From a virus (taxonomy: Duplodnaviria > Caudoviricetes): 53,506 nucleotides of DNA. This document shows positions 1-53,506 of this stretch, one piece after another. The notes below the pieces were generated by a model. That model was not told where the DNA came from. It saw only the letters and a program-made list of their open reading frames with translations, and ran no database searches. Position numbers and translations under genes: made by a program. Within the stretch, counting starts at the first letter, position 1. Each line of letters opens with the position of its first letter. The stretch covers positions 1 to 53,506 of the IMG/VR virus record IMGVR_UViG_3300044618_002464. One strand, given 5' to 3'.

Positions 1-127
1 TAAAAATACACTTCCGTCTGCATTTACTGTTATTTTGTTTGCTGTTTGTAAAGTAAACGGTGTACTGTTAGGAGATACAGAAGCACTATTATCAGGTATT
101 ATTGATAATAATGCAGTTGGATAACCT
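1..127. repeat. Terminal direct repeat, left copy (assembly circularity overlap)
   Basis: Bases 1-127 are identical to 53380-53506; 127 matches a common assembler k-mer, and the repeat lies inside a coding frame that continues across the join. Confidence 0.95.
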
Positions 128-714
128 GAAACAGGTTGAGCTGCTATCAATGCTTGTTCATAAAACCAATATGCCATTATACATATTGGTGCTGATTTAT
201 CTGGATCAGGTGCTTCAATTCCATTTAATCCATTCAGCAACATATCTTTACCTTGATTGCCAGAAGTTATAAACAGTGGATTACCATTTACAACCATAGT
301 CGCTACATTGTTGTTAATAAAAGCATTTCTAACAGTAGTATTCACAGTTTCTTGATTTAAAGAACCACTTAATGCCATACCGATTAATTTTGTAAATCCA
401 TATGGTATTAAATTCCATTGTAAAGTAGTTGTTGATCCATTATTAGTGATTGTATCTGGTGCTGGTAAAGTCCATGTGAAATAAATACCCATTTGACACT
501 GCAATCCTAATTTTCTTAAATATTGAATTGCTTGATTACCATTTGAAAATGAAGGTAATTTAACTGGTTGAAATAAATTAGGTTGATTATAACCACCACT
601 TGCTAACGATAATTTATTACCTTTGTTACCTTTACCAAATAATAAAACTTGTTTAGTAGGTGATTCTGCTGTTGGGCTTCCAATATAATTTGTTCTTGTA
701 TGTATAAATTGCAT
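1..714 (-). CDS. Tail sheath protein, 5' part (gene spans the origin; joined product ~749 aa)
   Basis: ATG at 714 (MQFIHTRTNIIGSPTAESPTKQVLLFGKG...), open to base 1 and in frame with 53379->51844 once the 127-bp overlap is removed; missing from the ORF track. Confidence 0.85.
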   Translation of the reverse strand, partial: MQFIHTRTNYIGSPTAESPTKQVLLFGKGNKGNKLSLASGGYNQPNLFQPVKLPSFSNGNQAIQYLRKLGLQCQMGIYFTWTLPAPDTITNNGSTTTLQWNLIPYGFTKLIGMALSGSLNQETVNTTVRNAFINNNVATMVVNGNPLFITSGNQGKDMLLNGLNGIEAPDPDKSAPICIMAYWFYEQALIAAQPVSGYPTALLSIIPDNSASVSPNSTPFTLQTANKITVNADGSVFL

Positions 715-717
715 TTT

Positions 718-1305
718 TTATTTTTCCTTTTTGTCGATTTCATCATTTAATAATTCAACATCAATAGATAATTTATCAACATGTTCATAAATTATATCAT
801 CTGGTGATTCAAGAGAATAACCATTTTGTTGTAATGTAGAATTATATATCATTAAATCTATTTTATAATCTATGGTTAATAATAACATAGGATCAGCATC
901 ATCATTGATTTTTGATCCATTAAAGTTAAACCTTTTACCAATCCACCACAGACCACCCATAAACTCTTTACAATAATTTTCCATTGATCTCTGTAGTATA
1001 ATTAGTTCTAGTAAATTTTGCAACTGGATAAAATCAAACATCAATTCTTTCCTTTGCTCTTTTAATGATAACCTGATTTCAAATTTTAATTCACCTCTAT
1101 TAGAAAAAGAAAAGCTATTGATATCTGATTTTATTGAATATACAAAAATACTAGGTCTTTGCATACTGTTTAAATCATCTTTGCTGTAAGTGTACTGTGC
1201 TGATTCAAAAGCCTTTTTAGTCCAATCATTATAATTGATAAAATATTCTATTATTAAGTTTGATAATCTTGATGTTGGTAAATTATTTTTTGGTAAATTC
1301 TTCAT
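718..1305 (-). CDS. Putative tail terminator / tail completion protein
   Basis: 195 aa immediately upstream of the sheath gene; call rests on position and size. Confidence 0.5.
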   Translation of the reverse strand: MKNLPKNNLPTSRLSNLIIEYFINYNDWTKKAFESAQYTYSKDDLNSMQRPSIFVYSIKSDINSFSFSNRGELKFEIRLSLKEQRKELMFDFIQLQNLLELIILQRSMENYCKEFMGGLWWIGKRFNFNGSKINDDADPMLLLTIDYKIDLMIYNSTLQQNGYSLESPDDIIYEHVDKLSIDVELLNDEIDKKEK

Positions 1306-1772
1306 TATTTAAATTCTTTTTCTACTGCTGTTATTAATTCATTTACTAACCAGTCTATATCTTGATCATTTATTTCTTGAAAGTTTCTACCTGGTACAAC
1401 TTTGGGTCCTATTTTATTCCCACGAGGACTTATATAACCAGGTGTTGAAAAGCCAACTTGTAATTTATTGTATTTTGGGTCATTAAAACTTTCTTTTCTT
1501 GAAATAGTTATATCAACTGTAGTGTCGTTTATCGATAATTTTATTTCTTTTTGCCAGTTTGTTTTATCTGTCATTTCTGACTTTAAACTACCTAAATCAA
1601 CTAATGGCTCATTTCTTCCTTTATCTTTAACCACTTCACCTGCATTACTTTTCCAAAATTTATTACCATTGAATTCACCTTGATTTTCAAATCTTTCTTT
1701 TTCTATTACTGCTAACAATTCAGCAATTTTATTTTGTACAAATTCAATTATTTTAGCTTTAATTTGATTCAT
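1305..1772 (-). CDS. Phage virion morphogenesis protein (Mu gpG / P2 gpS-like neck or tail completion)
   Basis: Family-like motifs RFENQG...W, PLVDLGSL, LQVG, VPGRNF. Confidence 0.7.
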   Translation of the reverse strand: MNQIKAKIIEFVQNKIAELLAVIEKERFENQGEFNGNKFWKSNAGEVVKDKGRNEPLVDLGSLKSEMTDKTNWQKEIKLSINDTTVDITISRKESFNDPKYNKLQVGFSTPGYISPRGNKIGPKVVPGRNFQEINDQDIDWLVNELITAVEKEFK

Positions 1773-1971
1773 AATATGAATTAGATTTGTATTCAGATGT
1801 TGAATTATATGATTTAATATCTTGATTATCTTTTTTTATTTCAGTGTTGAAGTTTTCATAATTTGAATTAGAGTATAAAGTATTTTTTATTTGATGAATA
1901 ACAAATCTATTAAAAGATTTTCTATTAAAAATATATAAAACACCAATAGTTAACATTATTATAATTGCCAT
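1759..1971 (-). CDS. Small protein with an N-terminal transmembrane helix
   Basis: 70 aa starting MAIIIMLTIGVLYIF; fills the gap in the operon. Confidence 0.55.
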   Translation of the reverse strand: MAIIIMLTIGVLYIFNRKSFNRFVIHQIKNTLYSNSNYENFNTEIKKDNQDIKSYNSTSEYKSNSYYESN

Positions 1972-1972
1972 A

Positions 1973-2638
1973 TTATTTACCTTTTAATTCTTCAATCTTA
2001 TCTTGTATTTCTTTCATTATTTGATATGGTTGAAAATTCTTTGTTAATGCTAAATTTTTATTATTAGAAATATAAGGTTTATCTTTTGTTATATTAGTTG
2101 GCACTGGTGGCACTGTAAATGGCACTGCTATTGTTGCACTTGACCCAGTTCCAGTCTGAACACCTGTGTGTACATGAGCATTCAATGCTGTTGATAATAT
2201 TCCTAAATATTCATACAAATCTAATATATACTGTAATAAATCACTTATAACTTTATTTGTACTTTCACCCATCATTTGTGCTTCTGCTTTATATTCACTT
2301 TTTGCTACTTGCAGATAAACTCCATCATTTCCTGTTTTATTATACCAATGTTCAGAAAAAACAATAGTCTCACCTTCTTTTATTGAAAAGTTTTTATCAT
2401 TAATAGAATTTAATATACCAAATACTTTAGAATCTGTTTGACCATGCTGAGAAATAATACATAATTTATTTTTAGTTGGTATTGAAATTATTCCATAATT
2501 ATTTAATATCTGTACTGAATTTGGATAACCTAAAGTATTAGATGTTGATAATTTTGCAATAGTAAATCCAGTTTTTTCATCAAAGTATGCAGAATTTAAT
2601 AAAGCTATCTTAACTAAACCATTAATACTTTTTTCCAT
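1973..2638 (-). CDS. Baseplate central spike (Mu gp45 / P2 gpV-like)
   Basis: N-terminal YGIISIP and EGETIVFS motifs; C-terminal HVHTGVQTGTGSS with the metal-binding HxH tip motif. Confidence 0.75.
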   Translation of the reverse strand: MEKSINGLVKIALLNSAYFDEKTGFTIAKLSTSNTLGYPNSVQILNNYGIISIPTKNKLCIISQHGQTDSKVFGILNSINDKNFSIKEGETIVFSEHWYNKTGNDGVYLQVAKSEYKAEAQMMGESTNKVISDLLQYILDLYEYLGILSTALNAHVHTGVQTGTGSSATIAVPFTVPPVPTNITKDKPYISNNKNLALTKNFQPYQIMKEIQDKIEELKGK

Positions 2639-4212
2639 TATGATAATGCCTTGTGTTTTGTAAAGTTTGCTATAGTTTTATAATTTGTTGTTTTATCATG
2701 TCGTCTATTGTTAGGTTTATTAGATGTTTGACCTGTTTCATTTTGTGAATTACTATCATTGTCTGCATCATCATCATTTACTTTATTTGGTATTAAACTT
2801 TCTAATGCTGACTCTCTAATATCAATCATTTCACAGAATGAAGGTGTTTTTAATTTATAACCATTATCTTTTATTAGGTTTATCTTATCTAAATTCAATG
2901 CAATATCTTCTGATACATTGTAATTCTTAACGAATGTACCGAAATTATCTTGTTCTCTAAAATTTATCTGCAATTGTGGTTTAACATATTGAGCTATTAA
3001 ACATGATGATATCATTTGTACAATTGCTGTAATATTTCTACCTAATAAATCTTTTTGAGTTTCACCTAATCCATAACTACCATGAGAAGACATGCCAGAT
3101 ATTTGGTTTGGATACAATAAGGCCATTAATATTTCATAACTGTTATTGTTTAATAAATCCACCATTTCACTTAAATTAGCTGTACTTTCTATTTTTTCAA
3201 TCCAAATAGATTTACCTAACTGACCCTGTAAAGCAATATAGTTGCTTCCTGCTCCATTGTCAAACATTCCGACTTTTTTCATTATTGCATCTATACTTTG
3301 CAATGGAGTTAATCCTGTTGTTGTATTTTTATCATTGTTTTCTACAATAAAAACAGGTAAAGTCGAACCTCTTAATCTAGCAGCGTTTAAAATTATTTTT
3401 TCTAATTGACATCTTCTTATATAAAGATCATAAACTGCTCTTAACATACTTCTGCCATATGGTGAAGTAAATCCATCTATACCTTTATATGCAAAATGCA
3501 ATGATTTGTTTAATGGTAAAATTACTTCACCTATTGGCTGAGCCCAAAAAATCCGTAATGGATATGGTAAATCGCCTCTTGGTGCATATGGATTTGGTGT
3601 TGACATATTATTGAAATACATATTAGCAGACAGTATGTTCGCATTTGCACCCCATAAAGCATTAAAATAATATTGTCTAATTCCATTTTCTGTTAACATT
3701 CCATGTGGATCAACTTCAAACATTATTGATGTTGGCGGTCTAGGTTGAATGTCTTTTATAATGGTGTATATACCTCGTTTTACTGTATATGTTTTTTCAC
3801 CGACATAAAATCCAGCCCATAATGCTGTTAACATTTCTCTTATAATATCTGTTAATGGTCTATCTAATGAATCAATAGCAAATTTAATAAACTCTTCATA
3901 TTTTTTATTTTTATGTTCATACTTTCCAATTTCATTTAATACTAAATTATTAATAATTGTTAAAGCGGCTATAATAGGTGCTTGAGTAGTTGCCATCTTC
4001 TGAAATTCTAATATACTAACAGTTGATGGGTTTATAATTAAATTAGATGGTATTAAAGTTTGATAAGGTACAGAAGTTCCAATTAAATGATCTTTATTTT
4101 TTCCAAACATTGCAGAATTTTTTAATGCCTGTGAAGTATCAAAATTATTATAAGATTTATCAAATAAATCAGCACCATTTGCTTTTAAAAGTGCATCTGT
4201 TATATTGTTCAT
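2638..4212 (-). CDS. Portal protein (DUF935 / Mu gp29-like)
   Basis: 524 aa; ALWAGFYVGE, SPYGRSMLRAVY, GSYGLGETQ and QYVKPQLQINF motifs typical of DUF935 portals. Confidence 0.85.
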   Translation of the reverse strand: MNNITDALLKANGADLFDKSYNNFDTSQALKNSAMFGKNKDHLIGTSVPYQTLIPSNLIINPSTVSILEFQKMATTQAPIIAALTIINNLVLNEIGKYEHKNKKYEEFIKFAIDSLDRPLTDIIREMLTALWAGFYVGEKTYTVKRGIYTIIKDIQPRPPTSIMFEVDPHGMLTENGIRQYYFNALWGANANILSANMYFNNMSTPNPYAPRGDLPYPLRIFWAQPIGEVILPLNKSLHFAYKGIDGFTSPYGRSMLRAVYDLYIRRCQLEKIILNAARLRGSTLPVFIVENNDKNTTTGLTPLQSIDAIMKKVGMFDNGAGSNYIALQGQLGKSIWIEKIESTANLSEMVDLLNNNSYEILMALLYPNQISGMSSHGSYGLGETQKDLLGRNITAIVQMISSCLIAQYVKPQLQINFREQDNFGTFVKNYNVSEDIALNLDKINLIKDNGYKLKTPSFCEMIDIRESALESLIPNKVNDDDADNDSNSQNETGQTSNKPNNRRHDKTTNYKTIANFTKHKALS

Positions 4213-4215
4213 AAA

Positions 4216-4863
4216 TTAATAATTTCCGTTATTATAAAATCCATTTAACCAGTTTTGCTGAGGATTTGTTAGTTGATTTTCACTATAATCATCGCCACCG
4301 AATGAACCAGTCATACCATATTCAGAAACTTCTCTGCTGATTCCGTTTTCAAGCAATGGTTTCAATCCATATAAATTATATTTATAATTTCCTGTTGATA
4401 GTTTTTCAACAATTCTTGTAAAAATCTGTTTATATTGATGTTGATAATAATCTGCAAATTGTAATAACTCGTGATCTCTATATTTTGTATTAATGGTAAC
4501 GAAAGATGAAATTATTTCATAAGCCCCCATATAAGTAAAACATTTTCTTAAAATGTTGTAAGTTTGAGGAGCAAAGTCTAATAACATCTTCCAATCACCA
4601 GAAATATTAGTTTTAGGATTATAAGCAATCAATTCTGGATCAGTTACATAAAAAGGTGATAAATCAAAAACAACCAAAGTAACACCATTTGCAACTAATT
4701 CATTTGCTAATGATATTGGTATTCCGTTGTCATCACTTGTATCATCTTCATTTACCTTTACTTTGTCTACACCAATTAAATTTTTTACATCATAGTAATT
4801 AATATATTGCTGTTTCGGTAAAGGTGATAAAGGTTGATTATCACCATTTTTATTTTGTTCCAA
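4216..4863 (-). CDS. Putative head-tail adaptor / head completion protein
   Basis: 215 aa directly after the capsid gene, TTG start with GGAG 8 nt upstream; call rests on position. Confidence 0.5.
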   Translation of the reverse strand: MEQNKNGDNQPLSPLPKQQYINYYDVKNLIGVDKVKVNEDDTSDDNGIPISLANELVANGVTLVVFDLSPFYVTDPELIAYNPKTNISGDWKMLLDFAPQTYNILRKCFTYMGAYEIISSFVTINTKYRDHELLQFADYYQHQYKQIFTRIVEKLSTGNYKYNLYGLKPLLENGISREVSEYGMTGSFGGDDYSENQLTNPQQNWLNGFYNNGNY

Positions 4864-6447
4864 TTAAGCAGCTCCACGATTGTATTGTGTATTTGCTCTT
4901 AATGCTTGATCAATTCTTCTCTTTTCTCTCATTTGTGAATAAGAATCAATATTGCTGTACAATCCTGAAATAATAAACACATTTTGAGGGTTGTAAATTG
5001 CCGGAGCACCTGCTAACGATACAATTAAGTTTATACGAGGACCACCATCTGAATTATTCCAGTTTCTTTCTGCAACATTCATGTATAAACCTTTTGTTTG
5101 TGCTAATTCACCACTTTCATCATTTCCTTGATAATTTCCATCATTTGGATTATAAGTCAATAGGAAGTTTCCAATAGGTCCATAAATATTAGGTAAATCC
5201 ATTAAAACATAAATAGTTCCAGTTGGTACATAATAATTTTGCTCATCATTATTCATTGTTCCATCTGCATATTGTCCTACCCAAACAGCATCATCAGGAT
5301 ATATTGGTATATTGTTCAATGGTGCATATAAATGACCAAGGTTAATACCAAGTTCTTTAATTTGATCAATACTTCTTTTAACATTTGGTAAAGCCATACC
5401 TGCTGTCATAGTTGCTTGAATTAATGATTGAATTGTTGGGTAATTCATAACATTTTGAAAATCCCCAGCATTCATAATAAAACCACGAATATACTGACGA
5501 TATTTTCTTAAATGAGGTAAATTAATAATATTTGCTAATGCTTTAATTGGGTTATAATATGGGTCAGGATTGTTATAATCACATAAACCAGTTGAACTGT
5601 CATAAGTTCCCATCGGTGATATTGCTAAATAATTTTCATCAGGAATACCCATTGCAATATTTTGATCACCCCATAAAAACTCATTATAAGCTAAAGCATT
5701 GTTTTTTAACACATTTCTTAATGTATCTGCTTGTGTTTTCATCATAATTGAGTTATATGTAATTTGTTGCACAACACCTCTTGATGAAAAGTTTTTAGAT
5801 CCCATTTTACGAATGTTTGTCAACAAAGCACCTTGTAATGTACAAATACCAGTCCATAAGGCTGATCTATAAACAACACCCGCTGTTGGTCTTGGTGAAA
5901 TTTGAGATATAATATTTTGATCATGTCCTGAATACGGCAATATACCAGATACACCACCAACAATATCAGCTTCTACTTCATACGCATTTACTGGGCTATC
6001 AGGTAAAATCATTCCTGCTAATGTTTGTGGATTTAAGTTTGATCCTACAATTTCAGAAACAATTCCTAATGATGCAAAGGTATTTGATGTTATTGGATTA
6101 CCTGAAACAGCATTACCATCTAATGCACCTTGACCATTTCCCTCAGAAAACTCTAAATTATTTCTAATTCTTTTTTCTTCTTTTTTTATAAATTTTTCTA
6201 ACACAGATCCAAATTCCAAGTTTTCACCTAATTGTATTTTACCAACTTGTTTAATTTGTTCTTTTAAATTATGTAAGCTTGATATTGGTTGACCTTTTGT
6301 ATTATCAACCATAGCAGTTACAACATCTACTATTGCATCAGTATTATAACCTTCTGCAAAACTAAGTGATCCTGGATTAAAATTATCAGGATAATTAGTT
6401 TGCTTGTTCATAGACAAAGCTCTTTGTATTTTGTTCATATTTGACAT
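4864..6447 (-). CDS. Major capsid protein
   Basis: 527 aa following protease, scaffold and decoration genes; strong RBS (AAAAGGA); C-terminal LAGAPAIYNPQNVFII resembles capsid E-type HK97-fold proteins. Confidence 0.75.
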   Translation of the reverse strand: MSNMNKIQRALSMNKQTNYPDNFNPGSLSFAEGYNTDAIVDVVTAMVDNTKGQPISSLHNLKEQIKQVGKIQLGENLEFGSVLEKFIKKEEKRIRNNLEFSEGNGQGALDGNAVSGNPITSNTFASLGIVSEIVGSNLNPQTLAGMILPDSPVNAYEVEADIVGGVSGILPYSGHDQNIISQISPRPTAGVVYRSALWTGICTLQGALLTNIRKMGSKNFSSRGVVQQITYNSIMMKTQADTLRNVLKNNALAYNEFLWGDQNIAMGIPDENYLAISPMGTYDSSTGLCDYNNPDPYYNPIKALANIINLPHLRKYRQYIRGFIMNAGDFQNVMNYPTIQSLIQATMTAGMALPNVKRSIDQIKELGINLGHLYAPLNNIPIYPDDAVWVGQYADGTMNNDEQNYYVPTGTIYVLMDLPNIYGPIGNFLLTYNPNDGNYQGNDESGELAQTKGLYMNVAERNWNNSDGGPRINLIVSLAGAPAIYNPQNVFIISGLYSNIDSYSQMREKRRIDQALRANTQYNRGAA

Positions 6448-6466
6448 TTTATATTATCCTTTTAAA

Positions 6467-7000
6467 TTAATAAATGATGGCGATTTCTGAACCACTGCTT
6501 GAATTCTGCATTGTAGTTCTTGTTATATCACCCGCATCAGCTAATGTTTTCATGTATGCACTAACAATTTGTTTATCTTTTTTTGGTGTTGATGGACCAT
6601 ATAAGAATTGTTCTCTTAAAATGTTATTACCTTTTTGCACCATTGCTTGATAACTTCCAACATATAAACCATCTTTTGGCAATATTGGAGCTGTTACCAT
6701 TGAATCATATAATACCATTTTACACCATACTTTCTGACCTGTATCAGTTGAATTTGGATCCCAGTTTATTAATGCACCTGCGATTTGTCCTGCATATGCT
6801 CCAGTTCCATCACCTGCTGATCTAGCCAACATACAACCTGAAAAATAACCAAGTTCAGTATTTGTTGGTAATTGCAGTTGAATGCTAGGTATTCCTGCAA
6901 CTGTTTGTGCTGAACCACTTAACATTATTTGTGTATTTAATCTAAAATAAGGATTTTCAAAACTTGCACCAAATAATTTTTGACCACTACATGGATTCAT
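6467..7000 (-). CDS. Putative head decoration protein
   Basis: 177 aa directly upstream of the capsid gene; G-x-x-L-A...W-D-P-x-S-T-D-T-G-Q pattern like lambda gpD-type decorations. Confidence 0.55.
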   Translation of the reverse strand: MNPCSGQKLFGASFENPYFRLNTQIMLSGSAQTVAGIPSIQLQLPTNTELGYFSGCMLARSAGDGTGAYAGQIAGALINWDPNSTDTGQKVWCKMVLYDSMVTAPILPKDGLYVGSYQAMVQKGNNILREQFLYGPSTPKKDKQIVSAYMKTLADAGDITRTTMQNSSSGSEIAIIY

Positions 7001-7003
7001 ATA

Positions 7004-7321
7004 TTACTCCTTTGTTTTTACAATTTTGTCAATTTTTTCACTTAACTCTGTTACAGCTTTGTGATGCTCTTCTTGTTTTTTTGAATATTCAGCAAATTCC
7101 TGTTTAGTCATATACCTTTCTTCTTTGCTTTTTTCATGTTCTTCCATGTATTCAGCAAATTCTTTTTTGCGATCTTCTTTCTTTTTTTTCTTTGCCTCTT
7201 CTTCATCATCTTTTTTTTCTGTGTTTTCAGATTCGGAAGGAGTTGATTTTTCGCTAAACTGATAAGATTTACCTTGCAGTATTTCTACCAATATATCGCC
7301 ATTTTCTCTGAATTTATCCAT
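7004..7321 (-). CDS. Small charged scaffold-like protein
   Basis: Probable start ATG 7321 (AGGA upstream); E/K-rich coiled coil with FSE/FAE/LSE motifs. Confidence 0.5.
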   Translation of the reverse strand: MDKFRENGDILVEILQGKSYQFSEKSTPSESENTEKKDDEEEAKKKKKEDRKKEFAEYMEEHEKSKEERYMTKQEFAEYSKKQEEHHKAVTELSEKIDKIVKTKE

Positions 7322-7325
7322 AATT

Positions 7326-8708
7326 TTATAATTCCTGTAATTCAATAGACATTTTTTGAATATTATCTTGACTAGCTTTTAACTCTTCAAGATACCCATG
7401 TAAATGAAAATCACTTGGATCGTTTTCTTCCATAGCTGACTGTTCACACTCTCTTAATTCTACTGCACAATATGTTTTTGCTAAATCTGGTGAGATTTGC
7501 AATAAATCTTTAATGTGTCTAATTTTATCTTCATAAATTTTCTCAATATCTGGTGTATTTTCCATTAACTCTAATGGTTGTAATGCTTTATTTGATTCTG
7601 TTTCTTCACTTTCCGTTTTATTGTTTGATGTTTGAGTTTCATTTTCAGAATAATAATCTTGCACTTGTTCAAAAAAATGTTTAAATTTTTCTTTTTTATG
7701 ATTATCTTGTTCAGATAAAGCAATTGGTGCAATTGAATATCCAAAATTTAAACCAATATCATGTGATTTAGTATGAGTATCTAACATAAAAATAACATCT
7801 GGACTTTTATCTATTAAATCAAAATAACTTGCACTTAATATTTTACCTGATTTGATCATTTTTTTTAATCTATAGTGATTTGGTATAATATTTTCAGATA
7901 ATTCTATTTTTCTTGATTCTAACTTTTTAATTTTTTCAGATAATTCTATTTTTTTACTAAGTTTTTCGTCTAATTGAATATTGGTTGCATGATTTTCATT
8001 TTCTGACAGATTTATTTCAGTATTTTCTTTTAATGATTCATTTACTGATTCAGTGTTTTCTTTACTTATATCATTTTTTTCATAAAATTCAGTTATATCA
8101 CTGTTTTTATTAAAAACATTTTTTATTTTTTGAGTTACATTGTTTATGTAACTTGAAACTTTTTCACTAAACACATAACCACCATGAATGACTGCACCAT
8201 TTTGTACATTTGAAATTTCTGAAATACTTCCATCATCTCTAGTTCCTAATGAAGTTGCTCTAATTAAATCATTTTCAAGTCTTGCTTTAGCTTCATTATC
8301 TTTTATAATACCTTTTATAAATAAAGTATTAACACCTTTGTATTTTTCAATCCATGTTAAACCTAGACTGTAACCAGATACATCTGTTGCACTTTTTTTG
8401 TGATCATATGCAACTGGAATTACTTCTGCATTTGCATAATCTTCTGTTTCATTAACATAACTTTTTAAATCTGCATACTTATGATTTACATATTTTTTAA
8501 TAAATTCATTTGTTTTATTTCTTGTGAATTCTAAAAATTCTAAATTCATATTTAATTGAGTTCCATGACTATCTTCTTTAGCTCCTTTTTCATAAGCTAA
8601 AATAATTGTAACGATAATGTCATGTCTTGCAAGGTCTCCAAAGTCTCTTTCATCTCTAGGGATTACTTTGCGATTATGTTTTATATATTGTTTTGGTGTA
8701 ATAGCCAT
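7326..8708 (-). CDS. Putative prohead protease / scaffold
   Basis: N-terminal VAYDH...G, ATSLG, ISEISNV...GAV resembles prohead serine protease motifs; C-terminal coiled coil with repeated (L/F)SE. Confidence 0.6.
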   Translation of the reverse strand: MAITPKQYIKHNRKVIPRDERDFGDLARHDIIVTIILAYEKGAKEDSHGTQLNMNLEFLEFTRNKTNEFIKKYVNHKYADLKSYVNETEDYANAEVIPVAYDHKKSATDVSGYSLGLTWIEKYKGVNTLFIKGIIKDNEAKARLENDLIRATSLGTRDDGSISEISNVQNGAVIHGGYVFSEKVSSYINNVTQKIKNVFNKNSDITEFYEKNDISKENTESVNESLKENTEINLSENENHATNIQLDEKLSKKIELSEKIKKLESRKIELSENIIPNHYRLKKMIKSGKILSASYFDLIDKSPDVIFMLDTHTKSHDIGLNFGYSIAPIALSEQDNHKKEKFKHFFEQVQDYYSENETQTSNNKTESEETESNKALQPLELMENTPDIEKIYEDKIRHIKDLLQISPDLAKTYCAVELRECEQSAMEENDPSDFHLHGYLEELKASQDNIQKMSIELQEL

Positions 8709-8737
8709 ATTTTGTTATAAAAGTAATTAATAAAAGT

Positions 8738-8766
8738 AGTCTAAAAAATATTGTGAACATTGTCAA
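8738..8766 (-). promoter_or_regulatory. Sigma70-type promoter for head genes
   Basis: TTGACA (8766-8761), 17-bp spacer, TAGACT (8743-8738) in the gap between terL and the protease gene. Confidence 0.6.
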
Positions 8767-8773
8767 GTATATT

Positions 8774-10282
8774 TTACATATCATACCATTTTTTTACAGT
8801 ATTTTGTCTTTCTTCTGGTAATATTAATGCTTGTACTTCTGATAATGTATTTATCTGTGTACTAATCATATAAGCCAAAACATCAACTTGATCATCATGT
8901 TCTTTTGATTCACCATTCATTTTAACATGTTTGCCATCTTTTCTAAAACATTCTAATTCTTCAAAGAATTTGTTTACCCAATTACCAGAATCTGGTATCA
9001 TCACAAATTGATTCTTTATAAACATCAAACCATCATTTAATCTTAAATATTTATCTTTAACAGCTTTTAATGGTTGACATGGTATTCCCTTTCTTGGCAA
9101 CCTTTGTAATAAACCAGTTCCGCAACTTTTGTCTTCAATCCATATTCCGCGAGGTGGTGAAAATTGAATTTTATTGTCTAACTTACTTCTCCATTCATGC
9201 CATTTATCGATAATTAATTGTTCTAAATCTGGTTCTTCTAATTTTTCTCTTATCCAATCTATAATATACCATTTGTCATCAATATTAGATCGTCCCGCTA
9301 ATCCAATTACACTGTAATCATTTGATTCTTTAGTTTTTGATGCTCCATCAATAACAAAATATGTTTCTTTAAAAAATCCTGGTATTTGCATTTTTTCTGA
9401 CAGATTATATCTGGGAAAATACTCTCTATTAAGTATAATTCCAAAATCATCATAATCAATATTCCAGTTTCCGTATAACATTCTTGCTTTTAATACTGCA
9501 TTTTGTGCGTATAAATTTGCAAGATAATCTGGTGATTGTTGCACCAAAATCTGATTATCATAAACAGTTGAATTGATGAATGTAAAAGTTTTAATTGGAA
9601 TATTGTCAGGAATATCATATTGTCTTGCTTGTTCTCTAACTTCTTGTTCTGTATCACCCCAAACAAGCCTAGTTTCTAATGCTTCACCTATTCTGATAAA
9701 GTATCTAATTACACCACATCTTGATTCAATAGGTAATCCATCTTCATCTAAATACCAATCAATCATCATTCTAACCCATGAATTCTTTTTAGGATTGCAT
9801 GTTGCTCTTATGTATGGTTTAATTTTACCCATTGCTCTACCAGATGCACGATTTCTACTTACAAGAAACCAAAAAAAATCTTCATTAAACTGAGTTAACT
9901 CATCAAGACCAATAAAAGCCATCTGCCAACCTTGTTTATTTAACATTTTGGCTGGTTTATCCTGTGAAGAGAATAATATTCTTGCATTTGTTTTCTTGAA
10001 TTTCCAATCATACTTTGATGATCTGGGTGTCCCACCTACAATAGGAAATATTTCTTGAGATTGATCCCAAATTGCACCTGCACCAATTAAATCTTTAATT
10101 TCAGCACGAAAATAAGCACCAGTAAAATCAGGTACATGAATGTTTCTTGTTCCCTCTAATAACAATACAAAAGTTTTACCACCACCCATGGCACCGCCAT
10201 AAAATGCAATATCTGCATCTGTTGACATAAACATTTCTTGTTTGCCTGGCTGTGGTGATAATATCTTTCTTTGTGTGTTCAT
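8774..10282 (-). CDS. terL: Terminase large subunit
   Basis: PQPGKQ adenine motif, Walker A YGGAMGGGKT, Walker B GLDELTQF, TCNP, nuclease HDDQVD. Confidence 0.95.
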   Translation of the reverse strand: MNTQRKILSPQPGKQEMFMSTDADIAFYGGAMGGGKTFVLLLEGTRNIHVPDFTGAYFRAEIKDLIGAGAIWDQSQEIFPIVGGTPRSSKYDWKFKKTNARILFSSQDKPAKMLNKQGWQMAFIGLDELTQFNEDFFWFLVSRNRASGRAMGKIKPYIRATCNPKKNSWVRMMIDWYLDEDGLPIESRCGVIRYFIRIGEALETRLVWGDTEQEVREQARQYDIPDNIPIKTFTFINSTVYDNQILVQQSPDYLANLYAQNAVLKARMLYGNWNIDYDDFGIILNREYFPRYNLSEKMQIPGFFKETYFVIDGASKTKESNDYSVIGLAGRSNIDDKWYIIDWIREKLEEPDLEQLIIDKWHEWRSKLDNKIQFSPPRGIWIEDKSCGTGLLQRLPRKGIPCQPLKAVKDKYLRLNDGLMFIKNQFVMIPDSGNWVNKFFEELECFRKDGKHVKMNGESKEHDDQVDVLAYMISTQINTLSEVQALILPEERQNTVKKWYDM

Positions 10283-10291
10283 AAATTCAAA

Positions 10292-10981
10292 TTATTTTAC
10301 CAATTCAACAACTAACACAGTTTCTAAAGTTTGTGATTCATCGGTATATAATTCACCATTTCTGAGTCTACCTTTTGCATTTATAATTGACTTAGTTTCA
10401 TAATGACTAATCATTGTTTTTGCTTTATCAAGGTAATTTACATAACATGATAAAGGGATTGACATTTTACGATCTTTGTTTAACTGAAACCACCATTTTG
10501 GAACTGTAACAATTTCTTTGTTTTTAACCATTTCTTTAGTAACTGATCTGCTTGGTAATGGATTAACACCATTTAACATTTTATCATTGTATGCGTCAAT
10601 ATTTACTGATCTCAATTTATTGAATTTTTGTTGATGTTCTTTCAACTGCTTTAAACTATATAAAGGGTAGTTAGTGCATACATTAAATATAACTTTAACT
10701 GATCCATCTTCTAAATTATCAATCTTTTGATTGATTTCATTAAATACATCTTCAAAACATGAATCTAAATTATTTTCAGGTTGTACATTATCTTGTAACT
10801 TATTTTGTTGTAACAATATTTCTTGTTCTTTGATTTTTAGCTCTTGTTCTTTCAACTTCAATTCTAATTCTTTATTTTTTAATTCTTGCAACAAAATACT
10901 ATTATCATCAATCATTTTATTTGCTTCTGGTGTTTCCATGTTAATTACTTCTTTTGTGTTGTTTTTATTTTTTCTACCCAT
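10292..10981 (-). CDS. Hypothetical coiled-coil protein between terS and terL
   Basis: 229 aa with ELKLKEQELKIKEQE heptads. Confidence 0.6.
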   Translation of the reverse strand: MGRKNKNNTKEVINMETPEANKMIDDNSILLQELKNKELELKLKEQELKIKEQEILLQQNKLQDNVQPENNLDSCFEDVFNEINQKIDNLEDGSVKVIFNVCTNYPLYSLKQLKEHQQKFNKLRSVNIDAYNDKMLNGVNPLPSRSVTKEMVKNKEIVTVPKWWFQLNKDRKMSIPLSCYVNYLDKAKTMISHYETKSIINAKGRLRNGELYTDESQTLETVLVVELVK

Positions 10982-11675
10982 TTTTTACCTCTTCTATAAA
11001 ATTTACTTCAATTATTTCACGGCCATTAGATGGTATTCTTACTTTTGGTTTGTCATAAACTTCTAAATTAGACTGTGATTCATTATCTTTATTATCTTTA
11101 CCAGGGAAATTTATATTAGTTTGATTTGCATTAATTGGTCTGTTATGTCCTAAAGAATTAGATATTGAATCAATACTTAATCCGATTTTTTCTTGAATTT
11201 TAGCTATTTTTAATGTTTTATCTAATACACTGTCATCTAAATAACCTTTCTTTTGTGCAATCTTTAACAATTCACTTTGTGCATGATGCAACAAATTAAT
11301 TATTTTACTAGATAAACTAATACCACCAGTTTGAACTTGTCTAATATATAAATTTGCTTTGCTTTCTTCTTCTATCTTTTTTAACTGCCTTTGATCATTT
11401 TCTGACAACTCTTGAATGGTTAACTCAGCTGTAGTCAATATTTGATTAATGGATTCAACAGCTTGTTTCTGAACATTAGATATCTTTTCAGCATTTTCAG
11501 TTGATTCCCATAATGAGTTATATTTTTTTCTATTCAAGCAAATTGATGATAAAGGAATACCAGTTTCTTTTGATATTTCTTTATCATTCTTACCTAGTGC
11601 ATACATTTTTCTGGCTTCTCGCCACTGCATTTCAGTATATTTGCTATTTCTTTTATTCAGTTTCTTTGCTGTCAT
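10974..11675 (-). CDS. Putative terminase small subunit
   Basis: N-terminal HTH (WREARKMYALG...EISKETGIPLSSI...W), helical middle, C-terminal RIPSNGRE; upstream of terL. Confidence 0.7.
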   Translation of the reverse strand: MTAKKLNKRNSKYTEMQWREARKMYALGKNDKEISKETGIPLSSICLNRKKYNSLWESTENAEKISNVQKQAVESINQILTTAELTIQELSENDQRQLKKIEEESKANLYIRQVQTGGISLSSKIINLLHHAQSELLKIAQKKGYLDDSVLDKTLKIAKIQEKIGLSIDSISNSLGHNRPINANQTNINFPGKDNKDNESQSNLEVYDKPKVRIPSNGREIIEVNFIEEVKNG

Positions 11676-12075
11676 TTTTATTTAATTTGTTCATTATTGC
11701 ATCAAGTTTTATATTATCTTCTCTTTTTTGAAGATTAATTTTATATTCTGTTTCTGCATGATTTGCTTGTATTTCATAACGAATTGAATCAAGTATGTTT
11801 GGTACACTAAAAATCAGTAATTCTTTTTCTTTTTTGTTTGTTGTTTGAGCAATCAAATCAAAAAAAGCTAATGCAACATCAAATATGTTATTAGGTAAAC
11901 TATCAAGTCTTTTATCATAATTTATTGATTTATTTTCGTTTTCTGATTCTTTCAAATATTGAGCAAACCCCGGATATGTTTTACACATGTTTAATATAGT
12001 TTGATTGTCAACTCGTTCACATTCATTGTGTTCTTCAAATTGAATATTGATTTTATGATCTTCTGCTTTTGACAT
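11653..12075 (-). CDS. Hypothetical protein
   Basis: 140 aa; RBS TAAAAGGAAACAGAAATG. Confidence 0.7.
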   Translation of the reverse strand: MSKAEDHKINIQFEEHNECERVDNQTILNMCKTYPGFAQYLKESENENKSINYDKRLDSLPNNIFDVALAFFDLIAQTTNKKEKELLIFSVPNILDSIRYEIQANHAETEYKINLQKREDNIKLDAIMNKLNKNDSKETE

Positions 12076-12094
12076 TTCTGTTTCCTTTTAAAAG

Positions 12095-13135
12095 TTAAAT
12101 TTTTGATAACCATTGTAAATAAATTTGATGAGATATTTGGGCCATCATAACTGGTGGTACACTCATACCTAATAAATAATATGGCTGTACATTTCCAAAG
12201 TTATAATTTTGTGGGAATGAACTAGCTGTTATTAATTCCTGTGATAATAGCTTTCTAGGTGTTTTATAATGATAAAGTTTGATATCATTGGCTACAATTG
12301 TTGGTAATACTTTGTTTGGTGATACTTTACAATAATTGAAAAAACTGCCTGTTGCATGTGCATCTGAAAAATCTTTACCTGCCATTGTTTTAACCCACAG
12401 TTTCAGTAAAGTATCTGTGATATTTTTGTTGTTATTTTGTATTTCAATATCTTTATAATAAATTGGTTGACAATTAAAATTTAATTCAAGTTTAGGAAAG
12501 TTTAATTTTTTCTGTGAACAGATTATAAACACTCTTTCTCGGCGTTGTGGTAATCCCATTGTTGCACCATTTAACAAAAATACCTGTACATTGTAATCAA
12601 TTTCGTTTAACTTTTTAATTATTTCTGTCAGATATACTTGTGCATTACCAATTAATAAACCTTTTACATTTTCTGCAATAGCAACTTTTGGTTGCAAGAT
12701 TCTAACTGTTTCAATCCATTCAAAAAATAGGTCATCTAATTGTTGCTTTTTTTGACCTTCTTTAAATTGCTTTTCAATTCCCCATGCTTTTTCACGACTT
12801 CCGGCCATTGAGAATGTAGAACACGGCGGTGATCCATCTAATAAATCCAATTCAAATAATTCTGGGTATTGTTGTTTGTTTACTTGTTTGTTAAAGTCTC
12901 TGATATCTTGTACAAATAAATGCTTGGGATTGTGATTTTTTTTATAAATTTCTGCAATCTTTTTATCTAATTCAACACCACCAAGATGATCATATCCAGC
13001 TAATTTATATCCCATTGTACTGCCACCACCACAAACGAATGTCCCAAATACTTTTAAATTGTTTTTAGGTACAGCATTATATTGATCTGACAGTTGCCAC
13101 TTGTAAGCAAATAATGACGATTGATATTTTTTCAT
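12095..13135 (-). CDS. DNA (cytosine-5)-methyltransferase, orphan
   Basis: Motifs FVCGGG (I), GSPPC (IV), ENV (VI), QRRER (VIII), GMSVPP (X). Confidence 0.92.
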   Translation of the reverse strand: MKKYQSSLFAYKWQLSDQYNAVPKNNLKVFGTFVCGGGSTMGYKLAGYDHLGGVELDKKIAEIYKKNHNPKHLFVQDIRDFNKQVNKQQYPELFELDLLDGSPPCSTFSMAGSREKAWGIEKQFKEGQKKQQLDDLFFEWIETVRILQPKVAIAENVKGLLIGNAQVYLTEIIKKLNEIDYNVQVFLLNGATMGLPQRRERVFIICSQKKLNFPKLELNFNCQPIYYKDIEIQNNNKNITDTLLKLWVKTMAGKDFSDAHATGSFFNYCKVSPNKVLPTIVANDIKLYHYKTPRKLLSQELITASSFPQNYNFGNVQPYYLLGMSVPPVMMAQISHQIYLQWLSKI

Positions 13136-13223
13136 AATTTTATGTTTTTTGTAAAAAATTGAACTCTTATATTTACTGGCTTTGGTTAGGTTTGCTCACC
13201 GTGCCGAGACAAATTATTTTGTG

Positions 13224-13841
13224 TTATAAATCAAGCAACTTTAATAGACCTATTTCCATTGTTGAGCCATGTTTTTTTAATTCTTTGGTAACATTTTGGT
13301 ATTGATCATAAGAAAAGTTTAAAGTTAATTTCATATCTTCTTTTAAATCATCTGAATTAATTTCGGTGTTAGTATTCTTTGGTTCATCTTCTGCTTGGTT
13401 GTGTTCTGAAAAGTAATCCGGTACATTCATACCCCATTCTATACATTGTTCAATGTTATATTCATTTGCAATTACATCAAAATTAGTTATCCCATACTCA
13501 AGATTGTCTTTTATAATGAACTCTATTATCTGTTCATTGGTCCATTCATCTGCAACAAAGCAAATTGTATTTTTAAACTTTAAATGATTTAGGGCTCTTA
13601 ATCGCTGATTGCCACCAATTACTACATATTTATCTTTAACAGGAATAACGACTAACATTCGTGCTTCTAACATGTGTGGTGCATCTTTTATTGACTGAAC
13701 ACATTTATCAAATCCATCATCAGTTAAATCTCGTGGATTCTGGGGAACATTTGGAATCTGTCCGGTGTTGTTTTCTAATTTAGATAAATTAATTAATTTA
13801 AACCGATGATTTAATTTATCAATTTGATCAATGTTTGACAT
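13224..13841 (-). CDS. ParB/Srx-like N-terminal domain protein
   Basis: NPR...SI, VIGGNQRLRAL, FIIKDN; family usually found next to phage methylases and terminase. Confidence 0.8.
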   Translation of the reverse strand: MSNIDQIDKLNHRFKLINLSKLENNTGQIPNVPQNPRDLTDDGFDKCVQSIKDAPHMLEARMLVVIPVKDKYVVIGGNQRLRALNHLKFKNTICFVADEWTNEQIIEFIIKDNLEYGITNFDVIANEYNIEQCIEWGMNVPDYFSEHNQAEDEPKNTNTEINSDDLKEDMKLTLNFSYDQYQNVTKELKKHGSTMEIGLLKLLDL

Positions 13842-14029
13842 GCTTTGAAGCCTTTTTTAATAAAAGTTAAATTAAAGTGAAATTGATTTATACTAGAATT
13901 ATAGCTTAATTTAATTTAAATTTAAAAGTTAATTTAATTTAACTTGCATCAAAGTCAAGTAATTATTGATTTAGTTTTACTTTAAATTAGAATAAAAACA
14001 CAAAAAAAGTAAAAAAGTTAGGTTCATTA

Positions 14030-14070
14030 GTAAAATAAATTTGACTGATTGATTTAAAAAGCGATACAAT
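14030..14070 (+). promoter_or_regulatory. Early promoter repeat copy 1
   Basis: GTAAAATAAATTTGACT; -35 TTGACT 14041-46, 18-bp spacer, -10 TACAAT 14065-70. Confidence 0.75.
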
Positions 14071-14119
14071 ATCTTATGTGTGAGTGTGTTTATAAATAAA
14101 AATCTTGAAAGGAATAAAA

Positions 14120-14332
14120 ATGATACTAACAACTAATCAACAATTTCTAGTTAACAATGCAAAAAAAGCAAACAAAGGTAGTTGGAAAAATGGGGTTGCA
14201 ATCATCAGCAAAATCAATTTGTTTAAAGTTTATTACAATGCTTTGTTAGAATCAGGTTTAAACAAAGCACAATTAGAAGAATTGATTTTTAACAGAAAGT
14301 TAGAAAACATTGCATTAGTAAGAACAAAATAA
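14120..14332 (+). CDS. Hypothetical early protein
   Basis: ATG 14120 after TTGAAAGGAA; the ORF-track TTG start lies inside the RBS motif. Confidence 0.75.
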   Translation: MILTTNQQFLVNNAKKANKGSWKNGVAIISKINLFKVYYNALLESGLNKAQLEELIFNRKLENIALVRTK

Positions 14333-14370
14333 TAATTATAATTATAATAACTTTGAAAGGAAACCATAAA

Positions 14371-14787
14371 ATGAATTCAACTGTAAAAAACTTTAACATT
14401 GATTTAAACAAATTCTTGTGTTCAATTGAAGCATTGCTATTAATGAAACAATTACAAGAAAGAATGCAAATATTAAATAAAGATCACAGAAACAACTGCA
14501 CTTACTTTGAAATAAATTTAAATGATTATGCTGTTAGAATCAAGAAAGATTGTGATTGTAAAAATGATGAGCATGAATCTTGTACACATGGCAATAAAGA
14601 AACACAGGCAGATTCTGAAAGAAAGGGTTATTTTAATGGTTGGTTGTCTATTCCATCAGGTTTTACCTATGAATTAGAATGTATGTTATTCAACAAAGAA
14701 AAAGCAAGAGAATTTTTAAAAGATGAATCTGCTATATCTGACAGTGGCGACTATTGGTATATGTTTACTGTAACATTTATTGATTAA
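14371..14787 (+). CDS. Hypothetical early protein (Cys/His cluster)
   Basis: ATG 14371 after TTGAAAGGAAAC; CDCKNDEHESCTH may bind metal. Confidence 0.75.
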   Translation: MNSTVKNFNIDLNKFLCSIEALLLMKQLQERMQILNKDHRNNCTYFEINLNDYAVRIKKDCDCKNDEHESCTHGNKETQADSERKGYFNGWLSIPSGFTYELECMLFNKEKAREFLKDESAISDSGDYWYMFTVTFID

Positions 14788-14816
14788 AATTTAAAACTTT
14801 GAAAGGAAACAAAAAA

Positions 14817-14978
14817 ATGACTTTTATAACTTTAGCATTGATATTGATTTTTGTTTTAGAAGTGATTACATTACTTATTATATTAATTATGTATAATGTA
14901 GTAGTTGGTACATTAGTAAATATTCAAGAAAATCAACAATCAACTTTGAAAGGAAATAAAAAAAATGAATCAAGATGA
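14817..14978 (+). CDS. Small membrane peptide (53 aa), not in the ORF track
   Basis: Follows TTGAAAGGAAACAAAAAA; MTFITLALILIFVLEVITLLIILIMYNVVVGTLV... Confidence 0.65.
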   Translation: MTFITLALILIFVLEVITLLIILIMYNVVVGTLVNIQENQQSTLKGNKKNESR

Positions 14979-15354
14979 TTTAATACAATTTGCTATTAAA
15001 AATGCAATTGATGCAAGTGATATTAGCATTTTAAGAAATCAATTAAAAGAACTAAATTTATTTGGCCATAGTTGGGGTATTTTAGTTGGTGCTGTGCTTT
15101 TAAAAATATCTAAAAATAATCATGTTATTATTACTACATTAAATAAAAAGAAATGTGAAATTAAAGGTGGAATTTATCATTTAAGTTCAACAGAAAAGAA
15201 ATGTTTAGAATATGCTTATAATAAATTTAAAGATGGAATAAAAGGATTATGGGGCACTCCTAGAATTACAGTTGAATTTATTAGCAATACTGAATTTCAA
15301 TTAAAAAGATCAAATGAAAAAGAGTTAAATGTTTATTTTTATAAATTTTTATAA
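14965..15354 (+). CDS. Hypothetical early protein
   Basis: 129 aa; RBS motif at 14946. Confidence 0.75.
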   Translation: MNQDDLIQFAIKNAIDASDISILRNQLKELNLFGHSWGILVGAVLLKISKNNHVIITTLNKKKCEIKGGIYHLSSTEKKCLEYAYNKFKDGIKGLWGTPRITVEFISNTEFQLKRSNEKELNVYFYKFL

Positions 15355-15400
15355 AAGTAAAAAACAAAAAAGCATAAATAAACTTAAAAGGTAACAAATA

Positions 15401-16063
15401 ATGAATATTATTAATGAAAATATAAAAGAAAGTGAATTATTAAATAAAAAAAATAAAATAGATGGATTAAAACTATTATCTTTAATTTCTAATGATGTTA
15501 TAAAAGCCACTTTTTTCGATCCACAATATAGGGGATTATTGGATAAAATTAATTATGGCAATCATAAAAGAGAAGTTAGGAGAAAAAATTTACCACAAAT
15601 GTCCGAACAAATAATAATAAACTTTATAAAAGAAATTGATAGAGTTTTAATGCCATCTGGACATTTGTTTTTATGGATTGATAAATTTCAACTAACAGAA
15701 GGGTATCAACATTGGTTAAACAATACAAATCTAAACATTGTAGATTTAATTGTATGGGAAAAACATAAAATAGGTATGGGTTATCGCAGTAGAAATAAAT
15801 GTGAATTTTTACTTATTTTACAAAAAACACCTAAAAGAGTAAAAGGAATATGGACTATTCACAATATACCTAATGTTTGGAAAGAAAAGGTAGAAACAAA
15901 AGAACACCCACATTCAAAGCCTATTGAATTACAAACAAGATTAATAGAAGCCATTTCTAATGAAAATGATTTTATATTAGATCCAGCCATGGGTAGTGGC
16001 AGTGTATTAACAGCTTGTATACAAATTAAAAGAAATTTTATTGGAGGAGATATTAATGATTAA
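15401..16063 (+). CDS. DNA N6-adenine/N4-cytosine methyltransferase (beta class), orphan
   Basis: FFDPQY catalytic motif before HPHSKP and ILDPAMGSGS SAM-binding motif. Confidence 0.88.
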   Translation: MNIINENIKESELLNKKNKIDGLKLLSLISNDVIKATFFDPQYRGLLDKINYGNHKREVRRKNLPQMSEQIIINFIKEIDRVLMPSGHLFLWIDKFQLTEGYQHWLNNTNLNIVDLIVWEKHKIGMGYRSRNKCEFLLILQKTPKRVKGIWTIHNIPNVWKEKVETKEHPHSKPIELQTRLIEAISNENDFILDPAMGSGSVLTACIQIKRNFIGGDIND

Positions 16064-16292
16064 AGTGATTATTATGAAATGTATTTTTTGGAGTTGTGTG
16101 TTTTCTTGTGCATTGTCTTTGATTTTATTAAAGTTACTGCTGTTAAATGATTTGTATTATATCTTTACAGGTAAATACATAATCAAAATGTTTAATGAAG
16201 CTGGTGCATATTTTGTTGTGATCATTCATTTTATAATCATGTTCATAATTTTAAGTGTTATTCAGATAGAATATGAAATTATTGATAAATAA
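16056..16292 (+). CDS. Two-TM membrane protein
   Basis: ATG 16056 after GGAGGAG; two hydrophobic segments. Confidence 0.6.
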   Translation: MIKVIIMKCIFWSCVFSCALSLILLKLLLLNDLYYIFTGKYIIKMFNEAGAYFVVIIHFIIMFIILSVIQIEYEIIDK

Positions 16293-16320
16293 TATTTTAA
16301 TTAGAAAGGAAACAGAAAAA

Positions 16321-16605
16321 ATGAAACATTTATTATATACAAGAAAAAATGCTGTAATTGAAATAAGATTATTATTTGATGATTTAAAGTTTTTATATAA
16401 CATGTATAATCATCATAATGAAGCAAAAATATTACAATTATATGAAGAATTAAACAAATTGAAGTCATGTTTAGAAGAATTGAATATCAATGAATTACTT
16501 TGTCAAATTTTCATTAAATCACAGAATAAAACTGAGTTTAAAGATAAGATTATACAGCATTTACCTATTTTATTTATTAACTGGAATGTGCTAATGGTAA
16601 AATAA
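16321..16605 (+). CDS. Hypothetical early protein
   Basis: ATG 16321 after GAAAGGAAACAGAAAAA; stop codon lies inside promoter repeat 2. Confidence 0.65.
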   Translation: MKHLLYTRKNAVIEIRLLFDDLKFLYNMYNHHNEAKILQLYEELNKLKSCLEELNINELLCQIFIKSQNKTEFKDKIIQHLPILFINWNVLMVK

Positions 16606-16636
16606 ATTTGACTAATTAAATGAATGGTGTTATTAT
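16596..16636 (+). promoter_or_regulatory. Early promoter repeat copy 2
   Basis: GGTAAAATAAATTTGACTAATTAAA; TTGACT 16608-13, 17-bp spacer, extended TGnTATTAT to 16636. Confidence 0.8.
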
Positions 16637-16679
16637 TTTTCAGTGATTGAGTTTAATAACCTTGAAAGGAAACAAAAAA

Positions 16680-17003
16680 ATGAAAAAAGAAAAAATGCTT
16701 TTAAAAGATTTCAGAACACAAGTAAAAGAATTGGCAATAAAATTCGGATACAAGAAAGAAGATATATCTGTTAAAGTTGAGCACCATAATTCAGTAAATG
16801 TACAAATCAGAAATTTAAAAGAATTATATGATGATCACTTTTCTAATTTTAGAAATGCAGTTAGAGAATTGGGTGGTGTTGGTAATGCTGGCGATGCAAT
16901 GATTGATTATTTTGATAATTACACTTGTGTTTGTAAAGATATATCTATGTACTGTTACAAATTCATTAGTGTTAGCTGTCATAGCAACAAAGATTTTTAT
17001 TAA
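16680..17003 (+). CDS. Early protein, possibly LPD29-like polyvalent-protein domain
   Basis: ISVKV...SVNVQI...DAMIDYFD resembles the LPD29 D-x-M-x-D-Y-F motif (recalled, not searched). Confidence 0.45.
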   Translation: MKKEKMLLKDFRTQVKELAIKFGYKKEDISVKVEHHNSVNVQIRNLKELYDDHFSNFRNAVRELGGVGNAGDAMIDYFDNYTCVCKDISMYCYKFISVSCHSNKDFY

Positions 17004-17011
17004 TATTTACA

Positions 17012-17062
17012 AGAAAAAAGCCCTCATCACAGGGCTCTTTAGTTTTATGTCATTTTTATAGG
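17012..17062 (-). ncRNA. Candidate cis-antisense sRNA to the 17074 gene leader
   Basis: Minus-strand TTGATT (17097-92), 17 bp, TATAAT (17074-69); hairpin AGCCCT/AGGGCT followed by a U-tract on the minus strand. Confidence 0.5.
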
Positions 17063-17073
17063 AAATTAATTAT

Positions 17074-17649
17074 ATGTCAACAATTCAAAATAATCAAATT
17101 AATTTATATTTTTTAGATATATTAAATCAGTTTGCAGATAACAAAGTAAGAAAAAGCTCAGCAATAAAGCAAATGTTATCAGTTATTGATTTATTAAAAG
17201 ATCATCAGAATTTTAAAAGTTTTGAAATCTTGAAAAGCAAAAAATCTTTTTATGAATTTGTTCACTATCCTGAATTAATTCAAAGTGTTTATCGTGAAAT
17301 CAGTATTTACCATACATTTTTTGATTCTTTTTTCTGCAGAGGTTTACCAGTTATTAAATTTGACTTCAAACATTCTGATCAAATATGTATTTTGTTTTAT
17401 AGTCAGTTTAGACAATCAAAAACATATTTTTTAGCAATATTTAATAAATCTTTAGATGCAACAGGTTTTTTGTCAATGAAAATAAAAGATATTGAATCAT
17501 CATTAACTACCAGATATTTACCACAATTTGAAAAGTTTTTATTAGATTCTGAATATCCTTTGAATGTTTCCAAAGAAAATCATAACAATGAAACAGCAAT
17601 GATTGATTCAAGTATATTGAATTTATTAAAATTGGATTCTGCATATTAA
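17074..17649 (+). CDS. Hypothetical protein
   Basis: 191 aa; ATAGGAAA RBS. Confidence 0.7.
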   Translation: MSTIQNNQINLYFLDILNQFADNKVRKSSAIKQMLSVIDLLKDHQNFKSFEILKSKKSFYEFVHYPELIQSVYREISIYHTFFDSFFCRGLPVIKFDFKHSDQICILFYSQFRQSKTYFLAIFNKSLDATGFLSMKIKDIESSLTTRYLPQFEKFLLDSEYPLNVSKENHNNETAMIDSSILNLLKLDSAY

Positions 17650-17661
17650 TGGTTATATGGC

Positions 17662-17696
17662 AAGTGGTTGGTGAGTTATCACCAATCAACTTATTT
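17662..17696 (+). terminator. Putative intrinsic terminator
   Basis: GGTTGGTGA-GTTA-TCACCAATC stem followed by a T-rich tail. Confidence 0.55.
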
Positions 17697-17730
17697 ATTA
17701 AAAAATCAATACATTTAAAGGTATATTAAC

Positions 17731-18426
17731 ATGAAAACAATGAATCATGGTAATGACTGCTTTTGTATGCTTTGCAAAGCTAACATAAGAAACAATAAAG
17801 AAATCAGTGCATTAAAAAGAGAAATAAAGCTATTGAATCAACATTTAAAGTATAAAGATAATTTGATCGATAATTTATTGATCAGATTAAACCAATATCA
17901 AGATTATTCAATCAATCAAGATAAATGGAATAAAGAATATTTTCATCAATTGATAGAAAAAGAATTGATCATTAGACAGCAGAATTCTATTAATGGAAAC
18001 AAGTTATTATTACCAAGTATTGCCATAAGAAAAAGAAAGTACAGTAAAACAGAAAAAGAAAAGCATAAAACATTAAAAACTTATTTTGAAGTGTACATTA
18101 GATTATGTGATTTTATTGTAGAGGAATATTTTCAGAAAAAAGAGGTTTATATTCAATATAAAGATCATTGCTTATATTTATCTTTAAACCCCACTTTGGG
18201 ATATTATAAAGTCAATATCACTAAAAACGGAAACAGGCCATCTTATTCATGTGTTTTTTCTGGTTTGCTTGGTGAGTATGCAGAAGATTTTAAATTTGAA
18301 GATTCTTTAAATTATCGATTAAAAAAATCTGATATCAAGTTTCAAGACAATCAAATTATATTAGATTTGAATCAACAGATCAATTTAAAAAATAAAAACA
18401 TCATTGAAAACACTGATAAACATTGA
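17731..18426 (+). CDS. Hypothetical protein (N-terminal HxxxCxCxxC, coiled coil)
   Basis: 231 aa; HGNDCFCMLC is a possible zinc site. Confidence 0.7.
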   Translation: MKTMNHGNDCFCMLCKANIRNNKEISALKREIKLLNQHLKYKDNLIDNLLIRLNQYQDYSINQDKWNKEYFHQLIEKELIIRQQNSINGNKLLLPSIAIRKRKYSKTEKEKHKTLKTYFEVYIRLCDFIVEEYFQKKEVYIQYKDHCLYLSLNPTLGYYKVNITKNGNRPSYSCVFSGLLGEYAEDFKFEDSLNYRLKKSDIKFQDNQIILDLNQQINLKNKNIIENTDKH

Positions 18427-18452
18427 TGTCATTAAATAATAACGATTTAATT

Positions 18453-18494
18453 GGTAAAATAAATTTGACTAATTAAACCAAGAAACGATATTAT
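18453..18494 (+). promoter_or_regulatory. Early promoter repeat copy 3
   Basis: GGTAAAATAAATTTGACTAATTAAA; TTGACT 18465-70, 18-bp spacer, TATTAT 18489-94. Confidence 0.8.
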
Positions 18495-18536
18495 TTCTTA
18501 TGTGAATGTTTAATAAATCTTGAAAGGAAATAAAAA

Positions 18537-19034
18537 ATGATGAATTTACTAAATGCTGAAAAAATCTTCGGTTTAACAAAAGGTATTTACACTGCAAAAA
18601 ACATAAAAGAAATTTTCAGAAAGTTAGCAAAAGAAAATCACCCAGACAAAGGTGGCAATGTAGAAACAATGCAATTGATAAATCAAGCATACAATGATTT
18701 TTCAAAATATTTTATAAACAATGCTGAATATGTTGTCAAAAATGATCAAGAAAATCACAGCATCAACCTTGAATTCATTAATGAATTAAAGTCAATGACA
18801 GGTATTGTAATTGAAATAGTGAATTATTGGGTATGGTTAACTGGTAATACCTTTGCATATAAAGATCAACTAAAGATTCTTGGTTTTAGATACAGTGGTG
18901 GTAAAAAAGCATGGTATTGGGCTCCTGATCTGTCAGAAAAGAAAAAAAGAGGAACTTTATCATTGAAAAATATTAGAAACAAATATGGTAGCAAAATCAT
19001 TGAAACAGAATCAGCTAAATTATTAACAGCTTAA
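18537..19034 (+). CDS. J-domain (DnaJ-like) protein
   Basis: FRKLAKENHPDKGG...MQLINQAY J-domain, then WVWLTGNT...LGFRYSGGKKAWYW domain common in mobile-element DnaJ proteins. Confidence 0.88.
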   Translation: MMNLLNAEKIFGLTKGIYTAKNIKEIFRKLAKENHPDKGGNVETMQLINQAYNDFSKYFINNAEYVVKNDQENHSINLEFINELKSMTGIVIEIVNYWVWLTGNTFAYKDQLKILGFRYSGGKKAWYWAPDLSEKKKRGTLSLKNIRNKYGSKIIETESAKLLTA

Positions 19035-19036
19035 TC

Positions 19037-19060
19037 AATTCGGTGGAAATCCACCGAATT
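19037..19060. terminator. GC-rich hairpin (terminator or processing site)
   Basis: AATTCGGTGG-AAAT-CCACCGAATT right after the J-domain stop. Confidence 0.55.
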
Positions 19061-19093
19061 AAATTTTTAAACTTTTACTTTAAAAGGAAAATC

Positions 19094-19261
19094 ATGAAAA
19101 AATCAGAAACAATTGATGAATTAAAAATTCAAATACAAGAATTAAGTGAATTATTTGAAAATGAAACATGGTGGGATTCTGCAAATGCAAAATTTCAAAA
19201 AAGAACATTAAAAGCATTATTAGTTTTATTAAAATTTTGTTTAAAAGGAAATCAAAAATGA
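19094..19261 (+). CDS. Hypothetical small protein
   Basis: ATG 19094 after TAAAAGGAAA. Confidence 0.6.
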   Translation: MKKSETIDELKIQIQELSELFENETWWDSANAKFQKRTLKALLVLLKFCLKGNQK

Positions 19262-19602
19262 TTATGAAGCACAGCGAATTATTAGAAAAATTTGAAGTAT
19301 TATTAACTTTATTGGGTTTCAGTGATTATGATTGCAACCTTGATAAAGTTTTAATGAATTATGATCATGCTGTAATATTACCAAATGTTTTATATAAAGC
19401 AAAAATATCAAGAGATGTTATAAATTGGGATACATCAGATGTTACTTTAATTTATTCTACTTCTAGTTTATATGGTCCTAGTTATTATGTTAATTTGGTG
19501 GATCAATTGGTTACAAAAAAAGTCATTACTGATTTAAAAGACATTGAATTAATAAAAAAATTCAAAGTAAGTGTTTACAGTAAACTAAAAAAGAAAATAT
19601 AA
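19258..19602 (+). CDS. Hypothetical protein
   Basis: ATG 19258 after TAAAAGGAAA; ATGA overlap with the upstream gene. Confidence 0.65.
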   Translation: MIMKHSELLEKFEVLLTLLGFSDYDCNLDKVLMNYDHAVILPNVLYKAKISRDVINWDTSDVTLIYSTSSLYGPSYYVNLVDQLVTKKVITDLKDIELIKKFKVSVYSKLKKKI

Positions 19603-19604
19603 AA

Positions 19605-19898
19605 ATGTGGAAAAAAATCTATATTCAGACAAAAGATATTCATATGGCCACTGACAGAGCAGCATTAATAAAACTACCTAAAAAATCTATTTACAGGGAT
19701 TATAAATTTTGGTGGGGTGGTTCATTGATAATTAAAGATAAATTCAGTCATCAATGGATATTGAGCTATAAAGATGAATTTGATGTTAAGTTGATTAAAG
19801 ATAAAAATAAAGATGATTATTTAATGTTTAAAGCCAGTGAAATCATGTCTTTTTTTGATCATGTGATTCCGTATGGTAAAATAAATTTGACTAATTAA
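19605..19898 (+). CDS. Hypothetical protein
   Basis: 97 aa; its 3' end is encoded by promoter repeat 4. Confidence 0.7.
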   Translation: MWKKIYIQTKDIHMATDRAALIKLPKKSIYRDYKFWWGGSLIIKDKFSHQWILSYKDEFDVKLIKDKNKDDYLMFKASEIMSFFDHVIPYGKINLTN

Positions 19899-19916
19899 AA
19901 GATAATATGATAATAT
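19875..19916 (+). promoter_or_regulatory. Early promoter repeat copy 4
   Basis: GGTAAAATAAATTTGACTAATTAAA; TTGACT 19887-92, 18-bp spacer, TGnTAATAT to 19916. Confidence 0.8.
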
Positions 19917-19964
19917 TTCTTGTGTGAATGAGTGAATTTAATAACCTTGAAAGGAAACAACAAA

Positions 19965-20153
19965 ATGATCAAATATGAAGATGCTTATTTTTATTACAAC
20001 TTATTAACAACAAAAGCTAAAAAAATGTTCAAGTTTAAAGATGTTGCAAGAAAATGGGAATCTGAACAAATTGCATCTGTGATCTTTGATTTTGATTTTG
20101 ATATCAGCATGAAAAAATTTATCACAGGTTTGAATAACACAGCTCTTAATTAA
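19965..20153 (+). CDS. Hypothetical small early protein
   Basis: ATG 19965 after CTTGAAAGGAAACAA. Confidence 0.7.
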   Translation: MIKYEDAYFYYNLLTTKAKKMFKFKDVARKWESEQIASVIFDFDFDISMKKFITGLNNTALN

Positions 20154-20159
20154 TGAACA

Positions 20160-20193
20160 GGGTTTGTTAGTTTTCCCAAAAAACTAACTTTTT
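20160..20193 (+). terminator. Terminator-like hairpin with possible pseudoknot
   Basis: GTTAGTTTT/AAAACTAAC stem followed by TTTTT; upstream GGG can pair with loop CCC. Confidence 0.5.
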
Positions 20194-20217
20194 ATAAACT
20201 TTGAAAGGAAACATAAA

Positions 20218-20652
20218 ATGACACAAAAATTAGATTTAACAAAAGTAATTATTCCGTATATAAGAAAACGAGTGCCAGCATATGACACAACATCAATTTA
20301 TTATTCTTATATTCACAACAATTATACAGAAGCTAATTACATTAATTTTTATATTGGTGCTGAATTGATTAAAGATTTAAACATCACGATTGCAGATCGG
20401 TTTATGTTTGCACATGATGGAAGTAATAAAAACAAATGGCATTTAATCATTACAAAAAATCAAGGCGTTCAAGTTAAATTAAATAAAACAGAAAATGGCT
20501 TAGTTATTGTTACCAACCCATTCATTCATAAAAACACAAAAATGAATAAAATAGAATATGCAGAAATTTCAATTATAAACAACAAAAATCAAAGAGTTTT
20601 ATCTTTTGAAGTAAAAGATTGTGATAATGATTTAAAAAGAATTGAAGCATGA
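20218..20652 (+). CDS. Hypothetical protein
   Basis: 144 aa; RBS motif at 20201. Confidence 0.75.
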   Translation: MTQKLDLTKVIIPYIRKRVPAYDTTSIYYSYIHNNYTEANYINFYIGAELIKDLNITIADRFMFAHDGSNKNKWHLIITKNQGVQVKLNKTENGLVIVTNPFIHKNTKMNKIEYAEISIINNKNQRVLSFEVKDCDNDLKRIEA

Positions 20653-21512
20653 TTATTTCATTAAATTATATTTATCATCAATTGGCAAGATCAGATAAAA
20701 GATTTGAATCTAAATGTATTGCACATGAAACATTGATTAATCTTGATCTTTCATATTGTGAATTTGTTGATTGTACTTTTGATGATTTGTACATTGAAAG
20801 TTGCAATTTTCATTTAACAGAATTTATAAATTGTACTTTTAAAAACTCGAGAATTACTGAAAGCTGTGATTTTTTCAATACTGCTTTTAAAAATACGACT
20901 TTCATTGAATGTAATATTAAAGCTAACCTTTCTACAGCTTCATTTAAAGATGTTATTGCAGAAGATTCTGAAATATTGTCAACTGATGCTGATACTTTAG
21001 ATGAAACAGATAACATCATTCATATTGATACTACAATAAAATATACAGGACTTAGTGGCAAAACTGGTGCCGATGATGATGATGATGATGACAGTGAAGA
21101 TGATGAAAAAGAAAATTTAATCATAACTAAAAAAGCAATATTTCTTTTTAATAAATTAACAAGTGGCCAGTATATCAAAAATGCAACTTGTTTGTGGGAA
21201 CTGTCAGAAGATGAGCATCATAATTTAATAAAATGGTGTATAGAGTTTTCTAATTTTTGTATTATAGATTTTGATTCATGTTATGCAGTAGATTCAAGAA
21301 TCAATATATACATCATTGATAATGATCATTTAACAACTGTAGAGGGCCATAGATTACCAATCTATAAAATCAATGACAGATACAGCATATATATTGCTAT
21401 AAATTCAATGAACAAACATTTAACACTGTATAACAAATTGTATCAAGCATACACTGTTTATGATGGCTGGAATGATCATCAATTAAAAGAAATATTTTTA
21501 AAAACATTATAA
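20649..21512 (+). CDS. Pentapeptide-repeat protein with a poly-Asp tract
   Basis: Repeats LDLSY CEFVD CTFDD...CNFHL TEFIN CTFKN...ANLST ASFKD; DDDDDDDSEDDE. Confidence 0.8.
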   Translation: MIISLNYIYHQLARSDKRFESKCIAHETLINLDLSYCEFVDCTFDDLYIESCNFHLTEFINCTFKNSRITESCDFFNTAFKNTTFIECNIKANLSTASFKDVIAEDSEILSTDADTLDETDNIIHIDTTIKYTGLSGKTGADDDDDDDSEDDEKENLIITKKAIFLFNKLTSGQYIKNATCLWELSEDEHHNLIKWCIEFSNFCIIDFDSCYAVDSRINIYIIDNDHLTTVEGHRLPIYKINDRYSIYIAINSMNKHLTLYNKLYQAYTVYDGWNDHQLKEIFLKTL

Positions 21513-21523
21513 AAGGAATCAAG

Positions 21524-21823
21524 ATGAAACTAACCGGATTTGAACAAAATGCAGAAACAGTTTTAGATGTTACTGACGATTTTATTGCAAACATAAAAGA
21601 AATGAATTTTAATTTAGATATAAAAATTAAAAGGTTATCACTTAAATATTGGGGTATATTCTTTAGGGGTAAACAAACAATTTTTATTCATTGTTCACCA
21701 ATGTTAGTAATATCAGAATTAAATAAATTATTGACTAAAGAAATTAAATTTGTTGGTAGCTTTGATATAGAAAAAGTTGACAAAAAAGCAGAAGAGATTA
21801 AATGCAAGATAAAATATTATTAA
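21524..21823 (+). CDS. Hypothetical protein
   Basis: 99 aa; AAAAGGAA RBS. Confidence 0.7.
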   Translation: MKLTGFEQNAETVLDVTDDFIANIKEMNFNLDIKIKRLSLKYWGIFFRGKQTIFIHCSPMLVISELNKLLTKEIKFVGSFDIEKVDKKAEEIKCKIKYY

Positions 21824-21889
21824 AAGAAAAGACAGTTAAAAAATAACTGTCTTCTAGTGAAATTATTCTTGAAAGGAAACAAAAACACT
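21822..21889 (-). ncRNA. Candidate trans-acting anti-RBS sRNA (~68 nt)
   Basis: Promoter TTGTGT (21924-19), 17 bp, TATAAT (21901-896); UAGUG/CACUA stem presenting UUUUUGUUUCCUUUCAAG; 10-bp terminator stem 21829-21853 with a minus-strand U-tract. Confidence 0.65.
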
Positions 21890-21926
21890 AAAGATATTAT
21901 ATCTTATTTATAGGAAAAACACAAAT

Positions 21927-22211
21927 ATGATTACAAGCGAAAAGCCAACTCAGAAAAAAGATTATATGGATTTTTTGACTTTGCTATTAATGAACAATGA
22001 AAAAGTACCAAAAAAACTTATTAATGTTTTTTGTTATATTTTTGAAAGAGGCCATTTAAACACAACTTTGTTATTTCTGCAGAAGCAGATTAATATTTCA
22101 AAGCCAACTTTATTAGAATGTTTAAATCTTTTGGAAAGGTATAGAATCATAACTAAAAAAGCAAAATGTGGCACAAAAAATGGAACAGTCATTGAATACA
22201 TAAAAAAATAA
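21927..22211 (+). CDS. Winged helix-turn-helix DNA-binding protein
   Basis: LQKQINISKPTLLECLNLLERYRIITK wHTH pattern. Confidence 0.7.
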   Translation: MITSEKPTQKKDYMDFLTLLLMNNEKVPKKLINVFCYIFERGHLNTTLLFLQKQINISKPTLLECLNLLERYRIITKKAKCGTKNGTVIEYIKK

Positions 22212-22220
22212 TAAATATTT

Positions 22221-22250
22221 TTGACTAATTAAAAAAGAATACGATAATAT
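22221..22250 (+). promoter_or_regulatory. Early promoter repeat copy 5 (partial)
   Basis: TTGACTAATTAAA, 18-bp spacer, CGATAATAT; lacks the upstream GTAAAATAAAT arm. Confidence 0.7.
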
Positions 22251-22276
22251 TGTAAAGTGAGGGTTTAAATTACAAA

Positions 22277-22438
22277 ATGAATAAAAACGATAACAACATA
22301 AATATATTTGAATTAATAATTGAAGGAGGGATACAGCAACTAATAGAACAAACACAAAAAAATAAACAAGATGATTATAACTGGGTTATAGATTTTAACA
22401 ACATAGAAAAGGAAACAAAAAATGAAAAAAAAGAATAG
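22277..22438 (+). CDS. Hypothetical 53-aa protein, not in the ORF track
   Basis: MNKNDNNINIFELIIEGGIQQLIEQ...; first ORF after promoter 5, GAGGG upstream. Confidence 0.45.
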   Translation: MNKNDNNINIFELIIEGGIQQLIEQTQKNKQDDYNWVIDFNNIEKETKNEKKE

Positions 22439-22844
22439 TTTAATAGACACATCAGAATTAAAAGATTGTGAAGTAACTGCAAAAAAAAATCTTATATTGT
22501 CATTATTTGAAAAAAAATTGATAAAAGAAACTAAAGTCAATTTAGCAGTGCATGATTTCAATTTAAATGAAGTAACAAATGATGAATTTTTTAAAGCAAT
22601 TGGTGGCATATTTAAAGATAAAAGAAAGGGTTTGAAATTATCAATTAGAACTGTTTCAGAATTATTAAATATACATTCCGGTTGCATTATTAAATTTGAA
22701 CAAGGGAAAACCAAAATAAATATTTTAAATTTACTATCATTGATGAATTTGTTAAATATTTCTTTGAATATTTCTTTAAACACATCAACACTAACTGATT
22801 CTATTAATAAAGTAGAAACGGTTTTTGAAGCTGAAAACAATTAA
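22422..22844 (+). CDS. XRE-family HTH transcriptional regulator
   Basis: IGGIFKDKRKGLKLSIRTVSELLNIHSGCIIKFEQGK. Confidence 0.8.
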   Translation: MKKKNSLIDTSELKDCEVTAKKNLILSLFEKKLIKETKVNLAVHDFNLNEVTNDEFFKAIGGIFKDKRKGLKLSIRTVSELLNIHSGCIIKFEQGKTKINILNLLSLMNLLNISLNISLNTSTLTDSINKVETVFEAENN

Positions 22845-22877
22845 TATAATTTTTAAACTTTGAAAGGAAACAGAAAA

Positions 22878-23198
22878 ATGAAAACACAAAAACAATTAAA
22901 AAATGAATTTATTGGATTTACTGCATTAGCATTAATAATTGAAGTTGATATTGCATTAAGTGTCATTTATTATGCTCATCACAATCCTTTTATATATTAT
23001 TACTTTTTATATCATAAAAATGTAGTTTCAATGTTATGTAATTTTTTAATCATAAGTGCAGTAATTTATACAACAATAAAAGTTACAAATAAAATGGCTT
23101 ATTTTATGTTTAAATTTGAAAAAATAATATTCAAAAAATACAAATCCATTCAAAAAAGTTTTAATAAAAATATTATTCATGCTCATTTAAGAGGTTAA
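22878..23198 (+). CDS. Two-TM membrane protein
   Basis: ATG 22878 after TTGAAAGGAAACAGAAA; two hydrophobic segments. Confidence 0.7.
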   Translation: MKTQKQLKNEFIGFTALALIIEVDIALSVIYYAHHNPFIYYYFLYHKNVVSMLCNFLIISAVIYTTIKVTNKMAYFMFKFEKIIFKKYKSIQKSFNKNIIHAHLRG

Positions 23199-23206
23199 AG
23201 TCAATC

Positions 23207-23317
23207 ATGGTAGAAGATAAATTTGGAAGTTTAGAATTATTGCTGTTAATTGCAATAGTATTTTTTATAATAAAATTATTCACAAAAAAGGAAAACGATA
23301 AAAATGAAAGTAAATAA
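23207..23317 (+). CDS. Small single-TM peptide (36 aa), not in the ORF track
   Basis: MVEDKFGSLELLLLIAIVFFIIKLFTKK...; GAGG upstream; fills the gap. Confidence 0.5.
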   Translation: MVEDKFGSLELLLLIAIVFFIIKLFTKKENDKNESK

Positions 23318-24413
23318 AGGTACATACTTTGAACATGTTGATTTGATTTCTGGGTCTGACACCTGGAAAGATTTCAGAAAAGATAAAATGGGTGCAACTG
23401 ATCTTTCTCTATCAGTAACAGTAAATGTTAAATCTGCTGTAAAAACCAAAGTATCTGATAATTTTGGTGGAAACCGGTTTACATTATGGGGGCAGTATAG
23501 AGAGCCAATAATCAGAGAATATTTAAATGATTATTTGGATATATCAACATCATCAACAGTTATATCTCATTTAAACAATGAAAAAATCATTGCCAGTTTA
23601 GATGGTATTGATGATATAAAAAAATACATTCTTGAAATAAAAACTACAAAATATTTATTGATGGGAAACAATGAAAATCAATTGATTATGTTGCAAGACT
23701 ATATTAAAAAGTGGGCTCAACAAATCAGTCATCAATATTATATTTTAAATGATTCTGAGTATAAAGTGTTACTGGCCATTGAATGTTATCAAGATAACAG
23801 TGATTTTGCTACTTCATTTAAACCATTAGAGTTATTAGTTTTTGAATGCAATATAAATAATGGTTGCTTCAATGTTCAATTAAAGCACAGGTTTGAAATA
23901 GATGAAACACATGACAATAACGGATACTATCCTGAAGTAATTTCAACTAATTTAATTGAAAAACCTTTTAATGAAATTAATAAAAATTATTCAGTAATGT
24001 TAAAAGAAGTTTGGAATGAAATCTGTCAAGAGTTTTTAGACCTATTATCACAAAGAACAAATTCATCAGAACAGATTAATGAAATAGATGAGTTATTAGC
24101 AAGTTACAGCAATTACACTAATATGATTAATGAGTTTCAAGAAAAATGTGATGAGATAAAACTTCAATTACAAAAAAAATTCCTGTCAGAACACAAAAAA
24201 ACATATTTTAGTAAAGTTGGTTCAATTGAAGTAAAAATCAGAAAAACACCAGTAACAGAAAAAAAATTAGTTGATTTATTAAACAATCAAGGTGTTTTAT
24301 TGAATTCATTGAACGAGTCTTATTATGAAAGAAAGTTGAATATTAAAAAAGTTTTAGAGGATTTTAAAATAGAACAGCCAGTAACAGAAACATTTAACAT
24401 TGAAACATTTTAA
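23304..24413 (+). CDS. YqaJ / lambda-exonuclease family recombination nuclease
   Basis: W...R...MGATD, WGQYREP, ASLDG, LEIKT, QISHQ motifs. Confidence 0.85.
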   Translation: MKVNKGTYFEHVDLISGSDTWKDFRKDKMGATDLSLSVTVNVKSAVKTKVSDNFGGNRFTLWGQYREPIIREYLNDYLDISTSSTVISHLNNEKIIASLDGIDDIKKYILEIKTTKYLLMGNNENQLIMLQDYIKKWAQQISHQYYILNDSEYKVLLAIECYQDNSDFATSFKPLELLVFECNINNGCFNVQLKHRFEIDETHDNNGYYPEVISTNLIEKPFNEINKNYSVMLKEVWNEICQEFLDLLSQRTNSSEQINEIDELLASYSNYTNMINEFQEKCDEIKLQLQKKFLSEHKKTYFSKVGSIEVKIRKTPVTEKKLVDLLNNQGVLLNSLNESYYERKLNIKKVLEDFKIEQPVTETFNIETF

Positions 24414-24428
24414 AAAAGGAAACAGCAA

Positions 24429-25274
24429 ATGAATGATACAGAAATTAATATAGATGATTTAGTTGAAAAGATAGAGCAATCTGAACAGGAATCAATAACA
24501 GAAATTGAACAAGAAGTAATTGAACAGGAAGTAATGGCAGATTCAGCAGAAGAAACTCAAGAATCAATATCAAAAAAAGTGCAAGAAAAAGAAAAAGAAT
24601 TGATTGAATTAAAAGCTAAAAAAGATATTGATGATTTACACTTTTTGATACTTTTAAAGAAAATACAGTTAGCTAAAATAGGATTCAAAGATATCAAAAA
24701 AAAGAAAGAAAACAAATTTTCTAATTACAAATATGCAGATTTAAATGAAATTTTTTCATCAATCAAAGATTCTTTGAATAAATATAACTTATATTTAGAT
24801 GAAACATATATTGATCAAGAATTAGCTTTAAATGTTGTTGATCTTGAAACTGGATATAATCGCAGAATGTTTTCAAAGAAAATAGAAAAAATTGAATTGA
24901 AAAGCTCAAATGCAGCTCAGCAGGAAGGAGCTGCTATCACATACTTTAGACGATATGCAATACAAGTTGCATTAGGTTTGATAGCAGAAGATGATATTAT
25001 TGATTCATCAGATCAAAACAGCAATAAAAACAATAAAAATCAATTGCCAAATGAGAAGCAGAATCAACAGAATAATACACAAAAAACTTTAAAATATAAC
25101 AGCCAACAATTAGGTGAATTATACAAAAAAGTTATAAATATGTTTCAAAATAGAAAAGTTTCTAATGATGAAATAAAAGCTATTCAACAAATCATAAAAA
25201 ACTTTGGTAAAGGTTCAAATGAATATGGTGATTATTTATCTTTAATTATAAAAAAAGTAGAAACAAAAAAATAG
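24429..25274 (+). CDS. ERF-family single-strand annealing protein
   Basis: NYKYADL and QQEGAAITYFRRYAIQVALGL...EDD motifs. Confidence 0.88.
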   Translation: MNDTEINIDDLVEKIEQSEQESITEIEQEVIEQEVMADSAEETQESISKKVQEKEKELIELKAKKDIDDLHFLILLKKIQLAKIGFKDIKKKKENKFSNYKYADLNEIFSSIKDSLNKYNLYLDETYIDQELALNVVDLETGYNRRMFSKKIEKIELKSSNAAQQEGAAITYFRRYAIQVALGLIAEDDIIDSSDQNSNKNNKNQLPNEKQNQQNNTQKTLKYNSQQLGELYKKVINMFQNRKVSNDEIKAIQQIIKNFGKGSNEYGDYLSLIIKKVETKK

Positions 25275-25283
25275 GGGGTGAAT

Positions 25284-25535
25284 ATGTCAAAAACTTTAAA
25301 AGAATATCAATTATCTTATATTAAAAAGTTGAAATCTGAGTTATCAGAGTTATATCAAAAAAAAACTTTAAATGGTAAAGCTGTTGGGTATGCAGAATTA
25401 ATACACTTTATCACCAATAGAGAACATAATTTAAAAAGTCAAATTATGAGTTTACCAATATCTAATGCAGAAATTATGTATAACTCAATTATTAAAAACT
25501 TAAAAAGAAATGAAAATGACACAATGGCAAAGTAA
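25284..25535 (+). CDS. Hypothetical protein
   Basis: ATG 25284 after AGGGGG. Confidence 0.6.
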   Translation: MSKTLKEYQLSYIKKLKSELSELYQKKTLNGKAVGYAELIHFITNREHNLKSQIMSLPISNAEIMYNSIIKNLKRNENDTMAK

Positions 25536-26253
25536 ATTTATGAGTCCAAGCAAAATTGATATATTTTATCAATTTAAAAATAATGAATATGAGTGGTATT
25601 TTGGACCTCATGCTCATGGTGAAAAATGGACTGATGAATTATTCATAAAAAAAGTATTGGGAATCGGTGCAAAGTATGGTTATCAGGTTCATGCAGGGAC
25701 TGCTATTCATAAAGCCATTGAAAAGCATAATCTATTAAAAGGAAAGATAGGAACACAAACAACTCCAATAAACGAATGGGAAATTAAATTGTGTATTGAT
25801 CCAATTAATATAAATATTCCAAATGAAGACACCGAAAAATTCATAAAAGGCATTATAGGTGGAATATTAATCAATGGTAAGTATGATGCAAAAGATCACG
25901 AAAAAATACATGATATAAAAACAACATCAAAGATCGATCTTGATTCTTATAAAAACAGTTATCAATGGAAAATGTATCTTGTTATGACCGGATTAAAAAG
26001 ATTTGTTTATGATATTTTTCAAGTAAGATTTGATGAAAAAAAACCATATGAAAAAGATGCAAACGGCCATAAGATTTTAAACAGAAAATTAGTTGAAATT
26101 GTTAACTATGAAAGATTGGAATTAGATTTTTATAATGGATTAGATGTTGAATGTCATCAGTTTGTTGCTGAATTCAACGATTACTTGATTTCTAACCTCA
26201 ACTTGATCAAAGACATTGCAAGACAAAATAATGTTCAAATTAAAGGTTTATGA
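25510..26253 (+). CDS. PD-(D/E)XK nuclease superfamily protein
   Basis: SPSKI, GTAIHKAIE, GKYDA...IHDIKTT, SYQWKMY. Confidence 0.8.
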   Translation: MKMTQWQSKFMSPSKIDIFYQFKNNEYEWYFGPHAHGEKWTDELFIKKVLGIGAKYGYQVHAGTAIHKAIEKHNLLKGKIGTQTTPINEWEIKLCIDPININIPNEDTEKFIKGIIGGILINGKYDAKDHEKIHDIKTTSKIDLDSYKNSYQWKMYLVMTGLKRFVYDIFQVRFDEKKPYEKDANGHKILNRKLVEIVNYERLELDFYNGLDVECHQFVAEFNDYLISNLNLIKDIARQNNVQIKGL

Positions 26254-26384
26254 TGAAAATTAAAACAGAATCATATAAAAACGAAAAATATTACAAACAA
26301 AGAATAAAATACTTAATAGCATTAATTATTATTTTTGTTGTTTTATTAGTTGTCAATAATATTATTAATTTTTATATGTTTTAA
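26250..26384 (+). CDS. Small single-TM peptide (44 aa), not in the ORF track
   Basis: MMKIKTESYKNEKYYKQRIKYLIALIIIFVVLLVVNNIINFYMF; ATGA overlap and AAAGG RBS. Confidence 0.5.
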   Translation: MMKIKTESYKNEKYYKQRIKYLIALIIIFVVLLVVNNIINFYMF

Positions 26385-26415
26385 TTCTGTGGGATTCTAC
26401 GGAATTAAAAATAAT

Positions 26416-26460
26416 AAAAGAAAAATCCCATATGAAAATATGGGATTAAAAGACACAGCA
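26416..26460 (-). ncRNA. Candidate countertranscript antisense to the initiator leader
   Basis: TTGATT (26494-89), 17 bp, TGtTATGAT (to 26466); hairpin AATCCCATAT/ATATGGGATT followed by a minus-strand U-tract. Confidence 0.55.
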
Positions 26461-26473
26461 AAAGGATCATAAC

Positions 26474-27475
26474 ATGGGAAAACAAGAAAATCAATTGACA
26501 AAAAAAAGAGAATCTATAGTTTTTTATTTATCTTTTTATAATTCTGTAAAAAGAAGACCAAAAAAAATAAAATTAGCTATTTATGAAGCAATTTTTGAAT
26601 ATTCTTTTAATTTTGAATTACCTGATTTTTCAGAAGATAGTGAAGAGTATTCAATTTGGAATTTAATCAAGCCACAGCTTGACGCAAACATGAAAAAGTT
26701 TTTAAATGGTTGTCAAGAAAAGACTAAGCAAGACGGAAGCAAAGCAGAAGCAAACGACAAGCAAGAGATAAGCGAAACAGAAGCAAAGCAGAAGCAAACA
26801 ACAAGCAAGAGTGAAGCTAATGATAATGATAATGATAATGATAATGATAATGATAATGATAATGATAATGATAATGATAATGATAAACCAAAAAAAGAGA
26901 CGATGTCTCAATTTGAGTGTAAAAAAATGATTTATGAATTTAACGATTTAAATGAAGCAGAAAAACAATCGTTATGCAATTGGATTGATCACAAGTATGA
27001 GAATAAAAAAGAAAAATATAAAGAACGAGGATTGAAAAATATTTTAAATCAATGTTTAGAAGAATCTAAAACTAATAGAGATATCTGTTATGTTATTGAG
27101 AAATCTATCAATGGTGGAAAAGATGGCCTTGGTTGGAGTGGGATAGGATTTGATCATGTAAAGTTTGTTGCAAAAAGCGGTTTGAATGCAGATATACAAG
27201 ACATGAAAAAACAGAAGTGTAGAATAATTTTGTTGAATCAATGTCATGGATTGAATTATACCGATGCTAGTAATAAACTGAATAAGTTTAAAGATGGCGT
27301 TTATGATCCAAAATTTAACCCATTAGATAAAATAGAAGATATGATTACAAAAGCAGAATGTGAAAAGTATAATATAAAATACCCAACTCAAAGCAATTTA
27401 AAGTTATTTGGCAATCAGTTTATGAATAATTTATTAAGTTCTGGATTTAATGAAAAGGATTTTAAAGATGAATAA
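26474..27475 (+). CDS. Replication initiator (DUF6291-type N-terminus)
   Basis: ESIVFYLSFY...IYEAIFEY...LIKPQLDAN...NG, low-complexity linker with (ND)n, then a helical C-terminal domain. Confidence 0.8.
   Translation: MGKQENQLTKKRESIVFYLSFYNSVKRRPKKIKLAIYEAIFEYSFNFELPDFSEDSEEYSIWNLIKPQLDANMKKFLNGCQEKTKQDGSKAEANDKQEISETEAKQKQTTSKSEANDNDNDNDNDNDNDNDNDNDNDKPKKETMSQFECKKMIYEFNDLNEAEKQSLCNWIDHKYENKKEKYKERGLKNILNQCLEESKTNRDICYVIEKSINGGKDGLGWSGIGFDHVKFVAKSGLNADIQDMKKQKCRIILLNQCHGLNYTDASNKLNKFKDGVYDPKFNPLDKIEDMITKAECEKYNIKYPTQSNLKLFGNQFMNNLLSSGFNEKDFKDE
26726..26824 (+). repeat. Nine 11-bp iteron-like repeats (AAGCAAANNNN), probable origin
   Basis: AAGC at 26726, 737, 748, 759, 770, 781, 792, 803 and 814; exact 11-bp phasing. 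Confidence 0.8.
26821..26886 (+). repeat. (TGATAA)11 perfect microsatellite
   Basis: Counted directly; encodes Asn-Asp repeats. Confidence 0.95.
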
Positions 27476-27872
27476 ATACATTAACAGTATAGAAAGCGCA
27501 ATGATAAAAATAGAGGTAAATTATCAATGTTCTATTCATAAAAAAAGTGGGACACAATTCATTAAAAAGTTTAAATCTAAACCTAAAAATTGGAATTTAG
27601 GAAATTGGCAGAGTTGGCAGTATCCGAAACAAGATGAATTGTGTCCAGACTGCAGAAGAGAAGAAATTGAAAAAAGACATCAAGAAAAATCAAAAGAATA
27701 TATGAAAATTTGGTTTGATAACAAAACACCTCAACAAAAACAAGACTTAATTCAACATCAAAAAAATCTTGAAGCAGAGAAACAATATGAAGAAGAATTG
27801 AGGTGTAGAGATGGCTTTGTCAGTCAAGCAGAAATAATTGATTATAAAAAGAAATTAATAGGAGATGATTAA
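27468..27872 (+). CDS. Zn-binding protein after the initiator (possible helicase-loader-related)
   Basis: CSIH...CPDC; ATG 27468 after AAGGA; function inferred from position only. Confidence 0.45.
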   Translation: MNKYINSIESAMIKIEVNYQCSIHKKSGTQFIKKFKSKPKNWNLGNWQSWQYPKQDELCPDCRREEIEKRHQEKSKEYMKIWFDNKTPQQKQDLIQHQKNLEAEKQYEEELRCRDGFVSQAEIIDYKKKLIGDD

Positions 27873-27906
27873 TTGCAAAAATATAAAAATATAGGGGGTC
27901 ATCACA

Positions 27907-28419
27907 TTGAAAATTGAAGAAAATTTTTTTATAAATGATATACCGGCAATAACAACAACATTAAGATTTAAATTGTATTTTTCAAATTCATTCAGTGTAA
28001 ACGATACAACTAAAACTTTTTTAGAAAAAAATGAAAAGAATAATGACGGCAAAAAACCATTTAAAATTAAAACTGTTAACACTAGAGAATATGTTTGTTA
28101 TCAGCATTTAATAGAAAATGAATTGAAAAAACAAAACATTAATCCTAAAGTTAAAAATTTATTAACATCTGATTTATTGGCTTGTGAAATCGTTTATCAC
28201 CCAAAACAAAACAAAGATGGTACAGCAAGTAATGTAAGACCTGATGTTACTAATATTGAAAAAGGGTTAGTGGATATTCTGCAATATAAGAAAAAAAGAG
28301 GTTATGGTTATCTGTTTAAAGATGATAAGCAAATAGTTAACTTTAATTCAAAAACGGGTAAATCTAACAAATACTATAGATTAACAGTAAATTTTTATAA
28401 TGTTAAAATAATAAAATAA
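27907..28419 (+). CDS. rusA: RusA-like Holliday junction resolvase
   Basis: RPDVTNIEKGLVDIL...FKDDKQIV catalytic pattern. Confidence 0.8.
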   Translation: MKIEENFFINDIPAITTTLRFKLYFSNSFSVNDTTKTFLEKNEKNNDGKKPFKIKTVNTREYVCYQHLIENELKKQNINPKVKNLLTSDLLACEIVYHPKQNKDGTASNVRPDVTNIEKGLVDILQYKKKRGYGYLFKDDKQIVNFNSKTGKSNKYYRLTVNFYNVKIIK

Positions 28420-28436
28420 TTTGAAAGGAAACTAAA

Positions 28437-28961
28437 ATGACAACTTCTTATGAAATAAAATTTATCAAAGAAAGAATTGATTATCAATATATTAATGATT
28501 GGTTACAGAAAAATTCTTTAAATATTAATGATTATGTGTCATGTTCATTAGATAAGATTATTAATTATAAAATGAAGATCAGCAATGATACTACATTGAT
28601 TTTTAATAATAAAGAAGATTTGATGAATACACTGATTGAAAAGTTAGCAAGGGAATTAGATAAAGATATATTGACAATATGTTATGAAATCAGACCCATC
28701 AATAAAGAACGGCTTCGTAAAATATCAAAGAAGCAATGGCAAAAGTTTGGTGAAAAATATAACATGAAAATCACTGAAACTTTTATAAAATCTAGGTCTT
28801 TATTTGAGTCTATCAGACTTGATGATTTTATTGAGCGTAATAATTATCATCAATCTGCTATTTTAGCAAAAGCATCACTATACCCAAATTTAGATATTTG
28901 CAATTATATGGAAACAACCAAAGCAATACATGATCTTATTTGGGAATTAGAAAGTTTATAA
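28437..28961 (+). CDS. Hypothetical protein
   Basis: 174 aa; RBS motif TTGAAAGGAAAC at 28421. Confidence 0.75.
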   Translation: MTTSYEIKFIKERIDYQYINDWLQKNSLNINDYVSCSLDKIINYKMKISNDTTLIFNNKEDLMNTLIEKLARELDKDILTICYEIRPINKERLRKISKKQWQKFGEKYNMKITETFIKSRSLFESIRLDDFIERNNYHQSAILAKASLYPNLDICNYMETTKAIHDLIWELESL

Positions 28962-28987
28962 AAAATCAATTTAAAAGGAAACAAAAA

Positions 28988-29368
28988 ATGAAAAAAGGTT
29001 TATTACTGTTAGAGTTTTTATTAGAAAAAATTTGTAATTTCAATAAAAGTGCAGAAGAAACATTAATGTCTTATAGGTATAAAATATTAAGTGAATTAGA
29101 GAAAAAACTCGATCAATATGAAATAAGAAATGAATCACGCAATCACCCACAAAATGGCAAATATTTAAAGATATTTCACAACCAAAGCACAAAAGATGTT
29201 TTATGTGAAGTTTTAATATTAGAAAACAAAACATTCAGGATAGTATTTGCTAATTTGTCTTTAATTCCATCAGAGTTTAAGTATAAAGGTTTATCATATA
29301 ATGAAGAAATCATTGAAAAGATAATAACAACTTTGTCAGTAATAGAAAACAAAACAGAATCAATTTAA
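28988..29368 (+). CDS. Hypothetical protein
   Basis: ATG 28988 after TAAAAGGAAACAAAAA. Confidence 0.7.
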   Translation: MKKGLLLLEFLLEKICNFNKSAEETLMSYRYKILSELEKKLDQYEIRNESRNHPQNGKYLKIFHNQSTKDVLCEVLILENKTFRIVFANLSLIPSEFKYKGLSYNEEIIEKIITTLSVIENKTESI

Positions 29369-29380
29369 AGGTAATTAACA

Positions 29381-29758
29381 ATGAAAGTAAAAACAGTTTT
29401 AAGTAAATATTTGAGAAGTATTGAATGCAAAGAAATCATAAAAATTTCTGATAAAATTTCAGCAATTATAATTGATGGTGAATTTAGATTTAATCTTCAA
29501 ATTAAAAAAATAGATCAATATGTTTATGCAGTATATAATGATGATCTATTAAACAACTTAACAATAAATGGTAAGATATTGTTTAATTTAATGAGAAATG
29601 ACAGAATAAAAAATCGTATAAATAGTGATGGCATTATAAACTATTTAACTAAGTGGGATTGTGAATCGTCAGAATTACAAATATTAAATCATGCTGTTGA
29701 GGATTTGATACAAGTGATAAATATAATATTAACTATAATAAAGGAAAAACACAAATGA
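29381..29758 (+). CDS. Hypothetical protein
   Basis: 125 aa, in operon. Confidence 0.7.
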   Translation: MKVKTVLSKYLRSIECKEIIKISDKISAIIIDGEFRFNLQIKKIDQYVYAVYNDDLLNNLTINGKILFNLMRNDRIKNRINSDGIINYLTKWDCESSELQILNHAVEDLIQVINIILTIIKEKHK

Positions 29759-30285
29759 AAGAGAAAAAACAACATATAACAGAAGTAGCAGAAGAGCAGA
29801 AGTTAAAGCCGTTTAAAATATCACATTATATTGCAAAAGAACAAGATATAGAAGTTCTATCATCATTATATGTTTCAGCAAAAAATGCAAATGAAAATAA
29901 AGAAAATCTTGCAATGGCTAAACAATACTTTACTGATATTTTGACAAAATTAAATTTCAATGTTCATGTAATAGTTTATGAAATTGAAGAACATAAAATA
30001 CCAATTGGCTATATATCATTCACCAATAGTTATAATTTAGATATTCACTTGATAGATTTTGTTTGTGCCAATGATAGTTTAGGTACAGATATTATTACTC
30101 AAATTTTAAAATCAATTTTAAAACAGTATAAAGATATTGGTGTTAAATATTGTTTAGTGTCTGTTCCATCAAAAACACAACCTATAATTGATCTTTACAA
30201 AAAAATGAATTTCATTGTATTGAGTGTAAGAGAAGACTTTTATCCAAATAAAGATAAAGCATTATTTATGGAGTTATGTTTATAA
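29755..30285 (+). CDS. GNAT-family acetyltransferase (RimI-like)
   Basis: PIGYI..., SLGTDI, LYKKMNF...REDFYPNKDKALFMEL C-terminal RimI-like pattern. Confidence 0.7.
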   Translation: MKEKKQHITEVAEEQKLKPFKISHYIAKEQDIEVLSSLYVSAKNANENKENLAMAKQYFTDILTKLNFNVHVIVYEIEEHKIPIGYISFTNSYNLDIHLIDFVCANDSLGTDIITQILKSILKQYKDIGVKYCLVSVPSKTQPIIDLYKKMNFIVLSVREDFYPNKDKALFMELCL

Positions 30286-30286
30286 A

Positions 30287-30502
30287 ATGAAGCCAGTATG
30301 CGTACAACTGTTAGATTTCAGAAACAGAGATTTTTTAAAATTTTATTTAAAAAATTGTGCTGTTTCAGAAAATAACTTAAAAAATCATAAGCCAGTCAAT
30401 TATGAATATTTATTAAATATAATTGATCAAGAGGTTAATATATTAAATAAAACAGGAGATAAATATATGGTACATCACTTTCCAGTAATGTATAGTATTT
30501 GA
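30287..30502 (+). CDS. Hypothetical protein
   Basis: 71 aa; GGAG RBS. Confidence 0.55.
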   Translation: MKPVCVQLLDFRNRDFLKFYLKNCAVSENNLKNHKPVNYEYLLNIIDQEVNILNKTGDKYMVHHFPVMYSI

Positions 30503-30509
30503 TTTAAAT

Positions 30510-30540
30510 ATCAGTTGTAAAGAAAATCTTTACAACTGAT
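30510..30540. terminator. Bidirectional terminator between convergent genes
   Basis: ATCAGTTGTAAAGA-AAA-TCTTTACAACTGAT, perfect 14-bp stem. Confidence 0.7.
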
Positions 30541-30595
30541 TATAAACCAATAATTATTAAGAGAGTATTATTTAAAATTATTGATTTACAGAACA

Positions 30596-30865
30596 TTATA
30601 ACAAATTATATTCCTGTATGCTTTTAACATGTATTAAATTATATGCAGAATAGTTCATTGTAGCATTTATTAATATCATTGAACCAGAAACAATCACATG
30701 ATTATCTTTTTTCAATAATTCTATCCCTGGACAATCTAAAGGGCATTGCAATTTAAATCTTTGTTTTAAATTATGTATTAATGCAGATTCATAATAATTT
30801 TTATTATATGGTTTAATAAAATCTAATGTGATGATTCCTGATATTTCTGTTTTATTTATTTCCAT
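30596..30865 (-). CDS. Hypothetical protein, possibly OB-fold-like (lone reverse gene in the early arm)
   Basis: 89 aa; INKTEISGII...LKKDNHVIVSGSM...IHVKSIQ recalls SSB/PriB OB folds. Confidence 0.5.
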   Translation of the reverse strand: MEINKTEISGIITLDFIKPYNKNYYESALIHNLKQRFKLQCPLDCPGIELLKKDNHVIVSGSMILINATMNYSAYNLIHVKSIQEYNLL

Positions 30866-30888
30866 TTTTAGTAAATAAGTTTAATTAG

Positions 30889-30982
30889 TAGAAAATAGGT
30901 AGGATTAATAGAATTTTAAGGAGTATGGTGTTTTTTTAATCCTACCTATTTGTTTGTTAAGTTCAGCTCTATGAACCCAACT
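30889..30982 (-). ncRNA. Candidate sRNA or leader with an anti-SD loop
   Basis: TTGACA (31016-11), 16 bp, TGgTATAAT (to 30989); 16-bp stem 30893-30951 enclosing CACCAUACUCCUU. Confidence 0.55.
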
Positions 30983-31111
30983 GAAATAATTATACCACAA
31001 AAAATAAAAGTGTCAAAAAAAAACTTTTATTTTATTATGTTATACGATATAATTTTTCATGGTGATCAATTGTCATCATAATTTTCACAGTTCAAAAAGA
31101 AAGGAAAAGTC

Positions 31112-32080
31112 ATGGAAAACACAAATATAGAAATTATAACTAATGAATTAGCATTGATTTTAAAAAATAATAATCATTGTTTACCTATACAAGCATCAAT
31201 TGAATGGGATAAAAGTTTGTTTAAACAAACAATAGACAAAATTATTGAAGATTACAAGTCAAGATTAACTAATGATAATTATGATGTTAAAAAAGAAATA
31301 GCATCTATCAATAATATATGTAATGAAGTTACTGAAATCAGAATAGCCATCACAAAACATTTAACAGAAAATGTTATGATTTTTGAAAATGAAATCAAGT
31401 CAGAGTTGAATAGGTTGTTAGCAATCAAAGATGTTTTAAAGTTGGAGTTTGAAGAACATGAAAAAACAAGAGTTGCTGAAAAATTTTCAATAATTGAAAG
31501 TTATTTTGATGCAGTAAAAGTTGATTGTTTTTTATCTGACAATGATATTTCTGAACTAAAAAAATCTTTATTTGAAAATCAGAAAAGATGGTCATTAAAA
31601 GGAGTAAAGATACAATCAATCAAAGAAGAGATTGATAATGCAGTAAATGTTTACAAACAACAACAAGAAAACCAAAGATTGCGAAATGAAAACATTGCAT
31701 TATTAGTAGAATCTTTAAATGCAGAATATGGTTATAATCTTTTACCTGATGTTTTTTCTAATTATGAAAATGAAGCAATTAGAAAATATTATCAAAGATT
31801 AAAAGATGTTGCAGATGAAAAAATCGCTAAAGAAAATCAATTAAAAGTAATGCAACAACAAGCTCAACAAATACAACAACCGATTCAACAGCAAGTTAAG
31901 CAAGAGATTAAACAAGAAGTTAAACAAGAAACAAAGCCAGAAAATTCAACAAATGAAAAGTTAGGTGTTTATCTAATATCTTGCAACATAAAACATAATA
32001 ATGATTTATTTTCATTGAAAGAAATTGTTGAATTAGCAAGACAAAAAAATGTGTTTTTAAAATTAACAAAAGAACAATAA
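31112..32080 (+). CDS. DUF1351-like coiled-coil protein
   Basis: KKEIASINN...RIAITK...FENEIK...FEEHEK pattern, 322 aa. Confidence 0.65.
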   Translation: MENTNIEIITNELALILKNNNHCLPIQASIEWDKSLFKQTIDKIIEDYKSRLTNDNYDVKKEIASINNICNEVTEIRIAITKHLTENVMIFENEIKSELNRLLAIKDVLKLEFEEHEKTRVAEKFSIIESYFDAVKVDCFLSDNDISELKKSLFENQKRWSLKGVKIQSIKEEIDNAVNVYKQQQENQRLRNENIALLVESLNAEYGYNLLPDVFSNYENEAIRKYYQRLKDVADEKIAKENQLKVMQQQAQQIQQPIQQQVKQEIKQEVKQETKPENSTNEKLGVYLISCNIKHNNDLFSLKEIVELARQKNVFLKLTKEQ

Positions 32081-32086
32081 ACATAA

Positions 32087-32386
32087 ATGAGTAAATACAA
32101 AGGTTTAAAAGTTTTAATTTATAATAAAATCTATGAATATAAATTAATCAACAATAAATTACCAGATACGGATATTTATCATTCCATGTTATTAGAAATT
32201 GCAAACGGCAGTAAAGAATTAAGAGGTAAGTATAGAAACTATCTTAATAGGTTTATCAATACTTCACAATTTTGTAAAAGCAAGATAAAGTCCATAGCTT
32301 ATTTTGTAATTGTAAATGAATGTTATATTGATATAGTTGAAAAATGTGTTTATAAAAGAAAGGAAAACAAAAATGTCAAAAAATGA
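32087..32386 (+). CDS. Hypothetical protein
   Basis: 99 aa. Confidence 0.6.
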   Translation: MSKYKGLKVLIYNKIYEYKLINNKLPDTDIYHSMLLEIANGSKELRGKYRNYLNRFINTSQFCKSKIKSIAYFVIVNECYIDIVEKCVYKRKENKNVKK

Positions 32387-33029
32387 TTGTCATATTATTG
32401 AAAATTTAAAAGAAAAAGCAGATCAGACAAATACTATTCAATCTCAATTGAATCAAGATTTTTATAAAGAATTGATGACGATTCCTTATGATTCAGATGC
32501 TGGTAAATCTGTGTTAAATTTATGTAAAGTTGCTTCATTAGAAGAGGTGATGAGAGATAATTATTATAACTGCTTTAAATCTTTAAAAATAATGAAAGCA
32601 TATAATAAAATCATTAATGATCAATATAAAGATAAAATCACTACTGATGAAATCTTGCAGTATCTTAACATAGTCGGTATTAAGTGTTTATCATATGGTG
32701 AGAAATCATATACTTTTATGTTCCCAGATATTAATCTTATTTTTCTTGATGGAAGTTTAAAATTAAAAGATAATATTGATATGTTTAATGATGAAGAATT
32801 AAATAATATAAAAGCATTGTTTGATGATTTTTCTGATAAATCATTTATAACTTTAATTTATGAAGATAAAAGTTATTTCATACCATATAATTGCAGGTCT
32901 TTGTTAGTATTTACAAAATACATTGCATCGACAGAATTTTATAATTTTAAAATTGATGACAAAATATTAATAACTATGATTAAAAATATTTTAGAAAATA
33001 ATAAACTTTTCACAGAAAATCTTAAATAA
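32373..33029 (+). CDS. Hypothetical protein
   Basis: ATG 32373 after GAAAGGAAA. Confidence 0.7.
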   Translation: MSKNDCHIIENLKEKADQTNTIQSQLNQDFYKELMTIPYDSDAGKSVLNLCKVASLEEVMRDNYYNCFKSLKIMKAYNKIINDQYKDKITTDEILQYLNIVGIKCLSYGEKSYTFMFPDINLIFLDGSLKLKDNIDMFNDEELNNIKALFDDFSDKSFITLIYEDKSYFIPYNCRSLLVFTKYIASTEFYNFKIDDKILITMIKNILENNKLFTENLK

Positions 33030-33052
33030 TACTTCAAAAGGAAACAGAAAAA

Positions 33053-33475
33053 ATGAATATAACAGCAACCGAATATAAATTTATAGTTGATAATCAAGAA
33101 AAAACTATAACATTAAGTCAATTTTTAAAATACATTAGTGAATGTACGAATTGGTGGACTGATGATTTTGAATTTGTGCAAGATATAAACCCAGATGATA
33201 TTTTATTGTTTCATATGATGGACGAAGAACAGCCGTATTTTGCAACATGTAAAAATAATATTAGAAGTTTATTAGATTTAGTGAAACAAATATTATTAAA
33301 ACATTTTGATGATACAGAAGAGTATCTTCCTATGCATGAAGCATTAATTGATCATTGGGAAAATGGTAGTAATGATTTAGCTTCAATAGATGAAGTATCA
33401 GAAGTTACAGATGAACATATTTGTGATTTGATTTTATTAAGACTTGAGCTTTCTGGTTATAATGACAATGATTGA
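33053..33475 (+). CDS. Highly acidic hypothetical protein
   Basis: 31 D/E versus 8 K/R in 140 aa (hand count). Confidence 0.7.
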   Translation: MNITATEYKFIVDNQEKTITLSQFLKYISECTNWWTDDFEFVQDINPDDILLFHMMDEEQPYFATCKNNIRSLLDLVKQILLKHFDDTEEYLPMHEALIDHWENGSNDLASIDEVSEVTDEHICDLILLRLELSGYNDND

Positions 33476-33689
33476 TGATATACCAGAATGCGTGTTTAAT
33501 CGTCCAAAAGAAATAATATTATGGTTTCAAAACATAACAGCAAAATATAAAAAAGATAAAGATGTTGTTTTAATTTATCGTGATATATTTAATAGTGATG
33601 ATTATAAACCTAGAATCAATATAATAAAAAATAATCAATTAATTACTACAGAGTATTTTAAAATTAACATGGAGACAAATAATGAATGA
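33462..33689 (+). CDS. Hypothetical protein
   Basis: ATG at 33462 or 33468 preferred over the TTG start. Confidence 0.55.
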   Translation: MTMIDDIPECVFNRPKEIILWFQNITAKYKKDKDVVLIYRDIFNSDDYKPRINIIKNNQLITTEYFKINMETNNE

Positions 33690-34032
33690 TGAATATAAAA
33701 ATAAAGAAATATTTTATAGCTTTGGTGAATATAACATGTTTCACATTTATATTAGGTTAGATGATACTGTTTATACTGGTTGCATATATGATAGAGAAGA
33801 TGGTGAAGGTGTTAAAATCTCTATTGATAATCATACTTCATATGAAGAACATATTAAATCTAACACTTATAAACATGAAATTACAGATATTGATAAAGAT
33901 GAATTTACTGAAAAAGATTATAAAAAATTATATTCAGTAACATCATTATTTAATATTGATTTTATTATAAGTACAGTTAAACAATATATAAAAAACAATC
34001 AAAAGTTACAAGAAGGTATTAAACTCAATTAA
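33682..34032 (+). CDS. Hypothetical protein
   Basis: 116 aa; GGAG RBS. Confidence 0.7.
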   Translation: MNDEYKNKEIFYSFGEYNMFHIYIRLDDTVYTGCIYDREDGEGVKISIDNHTSYEEHIKSNTYKHEITDIDKDEFTEKDYKKLYSVTSLFNIDFIISTVKQYIKNNQKLQEGIKLN

Positions 34033-34044
34033 AAGGAAGTATAA

Positions 34045-34320
34045 ATGAATAATAACAATGATTTACAATCTTTAAATACATTTTTTCAAGGTGTTGCATC
34101 AGCAGTGTTGGCAATGATAAATCCCAACCCCGTTACTATTGCAAATGCAATTCCTAAAGTATTAAATATGATTCAGCAAGTGCAAGATGAATACCATGAA
34201 TCAAAAAAAGATAATCCTGATCTTGATCCAATAGATCATGTTGTTAATCACCCATTAATGACACAAGATAATATTCAAGAATTGGTTGATAATGTAAATA
34301 ATGAAAAAGCGGAGGTATAA
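34045..34320 (+). CDS. Hypothetical protein
   Basis: 91 aa; AAAAGGAAG RBS. Confidence 0.7.
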   Translation: MNNNNDLQSLNTFFQGVASAVLAMINPNPVTIANAIPKVLNMIQQVQDEYHESKKDNPDLDPIDHVVNHPLMTQDNIQELVDNVNNEKAEV

Positions 34321-34321
34321 A

Positions 34322-34780
34322 ATGGCTTTATTTGAAATAAACACAAAAGGAAGAATTGGTAAAAGTGGCGTTCAAGCATCAAAGTATAATGATCAAGAAT
34401 CCATGTTTTCTTTGAGTTGTTATCACAGTACAATTAAAGATGACAATGGCGAAGTTAAAAAACATATTTATGCAAATATTATTGTTGTAGTAAGTAATGA
34501 GCAAATCAAGTATAAATTAGATAAACTTATTCCAGGTGCAACAATATTATTGAGAGGTAAATTAAACTGGTCTGAAAAATTACAAAATGGAGCAGTAACA
34601 ACAACATTTACAGTGAGATACCCAAATGTAGTTGAACCAGATGAACCAGTAAAGTTATTTGAATCACAAGGTCAAGATAATAATAACAATTACTTTAAAA
34701 ATAATGATTTTAGTAAAAGTCATTCATTTAATAATGATGATGATTTTTCACATATATCAAGTGATGGTATTCCTTTTTGA
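34322..34780 (+). CDS. ssb: Single-stranded DNA-binding protein
   Basis: ATG 34322 after GGAGG; KGRIGK...GATILLRGKL OB fold and acidic C-terminal DGIPF tail. Confidence 0.82.
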   Translation: MALFEINTKGRIGKSGVQASKYNDQESMFSLSCYHSTIKDDNGEVKKHIYANIIVVVSNEQIKYKLDKLIPGATILLRGKLNWSEKLQNGAVTTTFTVRYPNVVEPDEPVKLFESQGQDNNNNYFKNNDFSKSHSFNNDDDFSHISSDGIPF

Positions 34781-34782
34781 TT

Positions 34783-34953
34783 ATGATAGTAATATTATTA
34801 ATAATGCAAGGGATTTTATTTGCAATATCATTATCAATTAGCAGTCATAAATCATTACCATTATTAATTAAAACAATATGTTGCTTATTTGCAATGAGTA
34901 ACATATTTTTTAGTGTGATACTGTTAAAGTTGTTATTTTTGCTGTATAAATAA
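34783..34953 (+). CDS. Small two-TM peptide (56 aa), not in the ORF track
   Basis: MIVILLIMQGILFAISLSI...ICCLFAMSNIFFSVILLKLLFLLYK fills the gap exactly; it contains a 15-bp hairpin (34875-34907) that may instead be a terminator. Confidence 0.4.
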   Translation: MIVILLIMQGILFAISLSISSHKSLPLLIKTICCLFAMSNIFFSVILLKLLFLLYK

Positions 34954-34954
34954 G

Positions 34955-35143
34955 ATGAAGTTAAAAATAAATTTAAAAGGTTATGATATTGGTTTAAAGT
35001 TGATTCATACTACAAATTACTTTAAACCAATTGTTATTATTTTTCACAAAGGCAAGATGCAAGAATATTGCTGTGAATTAAAACATTTAAAAGGATTTTT
35101 AAAAAGATTGTCAGATATTATAGAGTATGAAGAAAACAGTTAA
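34955..35143 (+). CDS. Hypothetical protein, last gene of the early arm
   Basis: 62 aa; its stop overlaps that of the convergent gene. Confidence 0.55.
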   Translation: MKLKINLKGYDIGLKLIHTTNYFKPIVIIFHKGKMQEYCCELKHLKGFLKRLSDIIEYEENS

Positions 35144-35577
35144 TGTTTTTTAGTATAAAACAAAGCAACATCAAGTTTATCATTAGTTGATTTACTTGTG
35201 CTTAGTGCTTGATCTGATTTTTTTTCTGCTCTTTGAGCAATGAGTAATGTTTCTTGAGATTGCTGTTTATTGCTTTTAATTTCTTCATGATCGTGATAGA
35301 AAGTAGACAATATTAAAACAAAAATGAAAAGACTTGACCCAAATATTGCTATTAACATGTTTCGTTTATCTTTTTTATCTTGTTCTAATTCTTGTCTTTT
35401 TCTTTCATCTATTTCAGACCATTTTATTTTCATGCTCTGCAATATTTCACGGGGTAAATCAATTTTTAATGCTTGAATGTCTTTGTCTACACCTTTAAAG
35501 CCATTATCTAATTTTTCAGATGTTAACTCAAAGTGCGTTTCTAATTTATGTATTCTTTCTATCAATTGATCTGACAT
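35140..35577 (-). CDS. Coiled-coil protein with one TM helix (possible lysis-related)
   Basis: ERIHKLET coiled coil, then TM MLIAIFGSSLFIFVLILSTFY; XhlA/holin-like layout. Confidence 0.5.
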   Translation of the reverse strand: MSDQLIERIHKLETHFELTSEKLDNGFKGVDKDIQALKIDLPREILQSMKIKWSEIDERKRQELEQDKKDKRNMLIAIFGSSLFIFVLILSTFYHDHEEIKSNKQQSQETLLIAQRAEKKSDQALSTSKSTNDKLDVALFYTKKH

Positions 35578-35584
35578 AATCGTA

Positions 35585-36028
35585 TTACCCTAAACTTTTA
35601 ATCCAAGTTTTAACCAATAGGAAACCAAAATCTATACATGAAACTACTTTGTCAAATCCCATTCTAACAAAATAACCACCATGAATTATATACAAAGCAT
35701 CTAAAAAAGCATACCAATGCGGTGTATCAGTTACAGTTAAATCCATAGGCATGTGATATATAACCCAAGAAAATGATAAAAAGTATAAAAGCCAAACAGA
35801 TAGACTAAAAACTCTGCAAATTAAAGTAAAGCATAATGCAATAGTGTACATTATACATACAGCAAAAAACTGTAAATTGGTTTGCCAATCAGGATATGGG
35901 TAAACTCCATGGATTGCATCTATTAAAGATTTAATGTCTAAATACCAACCCCAAGTAAATAAAAATAAACCAATTAAAGTAATACTCCAATCAGGCTGAA
36001 TACTTTTCAATAAAAATAATTTTTTCAT
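35585..36028 (-). CDS. Polytopic membrane protein (possible holin or exclusion protein)
   Basis: About four hydrophobic segments in 147 aa. Confidence 0.5.
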   Translation of the reverse strand: MKKLFLLKSIQPDWSITLIGLFLFTWGWYLDIKSLIDAIHGVYPYPDWQTNLQFFAVCIMYTIALCFTLICRVFSLSVWLLYFLSFSWVIYHMPMDLTVTDTPHWYAFLDALYIIHGGYFVRMGFDKVVSCIDFGFLLVKTWIKSLG

Positions 36029-36055
36029 ATATTTCTCATAAGTTTAATTGTTGAT

Positions 36056-36084
36056 ATTATAATAACTTATTGCATTTTTTGCAA
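36056..36084 (-). promoter_or_regulatory. Sigma70-type promoter for the membrane-gene pair
   Basis: TTGCAA (36084-79), 17 bp, TATAAT (36061-56). Confidence 0.6.
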
Positions 36085-36096
36085 CAGTTGAATGTA

Positions 36097-36133
36097 AAAA
36101 AGTAAAATAGTATGGGTATAAATACCCATACTA
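36097..36133 (-). terminator. Intrinsic terminator
   Basis: TAGTATGGGTAT/ATACCCATACTA stem followed by TTTTACTTTTTT on the minus strand. Confidence 0.75.
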
Positions 36134-36139
36134 AGTTAA

Positions 36140-36814
36140 TTATTTCTTGCTAGCGTATTTTACTAAAGCAGTAATAACAGGAGTTTGTCCAGAACTGTCA
36201 ACTGTAAATGATACAGTTAAAAGTTGAAGGCTACAACCACTGCTACCAACTGCACCAGTGTCAACAGAAGTAACATAAAGAGTGTTGCCATCTCTTTGAA
36301 TGTCTTCACTACCTACTTGTTTATAAGTAATTATAGTAGTTGCACCTGCATAAGTAAATGAAAAGGTAACAGGAACTGATCTAATACCACCAACAACAGG
36401 AGATTCTGCACTGATTTCAGGAGAGAAAAATCCAGTATTAACACAAGATTGTAAATTTTGAAGTGTTGAACCTGGAACGATAAATTTCTCTAAAGCAACT
36501 GGTACAGCACTTACAGAATTAGTTGCAACAAAAAGATGACTAGCACCTTTTGCTGTGTGTCCTGCAATAATTGGGTATGTTACTTGATTATCTGTTGCAT
36601 ATGGATCAATAACAGATATTTCCCCTGCAGTTGCTGGAGATGCAACTATTTTTAATGCAAATTCTGAATTACTGAAAATATTTTTTTCTACTTCAACATC
36701 AGCTTCACTGATATTAATTGCTTGACTTCCACTGTTTAAAATATCTTTCAACAATTGCATTTGTTGTAAATATTTTATAGACATTGGATCCGCTATTGTA
36801 CTTAATGAATTCAT
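36140..36814 (-). CDS. Stand-alone S/T/V-rich protein, possibly virion-associated
   Basis: 224 aa, beta-rich composition, strong RBS, own terminator. Confidence 0.6.
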   Translation of the reverse strand: MNSLSTIADPMSIKYLQQMQLLKDILNSGSQAINISEADVEVEKNIFSNSEFALKIVASPATAGEISVIDPYATDNQVTYPIIAGHTAKGASHLFVATNSVSAVPVALEKFIVPGSTLQNLQSCVNTGFFSPEISAESPVVGGIRSVPVTFSFTYAGATTIITYKQVGSEDIQRDGNTLYVTSVDTGAVGSSGCSLQLLTVSFTVDSSGQTPVITALVKYASKK

Positions 36815-36928
36815 AAAAATTTCCTTTTAAATTAATTGAAAAAAACAATTATATAATCTATAATTGATTTGCTACAAAGTGTATTCTAGTAATTACTCGT
36901 TAATTCTTTATATATTTTGTAGCATACT

Positions 36929-37261
36929 TTAAACTGACGTATATGTCAATTCAAAATTAAACCTACTTATTCTACCTATAACAATTTTAACACCTTTATC
37001 TAATTGAATGTATAAACCACCATCAGCTTTATAACAAATTGCTTTTGGTAATTCAGTGATAATATTTCCATTAAAAATAAAAACTTCTACACAGGGAATA
37101 CTAATATCACATTTATATTGATAGTTATAATTGTTATAAGTTAAATCGTTAAATTTATAAGCCAGTATCCCTAAATCTATAGTTGCATTAGACTTTAAAA
37201 TAACATCAAATTGATATTTGTTTAAAGGTTGCCAAGTTTTATGTCTGAGATTGTTCTTCAT
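36929..37261 (-). CDS. Hypothetical protein after the fibre gene
   Basis: 110 aa overlapping the fibre stop. Confidence 0.55.
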   Translation of the reverse strand: MKNNLRHKTWQPLNKYQFDVILKSNATIDLGILAYKFNDLTYNNYNYQYKCDISIPCVEVFIFNGNIITELPKAICYKADGGLYIQLDKGVKIVIGRISRFNFELTYTSV

Positions 37262-40200
37262 TTAACACTTTTACTCCAAATGTATCCTTTATGCTTATTA
37301 CTGCTTCTGGCTCATTTTGTTCTGTTAAATAACATAACCTCATGTCAATATCGTTTACTTCATTAGATAAATCTATTTCAATTATACCATCTACATATTG
37401 AGCATCATTCCAGTTTGTAACTTGATAAGGTATAGTATAATGTCTTCTATTTGTTTCACTTTCTCTAAAATTATTTTCACATAAACCTATTAAAATTGGT
37501 TGAGGATTGCTTGGATCAGGATTTTGCAAAGGACCATTTAAAATAAAAGTTGTTGCAACAAATAATTTATAAATAACACCGGCTTTTAATGTTACCAATC
37601 TATTTAAAATATCTGTAGTTATAGTATTTAATAAGTTAACATGATGATCCATTTTATCAAAGTCAATAACACTGTTTAAACCATCTTTCAATGCACATTG
37701 TCCTTTGTTTAAAGAAACTGCATAAGTAGGATTAACAGAATTAAGTGATAATGATGAATTATTAGAATTACTCCATGAGGTATTAATTACAATATCATAA
37801 TTTATTGATGTTATTGTAATCAATGGATCATTTTGAGAATCTGGCATGTTAGGATAAGTCCCTGTTGCTGGTATTTTTATATCTTGATACCACATGATTT
37901 TTCCATTAGTCTTTTTGACTGTTGGTATTAAATAATCAGAAGTAACAAGATTATCATCAACTGCTACTATTATAATTCTTAATGTTACTACCTTTGCTAC
38001 TGCTAACTGTGCTGTAAATGAAATAAGTTTTTGCCATGTTCCACTTGATAATTGGTTTAATGGTATGTTTACAGGGTAGTAAACAATATTACCATTTGAA
38101 CCACCTTGATTTACATCACGGCCATCAAAGAATATTTCATGTAATTGATTAATGTAAAATTCACCAAATTCACTTAATACATCAGTTAAACACCAAGCTG
38201 TAGTTGAACCATCTAAAGTATAGTTAGCTGACAGCATATTAGGATATACTTGTTTCATTCCTTTGTCTGTATAAGATTTAGCAGTAACTCTGATCAATGA
38301 TTGATTTGCTAAACATAAATAAGGTTTAGCCATTAATGTTGTAATGTTTATTCTGGTGCAAGTTATGTATTCATTATCTAAAACAACAGTAGTAGATGGT
38401 GCAAAAACTTCATTTGATTTTACTTCATAAGCATTTATATCAACAGATAGATCATTAAGGATATCTAAATATAATTCATCAATGTTATCTTCTTTTTCAT
38501 TTAATAAATGTGATTTAAATGTTTGCAGTAATTTGTTTTTTTCATTCTTAAATAAAGATTTGAATGTGTTTATTAAATCAGATTTACTTAATTTTGATAA
38601 TTCTACCAATTGACTATACACATATAAACTAATTGCAAATAAATCATGTTGCATATTGTTAATTTTGTGAATGTAATTGATTATAATCGCTTCTTGTACA
38701 TCTTCAATTAATGTTACTTGATAACTTACCCTGGTTGCACTAAATGTATCAGTTGCAACATTAATATCATTTGAAACAGAAATATTTGCAAATCCTGCTT
38801 GACTAATTTTAAGTAAATCATTACCCAAACCATTAGGAGAAATTAATATTTGATTTACTGTACCATTTGAAATATTGAATCTATTACCATCATAAGTCAT
38901 TGTGAAGTTAGGATATGCGTCTTTTGTGGCAGTTTTAGACCTCATAAATGCTGTCATTATGTCAGCCAATCCTGATAAACTTGGCACATCTTCCATTTTA
39001 ATGAATAAACCAGGTAACTCACCAGATACTGAAAAATTAAATGATATTGCTAATTCACCCCTAGGATTTGCTGTGATTGCATCTTGTATATCTTTTAAAA
39101 CTGGTGTGCCACTTTGTAAAACATTCATTACTGATGCAACAGTCCAAGTTGCATAACATATTTTCGTTAATGATATTTTATTTGCTAATGTTCCTGATGG
39201 TGATAAAGTCAATGAAAAAGTTGCATTATAATTTGCAGACATTTCAAATCTATTTGTTACACCATTCCACTGCATTTTAAATCCAGTCCCACTAACATAA
39301 TTTGAATCTTTTGCAACTTCTGAACTAATGAAACCAGCAAAACTGTCAGCAGTTTTTAAGTAAATAGTTGTTTTATCACATATAACTGTAATGTCTACAT
39401 TTGCATTGGTGATTAAATTTGTAAATCTAACTACAAAAGGCAATGTGTTTGAACCGCCAAAGGTTGCTATAACATCATTCCAGTTTATATTATAACCACC
39501 ATATACAGCAGTTTTTGTTAACCGTTTGATTGTTCTTGAAGTATTCAAAGCAAATAAGAAATAATAAAAGCTATCAGGATAATATGACGGCATTATTTTC
39601 TGTAAAGTAATGTTTAATTCTTTAGTCGGTAAAGGTTGTTTAATTTGAGTAATACTAGGTGCAGAAGGGAAAGCATTTATATCATAATCTGTTACCCATT
39701 GCCCTGTATAATCCCAAAACTGAATACCATTACTAAAAGATGGACCTGGTTGATCAATTGTTATTTTAACTGGTAATTCAAAAGTTGACCCATCTATTTG
39801 AGATTTTTCTTGCGGTATTCCGTTTACAGTAGGAGCACTTGTTATTTTTTTCATATTAGTATCAACTTCTGTTAATTTCGTGTTAGTTGTGTTTAGCTGT
39901 GTTTGTAAGTTAGTACATTCGGCAGCTACACCTGCAACGGCTAAATCTGTTTGTGCTTTAGTATAAGCACTAATATCACTTGCTTTTAATGGAACATTAC
40001 CACCTGCATCAGCTGGTACACCTGCAACTGTTTTTACTGTTCCTTGCCCCCCGCCTTGTGTGCTTAATACACCATCATTTGCATCAATATTTGTTCCTGC
40101 TTGAGCAACACCCTTTGTTGTTTTACTAGCATTTGCCATTGATACAGTTTGTTTATTATTTGCTTTCGGACTAACTATTACACCTTGCGATTGATTTCCT

Positions 40201-41012
40201 TGTATTTCATATGCTAAAGCAGTATCAACATCTGCTTTCATTTTATCTATTTGCTGTTGCAATCCATTATCAGAATTTCCGTCAAATTCTTGTAAAATAG
40301 CATCTGTATCTTGAGTTAAACACAAAATTATACCAAAATCATCAACATTAATATCATCTGAACAATATTGAATTGAAACATTACTGTCTAAATTAGAACA
40401 TAAAAAAACATTGTATTCATCAACAAAATCAAAAAAGAAATTTTCATAATCTGTAGAAAGGTTGTTTATATATCTTGTTACATAATCACAGAAATTACTT
40501 AATGTTTGAAAAGATAAAAATTGATCTTTAGAAATAGTGATTGTAATTGGTGTTGAAGTATTTAACTTTACACTATCATTTTTTGTAATATTTTTATTTA
40601 ATTTGTTTTTTAATTCTTGAGCTGTTGGATTATAAAAGTTAAACTGCAATTTGTTTGTTGCATTTAATTTATCTGCTATTTTAGTAAACAATGTATCTGC
40701 ATCATCAGTAAAGAATGCACTCATTAAATAATCAATGTTTACACCCATATAATAAATAGTAAACAAAGTATTTACTTCTGCAATGGTAGATTGATTTAAT
40801 GCTTGTTGTGCTATCGCTTTTACTGGATTAACTGCATCACTTATTTTGTTTAAAGTTTGTTGCTGAGTAAAAGCATTAACATCAGAAGCAGTTGCAACCA
40901 CATCACCAGTCATACCATTCCAAGATTTTACTCCTGAATCACCACCGCCACCGCTTCCATTGTTCATACCTAAACTAGAATTGTAAACTTTTAAAGTTGA
41001 TGGGTAAGACAT
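37239..41012 (-). CDS. Large tail fibre / receptor-binding protein
   Basis: 1257 aa; GVKSWNGMTGDVV.TASDV and VKTVAGV.ADAGGNV.LKASDI.AYTK fibre repeats, ASKTTKGVAQ motif, coiled coils. Confidence 0.75.
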   Translation of the reverse strand: MSYPSTLKVYNSSLGMNNGSGGGGDSGVKSWNGMTGDVVATASDVNAFTQQQTLNKISDAVNPVKAIAQQALNQSTIAEVNTLFTIYYMGVNIDYLMSAFFTDDADTLFTKIADKLNATNKLQFNFYNPTAQELKNKLNKNITKNDSVKLNTSTPITITISKDQFLSFQTLSNFCDYVTRYINNLSTDYENFFFDFVDEYNVFLCSNLDSNVSIQYCSDDINVDDFGIILCLTQDTDAILQEFDGNSDNGLQQQIDKMKADVDTALAYEIQGNQSQGVIVSPKANNKQTVSMANASKTTKGVAQAGTNIDANDGVLSTQGGGQGTVKTVAGVPADAGGNVPLKASDISAYTKAQTDLAVAGVAAECTNLQTQLNTTNTKLTEVDTNMKKITSAPTVNGIPQEKSQIDGSTFELPVKITIDQPGPSFSNGIQFWDYTGQWVTDYDINAFPSAPSITQIKQPLPTKELNITLQKIMPSYYPDSFYYFLFALNTSRTIKRLTKTAVYGGYNINWNDVIATFGGSNTLPFVVRFTNLITNANVDITVICDKTTIYLKTADSFAGFISSEVAKDSNYVSGTGFKMQWNGVTNRFEMSANYNATFSLTLSPSGTLANKISLTKICYATWTVASVMNVLQSGTPVLKDIQDAITANPRGELAISFNFSVSGELPGLFIKMEDVPSLSGLADIMTAFMRSKTATKDAYPNFTMTYDGNRFNISNGTVNQILISPNGLGNDLLKISQAGFANISVSNDINVATDTFSATRVSYQVTLIEDVQEAIIINYIHKINNMQHDLFAISLYVYSQLVELSKLSKSDLINTFKSLFKNEKNKLLQTFKSHLLNEKEDNIDELYLDILNDLSVDINAYEVKSNEVFAPSTTVVLDNEYITCTRINITTLMAKPYLCLANQSLIRVTAKSYTDKGMKQVYPNMLSANYTLDGSTTAWCLTDVLSEFGEFYINQLHEIFFDGRDVNQGGSNGNIVYYPVNIPLNQLSSGTWQKLISFTAQLAVAKVVTLRIIIVAVDDNLVTSDYLIPTVKKTNGKIMWYQDIKIPATGTYPNMPDSQNDPLITITSINYDIVINTSWSNSNNSSLSLNSVNPTYAVSLNKGQCALKDGLNSVIDFDKMDHHVNLLNTITTDILNRLVTLKAGVIYKLFVATTFILNGPLQNPDPSNPQPILIGLCENNFRESETNRRHYTIPYQVTNWNDAQYVDGIIEIDLSNEVNDIDMRLCYLTEQNEPEAVISIKDTFGVKVLNEEQSQT

Positions 41013-41013
41013 A

Positions 41014-41415
41014 TTAATACCCTTCTGTTGTTCTTGCTAACAACATCAAGATATATTCAGCACCAACAATATCAGTAGTAACAATATTTAATCCTGATGT
41101 TATCCCAGTCCACTGTAAAATACATTCTTTGCTGATATCTATTGTTCCTTTGCTCAAATTAACAGGATATGGTGCATCTTCATAAGCATTAATTGAAATA
41201 TTGATAATTCCACTTAATCCTGTTTTTACTACACTACTTTTATCTGGGACAATTAGCGGTCCATCTTCAATAATTCTTGTGTAAAATGCTAAAGTTAATT
41301 GATTACACCACGGCGTATTCATACCTTGACCATATTTTGATATTTGACATAAATTTTGATTTTGTTGGGGATTTAAAAAATTCCCGTTTTTGTCTATTAA
41401 GATCGGTATTATCAT
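41014..41415 (-). CDS. Hypothetical tail-associated protein
   Basis: 133 aa in the tail operon. Confidence 0.55.
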   Translation of the reverse strand: MIIPILIDKNGNFLNPQQNQNLCQISKYGQGMNTPWCNQLTLAFYTRIIEDGPLIVPDKSSVVKTGLSGIINISINAYEDAPYPVNLSKGTIDISKECILQWTGITSGLNIVTTDIVGAEYILMLLARTTEGY

Positions 41416-41417
41416 TT

Positions 41418-41936
41418 TTATTTACCTATAGATAATATTAATAAAGTACCTTTTTGTATATTATTAAAGTCATTTACTGTTTGATTTAATAATACTTGTT
41501 GTTCATAGGTATCATAACTTATATTGTTCAAGTATAATGCTTTTAACATACCCATATTATACTGCACGACATAATATATAATGTTTTTATTTCTTGCGCT
41601 GATTAAAGCTAAAGCAAATACATTTAAATTGCTAATAGAGGTGTTTAAAACTACTTGTAATCTTTCTAATTGTAAGTTGGTTTGTGTGTTTATATTGGTT
41701 GTAATCTTTACAATCAAGTCATTACATAAATCTACATAAAATTGTATCTGTGCATTAATCTGATTGTCCGTTAAATTGTATAAGAATTCTGAACCTGGTA
41801 TTAATAAACTGTAATCTATTGATTGCTTTGATAAGTTGTTATTAACATATACAGATTGAGGTATTGCTTTATAAAAAAATGCAGAAATAGATTGATATGT
41901 ATTCTGTATATTTTGTAATTGTTGAAATAGTAACAT
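41418..41936 (-). CDS. Tail hub-associated protein with a C-terminal LysM/gpX-like segment
   Basis: Ends with LLNQTVNDFNNIQKGTLLIL, like the C-terminus of Mu gp43-type proteins. Confidence 0.55.
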   Translation of the reverse strand: MLLFQQLQNIQNTYQSISAFFYKAIPQSVYVNNNLSKQSIDYSLLIPGSEFLYNLTDNQINAQIQFYVDLCNDLIVKITTNINTQTNLQLERLQVVLNTSISNLNVFALALISARNKNIIYYVVQYNMGMLKALYLNNISYDTYEQQVLLNQTVNDFNNIQKGTLLILSIGK

Positions 41937-41942
41937 CTATAT

Positions 41943-42671
41943 CTATCCTATAATATTATGAGATAATCCTTTTAAAGCATCTACCATTGCACCTATTGAT
42001 AACAAAGAATTTTCAATTGCAATATATGCAAGAGCGATTTGTTCTCTTAATCCTTGGTTTAAACTTTGTGGGCTTAAATGCAAAATGTTAGATGTTCTAA
42101 AAGTAATGTCTACTGCAACAAAATTTAATGTATCATACACAAACTCATTACTCCATGCTAAAGGCAATACTCCTTTTATTTCATTATAAAATGGGTGATA
42201 TAGTGTACCTAAATCATTATTACTTGAAGAATACCCAAATAAATTTTGAATTACATTCAGATATGCAGTCAAATACTGTGTTCCTGCAAATACTACTTTA
42301 AAAGTAATCAGTTGGCCACTCATACCTAAATTAACTAATTGATCATAATTAGCATATGGAACTTCTCTAATGCTGTATTTTCTTTTACATGATTCTTTAA
42401 TCATGCTAACACCAAGATTTGTATTAAACAGTGTTTGATTTGGGTCTTTTTGATTTTTATTAAAAAATAAACCATTCACCAAATTAAAAGCATTGATTCC
42501 ACCATTTAAATACCTGGCTATTGGATATTTAACTCTATTTAATACATAAAATGAAACTATTGAACCATCGGGATTTTTAAACTTTGCATCATTTATTTCC
42601 CAGTTTAATAATCCTGATAATTCAGCAATATCATTTAGTGTACTGATTTTTCCTAGTATGTTTGTATTCAT
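41943..42671 (-). CDS. Mu gp43-like 'DNA circulation' protein, N-terminal domain
   Basis: REVPY...LG...ITFKVVFAG..Y...GTLYHPFY motif. Confidence 0.75.
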   Translation of the reverse strand: MNTNILGKISTLNDIAELSGLLNWEINDAKFKNPDGSIVSFYVLNRVKYPIARYLNGGINAFNLVNGLFFNKNQKDPNQTLFNTNLGVSMIKESCKRKYSIREVPYANYDQLVNLGMSGQLITFKVVFAGTQYLTAYLNVIQNLFGYSSSNNDLGTLYHPFYNEIKGVLPLAWSNEFVYDTLNFVAVDITFRTSNILHLSPQSLNQGLREQIALAYIAIENSLLSIGAMVDALKGLSHNIIG

Positions 42672-42672
42672 A

Positions 42673-44409
42673 TTAATTAAGTGTTTTATCTTTTAATTCT
42701 GCTTCCAACCATTTTGGTGCAGTAACTTTTGTTAAATCCTTTGCTTCATCAAGACTGATATAATATTGACGCAATTCAACTTTTTTGTCTTCAGGTAAAT
42801 CATCATAATAAAAGCTAGATTTATATGCTCTAATTTTAGCAAGTTCATCTCCAACATAGTTTGCTAAGATACCAATTACTAAAATAGCAATATATGCACT
42901 AGTACCTACGCCAGTGTCCATATAAAATGCCTTTCCAGTAATTGTAGTATTATTGGTGCTAAGCTCTGCTACTGCAAATTGATTATGATTTGGAGATGAA
43001 CTATCTTGTAAAATACTACAATATACAGGAACTTGATTTGCACCACCAAGATTTGTAAGTGTTTTAAGTTGCGGTATATTAAAACTAAATAAACCATCAG
43101 AATTTGTAACTACTTGTCCTGAAAAAATAACAAGACCACCTGAAAGATAATATAAAACAGCTCTTGGGTTTTCATCATAAATAATTTGTCTATACCCAAT
43201 TTTATACTGCATATTAATGTCTTTAAACAAAGGAGCATTTGAGCCATCTGATGAATAAAATGCTTGTATTGCTGATGTTGTAGGGTCTTTATATGTTAAC
43301 TCTCTATCATTTATAATAGTATTTACAAATTTTATTAAAGCTGTTTGAATGTCATTAGGATTAATAATTGTTTTTTGTTGTGCTGAATTTTTATCGATAA
43401 AATATATTTTCCCATTTTCTTGAATAATAGTGTAATCATCACCTAATACACCTAATAAGTTCTTAAAATATTGTTTATTTTTATCAAGATAAGCAAGTTT
43501 GGTTATTCCTGATATAATCCAGTCTTGATGAGAATCTAATGTTGGATCACTTGCTTTATTTCCTGCTGACGCAATGAAGCTAAAAGAAATTGCATAAGTC
43601 CCTTTTTCTAAAAAAGTAGGTGGAGGATTCTGATCAGTAAATGTATATACTTTGACTATAGTATCATCATAACCATATAAATACTCTAATAATTTATTGA
43701 AGTTTCCATGTTTACCATTATCAGTAAATAATTTTAATAAGTATGGTGAAATTGCAGAGGTATAATGTTCTGAACCACTATCTCTGGTTAAAGAATCTAT
43801 GTTATCTGTTGCATGATTTATAAACCAATTTGTCTTTGTTATACTGTCATAACCTAAAGTATTGTTTGTTATTGTTAAAATAACAACATCAGTAATTGGA
43901 TTTACTGTATCAGTGTAAACATATTCAGTTGGAAATGAATAATTGTTTGAATCTGGCTCTTGGGGTGTTACAGTATATCTTGCAACTACAAATCCATTTG
44001 TTAGATTGTTAAATCTTTTTTCTTTAGCATATCCCATGATTGCTGTATTGTATGGAAGAAAAGGATAGGTTGTGTTAGGAAACTTAAACATACCATCTGG
44101 AATTATTGCTGAGTTTTGAGAATAAATACCAATATCTGACTTTAAATATAAAATACCGGATTTGCCGTTGCTAGTCATTCCCATTATTCTCTGATATAAA
44201 TCTTGAGAAAAAACATTCATTTGATCTGCTGTTACCAATTGATTATGAAACCATACTGACTGTTGGTCTGCAATTGTGTCAGAAAATTCTTGTTTTGGCT
44301 GTTTATTATTATTTTCACTTTCATTAAAATTTTTATATAATTTTTGTAAAAATTCTAATAATTCTGGTGTTAAGTTTAAATCACTCTTTATAATATCTTT
44401 ATTCTTCAT
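42673..44409 (-). CDS. Tail fibre protein with a C-terminal chaperone-like extension
   Basis: Follows the baseplate wedge genes; LSGGLVIFSGQV...IAILVIG gp53-like tip, then a helical tail. Confidence 0.65.
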   Translation of the reverse strand: MKNKDIIKSDLNLTPELLEFLQKLYKNFNESENNNKQPKQEFSDTIADQQSVWFHNQLVTADQMNVFSQDLYQRIMGMTSNGKSGILYLKSDIGIYSQNSAIIPDGMFKFPNTTYPFLPYNTAIMGYAKEKRFNNLTNGFVVARYTVTPQEPDSNNYSFPTEYVYTDTVNPITDVVILTITNNTLGYDSITKTNWFINHATDNIDSLTRDSGSEHYTSAISPYLLKLFTDNGKHGNFNKLLEYLYGYDDTIVKVYTFTDQNPPPTFLEKGTYAISFSFIASAGNKASDPTLDSHQDWIISGITKLAYLDKNKQYFKNLLGVLGDDYTIIQENGKIYFIDKNSAQQKTIINPNDIQTALIKFVNTIINDRELTYKDPTTSAIQAFYSSDGSNAPLFKDINMQYKIGYRQIIYDENPRAVLYYLSGGLVIFSGQVVTNSDGLFSFNIPQLKTLTNLGGANQVPVYCSILQDSSSPNHNQFAVAELSTNNTTITGKAFYMDTGVGTSAYIAILVIGILANYVGDELAKIRAYKSSFYYDDLPEDKKVELRQYYISLDEAKDLTKVTAPKWLEAELKDKTLN

Positions 44410-45388
44410 ATCTTATGTAACCTTTTATATTTAATGGGTAATTATCAAATCCACAATATTCAATACATTTTCCATAAATGGTGCGAGGATCTCCTTTATA
44501 AGTATATCCTACATATTTAAAATGCTGTTCTGGCGGTGTTACAGAATTATCAAATATGACTTTATTTCCAATATCTGCTCGACTTACCCTGTTTATTAAA
44601 TCTTGAATTTCTTGTCTAAAGAACATACTGAAAGATGTACTATTGAAAATAGTCCATTTTAAATCAGCAATTATTGGTTGAAAGTCTTGAGGCGGTAATC
44701 TGGTTGTTACCCCTAATTCTGAACTACCTGAAATACCTAACTGCCAATATCTTGAAAAATCATTTATGTGTTCATCTAAATATACTGCACAAACAATCCC
44801 TAATCTAAAATAAATATACTGGCTAATATACAATTCAAGATCATATGTGTTTAAATAATATGAACCAGTTGCACTTAACAATTGAAATAATTGAGGTAAA
44901 TACTTGGAATCACTTAATAAACCTTTTGTACCATTATATTGGTATTCTAAATCTTGAGAATATTCAAAAGAAAATAATTGATTTAAAACGCTAAAATACA
45001 CATAATAATAATTGATTAATAATGAACTAATTGCATATATAATATTCCCGATAACATCTGTCATCAATAATGATTTAAAAATACCAGATGGAATATTTTG
45101 ACATAATAAATTATAATGATCAGGCATGATGTTGCCAATAATGGCTTTTGTATATAATATGTCAATATATTCTTTGTCTTCAAAAATACCAGTTACCAAT
45201 ATAGCCAAAGGTTGATTATTTGTAGGTGTAAAAGTTTTATCTTGAATTATACATTTACCATATAATATTTTTAACTTTAACACATTTAACTGATTATAAC
45301 TATAGTCATCATCAATCAAAGTCATAAATACTTGTGTTGTATTCCCAACTTCTGGCAATGTGTTTAATAATGCTTTTACTTGTTTCAT
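44399..45388 (-). CDS. Baseplate wedge protein (Mu gp48 / P2 gpI-like)
   Basis: Position after the J-like gene; LCQNIPSG and WQLGISGSSELG motifs. Confidence 0.55.
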   Translation of the reverse strand: MKQVKALLNTLPEVGNTTQVFMTLIDDDYSYNQLNVLKLKILYGKCIIQDKTFTPTNNQPLAILVTGIFEDKEYIDILYTKAIIGNIMPDHYNLLCQNIPSGIFKSLLMTDVIGNIIYAISSLLINYYYVYFSVLNQLFSFEYSQDLEYQYNGTKGLLSDSKYLPQLFQLLSATGSYYLNTYDLELYISQYIYFRLGIVCAVYLDEHINDFSRYWQLGISGSSELGVTTRLPPQDFQPIIADLKWTIFNSTSFSMFFRQEIQDLINRVSRADIGNKVIFDNSVTPPEQHFKYVGYTYKGDPRTIYGKCIEYCGFDNYPLNIKGYIRYEE

Positions 45389-45394
45389 TTGTGA

Positions 45395-46714
45395 TTATAT
45401 TTCTTGAAAAAAGCAAGTTAAATCAATAGAATCATAATCATATAAATCATATATATATTGAATGTACTTTGCATTTGATGAATAATCTGGCACTAAAATG
45501 TTTTCATGTATGTTATTCTGCACCCCCTGAACATCAACATCAACTAGTATTTGTGCTAATGTCCCTTTGTTTGATAACAATGTTGTGTTTAAAGCATCAT
45601 TGATGCTATCTAAAGTGATATAATTTTGTCCCATGATTCTTGTCCCACCATAAGGCTGTGAACAAATAGCTCTTCGGATTTCTCTTTTTATTAAATCTGT
45701 TACTGATAAAGTTATTTGTATAGGTTGATTATTTTCACTTTGTGATTCTATTGTAATTGGTGTTGTTGGTGAATATCCTTTTAACAAAGTAACTTCTACA
45801 ATTAATTTCATAAAAGCATTAGTGATCAAATATGTTTTTGAAGTATTGGTTATAATAGTTAAACCTGCCAATCTAATGCTATTAATATAATTGGTAACAA
45901 TATCAATTAAATCTTGAGGTGCTTCCCTGGAGTATGAAATAAAATCAGTATCAGGTAATAAACCTTGATTTAAAACATATTCAGTCATTTGCTGACCTAC
46001 TAATATAAAATTACCTAATTTACCTACTCCATTTACTTTTACAAAATTTTGTATCTGAATACTGTCTGTTACTTTAGCAAAACCAATAGGCACTAACTTA
46101 TTTGCTTGAATATCAAAAACAGCATAATCAGTAATTCTTGCACCAGATAAAGGTGATTGTTCAGCTTGTAATATTCTGTAAATTGCTTGTTGATCTGTTT
46201 CTTCTGTTTGACCTATGTTGCAAGATAAAACGGCCACAATATCACCGCTATTATTAGTTAACAAAGCATTTATTGGTTCAAATATAGTATTACCAGGGTT
46301 GACTGCATATAAAGTAAATACATCATTATCTGTTATTGCGGTTACATCAATCTCTTGCAAATTCTGATAGGTGTTTCCACTTTTTTGATCAGTAAATATT
46401 GTATTTACAGGAATAATTGCAGTAGATATTATTGTTGAAAATTCTACAACAATAAAACCATAACTTAATCCCATTCTAGCTGGCAATCCATTTTTATATA
46501 ACCATTGATCAACTCTATCACCTTGAGCATTTTGTGGAAAAAGAAAACTCAATACTTGATTTAAATTTGCATATAAGTTTAAAAAAATAGAAGCAATTCC
46601 TTGACTTATTATATCCCATGCTAAGTTTGGTTTATATGGGTTTATTTTTGAATTAATTGCTTGTAAAGCATCTTTAAATTGTTGTTTTAAATTTTCTAAT
46701 GTTTCAATTATCAT
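45395..46714 (-). CDS. Baseplate J-like protein (Mu gp47)
   Basis: FPQNAQGDRVD..., IPVNTIF, GQTEETDQQ...RI...SGARITDY. Confidence 0.88.
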   Translation of the reverse strand: MIIETLENLKQQFKDALQAINSKINPYKPNLAWDIISQGIASIFLNLYANLNQVLSFLFPQNAQGDRVDQWLYKNGLPARMGLSYGFIVVEFSTIISTAIIPVNTIFTDQKSGNTYQNLQEIDVTAITDNDVFTLYAVNPGNTIFEPINALLTNNSGDIVAVLSCNIGQTEETDQQAIYRILQAEQSPLSGARITDYAVFDIQANKLVPIGFAKVTDSIQIQNFVKVNGVGKLGNFILVGQQMTEYVLNQGLLPDTDFISYSREAPQDLIDIVTNYINSIRLAGLTIITNTSKTYLITNAFMKLIVEVTLLKGYSPTTPITIESQSENNQPIQITLSVTDLIKREIRRAICSQPYGGTRIMGQNYITLDSINDALNTTLLSNKGTLAQILVDVDVQGVQNNIHENILVPDYSSNAKYIQYIYDLYDYDSIDLTCFFQEI

Positions 46715-46718
46715 TTGT

Positions 46719-47120
46719 TTAATCCTGTATATTAGACCATGAAAAAGTTACAGATTGATTCTGTGAATCTAACACATCTATAGTAATGTATAAAATATTT
46801 CCTTTTAATACTGGCACTTTTATTTCTATATTCTGAATTGCATTTATATATAACAATGGCTGAAATGCACTTTTTAATATTTGTGTGATAGTATTTTTAT
46901 TCCATTCTGAATAATGTGTTGATTCTAAATATGGAATTAAAAGGCTTTCACTAAATGTACTTGCAACACTATCATAACTTAAAGCAGTAACATATACTTG
47001 AGTTTCTATATCTGGTGCAGTTACTAATTGACCTTCATCATCAATATACATTACCCCATCTTTAATTAATGGTGATTCTGATACTGTTAAGTTGTTTAAT
47101 CCCATTGATAAATTTTGCAT
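46719..47120 (-). CDS. Baseplate protein (Mu gp46 / gp25-like)
   Basis: 133 aa before the J-like gene; AFQPLL...IQNIEI pattern. Confidence 0.6.
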   Translation of the reverse strand: MQNLSMGLNNLTVSESPLIKDGVMYIDDEGQLVTAPDIETQVYVTALSYDSVASTFSESLLIPYLESTHYSEWNKNTITQILKSAFQPLLYINAIQNIEIKVPVLKGNILYITIDVLDSQNQSVTFSWSNIQD

Positions 47121-48487
47121 TATTTATTATTCCAAATTCCAATTAATGAACCTAAAGGCAATAATGTAAAGTTTAAATAACTACCATCTTGACCATAATG
47201 TCTGTTATATGTTGCTACTATTCCATGTTCCATATCACAATTACCTATATTCATAATGCTCCCCAATAAATTACTTATATCTTCTGGTAAAAATTTATCA
47301 TCTAATGATACTTTACCTATAAAATGATTGTAATCTTTTAATTTATCAGCTAATGAATCTGCTGTCAATAATGCTTGATAATAAGAAAAAGCATTATTTT
47401 GTTTAACATCAGCATTTATGTTTTTCATATATTTATCAGGTTGAGTGTTTATTTGATTTAAAATTGCTTGAAACTCTGCACTGCCAATAATGTTACTACT
47501 TATTTGTGTTGTTTCAATAATTCCACTCCACCAACCTTTATTTTTTAAAGTATATACCCTTGGAAAATATTTTTCACTTGGCGCATATGTCAATATAAAA
47601 ACTTTTGCATCTTCTGCATTTGAAATATCAGGAGATAAAATATTGTAATTACTAATAAACAGTGGCACACTGGTTGCATGTTCAATATATTTATAACCTA
47701 ATAATGCAACATTATCACCTGCTTTAAACTTTGGATTTAGCGCATCATTAAATATACTATTTTGTGTTATATCAACATTGAAAGGAGATAATGTTTTATC
47801 ATCTAATCCTCTAATAATTATTTTACCTGATTCATTTTGATATATCACAACATTCATACACTTTAAAGATGATCTTAAAACTTCATCTCTATTAACGCCA
47901 CTAGTTGCTAAAACAAAAGTATCTTTTGATAAATCTTGATAATTGATTTTATCTTGTTCCCAATAATTTTTATAAAAAGTATTATCAATTATTAAATTTA
48001 AAAATTGTTCAGTGTTAACTTTTTGTGCATAATCACTGATCAACATTAATTGTGCATTTAAATTGGTTAACTTTTGAATTTGTTTTATCTGATCTGATGA
48101 AAAAATAAAAGGTATTTTGGTTAATTGAAAGATACTTTGCACCAAAGTTAATATTACTATAGGTCCTGTTTCTGGACTTACTTCATAAGTTACTAAGTCT
48201 ATATTACCTTGAAACACAATAACGCCATTATCTGCAACTTCTACTAACTGACCGCTTCTTAATGTATTCTTTTTTGTTTGGGGTTGATTAAGCCCAAGTA
48301 TTAATAAAGATGGTGTTAAAGATGATGTTAAAGAATAGTTTAAATCACATAATAAAAATTTATATTCTTTAGTTACAGAAACTCCATTAATATAACCATC
48401 GTCTGTGTCATCTGCTGTTAAATTAAATGAATATTCAACATCATTTGCATCATCTAATGGGTATATTAATAATTGTGTTTTTCTCAT
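47120..48487 (-). CDS. Baseplate hub (Mu gp44 / P2 gpD-like)
   Basis: LRSGQLVEV..NGVIVFQGNID and YQNESGKIII motifs; follows the TMP. Confidence 0.7.
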   Translation of the reverse strand: MRKTQLLIYPLDDANDVEYSFNLTADDTDDGYINGVSVTKEYKFLLCDLNYSLTSSLTPSLLILGLNQPQTKKNTLRSGQLVEVADNGVIVFQGNIDLVTYEVSPETGPIVILTLVQSIFQLTKIPFIFSSDQIKQIQKLTNLNAQLMLISDYAQKVNTEQFLNLIIDNTFYKNYWEQDKINYQDLSKDTFVLATSGVNRDEVLRSSLKCMNVVIYQNESGKIIIRGLDDKTLSPFNVDITQNSIFNDALNPKFKAGDNVALLGYKYIEHATSVPLFISNYNILSPDISNAEDAKVFILTYAPSEKYFPRVYTLKNKGWWSGIIETTQISSNIIGSAEFQAILNQINTQPDKYMKNINADVKQNNAFSYYQALLTADSLADKLKDYNHFIGKVSLDDKFLPEDISNLLGSIMNIGNCDMEHGIVATYNRHYGQDGSYLNFTLLPLGSLIGIWNNK

Positions 48488-48489
48488 AA

Positions 48490-48894
48490 CTATTCTTTAA
48501 AACCTTGTACATATTTTTCTGTGATTTTAGGTAAATGTCTTTTTCCTAGTAAATATTTTGTTAAATTACCAGGTCCCATGTTATAGGCCATTAATCCTAA
48601 AGTGTAATTACCAAATTGATGGGTCAAGTCTTTTAAATAATGAGCACTAACATTTAAATTTTCTTGATAATATTTGGGATTTCCTGCTAAATTATAACTT
48701 ATTTTACTGTATTTATCCCAAACATCTTTACTTACTTGCCCTACTCCTTGAGTATATCCAGTAGGATCGCTTCCTATATTAATATTACCCTTGCTTTCAT
48801 TATACACTAACCTATTAAATGCTTTTGGATTTATATGAAATTTATAGGCTGTACTTAAAACCGCCCCTTGTATGTCTACAGGAGCGGAAAGAAG
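48490..48894 (-). CDS. Lytic transglycosylase (SLT) domain, predicted to be expressed as a -1 frameshift fusion to the TMP
   Basis: AYKFHINP...LVYNES, GVGQV, LMAYNMGPG and TEKYV SLT motifs; frame open from the slippery site, with no ATG upstream of the catalytic Glu. Confidence 0.8.
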   Translation of the reverse strand, partial: LLSAPVDIQGAVLSTAYKFHINPKAFNRLVYNESKGNINIGSDPTGYTQGVGQVSKDVWDKYSKISYNLAGNPKYYQENLNVSAHYLKDLTHQFGNYTLGLMAYNMGPGNLTKYLLGKRHLPKITEKYVQGFKE

Positions 48895-48917
48895 TTTTTT
48901 GTTGGGTCTGTCCCTTT
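48861..48917 (-). promoter_or_regulatory. -1 programmed ribosomal frameshift signal
   Basis: AAAGGGA, 10 nt, A_AAA_AAC (48900-894), 6 nt, hairpin CCGCTCCTGTA-GACA-TACAAGGGGCGG. Confidence 0.8.
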
Positions 48918-50699
48918 AGGGTGTACCATAGGAGACATACCGGTATAACCACCACTACTGCCACCAGAAGATGAACTATTACCACCATTGTCAATAACAG
49001 TAACATGCTGTGCTGATACTTGTAGACTAGATATATCTTTTAAACCTTGTTGTAATGAAGTGATAATATCAACACCTAATTTCTGTGCAACATTTTCACT
49101 TGCATCTAAACCATCATTACTCGGATTTTTAAATACTTGAGCTCTTTCTCTATTTAATGCAATAATTTTTTCTGGTGAAAATCCAAATTTACCGGCAACA
49201 GCTAAATCTAAGCCATAACTATTAATATCTTTAGTATCACCAGACATAAAACTTTGTGCATGTTGTACTAATTCATTTATCTTGTCTGCTTTACCACTTA
49301 ATTTACCAGTTCTTAATGTTGTATTCCAGTCTATACCCATTGCTTGTTTTAATGCTTCATTTCTAGCAAATTGAGAAATATCTTCATTTGCATATTCAGA
49401 TACAGCGCTAGAAATATGAGGATTATATTGTGAGTTATAAGCTAACTCTCTTGATAAATCTTTACTGTATCCTATTGTCATTAAATTTAATGCTGTTTGA
49501 TTTGTTTGTTCAGAATAACCATAACCAAATTTATTACGAGCATCTTTAATATCTTCACTGAAAGATTCCAATGATTTACCAGTAACAATCTGATACTGTG
49601 TTGCTTGAGTAGTTAACTTTGCAAAAGAATCCACAGCAAAACCTGCTTTGGTAAAATTCTGTGCTACTGCTGACAGATTTTCATTTAATGGATTGCTTCC
49701 CATATAAGGAACGATATTATTTAATATTGAATTGTAGTTTAAGTCTGAACCATACTTTTTCTCAAACTGTGCTGACAATGGTGCATTTATAGCTGAACCA
49801 CCAGTTATTTTACTTGATGCTAATTCATAATTGCTTTTATTTAAACCAAAGCGACTAAATCCTGTTGACCATTCAGAAACAGAAGCTGATGCCATTCTTT
49901 CTGATATAGCAGATTTTAAAGCTGTTTCAACTTCTATTTTTTGATTTTTTTCAGCGGCCGACAATGTACCATAACCACCACCCAACAATGCACCGCCATA
50001 TTTACCATATCTTGAACCATACTTTGCCCCTTCATATGTACCAACTGCTAAACCTGGTAAATTCCCAACTGTAAACCCTGCAATACCACCAGTTAACCCA
50101 CCCAAAATACCACCGCCAATACCTCCAACAGTTCCCCATATTCCCTGACTTTTTGCAAGGTTATTAGATATTTGTTGTTCTTTGTTGACAGAATATAAAT
50201 TAGCAATGTATCCATTAAAAGATTGATTTGCATTACCTTTTATTGCTTCTTGAATAAAACCACCTTGACTAGTGGCTCTACCCATGATTGCATTTGCTTC
50301 ATTATTCATGTATCTAGTAGCGGTAACAGTCAAGCCAGTTAATAATGTTGCACCAATTAATTTACCTGTACTTGCACCAATTGATGAAAATATCTGATTA
50401 AATGATTGCTGTTGTTTATTAAGCCAATCCTGAAATACTTGTACCTGTTCATCATTTGGAAAGTCGTTAGGATTACGATCAAATTCAGGATTTCTCGAGT
50501 ATTTTGGCTCTTTATTTGATTCACTGTTTACTGCATTACCTGCTTTATTGTCAAAATTTAAATTCAATTTGTCTATTGATGAATTTAATTTTGATAAAAT
50601 ATCTGCTAAATATTGAAAACTTGCATTATTATTACCTGACATATCAGATATATTATCATCACCACCAACAAATTGAATTTGAATCTTATGATCAGACAT
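48876..50699 (-). CDS. Tape measure protein
   Basis: 607 aa after tube and chaperone genes; A/G/S-rich with a glycine-zipper hydrophobic region. Confidence 0.8.
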   Translation of the reverse strand: MSDHKIQIQFVGGDDNISDMSGNNNASFQYLADILSKLNSSIDKLNLNFDNKAGNAVNSESNKEPKYSRNPEFDRNPNDFPNDEQVQVFQDWLNKQQQSFNQIFSSIGASTGKLIGATLLTGLTVTATRYMNNEANAIMGRATSQGGFIQEAIKGNANQSFNGYIANLYSVNKEQQISNNLAKSQGIWGTVGGIGGGILGGLTGGIAGFTVGNLPGLAVGTYEGAKYGSRYGKYGGALLGGGYGTLSAAEKNQKIEVETALKSAISERMASASVSEWSTGFSRFGLNKSNYELASSKITGGSAINAPLSAQFEKKYGSDLNYNSILNNIVPYMGSNPLNENLSAVAQNFTKAGFAVDSFAKLTTQATQYQIVTGKSLESFSEDIKDARNKFGYGYSEQTNQTALNLMTIGYSKDLSRELAYNSQYNPHISSAVSEYANEDISQFARNEALKQAMGIDWNTTLRTGKLSGKADKINELVQHAQSFMSGDTKDINSYGLDLAVAGKFGFSPEKIIALNRERAQVFKNPSNDGLDASENVAQKLGVDIITSLQQGLKDISSLQVSAQHVTVIDNGGNSSSSGGSSGGYTGMSPMVHPKGTDPTKNFFPLL

Positions 50700-50701
50700 T
50701 T

Positions 50702-50869
50702 TTATTTTGTCCTTTCTTGCTCGATTTTATTTACAATTAACTTTAACCACATTAAGTATTCAAAACGGATTGCATCTTCTCTTCCAGGCTTCTGCAAGAG
50801 ATCGCTAATGAACGAGCTATTTGTCGTAAGCTCAATAAGTCTAAGGTATTCAAAAGTTCTGGCTTTTTT
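50702..50869 (-). CDS. Tail chaperone -1 frameshift extension (gpGT-like)
   Basis: GTA AAA AAA AAG slippery run; -1 frame open for 53 codons and stopping 2 nt before the TMP ATG. Confidence 0.7.
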   Translation of the reverse strand, partial: KKARTFEYLRLIELTTNSSFISDLLQKPGREDAIRFEYLMWLKLIVNKIEQERTK

Positions 50870-51384
50870 TTTACTGCTTTTTCAATATTGATTCTTTCAT
50901 CTTCTGACATCTGTGTTGGTCTAATAGTGCATTCTTTTACCCAGTTAGCATAGATTTCAAATAAATCATTTAACATACCTAATGGCAACCAACCTAAATC
51001 TTCTAATGTTAAAGTTTCTTTGCTTTTTTCTTTTACTGGTGATTTAGTGTTTGCTTTATATAATGTAACAAGCATTTTTCTTAATGAAATTCTAATGTCA
51101 TCTCTTATATTGTTTTCATCACAGAATTTTATAACTTCTGATTCTATATCAAAATTTTCTTGTGCTGATAATATTCTTAATTCAAGCTCTATTCCGTTTA
51201 TTTCAATATTGGTATATGTACCAACACCATATTGAACAAAGTCCAATATCTTATTTAATTTCATTGCTTGAAAAGTTTTATCAAGATCAGTATTTTCAAT
51301 TGGCTTTTCTTTTATATCACTAATTACATTTCTATTATTAGTGGTCATTGCTTGTATTCTTTGTAATTTTTCTTGTCTATCCAT
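50752..51384 (-). CDS. Tail assembly chaperone (gpG-like)
   Basis: Between tube and TMP; ELRILSAQE...VKKK pattern. Confidence 0.75.
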   Translation of the reverse strand: MDRQEKLQRIQAMTTNNRNVISDIKEKPIENTDLDKTFQAMKLNKILDFVQYGVGTYTNIEINGIELELRILSAQENFDIESEVIKFCDENNIRDDIRISLRKMLVTLYKANTKSPVKEKSKETLTLEDLGWLPLGMLNDLFEIYANWVKECTIRPTQMSEDERINIEKAVKKKPELLNTLDLLSLRQIARSLAISCRSLEEKMQSVLNT

Positions 51385-51386
51385 TT

Positions 51387-51827
51387 TTATAATCCTGATA
51401 CTCTAGTTGCTATAAAGCTAACTGATCTTGTTAATTCTTCACCCTCACCATCACCATTTATACCATTACCAGTGGGGTTAATTCCTGAAATAATATAATG
51501 ATAAGGTAATGCAATATCTTTACCATCTGCTGAAACTTTAAAAGGTATTATGCTTATCTGCATATCTGGATTTGCTTTGCATAATTCCCTAAAATTAATG
51601 TATTTTTCTGTATCTGGTAATATTTCTTTCCAGCTAACTGAATATTCAGTATTACCCATTGTTGTACCTAAAGGCAATCCGTCAGGTGTCATACTTTTTA
51701 ATGCTTTAGAATTAGTTGCTCCACCAATTCTAAAGTTTTGAATATATCCATCTAAATATGCAATTCCATCTATATTTATTTTTGCACGATCCCACTGTAC
51801 TAATGTACCTGAATTAACTCCTGCCAT
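51387..51827 (-). CDS. Tail tube protein
   Basis: 146 aa directly after the sheath; GEELTRSVSFIA C-terminal pattern. Confidence 0.75.
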   Translation of the reverse strand: MAGVNSGTLVQWDRAKINIDGIAYLDGYIQNFRIGGATNSKALKSMTPDGLPLGTTMGNTEYSVSWKEILPDTEKYINFRELCKANPDMQISIIPFKVSADGKDIALPYHYIISGINPTGNGINGDGEGEELTRSVSFIATRVSGL

Positions 51828-51843
51828 TTTTATTTATCCTTTT

Positions 51844-53379
51844 TTAAAATGAAGTGATTAATGAACTAAAAATATTGAATGTAATATCAACACCTTGTAA
51901 ACCAGGTATAATTTGTAAAGGTATTGAAGCTAATATATCTTTAGCATTTTTAGAGTCTGCTATTACTATTACTTTATTTTGATATAAATTAACATTTTCT
52001 AACATTCCGTTTGCTTCTGCATCAACTAAAATTTGAATTATACCTGCTCTAAATTGCTCTCTAAAGTCTGGTGAATTGAAAGCAATCCCTCTGTTGTTTG
52101 GCAATTCTTTTATAACATTAAAATAATCACATGCTTCTTGTTTAATATATCTAATTGAATCTTGTACATTTGTTTGATTAAATTCTGTATTAGTTGTTGT
52201 TGTGTTTGGTAAAGTCGTTCCACTTGTGTTACTACTCAAAAATTCTACCAAATTAAGTGTAATATTAGCACCCAATACCAACCACCCTTGTTCAATTGCT
52301 ATATCACCATTACCACCTTCTTGGCGATCATATGATGTTGTTGAAGCAACACTGCTTACAGGTAACATCATTTTTGCTGTTGTCAACAATGGGAAAGGAA
52401 TATCACCATTTGCGTACATGTATGCAACAGCACTAGCAACAGCACCAGAACCAACATTTTGCTCTGCATTGTCTAATGGCACATCACCAAATTGACATAC
52501 ATAAGGGTATGTTGGTAATATCAAATTGTAATCATTTGGAGATGGTAAATTTGCAGATTGATTTGGTAAAGATGTTATATTTCCTGCAATTCCATATGTT
52601 CCATAGTGTTTTAATAATCCTTGATTACCTAAATTCAATTGTTTAACAATACCAAAGAAATCACCATATTTTGTGGTAATATCAGTAATTACATTAATCG
52701 GATATTGTAAAACACAAGCATATAAGTTAAGGCCATTTAAATATTGACCTGCATTTTGTGTTGAATCTAAAGTTATTGTGAATGTTTTTGTAACATCAAA
52801 AGCACCACCAGTTACATTTGTTACAGAAACTCTTACAGTTCCAGATGTTGATGATGTTTGAAATACATTAAATCCATTATATATACCAGTTACAGTTGTT
52901 GTTGCATATTCAACTTTTTCTATTTGAGTTATTGAACCAGTATTTAACTTTAACAAATCATTAAATGGTTGATCAGGTGATACATTTAATTTTGCTTCAT
53001 CAGTGTTTAAACATAATACTAAATTACCATTTTCACCATCTTCGCTATTCCATTGTACAGTTGCTTTTGTATAACCTGACATTATCAACATATCTTGAGA
53101 ATAAGAAACAACCCAATCCATAGTTGGGTCACCATTTACAAAAGTCCTTGAAGGTGTAATAGTATCACCATTAATCTTAGTTATTGAAAATGAAATTACA
53201 GTAGGATTGTTTTTATTGTCAATAATATATTGTATAATTTCACTTGCTTTTATATCACCACTAGTTAAAATTGTACTGTTTAAATCTGTTAATACTTGAG
53301 ATACAGCTGAATTACCAAGTGGAGTTGTTGGCAAGAAACCAAAATTATTTAAAGTTGAAATATCTGTATATTGAAAATC
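51844..53379 (-). CDS. Tail sheath protein, 3' part (continues from 714->1)
   Basis: C-terminal DSIRYIK...GMLENV...IPLQIIPGLQGV resembles Mu gpL-type sheath; frame open through the origin. Confidence 0.85.
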   Translation of the reverse strand, partial: DFQYTDISTLNNFGFLPTTPLGNSAVSQVLTDLNSTILTSGDIKASEIIQYIIDNKNNPTVISFSITKINGDTITPSRTFVNGDPTMDWVVSYSQDMLIMSGYTKATVQWNSEDGENGNLVLCLNTDEAKLNVSPDQPFNDLLKLNTGSITQIEKVEYATTTVTGIYNGFNVFQTSSTSGTVRVSVTNVTGGAFDVTKTFTITLDSTQNAGQYLNGLNLYACVLQYPINVITDITTKYGDFFGIVKQLNLGNQGLLKHYGTYGIAGNITSLPNQSANLPSPNDYNLILPTYPYVCQFGDVPLDNAEQNVGSGAVASAVAYMYANGDIPFPLLTTAKMMLPVSSVASTTSYDRQEGGNGDIAIEQGWLVLGANITLNLVEFLSSNTSGTTLPNTTTTNTEFNQTNVQDSIRYIKQEACDYFNVIKELPNNRGIAFNSPDFREQFRAGIIQILVDAEANGMLENVNLYQNKVIVIADSKNAKDILASIPLQIIPGLQGVDITFNIFSSLITSF

Positions 53380-53506
53380 TAAAAATACACTTCCGTCTGC
53401 ATTTACTGTTATTTTGTTTGCTGTTTGTAAAGTAAACGGTGTACTGTTAGGAGATACAGAAGCACTATTATCAGGTATTATTGATAATAATGCAGTTGGA
53501 TAACCT
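53380..53506. repeat. Terminal direct repeat, right copy (assembly overlap)
   Basis: Identical to 1-127. Confidence 0.95.

Follow-up and report, generated by a model that had tools for sequence, protein, structure and literature searches.

The early genes of this phage share an extended ribosome-binding-site (RBS) motif, CTTGAAAGGAAACAAAAA, and one exact copy of it, on the plus strand at 21868-21885, stands without a gene. On the minus strand this orphan copy reads as the anti-motif, placed between a promoter-like site and an intrinsic-terminator hairpin that is complete on that strand only, so that a small antisense RNA may be made there. We regard the observation as real and nonrandom, and a function as possible. 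Judged from its surroundings, the best-supported account of the orphan is that it is a fragment of the phage's own promoter-leader-RBS cassette, that is, a mosaic, probably left behind by recombination among the repeated cassettes.

The window, that is, the whole stretch of DNA that was analyzed, is 53,506 bp long; it is a complete virus record with terminal repeats (the first 127 nt occur again at the end) and a G+C content of ~25%. Packaging, head, and tail genes are found in both flanks on the minus strand, including those for the terminase (8774-10282) and the portal (2638-4212); the early arm, with ~45 genes that are mostly ORFans, is on the plus strand (14.1-35.1 kb). Pfam scans assign no family to most early-arm proteins; the family matches include Erf-like, RecE-like, HTH_3, N6/N4 methylase, RusA, and DUF6291 proteins. 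No tRNAs were found. DNA of this uncultured phage occurs in 14 sequencing runs, all of them lake-water or aquatic metagenomes; no RNA run is listed among the 14.

Phage records, IMG/VR, JGI metagenomes, and the protein collection yielded no relatives. By megablast, 20500-23500 has no match among phage records, and no related loci were found in viral contigs using gp21927, gp20649, or the large terminase. Terminase tblastn retrieved 2339 matching records, every one with <60% identity (27-32% among the matches listed); the closest Erf shares 36% identity across 58% of the query, and gp21927 matches only itself in the protein collection. An exact 17-mer of the motif is present in 103 viral stretches (one match each in the 80 loci listed), and none of the 103 has blastn similarity to the window. 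One cassette pattern gave 0 matches and another a single chance match, in a contig with 56% G+C; 5 matches to cassette patterns in metagenome contigs are all unrelated by blastn and tblastx, and an orphan-specific 22-mer has 0 matches. The window has 0 Rfam matches at the gathering score, and the 7 matches within 21600-22100 (E 1.8-9.3) do not include the phage RNA c4. Among contigs from 4 DNA runs, one spans 21805-22012 with no difference and another covers 21607-21874 with one difference; no variants are listed within 21822-21924, and, because these strains are near-identical and coverage is thin, the comparison is uninformative on selection.

With ≤3 mismatches allowed, the window holds 15 copies of the motif where 0.47 would be expected, and none of 100 shuffled sequences attains this count. 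An ATG lies within 0-2 nt of, or overlaps the last bases of, 14 of the 15; the exception is the copy at 21868. The motif core, AAAGGAAAC, is of the SD type and 7 nt long, with an A-rich spacer behind it; it occurs 14 times in the genome and is followed by ATG after 4-7 nt in 13 of these. At the remaining copy, at 21872 within the orphan, neither ATG nor GTG nor TTG is found within 16 nt, and this is the sole core copy without a start codon. Thus, the starting point of the original prediction, that the copy at 21868-21885 alone lacks a start codon, is borne out for the motif (1/15) as for its core (1/14). A small ORF behind the motif was ruled out, there being no usual start codon at 21886-21890.

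The motif had also been proposed to be kept well beyond an SD as a target address for an RNA. Some conservation beyond the SD is indeed present: motif position 13 is C in 11 of 14 copies (background 0.10), TT is kept at positions 2-3, and directly 5' of the 18-mer A is found in 13/14 copies and C in 7/14. The reason offered for it found no independent support, however: the core is of the SD type, late genes as well as early genes use AAAGGA, the SD found generally in this phage (its early form, GAAAGGA, would fit a 16S tail with CCUUUC), pairing with other copies is automatic (see below), and the cassettes are paralogous. Part of the motif's long identity is paralogy, since four copies belong to near-identical promoter-leader-RBS cassettes; the longest identities are those of these four. 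For the conservation that goes beyond paralogy, the reader could be the ribosome, a protein, or an RNA.

The orphan is located in a 103-nt spacer between two plus-strand genes. The upstream gene (21524-21823; 99 aa, no assigned function) has its stop 3 nt before an A-tract and the hairpin. The downstream gene (21927-22211; 94 aa) has its own, weaker RBS, ATAGGAAAAACACAAAT, and we therefore rejected the orphan as a split RBS of this gene. Its product, gp21927, is probably a small winged-helix DNA-binding protein, as judged from structural look-alikes: those in the Atlas are of the HTH_36/MarR type (TM 0.67-0.74, a lead only), the Pfam scan gives no match, and the single-sequence structure model is poor (pLDDT 65.2). 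Between the orphan and this gene is a 13-bp perfect palindrome, AGATAT-T-ATATCT (21892-21904), that occurs once in the genome and holds the -10-like hexamers of both strands; it is a possible operator. Further to the right, a minus-strand ORF at 22340-22840 was rejected as a gene, that is, it is an F-rich antisense frame over the HTH_3 gene.

Four full promoter-leader-RBS cassettes are present on the plus strand, starting at 14041, 16608, 18465, and 19887; the motif copy in the second of these (16608-16682) is identical to the orphan at 18/18 positions. A partial cassette at 22221, also on the plus strand, has the promoter and lacks the standard leader and motif. Pieces of such cassettes surround the orphan. 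Directly 5' of its motif, a leader-like stretch (21850-21867, plus) resembles the leader of the 19887 cassette; here, AGTGAAATTA is identical by eye to AGTGAATTTA of that leader at 9/10 positions and has about the same offset from the motif. On the other side, a cassette-like -10/start box, AAAGATATTATATCTTAT (21890-21907, plus), is identical at 16/18 positions to 18484-18501 in the 18465 cassette; this box has one genome match at ≤2 mismatches and four at ≤3 mismatches, compared with 1.14 expected. The order of the elements is permuted, with leader and motif first and the -10/start box after them, and this is the pattern expected from recombination among repeated cassettes. The original prediction had named a decayed cassette as the scenario that would speak against it, and the cassette-like sequence on both sides of the orphan goes part of the way toward that scenario; the 18-mer itself is intact (18/18) although its start codon is missing.

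A precedent for such shuffling is provided by the PeSL cassettes of T4-type phages, in which repeated sigma-70-type early promoters among ORFans are recombination points (PMC2839356, PMC4122927, each in part). The phage described here likewise has a repeated sigma-70-type early promoter (four full cassettes and one partial) in an ORFan-rich region. Its cassettes differ in that leader and RBS belong to them and a stem-loop does not: none of the hairpins at 17019, 17665, 19037, 20166, and 21829 adjoins the promoters at 14041, 16608, 18465, and 19887. PeSL-like recombination, inferred as it is, would explain where the orphan came from.

The strand asymmetry of the locus is evident in the terminator. 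The hairpin at 21827-21855 has 12 pairs (one G-U) and, on the minus strand only, a U-rich tail, CTTTTAATAA (21826-21815). A terminator scan of a 301-nt region lists it on the minus strand alone, with 0.0 expected in shuffles; read on the plus strand, T accounts for 2 of the 8 nt after the hairpin and A for 6 of the 8 nt in front of it. The claim that the U-tract exists on one strand only is thus confirmed by both the scan and the tail counts, and the candidate RNA has one feature of small-RNA genes, a Rho-independent terminator on its own strand. In this respect the hairpin is unlike the plus-strand terminators of the early arm (17019, 17665, 19037, and 20166), which carry T-tracts of their own; without one, plus-strand read-through toward gene 21927 is expected. 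The order of hairpin and then motif recurs at 20166-20217, there with a gene behind it.

As originally described, TTGTGT (21924-21919), a 17-nt spacer, and TATAAT (21901-21896) are present on the minus strand, with a predicted start at ~21889; however, TTGTGT matches TTGACA at only 3 of 6 positions, and for this reason the site falls below the threshold of a consensus scan and is not listed. The minus-strand style of this phage combines a weak -35 with a perfect -10: the genome has 13 sites of the form TTGnnn-N16-18-TATAAT, and three such sites, all in spacers, directly precede real minus-strand genes (TTGCAA-17 at 36061, TTGTAG-18 at 36853, and TTGACA-16 at 30994). Promoter-like sites as a class are not enriched in the early arm of this 25% G+C genome (125 vs 143.8 in shuffles), and higher-scoring minus-strand sites are found further upstream (10/12 at 21990 and at 22401, 11/12 at 26356). 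Read in reverse, moreover, the TATAAT is a plus-strand box, GATATTATATC, similar to the -10 of the cassettes and situated inside the palindrome. A plus-strand promoter-like site, TTGAAA-18-GATATT (21869-21898), uses the TTGAAA of the orphan motif as its -35; it is listed by the scan (9/12), is as good as the minus-strand site, and overlaps it.

If transcribed from 21889 to 21822, the predicted RNA would fold into a UAGUG/CACUA stem followed by the terminator (-19.9 kcal/mol, z -5.7). The stem and terminator of the original prediction are therefore recovered; its open loop displaying the whole anti-motif is not, as a 6-pair inner helix pairs part of the anti-motif and leaves only CCUUUCAA, the anti-SD core, as an 8-nt loop. 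The outer stem has 4 pairs if the RNA starts at 21889. The 5' hairpin (21855-21890, minus) has a predicted energy of -5.9 kcal/mol (z -3.3, equaled by 1 of 200 shuffles), compared with -3.2 kcal/mol (z -1.0) for the plus strand of the same stretch. The antisense sequences of the other 14 motif copies reach 0 to -1.7 kcal/mol, that is, the orphan's alone folds.

For the 36-nt 5' part of the candidate, binding at -15 kcal/mol or better (-15 to -24.5 kcal/mol) is predicted with 19 of the 83 start regions, and 18 of the 19 are in the early arm. This exceeds shuffled controls: 100 shuffled seeds bind a mean of 2.9 start regions, with a maximum of 16. The predicted pairings with the start regions that had been named are therefore real as computed; however, any reverse copy of the motif yields such pairings, and the antisense sequences of other start regions that carry the motif bind as many as 26 start regions besides their own, compared with the candidate's 19, so the pairing list is not independent evidence for a regulatory RNA. 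In cis, the predicted RNA covers the orphan SD (41 nt 5' of the ATG of gene 21927) and the leader-like stretch; it does not overlap the SD (21912-21915) or the start codon of that gene.

Two other minus-strand units in the early arm have a parallel arrangement. The unit at 17005-17097 consists of TTGATT-17-TATAAT and, ~25 nt on, a hairpin (17036-17019) with a U-tract; its promoter-like site extends over the start codon of gene 17074, and the predicted RNA of ~55 nt would be antisense to the 5'UTR of that gene and to part of its SD. In the unit at 26412-26494, TTGATT-17-TGtTATGAT extends over the start of gene 26474 and is followed by a minus-only terminator (26447-26424). Altogether, a TTG-type promoter-like site is found 18-40 nt upstream of 3 of the 4 minus-oriented terminator-like hairpins in the early arm; with 24 TTG-type sites in 21 kb, ~0.09 are expected per 80-nt window (p ~0.003, post hoc). 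Across the whole genome, 3 of 9 terminator-like hairpins on each strand are preceded at 10-90 nt by a promoter-like site, only slightly above the ~2 of 9 expected. Taken as sequence patterns, the three units and the strand-specific hairpin somewhat strengthen the proposed function.

The function we propose starts from a copy of an early leader and RBS motif that would have lost its gene and would now be part of a short minus-strand transcription unit. Transcription would begin near 21889, at TTGTGT-17-TATAAT, or at a site further upstream, and RNA polymerase would stop at the minus-only terminator (21855-21827) to give a product of ~68 nt; whichever minus-strand promoter fires, a transcript that ends here has the anti-motif directly before the terminator. 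The 5' part of the RNA would be the exact antisense of the motif, with the CCUUUCAA loop imitating the 16S anti-SD; in cis it would pair with every plus-strand message reading past the hairpin toward gene 21927, and in trans it could pair with motif-bearing start regions, where ribosome binding would be blocked. That a small antisense RNA is made here and pairs with the motif or with plus-strand RNAs is a serious but tentative proposal, short of probable. The winged-helix look of gp21927 and the palindrome over both -10s would, in addition, make a protein-controlled switch conceivable. We consider distinctly unlikely the more ambitious version, in which one RNA pairs through its loop and 5' arm with the extended RBS of ~19 early genes at once and shuts down the early arm of this virulent-looking phage in a graded way; the same judgment covers, jointly, its details, namely, that a cassette countertranscript lost its cis gene and became a free-standing mimic of the 16S tail, and that gp21927 controls the promoter via the palindrome.

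A rival explanation is a silent scar of cassette shuffling, from which no functional minus-strand RNA is made and in which chance in AT-rich DNA accounts for the promoter-like site and for the direction of the U-tract. Cassette-like sequence on both sides of the motif in permuted order, the neighboring 22221 cassette as a complementary partial (promoter without standard leader or motif), the hairpin-then-motif arrangement with its gene at 20166-20217, the chance level of promoter-like sites, and the documented shuffling of PeSL cassettes (PMC2839356, PMC4122927, each in part) are all consistent with a scar. A scar leaves unexplained, however, why the U-tract of the hairpin is confined to the minus strand, why a TTG-type promoter-like site is upstream of all three such early-arm spacer hairpins, why the anti-motif is placed in a hairpin at this one motif copy, and why a perfect 18-mer persists between diverged flanks; we regard this explanation as doubtful, although it retains appreciable weight. 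Compatible with it is a role for the region in plus-strand control of gene 21927, in which a weak promoter takes its -35 from the TTGAAA of the motif and its -10 from the cassette-like box, the palindrome is an operator for gp21927 itself, and the motif has no role at the RNA level. The scan-listed TTGAAA-18-GATATT (9/12), the 16/18 identity of the -10/start box to that of the 18465 cassette, the uniqueness of the palindrome in the genome, and the HTH_36/MarR-type look of gp21927 (a lead only) would fit; but the cassette -10 (likely TAnnAT) is 17-18 nt from its -35 and the TATTAT here is at 20 nt, the poor model of gp21927 (pLDDT 65) leaves DNA binding putative, and the minus-only terminator has no place in such a scheme; we consider it unlikely.

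The terminator might, alternatively, act as an insulator that halts antisense transcripts arriving from further right (e.g., from 21990-21961, 22401-22374, or 26356-26328), the anti-motif having no specific targets. Minus-strand promoter-like sites that score better are available upstream (10/12 at 21990 and 22401, 11/12 at 26356), and antisense orientation has been reported for 9% of the mapped terminators of Pseudomonas phages (PMC10914365, in part). These upstream sites, however, are intragenic or at chance density, and the transcripts they produce would still carry the anti-motif beside the terminator, so that pairing is not avoided; we consider an insulator without specific targets very unlikely.

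Early shut-off by proteins that read start regions is known from T4, in which the RegB endoribonuclease and the RegA repressor recognize a short sequence common to early start regions and turn those messages off at the early-to-later transition (PMC3014915, in part). This is the closest system in logic, but its agents are proteins and the candidate here is an RNA; Pfam scans of 50 proteins of the phage found no RegA/RegB-like families (Pfam may not hold such models). Antisense RNAs that act on single phage genes are known as well: c4 of P1 and P7 (RF01695) and sar of P22 are small phage RNAs whose loops are complementary to sequence around the RBS of their own message and block its translation (PMC12197685, in part). 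They are closest to the candidate in working, that is, a phage RNA directed against a phage RBS, but c4 targets one message (ant) whereas the candidate could address up to 19 start regions through a common target. c4 is processed from a transcript of the same strand. In the bacterial cuckoo (CcsR-type) sRNAs, 2-4 hairpins carry a pyrimidine-rich copy of the anti-SD, CCUCCUCCC, in their loops (PMC4615179, in part); the candidate differs in having one weak hairpin, the loop CCUUUCAA, and an extended complementarity of 18 nt. A phage RNA addressed to an RBS shared by early genes was not found in the literature searched, to which the phage antisense RNAs in Tables S5 and S7 of PMC10914365 may be relevant; the ncRNAs of PAK_P3 were dropped as an anti-RBS precedent because the terms 'ribosome binding', 'RBS', and 'Shine' are absent from PMC4933390.

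If the regulon-wide version is correct, the locus would encode an RNA counterpart of T4 RegA/RegB, in which cis-antisense against a repeated element has become a multi-target regulator; this would be a simple route to a regulator, as an antisense RNA against a leader that is present in several copies starts out with many targets. If the orphan is only a scar, it would record PeSL-like cassette shuffling that includes the RBS, in a lineage without known relatives.

In plasmid-type countertranscript systems, a short RNA has its promoter over the start region of the gene that it controls and its own terminator in the leader. The RNA predicted at 21.8 kb departs from this layout in leaving the real SD of gene 21927 uncovered; the 17.0-kb and 26.4-kb units fit it best.

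The sequence layout at 26412-26494 on the minus strand gives a short unit that the original prediction termed a countertranscript. When the start of its predicted RNA is placed by the usual spacing of 6-8 nt from the -10 box, the 5' end would fall immediately past the anti-SD CCUUUU, that is, the RNA would cover the leader of gene 26474 upstream of the SD, not the SD itself. The U-tract of this unit (TTTTCTTTTATTA) is almost identical to that of the 21.8-kb unit (TTTTCTTTTAATA), which would encode the candidate RNA antisense to the orphan motif (the copy of the early-gene RBS motif that no start codon follows). A third short minus-strand unit, again recognized from its layout of promoter-like site and hairpin, lies at 17005-17097. 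Its promoter-like site (TTGATT-17-TATAAT, minus strand) shares nucleotides with the gene 17074 start codon and is followed by ~25 nt antisense to the 5'UTR and SD of that gene and then by a hairpin (17036-17019) with TTTTTTCTT; this hairpin also terminates the plus-strand gene 16680-17003, so it is a two-way terminator.

Two further promoter-like sites are located on the minus strand. The region that had been proposed as a second anti-SD sRNA (30866-31016) is flanked by a near-consensus promoter, TTGACA-16-TGgTATAAT, and by an ATG at 30865 that opens an ORF of 89 aa (30596-30865, minus strand) with no visible SD of its own; the region is more simply read as the structured 5'UTR of this ORF. 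The top promoter match in the early arm, the plus-strand genes at 14.1-35.1 kb, is TTGACA-17-AATAAT (11/12) at 26328-26356 on the minus strand; it occupies a spacer, is directed antisense into gene 25510-26253, and is followed by no minus-strand gene.

The copies of an 8-nt direct repeat, AAAAACAC, at 21881-21888 and 21915-21922 enclose 26 nt that hold the palindrome (21892-21904) and the -10 boxes. The repeat resembles an insertion footprint, with the insertion separating the orphan motif from gene 21927; we estimate the chance of an 8-nt repeat such as this one at ~0.2, that is, it is not rare. The candidate RNA itself (21820-21888, minus strand) includes a frame of 22 codons that begins with GTG and ends with TAA, the translation of which (VFLFPFKNNFTRRQLFFNCLFF) is hydrophobic; the frame lacks an RBS and probably results from the T-richness of the sequence. 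A much longer open frame, 166 codons at 22340-22840 (minus strand), is antisense to the HTH_3 gene 22422-22844; this is long given DNA of 23% G+C, and its product is F-rich and of low complexity, so the frame is probably not a gene.

At the 19887 cassette, one of four full promoter-leader-RBS cassettes, one contig each from lake metagenome runs X3 and X7 aligns to 19873-19968 with ~10 substitutions and 4-6 gaps; these contigs represent a further copy of the cassette in this phage or else the cassette of an unsampled relative.

A Pfam scan of 50 proteins found no integrase. The phage encodes two DNA methylases, one of the C-5 cytosine type (12095-13135, minus strand) and one of the N6/N4 type (15401-16063, plus strand).

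What the first reader, a model, noticed from the sequence alone, without database searches (positions are those of the whole stretch)
48490..48917. dnaX-like -1 frameshift that fuses a lytic transglycosylase to the tape measure protein
Seen: the TMP ends ACA AAA AAC TTC TTT CCG CTC CTG TAG. The X_XXY_YYZ heptamer A_AAA_AAC has an SD-like AAAGGGA 10 nt upstream and, 6 nt downstream, a GC-rich hairpin (conspicuous in a ~25% GC genome) that contains the TMP stop. The -1 frame reads LLSAPVDIQGAVLSTAYKFHINPKAFNRLVYNES..., the complete SLT N-terminal helices. It is closed upstream by TAA and has no ATG, so the annotated GTG start would truncate the domain three residues before the catalytic Glu. Established: SD + heptamer + hairpin is the E. 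coli dnaX/IS911 architecture, and TMP-borne SLT domains are normally fused in frame. Inference: two TMP forms (607 aa and ~736 aa) are made, fixing how many TMP copies carry the wall-degrading enzyme. Frameshifting at this position is, to my knowledge, not the usual phage arrangement.
Basis: partly seen in the sequence, partly recalled or inferred. Interest (0 to 1): 0.82.

Follow-up and report, generated by a model that had tools for sequence, protein, structure and literature searches.

The report
Frameshift adds wall-cutting domain to tape measure
In this lake-water phage and all its known relatives, the cell-wall-cutting enzyme domain after the tail tape-measure gene lies one base out of frame and usually has no usable start codon, so it is most likely made by a programmed ribosome slip that fuses it to some copies of the tape measure.

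Summary
The elements are the heptamer A_AAA_AAC (48894-48900), an SD-like AAAGGGA 10 nt upstream, and an 11-bp GC-rich hairpin (-16.2 kcal/mol) 6 nt downstream that contains the TMP stop. The -1 frame is closed upstream by TAA, and its only canonical start is a GTG three codons before the catalytic Glu.

The window alone would be weak evidence; the comparison with relatives decides it. DNA of eight further lineages (39-74% SLT identity, one pair 89%) puts SLT in the -1 frame of the TMP in all of them. Six of nine lineages have a canonical X_XXY_YYZ heptamer at the homologous place, and five of those abut the TMP stop. The other three have GCA_AAG. Rare synonymous codons complete the slippery patterns. 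Each lineage has a stem-loop 4-8 nt downstream. Start codons are not conserved, although the N-terminal helices are under purifying selection.

No in-frame fused relative was found. Contigs of three sequencing runs reproduce A6. I found no paper describing this arrangement. Two earlier TMP/SLT frame splits noted by this scan on other DNA were single-base deletions, and this one is not. No experiment shows the fusion product.

Verdict: a conserved programmed -1 frameshift, a new variant of a known kind.

The parts
48876..50699 (-). Tape-measure-position gene (607 aa), the 0 frame. It is called TMP from gene order, not from a family match.
   Evidence: ORF. It has no Pfam or PHROG hit, and only 2 of 34 relatives weakly hit TMP PHROGs. 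Language-model features place it near PF10145 TMP clusters at 0.90, which is a lead only. It lies between a chaperone-like gene with a slippery run and the baseplate genes, where 45395-46714 matches phrog_6 baseplate wedge at 7e-12.
48911..48917 (-). SD-like AAAGGGA, 10 nt upstream of the heptamer. It contains the TAA (48916-48918) that closes the -1 frame.
   Evidence: AAAGG is the core of this phage's RBS motif: 25 of 53 ORF upstreams against 1.8% background. No start codon follows it within RBS distance.
48894..48900 (-). Slippery heptamer A_AAA_AAC in the TMP frame (Lys601-Asn602). It is the proposed site of tandem -1 slippage.
   Evidence: It aligns codon for codon with A_AAA_AAC of L012 and A_AAA_AAG of L013 in the -1-frame protein alignment. 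AAC is only 21% of Asn codons in this genome.
48888..48893 (-). 6-nt spacer UUCUUU between heptamer and hairpin
48861..48887 (-). Hairpin of 11 bp with one bulge and a GACA loop, 63% GC. It contains the TMP stop TAG (48876-48878) and is the proposed downstream stimulator.
   Evidence: MFE -16.2 kcal/mol, z = -4.35, 0 of 200 shuffles as stable. It falls in the top 0.35% of 48-nt windows of the locus. It was not scored as a terminator.
48490..48900 (-). -1-frame coding region from the shift site to TAG (48490-48492). It holds the complete SLT/GH23 lytic transglycosylase domain, with the catalytic Glu at 48796-48798.
   Evidence: Pfam SLT 6.8e-9. The best profile match to a solved structure is EtgA, 4e-5. 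The AF2 model has pLDDT 83 and pTM 0.80, with helices at 10-20 and 25-35, the second ending at Glu35. The best fold matches are Slt lytic transglycosylases, TM 0.64-0.68 over 141-147 columns.
48490..48807 (-). The GTG-started 105-aa ORF that gene callers report. It would lack both N-terminal helices.
   Evidence: It is P0102. Between the close relatives L007 and L020 the equivalent GTGs alternate with GTT, that is, they are synonymous Val codons.
50863..50872 (-). Context: an A9G run (A_AAA_AAG) near the end of the 210-aa gene upstream of the TMP. Its -1 frame stays open to just before the TMP start. It is a likely G/GT-type chaperone frameshift in the same tail module.

Best explanation
A programmed -1 ribosomal frameshift at the 3' end of the tape-measure-position gene appends a complete SLT lytic transglycosylase domain to a fraction of the protein copies.

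Most ribosomes read on for five more codons and stop at TAG, giving the 607-aa form. A minority slip back one base on A_AAA_AAC, with tRNA-Lys in the P site and tRNA-Asn in the A site. They are held there by the 11-bp hairpin 6 nt downstream, and probably also by pairing of the 16S rRNA tail with AAAGGGA 10 nt upstream. These ribosomes then read 134 more codons in the -1 frame, giving a 736-aa TMP-SLT fusion.

Shown here: the sequence elements, their conservation and codon-level selection in relatives, the completeness of the SLT fold only when it is read from the shift site, and the lack of a conserved start.

Inferred: that slippage occurs and how often; that the fusion is packed into the tail with the enzyme at the tip-proximal C-terminus; that it cuts peptidoglycan on entry; and that the shift rate sets how many TMP copies carry the enzyme.
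For: 1. Frame relation. In all 9 lineages with DNA, SLT lies in the -1 frame of the TMP and overlaps its end by 16-64 nt. The lineages are the window, the L002 group of 5 near-identical contigs, L005, L006, L007, L020, L012, L013 and L021. SLT identity between lineages is 39-74%, except 89% for L007/L020.

2. Shift sites at the homologous codons:
- window: A_AAA_AAC
- L002 group: G_GGA_AAG|TAA
- L005: C_CCA_AAA|TAA
- L006: C_CCA_AAC|TAA
- L012: A_AAA_AAC|TAG
- L013: A_AAA_AAG|TAA
- L007, L020, L021: GCA_AAG plus one codon, then the stop
The background rate of in-frame heptamers is 323 of 21,480 codon positions (1.5%). A heptamer abuts the stop in 6 of 64 ORFs of at least 150 aa, and 5 of those 6 are the TMP genes. 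By my own arithmetic, 5 of 8 lineages at p = 0.015 has a probability of about 4e-8.

3. Codon choice. Given the amino acids, rare synonymous codons complete the slippery patterns:
- GCG is 8.8% of Ala codons in L002.
- TCC is 2.6% of Ser codons in L005.
- AAC is 13-21% of Asn codons in the window, L006 and L012.
- AAG is 16-26% of Lys codons in L002, L013, L007, L020 and L021.

4. Downstream structure. Every lineage has a stem-loop starting 4-8 nt after the site. The 48 nt downstream rank in the most stable 0.1-11% of windows of their own locus. The stem shared by L002, L005 and L006 shows changes on both sides in 5 of 11 pairs, against a shuffled mean of 2.4 (8 of 500 shuffles reach this). 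It pairs in 68% of cells against 30-41% when slid.

5. No conserved start:
- L006 has no ATG, GTG or TTG before the catalytic Glu.
- The window and L020 have only a GTG at -3.
- Only L005 and L013 have an ATG at -29.
Of 49 called SLT proteins, 28 start inside the domain, and 10 of those start after the catalytic Glu.

6. Selection on the N-terminal region. The 31 codons from the shift site to the Glu are under purifying selection in the SLT frame. L007 against L020 shows 11 synonymous and 2 non-synonymous changes, compared with 2/12 and 0/14 in the other two frames. Ser codons switch between TCN and AGY across lineages.

7. Fold. The AF2 model places two helices (10-20 and 25-35) before and up to Glu35 at high confidence. 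A GTG start at Val32 would remove them. The fold matches Slt over its whole length.

8. No in-frame fusion in the family:
- Among 40 representatives, none extends more than about 55 aa past the TMP profile.
- The 'longer' search found only distant SLT proteins, with best E 3.3e-5. True relatives score e-34 to e-62.

9. Not an indel. Contigs of runs X1 and X2 (which may be the source) and a 151-nt contig of an independent run X4 covering 48788-48938 are identical, with no gaps.

10. Precedent for the site. A_AAA_AAC and G_GGA_AAC are the reported chaperone slip sites of phiCbK-like phages (PMC3556154, passages read).
Against: - No protein, RNA or ribosome data exist for this uncultured phage.
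- Three of nine lineages lack a canonical heptamer and have only A_AAG.
- The -1 relation could be inherited from an ancestral TAATG stop-start overlap, so '9 of 9 in -1' is not nine independent events. Consistent with that, 13 of 49 called SLT proteins start 29 or more residues before the Glu (9 of them exactly at -29), and 8 more start at -23 to -26. A separate SLT protein is therefore possible in about 4 of 10 lineages.
- ATA sits at that position in L002 and L006, and at Ile10 in the window. It could serve as a weak restart codon.
- The conserved S-P-x-K end of the TMP may partly explain the Lys codon.
- According to the review PMC5009743 (passages read), A_AAA_AAC is much less shift-prone than A_AAA_AAG in E. 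coli.
- SD-like elements are clear in only 4-5 of 9 lineages.
- Hairpin ranks for L007, L020 and L012 are only 8-11%. In that call the windows for L012 and L013 were offset by one base.
- The covariation rests on three distinct sequences.
- The gene is called TMP from position only.
Confidence: 0.75

Rival explanations
1. SLT is a separate small protein. Ribosomes that terminate on the TMP stop restart nearby (translational coupling). They use ATG where there is a TAATG overlap, and a near-cognate codon elsewhere, such as ATA (Ile10, 48871-48873 in the window). The -1 offset would then be a relic of the stop-start overlap.
For: - L005 and L013 have ATG in TAATG, and L002 and L006 have ATA at the same codon.
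- 9 of 49 called SLT proteins start exactly 29 residues before the Glu, and 21 of 49 start at -23 or further upstream.
- Overlapping stops and starts are common among this phage's late genes.
Against: - The codon at that position is M, M, I, I, A, K or L across lineages.
- L007, L020 and the window have no near-cognate codon at the overlap.
- L006 has no canonical start before the Glu.
- This model does not explain the heptamers, the rare codons that build them, or a stable stem that begins at or next to the supposed restart codon. Such a stem should hinder initiation.
- In the window, AAAGGGA is about 37 nt from the ATA, too far to act as its RBS.
Confidence: 0.15
2. The gene is as annotated. 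A 105-aa protein starts at GTG 48807, and the upstream open stretch is chance.
For: Gene callers produce this ORF (P0102). An AGG lies 3 nt upstream of the GTG.
Against: - This start removes helix 10-20 and most of helix 25-35, which carries the catalytic Glu. The Pfam match begins 15 residues upstream of the GTG.
- The upstream 31 codons are conserved and under purifying selection.
- The equivalent GTGs in L007 and L020 are not conserved between those two relatives, which are 89% identical.
Confidence: 0.03
3. The split is an assembly or sequencing indel in the A6 run, or a recent inactivating deletion. The real gene would be an in-frame TMP-SLT fusion, as in the two earlier cases of this scan on other DNA.
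For: Homopolymer runs are error-prone. Earlier notes e1-3538999 and e1-412018 were resolved this way. In-frame TMP-SLT proteins are common elsewhere: P1 Sit (PMC9024508, passages read), enterococcal phages (PMC10194240, abstract and passages), and P0023 with PF06791+PF01464.
Against: - Contigs from three runs, one of them from an independent study, give A6 with no gap.
- All 8 other lineages keep the -1 split, with different slip sequences that are not homopolymers.
- No in-frame relative appears among 40 representatives.
Confidence: 0.02
4. The hairpin is a weak intrinsic terminator or an RNA-stability element at the end of the TMP gene, and has nothing to do with recoding. This reading is compatible with either route of SLT expression.
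For: The GC-rich stem is followed by UUUU.
Against: - The terminator scan found none here (0 found), and only four U follow the stem.
- The stems of the relatives are not followed by U runs.
- Essential baseplate genes lie downstream in the same orientation.
Confidence: 0.05

Closest known systems
Lambda G/GT-type tail assembly chaperone frameshift (Levin, Hendrix and Casjens 1993; Xu, Hendrix and Duda 2004; both seen only as references and passages in PMC3025963, PMC5009743 and PMC3556154)
   Same: It is a conserved -1 slip on X_XXY_YYZ near the 3' end of a phage tail gene, giving a short and a long form in a fixed ratio. The heptamers are the same ones: G_GGA_AAG in the L002 group, and A_AAA_AAC as in the phiCbK chaperones. 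Signals are weak or variable, and conservation is of the arrangement rather than of the sequence.
   Different: The gene is a different one: the tape-measure-position gene itself, downstream of the chaperone. The added part is an enzyme domain rather than a tube-binding T domain. The product is presumably a virion component, whereas G and GT are absent from virions. This phage also seems to have a chaperone-type site of its own at 50863-50872.
E. coli dnaX and IS911/IS3-family frameshift signals (recalled; dnaX and A_AAG described in PMC5009743, passages read)
   Same: In the window the three elements stand at the classic spacings: an SD-like element 10 nt upstream, an A-rich heptamer, and a stem-loop 6 nt downstream. 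The relatives with GCA_AAG resemble the single-tRNA A_AAG slips.
   Different: The Z base is C (Asn) rather than G in the window. The result is a longer product with a new domain, whereas the dnaX shift truncates. The upstream element is not conserved across the family.
In-frame TMP-SLT fusions, such as P1 Sit (PMC9024508), enterococcal phage TMP-LT proteins (PMC10194240), and TMPs with peptidoglycan hydrolase motifs (TM4, PMC1796659, listing and abstract only)
   Same: A GH23/SLT domain is carried by the protein that fills the tail and leaves first. The presumed role is local wall digestion at entry.
   Different: In those proteins every copy carries the domain, in frame and often internally. 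Here the domain is C-terminal, in the -1 frame, and would be on a minority of copies.
PRF-made C-terminal extensions of phage capsid and tail-tube proteins (T7 10A/10B, Listeria PSA/A118, SPP1 gp17.1*, Lactobacillus A2; recalled; the PSA paper seen only as a reference; review PMC8718954 in listing only)
   Same: Recoding at the 3' end of a structural gene decorates a fraction of the subunits with an extra domain.
   Different: Those extensions are decoration or adhesion domains on multi-copy shell or tube proteins. Here it is a catalytic domain on the few-copy tape measure.

Membership tests
Programmed -1 ribosomal frameshift site (tandem slippage) | X_XXY_YYZ heptamer in the upstream (0) frame, inside the overlap of the two ORFs | tested here: met
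   A_AAA_AAC at 48894-48900 in the TMP frame. The overlap is 37 nt.
Programmed -1 ribosomal frameshift site (tandem slippage) | The -1 frame is open from the site and encodes a conserved, functional extension with no start of its own | tested here: met
   It encodes an SLT domain. It has no ATG, and its only GTG is 3 codons before the catalytic Glu. The region upstream of the Glu shows 11 synonymous and 2 non-synonymous changes between L007 and L020.
Programmed -1 ribosomal frameshift site (tandem slippage) | Stimulatory RNA structure 5-9 nt downstream | tested here: met
   The window has an 11-bp hairpin after a 6-nt spacer, -16.2 kcal/mol, z = -4.35. All 9 lineages have a stem 4-8 nt downstream, ranking in the most stable 0.1-11% of their locus. 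L002, L005 and L006 show compensatory changes.
Programmed -1 ribosomal frameshift site (tandem slippage) | Conservation of the shift site, with selection at the nucleotide level, in relatives | tested here: met
   6 of 9 lineages have a canonical heptamer and 9 of 9 have A_AAN. Rare synonymous codons build the sites.
Programmed -1 ribosomal frameshift site (tandem slippage) | Upstream SD-like stimulator (dnaX/IS911 subtype) | tested here: inconclusive
   Present in the window as AAAGGGA at -10, matching the phage RBS core. Similar elements occur in L012 (GGAGGA), L007/L020 (AAGGT) and perhaps L013. None occurs in L002, L005 or L006.
Programmed -1 ribosomal frameshift site (tandem slippage) | A trans-frame protein is actually made | not testable with these tools
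   No RNA run holds the stretch, and no proteomics are available.
SLT / GH23 lytic transglycosylase (Pfam PF01464) | Profile match above the curated cut-off | tested here: met
   35.7 bits against a cut-off of 21.3, E 6.8e-9, profile positions 6-110 of 117.
SLT / GH23 lytic transglycosylase (Pfam PF01464) | Catalytic Glu-Ser at the end of a helix, within the goose-lysozyme-like fold | tested here: met
   N-E-S is invariant in 8 of 8 aligned sequences. Glu35 ends helix 25-35. The best fold matches are Slt, MltD and MltE (Foldseek E 0.017, probability 1.00, TM 0.64-0.68).
SLT / GH23 lytic transglycosylase (Pfam PF01464) | Muralytic activity | not testable with these tools
   This needs an enzyme assay.
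Phage tail tape measure protein | Match to a TMP family profile | tested here: not met
   The window protein has no Pfam or PHROG hit. 2 of 34 relatives weakly hit TMP PHROGs, at 2.9e-4 and 2.6e-3. There are no PDB hits. The Atlas feature score to PF10145 clusters is 0.90, a lead only.
Phage tail tape measure protein | Position after the tube and chaperone genes and before the baseplate hub, with a long Gly-rich sequence | tested here: met
   The gene order runs: a sheath-like gene (PF17482, E 0.0025, below the cut-off), a 146-aa gene, a 210-aa gene with an A9G slip run, this gene, SLT, 455-aa and 133-aa genes, then baseplate wedge phrog_6 at 7e-12. The Gly-rich block is seen.
G/GT tail assembly chaperone frameshift | It lies between the tube gene and the TMP gene, and the product is a chaperone absent from virions | tested here: not met
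   This site is at the 3' end of the TMP-position gene and leads into an SLT domain. A separate chaperone-type site lies upstream at 50863-50872.

The most novel reading that the evidence does not exclude
Across this whole family of freshwater contractile-tail phages, the virion's wall-cutting enzyme is made only by recoding, as a frameshift extension of the tape measure. This would hold even where an ATG overlaps the stop. A fixed minority of the few tape-measure copies in each tail would then be enzyme-tipped. The signal itself turns over freely during evolution: a heptamer against the stop, or A_AAG plus one codon, or a heptamer with an SD and a local hairpin. The arrangement stays the same throughout. 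Together with the chaperone site upstream, two Lys-codon slips would bracket the tape-measure gene and set two stoichiometries of tail assembly.
Probability: 0.4. Interest if true: 0.78.

Novelty: new variant of a known kind. Interest (0 to 1): 0.66.

Why it matters
Programmed frameshifting in phage tail modules is known essentially for the chaperone gene upstream of the tape measure. Wall-cutting domains on tape measures are known as in-frame fusions. A conserved slip at the end of the tape-measure gene that adds the enzyme would be a second class of tail-module recoding, and it offers a simple way to dose a bulky catalytic domain on a protein that must fit inside the tail tube.

It also matters for annotation. 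Gene callers report this SLT gene with 16 different start positions among 49 relatives, and 10 of those calls lack the catalytic residue. Such split tape measures are easily dismissed as errors. Two earlier cases in this scan really were errors, so the comparative test used here separates the two situations.

The family also gives nine natural variants of a bacterial frameshift signal for testing how slip site, adjacent stop, SD and stem-loop trade off against each other.

Tried and rejected
- Single-protein scans. The search for related loci with the window TMP and with SLT alone found no relatives in viral contigs. tblastn of the TMP against GenBank phages found no match. Relatives appeared only with alignments.
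- Wider scans. The 34-sequence TMP alignment returned the same 9 viral contigs and no new lineage. The genome-contig scan with the SLT alignment found nothing, so there is no prophage copy and no host clue.
- Expression. No RNA holder was listed for the stretch. This says nothing about expression.
- Reads. Only Logan contigs could be laid, not raw reads. They show that the A6 form exists in three runs, not read-level proportions. X5 does not cover the site.
- Rfam. The only hit is a sub-threshold AdoCbl-II match on the opposite strand (17.9 bits against a gathering score of 36.5), taken as chance.
- tRNA. The phage carries no tRNA gene that might bear on slippage.
- TMP family. Pfam, PHROGs and PDB profile searches gave no usable TMP match.
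- Transcriptional slippage was rejected, because the slip sites of L002 (GGGAAAG), L005 (CCCAAAA) and L006 (CCCAAAC) are not long homopolymers.
- Stop-codon reassignment was rejected. Reading TAG as sense extends the TMP frame by only 6 codons, to a TAA.
- Literature. Searches, with passages read, found only chaperone frameshifts and in-frame TMP lysins. Only the first 300,000 characters of PMC5009743 are held. Supplements are closed, and the PRFect supplementary lists of predicted frameshifts by gene function (PMC10885494) might name tape-measure cases that I could not see.
Full report
**What is there.** The window is a complete 53,506-bp IMG/VR virus record with terminal repeats. It has 24-31% GC and comes from lake-water metagenomes. 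The finding lies in a minus-strand tail module. In order, the module holds:
- a sheath-like gene (weak PF17482);
- a 146-aa gene;
- a 210-aa gene;
- a 607-aa gene in the tape-measure position (48876-50699);
- the SLT frame;
- genes of 455 and 133 aa;
- a baseplate wedge gene (phrog_6, 7e-12).

The 607-aa protein matches no TMP profile. Calling it TMP rests on position, on its Gly-rich sequence, on weak TMP-PHROG hits in 2 of 34 relatives, and on language-model similarity, which is a lead only.

**Checking the observation.**
- The TMP frame ends ACA AAA AAC TTC TTT CCG CTC CTG TAG.
- A_AAA_AAC is at 48900-48894, and AAAGGGA is at 48917-48911, 10 nt upstream.
- A 6-nt spacer is followed by an 11-bp hairpin at 48887-48861. 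It has -16.2 kcal/mol, z = -4.35, and no shuffle of 200 folds as well. It encloses the TAG.
- The -1 frame is closed by a TAA inside the AAAGGGA region.
- The -1 frame has no ATG, and it carries a Pfam SLT match that starts 15 residues before the only canonical start, the GTG at 48807.
- By arithmetic, tandem slippage would give 602 + 134 = 736 aa.

**The window alone is not convincing.** In-frame heptamers occur at 1.6% of codon positions. 16 ORFs of at least 100 aa have one in their last 20 codons, and some of these are followed by long -1 ORFs that are simply the next gene. The hairpin is in the top 0.35% of local windows. The AAAGG core matches the phage's own RBS motif, which is in 25 of 53 ORF upstreams against 1.8% background. 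Both are unusual. Even so, two earlier notes of this scan on split TMP/SLT genes in other genomes turned out to be one-base deletions, so relatives had to decide.

**Relatives.**
- The TMP has homologues at about 35% identity, all 553-598 aa, and none carries SLT.
- A profile search of 1.84 billion representatives found 40 proteins. None extends more than about 55 aa past the TMP profile.
- A 'longer' search with the SLT profile found only distant SLT proteins.
- DNA was obtained for eight further lineages. SLT identity between lineages is 39-74%, with one pair at 89%, and the L002 group consists of five near-identical contigs.
- In all of them SLT is in the -1 frame and overlaps the TMP end.

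**Shift sites in relatives.** The -1-frame proteins align from the very codon of the slip site. The window's K-K-L-L-S-A-P-V-D lines up with K-K-L-A-S-G-T-V-E of L012. At that position the DNA reads:

| Lineage | Site |
|---|---|
| L002 group | G_GGA_AAG, then TAA |
| L005 | C_CCA_AAA, then TAA |
| L006 | C_CCA_AAC, then TAA |
| L012 | A_AAA_AAC, then TAG |
| L013 | A_AAA_AAG, then TAA |
| L007, L020, L021 | GCA_AAG, one codon, then the stop |

Six of nine lineages therefore have a canonical heptamer, and five of those stand directly against the stop. Among 64 long ORFs, only one gene other than the TMP genes shows that arrangement. The window differs only in having lost the adjacent stop, which adds five residues to the short form.

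**Selection acts on the nucleotides.** The amino acids at the site vary (GK, PK, PN, KN, KK), while the slippery pattern is kept by rare synonymous codons:
- GCG is 8.8% of Ala codons in L002.
- TCC is 2.6% of Ser codons in L005.
- AAC is 13-21% of Asn codons in three lineages.
- AAG is 16-26% of Lys codons in five lineages.

Each lineage has a stem-loop beginning 4-8 nt downstream. These rank among the most stable 0.1-11% of windows in their locus. L002, L005 and L006 share a long-range stem with compensatory changes. The window, L012, L021 and L007/L020 have local hairpins. SD-like elements are seen in about half of the lineages.

**No conserved start, but the region is translated.**
- Canonical starts in the SLT frame fall at -29, -25, -18, -15, -12 or -3 relative to the catalytic Glu, or are absent, as in L006.
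- Among 49 called SLT proteins, 13 start at or beyond -29, 8 at -23 to -26, and 17 at -3 to -18. Of the remaining 11, 10 start after the Glu and one is a variant.
- Between L007 and L020 the only upstream GTGs are synonymous variants of Val codons. The 31 codons from the slip site to the Glu show 11 synonymous and 2 non-synonymous changes in the SLT frame, against 2/12 and 0/14 in the other frames.
- The AF2 model (pLDDT 83) has two confident helices before and up to Glu35. The GTG start would delete them. The model matches Slt-type lytic transglycosylases over its whole length.

**Not an artefact.** Contigs of three runs reproduce the sequence without gaps across the A6 run. One of them is an independent study. 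Only contigs could be laid, not raw reads.

**The main rival.** An ATG overlapping the stop (TAATG) occurs in L005, L013 and roughly a quarter of the called relatives. The -1 offset may therefore descend from a coupled stop-start pair, and some lineages may make free SLT as well. ATA at that codon in L002 and L006, or at Ile10 in the window, could be a weak restart codon. This rival does not explain the heptamers, their rare codons, the stems next to the supposed restart codon, or the lineages without any near-cognate codon. I give it 0.15. I give 0.75 to the frameshift and the remainder to the annotated GTG ORF and to an indel. A terminator role for the hairpin is unsupported.

**Comparison with what is known.**
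- The mechanism is that of the G/GT chaperone frameshift and of dnaX/IS-type signals. The heptamers are the same ones phages use in chaperone genes.
- SLT domains on tape measures are common, but in frame.
- Five full-text searches and six sets of passages turned up no frameshift from a tape-measure gene into a lysin domain. PRFect mentions tape-measure genes only as possibly mislabelled chaperones. Supplements could not be opened.
- I therefore class this as a new variant of a known kind.
- The same phage seems to have a chaperone-type slip site just upstream of the TMP, so two slips may bracket the gene.

**What remains unproven.** Their protein ends (mostly S-P-x-K, K-K, P-N or G-K) fit shift-prone sites in about half, and A_AAR-only sites in the rest.

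Noticed in passing
window 50863-50872 (minus strand), within the 210-aa gene 50752-51384: An A9G run (GTA AAA AAA AAG) sits near the end of the gene upstream of the TMP. The 0 frame runs on to 50752, and the -1 frame stays open to just before the TMP ATG at 50699.
   Followed up: partly
window, upstream of 53 ORFs of at least 120 aa: The ribosome-binding motif of this phage is AAAGGAAA-like (AAAGG in 25 of 53 upstreams, AGGAG in 1 of 53). This points to a host whose 16S tail is used at its CCUUU end.
   Followed up: partly
window 19168-19602 (+) and 20649-21512 (+): Two early-region ORFs end with in-frame heptamers (A_AAA_AAG 6 nt before the stop, and T_TTA_AAA 6 nt before the stop). Each is followed by a -1 ORF of 103 or 108 codons. 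These are probably just overlapping next genes, but I did not check.
   Followed up: no
proteins P0001-P0068: The tape-measure family ends in a conserved S-P-x-K(K/N) motif in most of about 40 lineages. A few, including the window, P0008 and P0066, run on for 5-20 residues because the adjacent stop is missing.
   Followed up: partly
L006 versus L007/L020: Lineages whose SLT is 73-74% identical use different slip sites (C_CCA_AAC against the stop, versus GCA_AAG plus one codon) and different downstream stems. The signal is therefore replaced faster than the protein diverges.
   Followed up: partly
L003 / L014 / L024 (contig name): One 6.9-kb relative carries a 'GVMAG' (giant-virus bin) label, although it encodes this phage-type tail module. 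It is probably a binning misassignment.
   Followed up: no
L012:2590-2685: Downstream of A_AAA_AAC|TAG, a 6-bp stem (AGCGGC/GCCGCU) has GGUGG in its loop. That could pair with CCACC 20 nt further on, giving a possible H-type pseudoknot. GGAGGA lies 11 nt upstream of the heptamer.
   Followed up: no
window, whole: No tRNA or tmRNA gene is present in the phage.
   Followed up: yes
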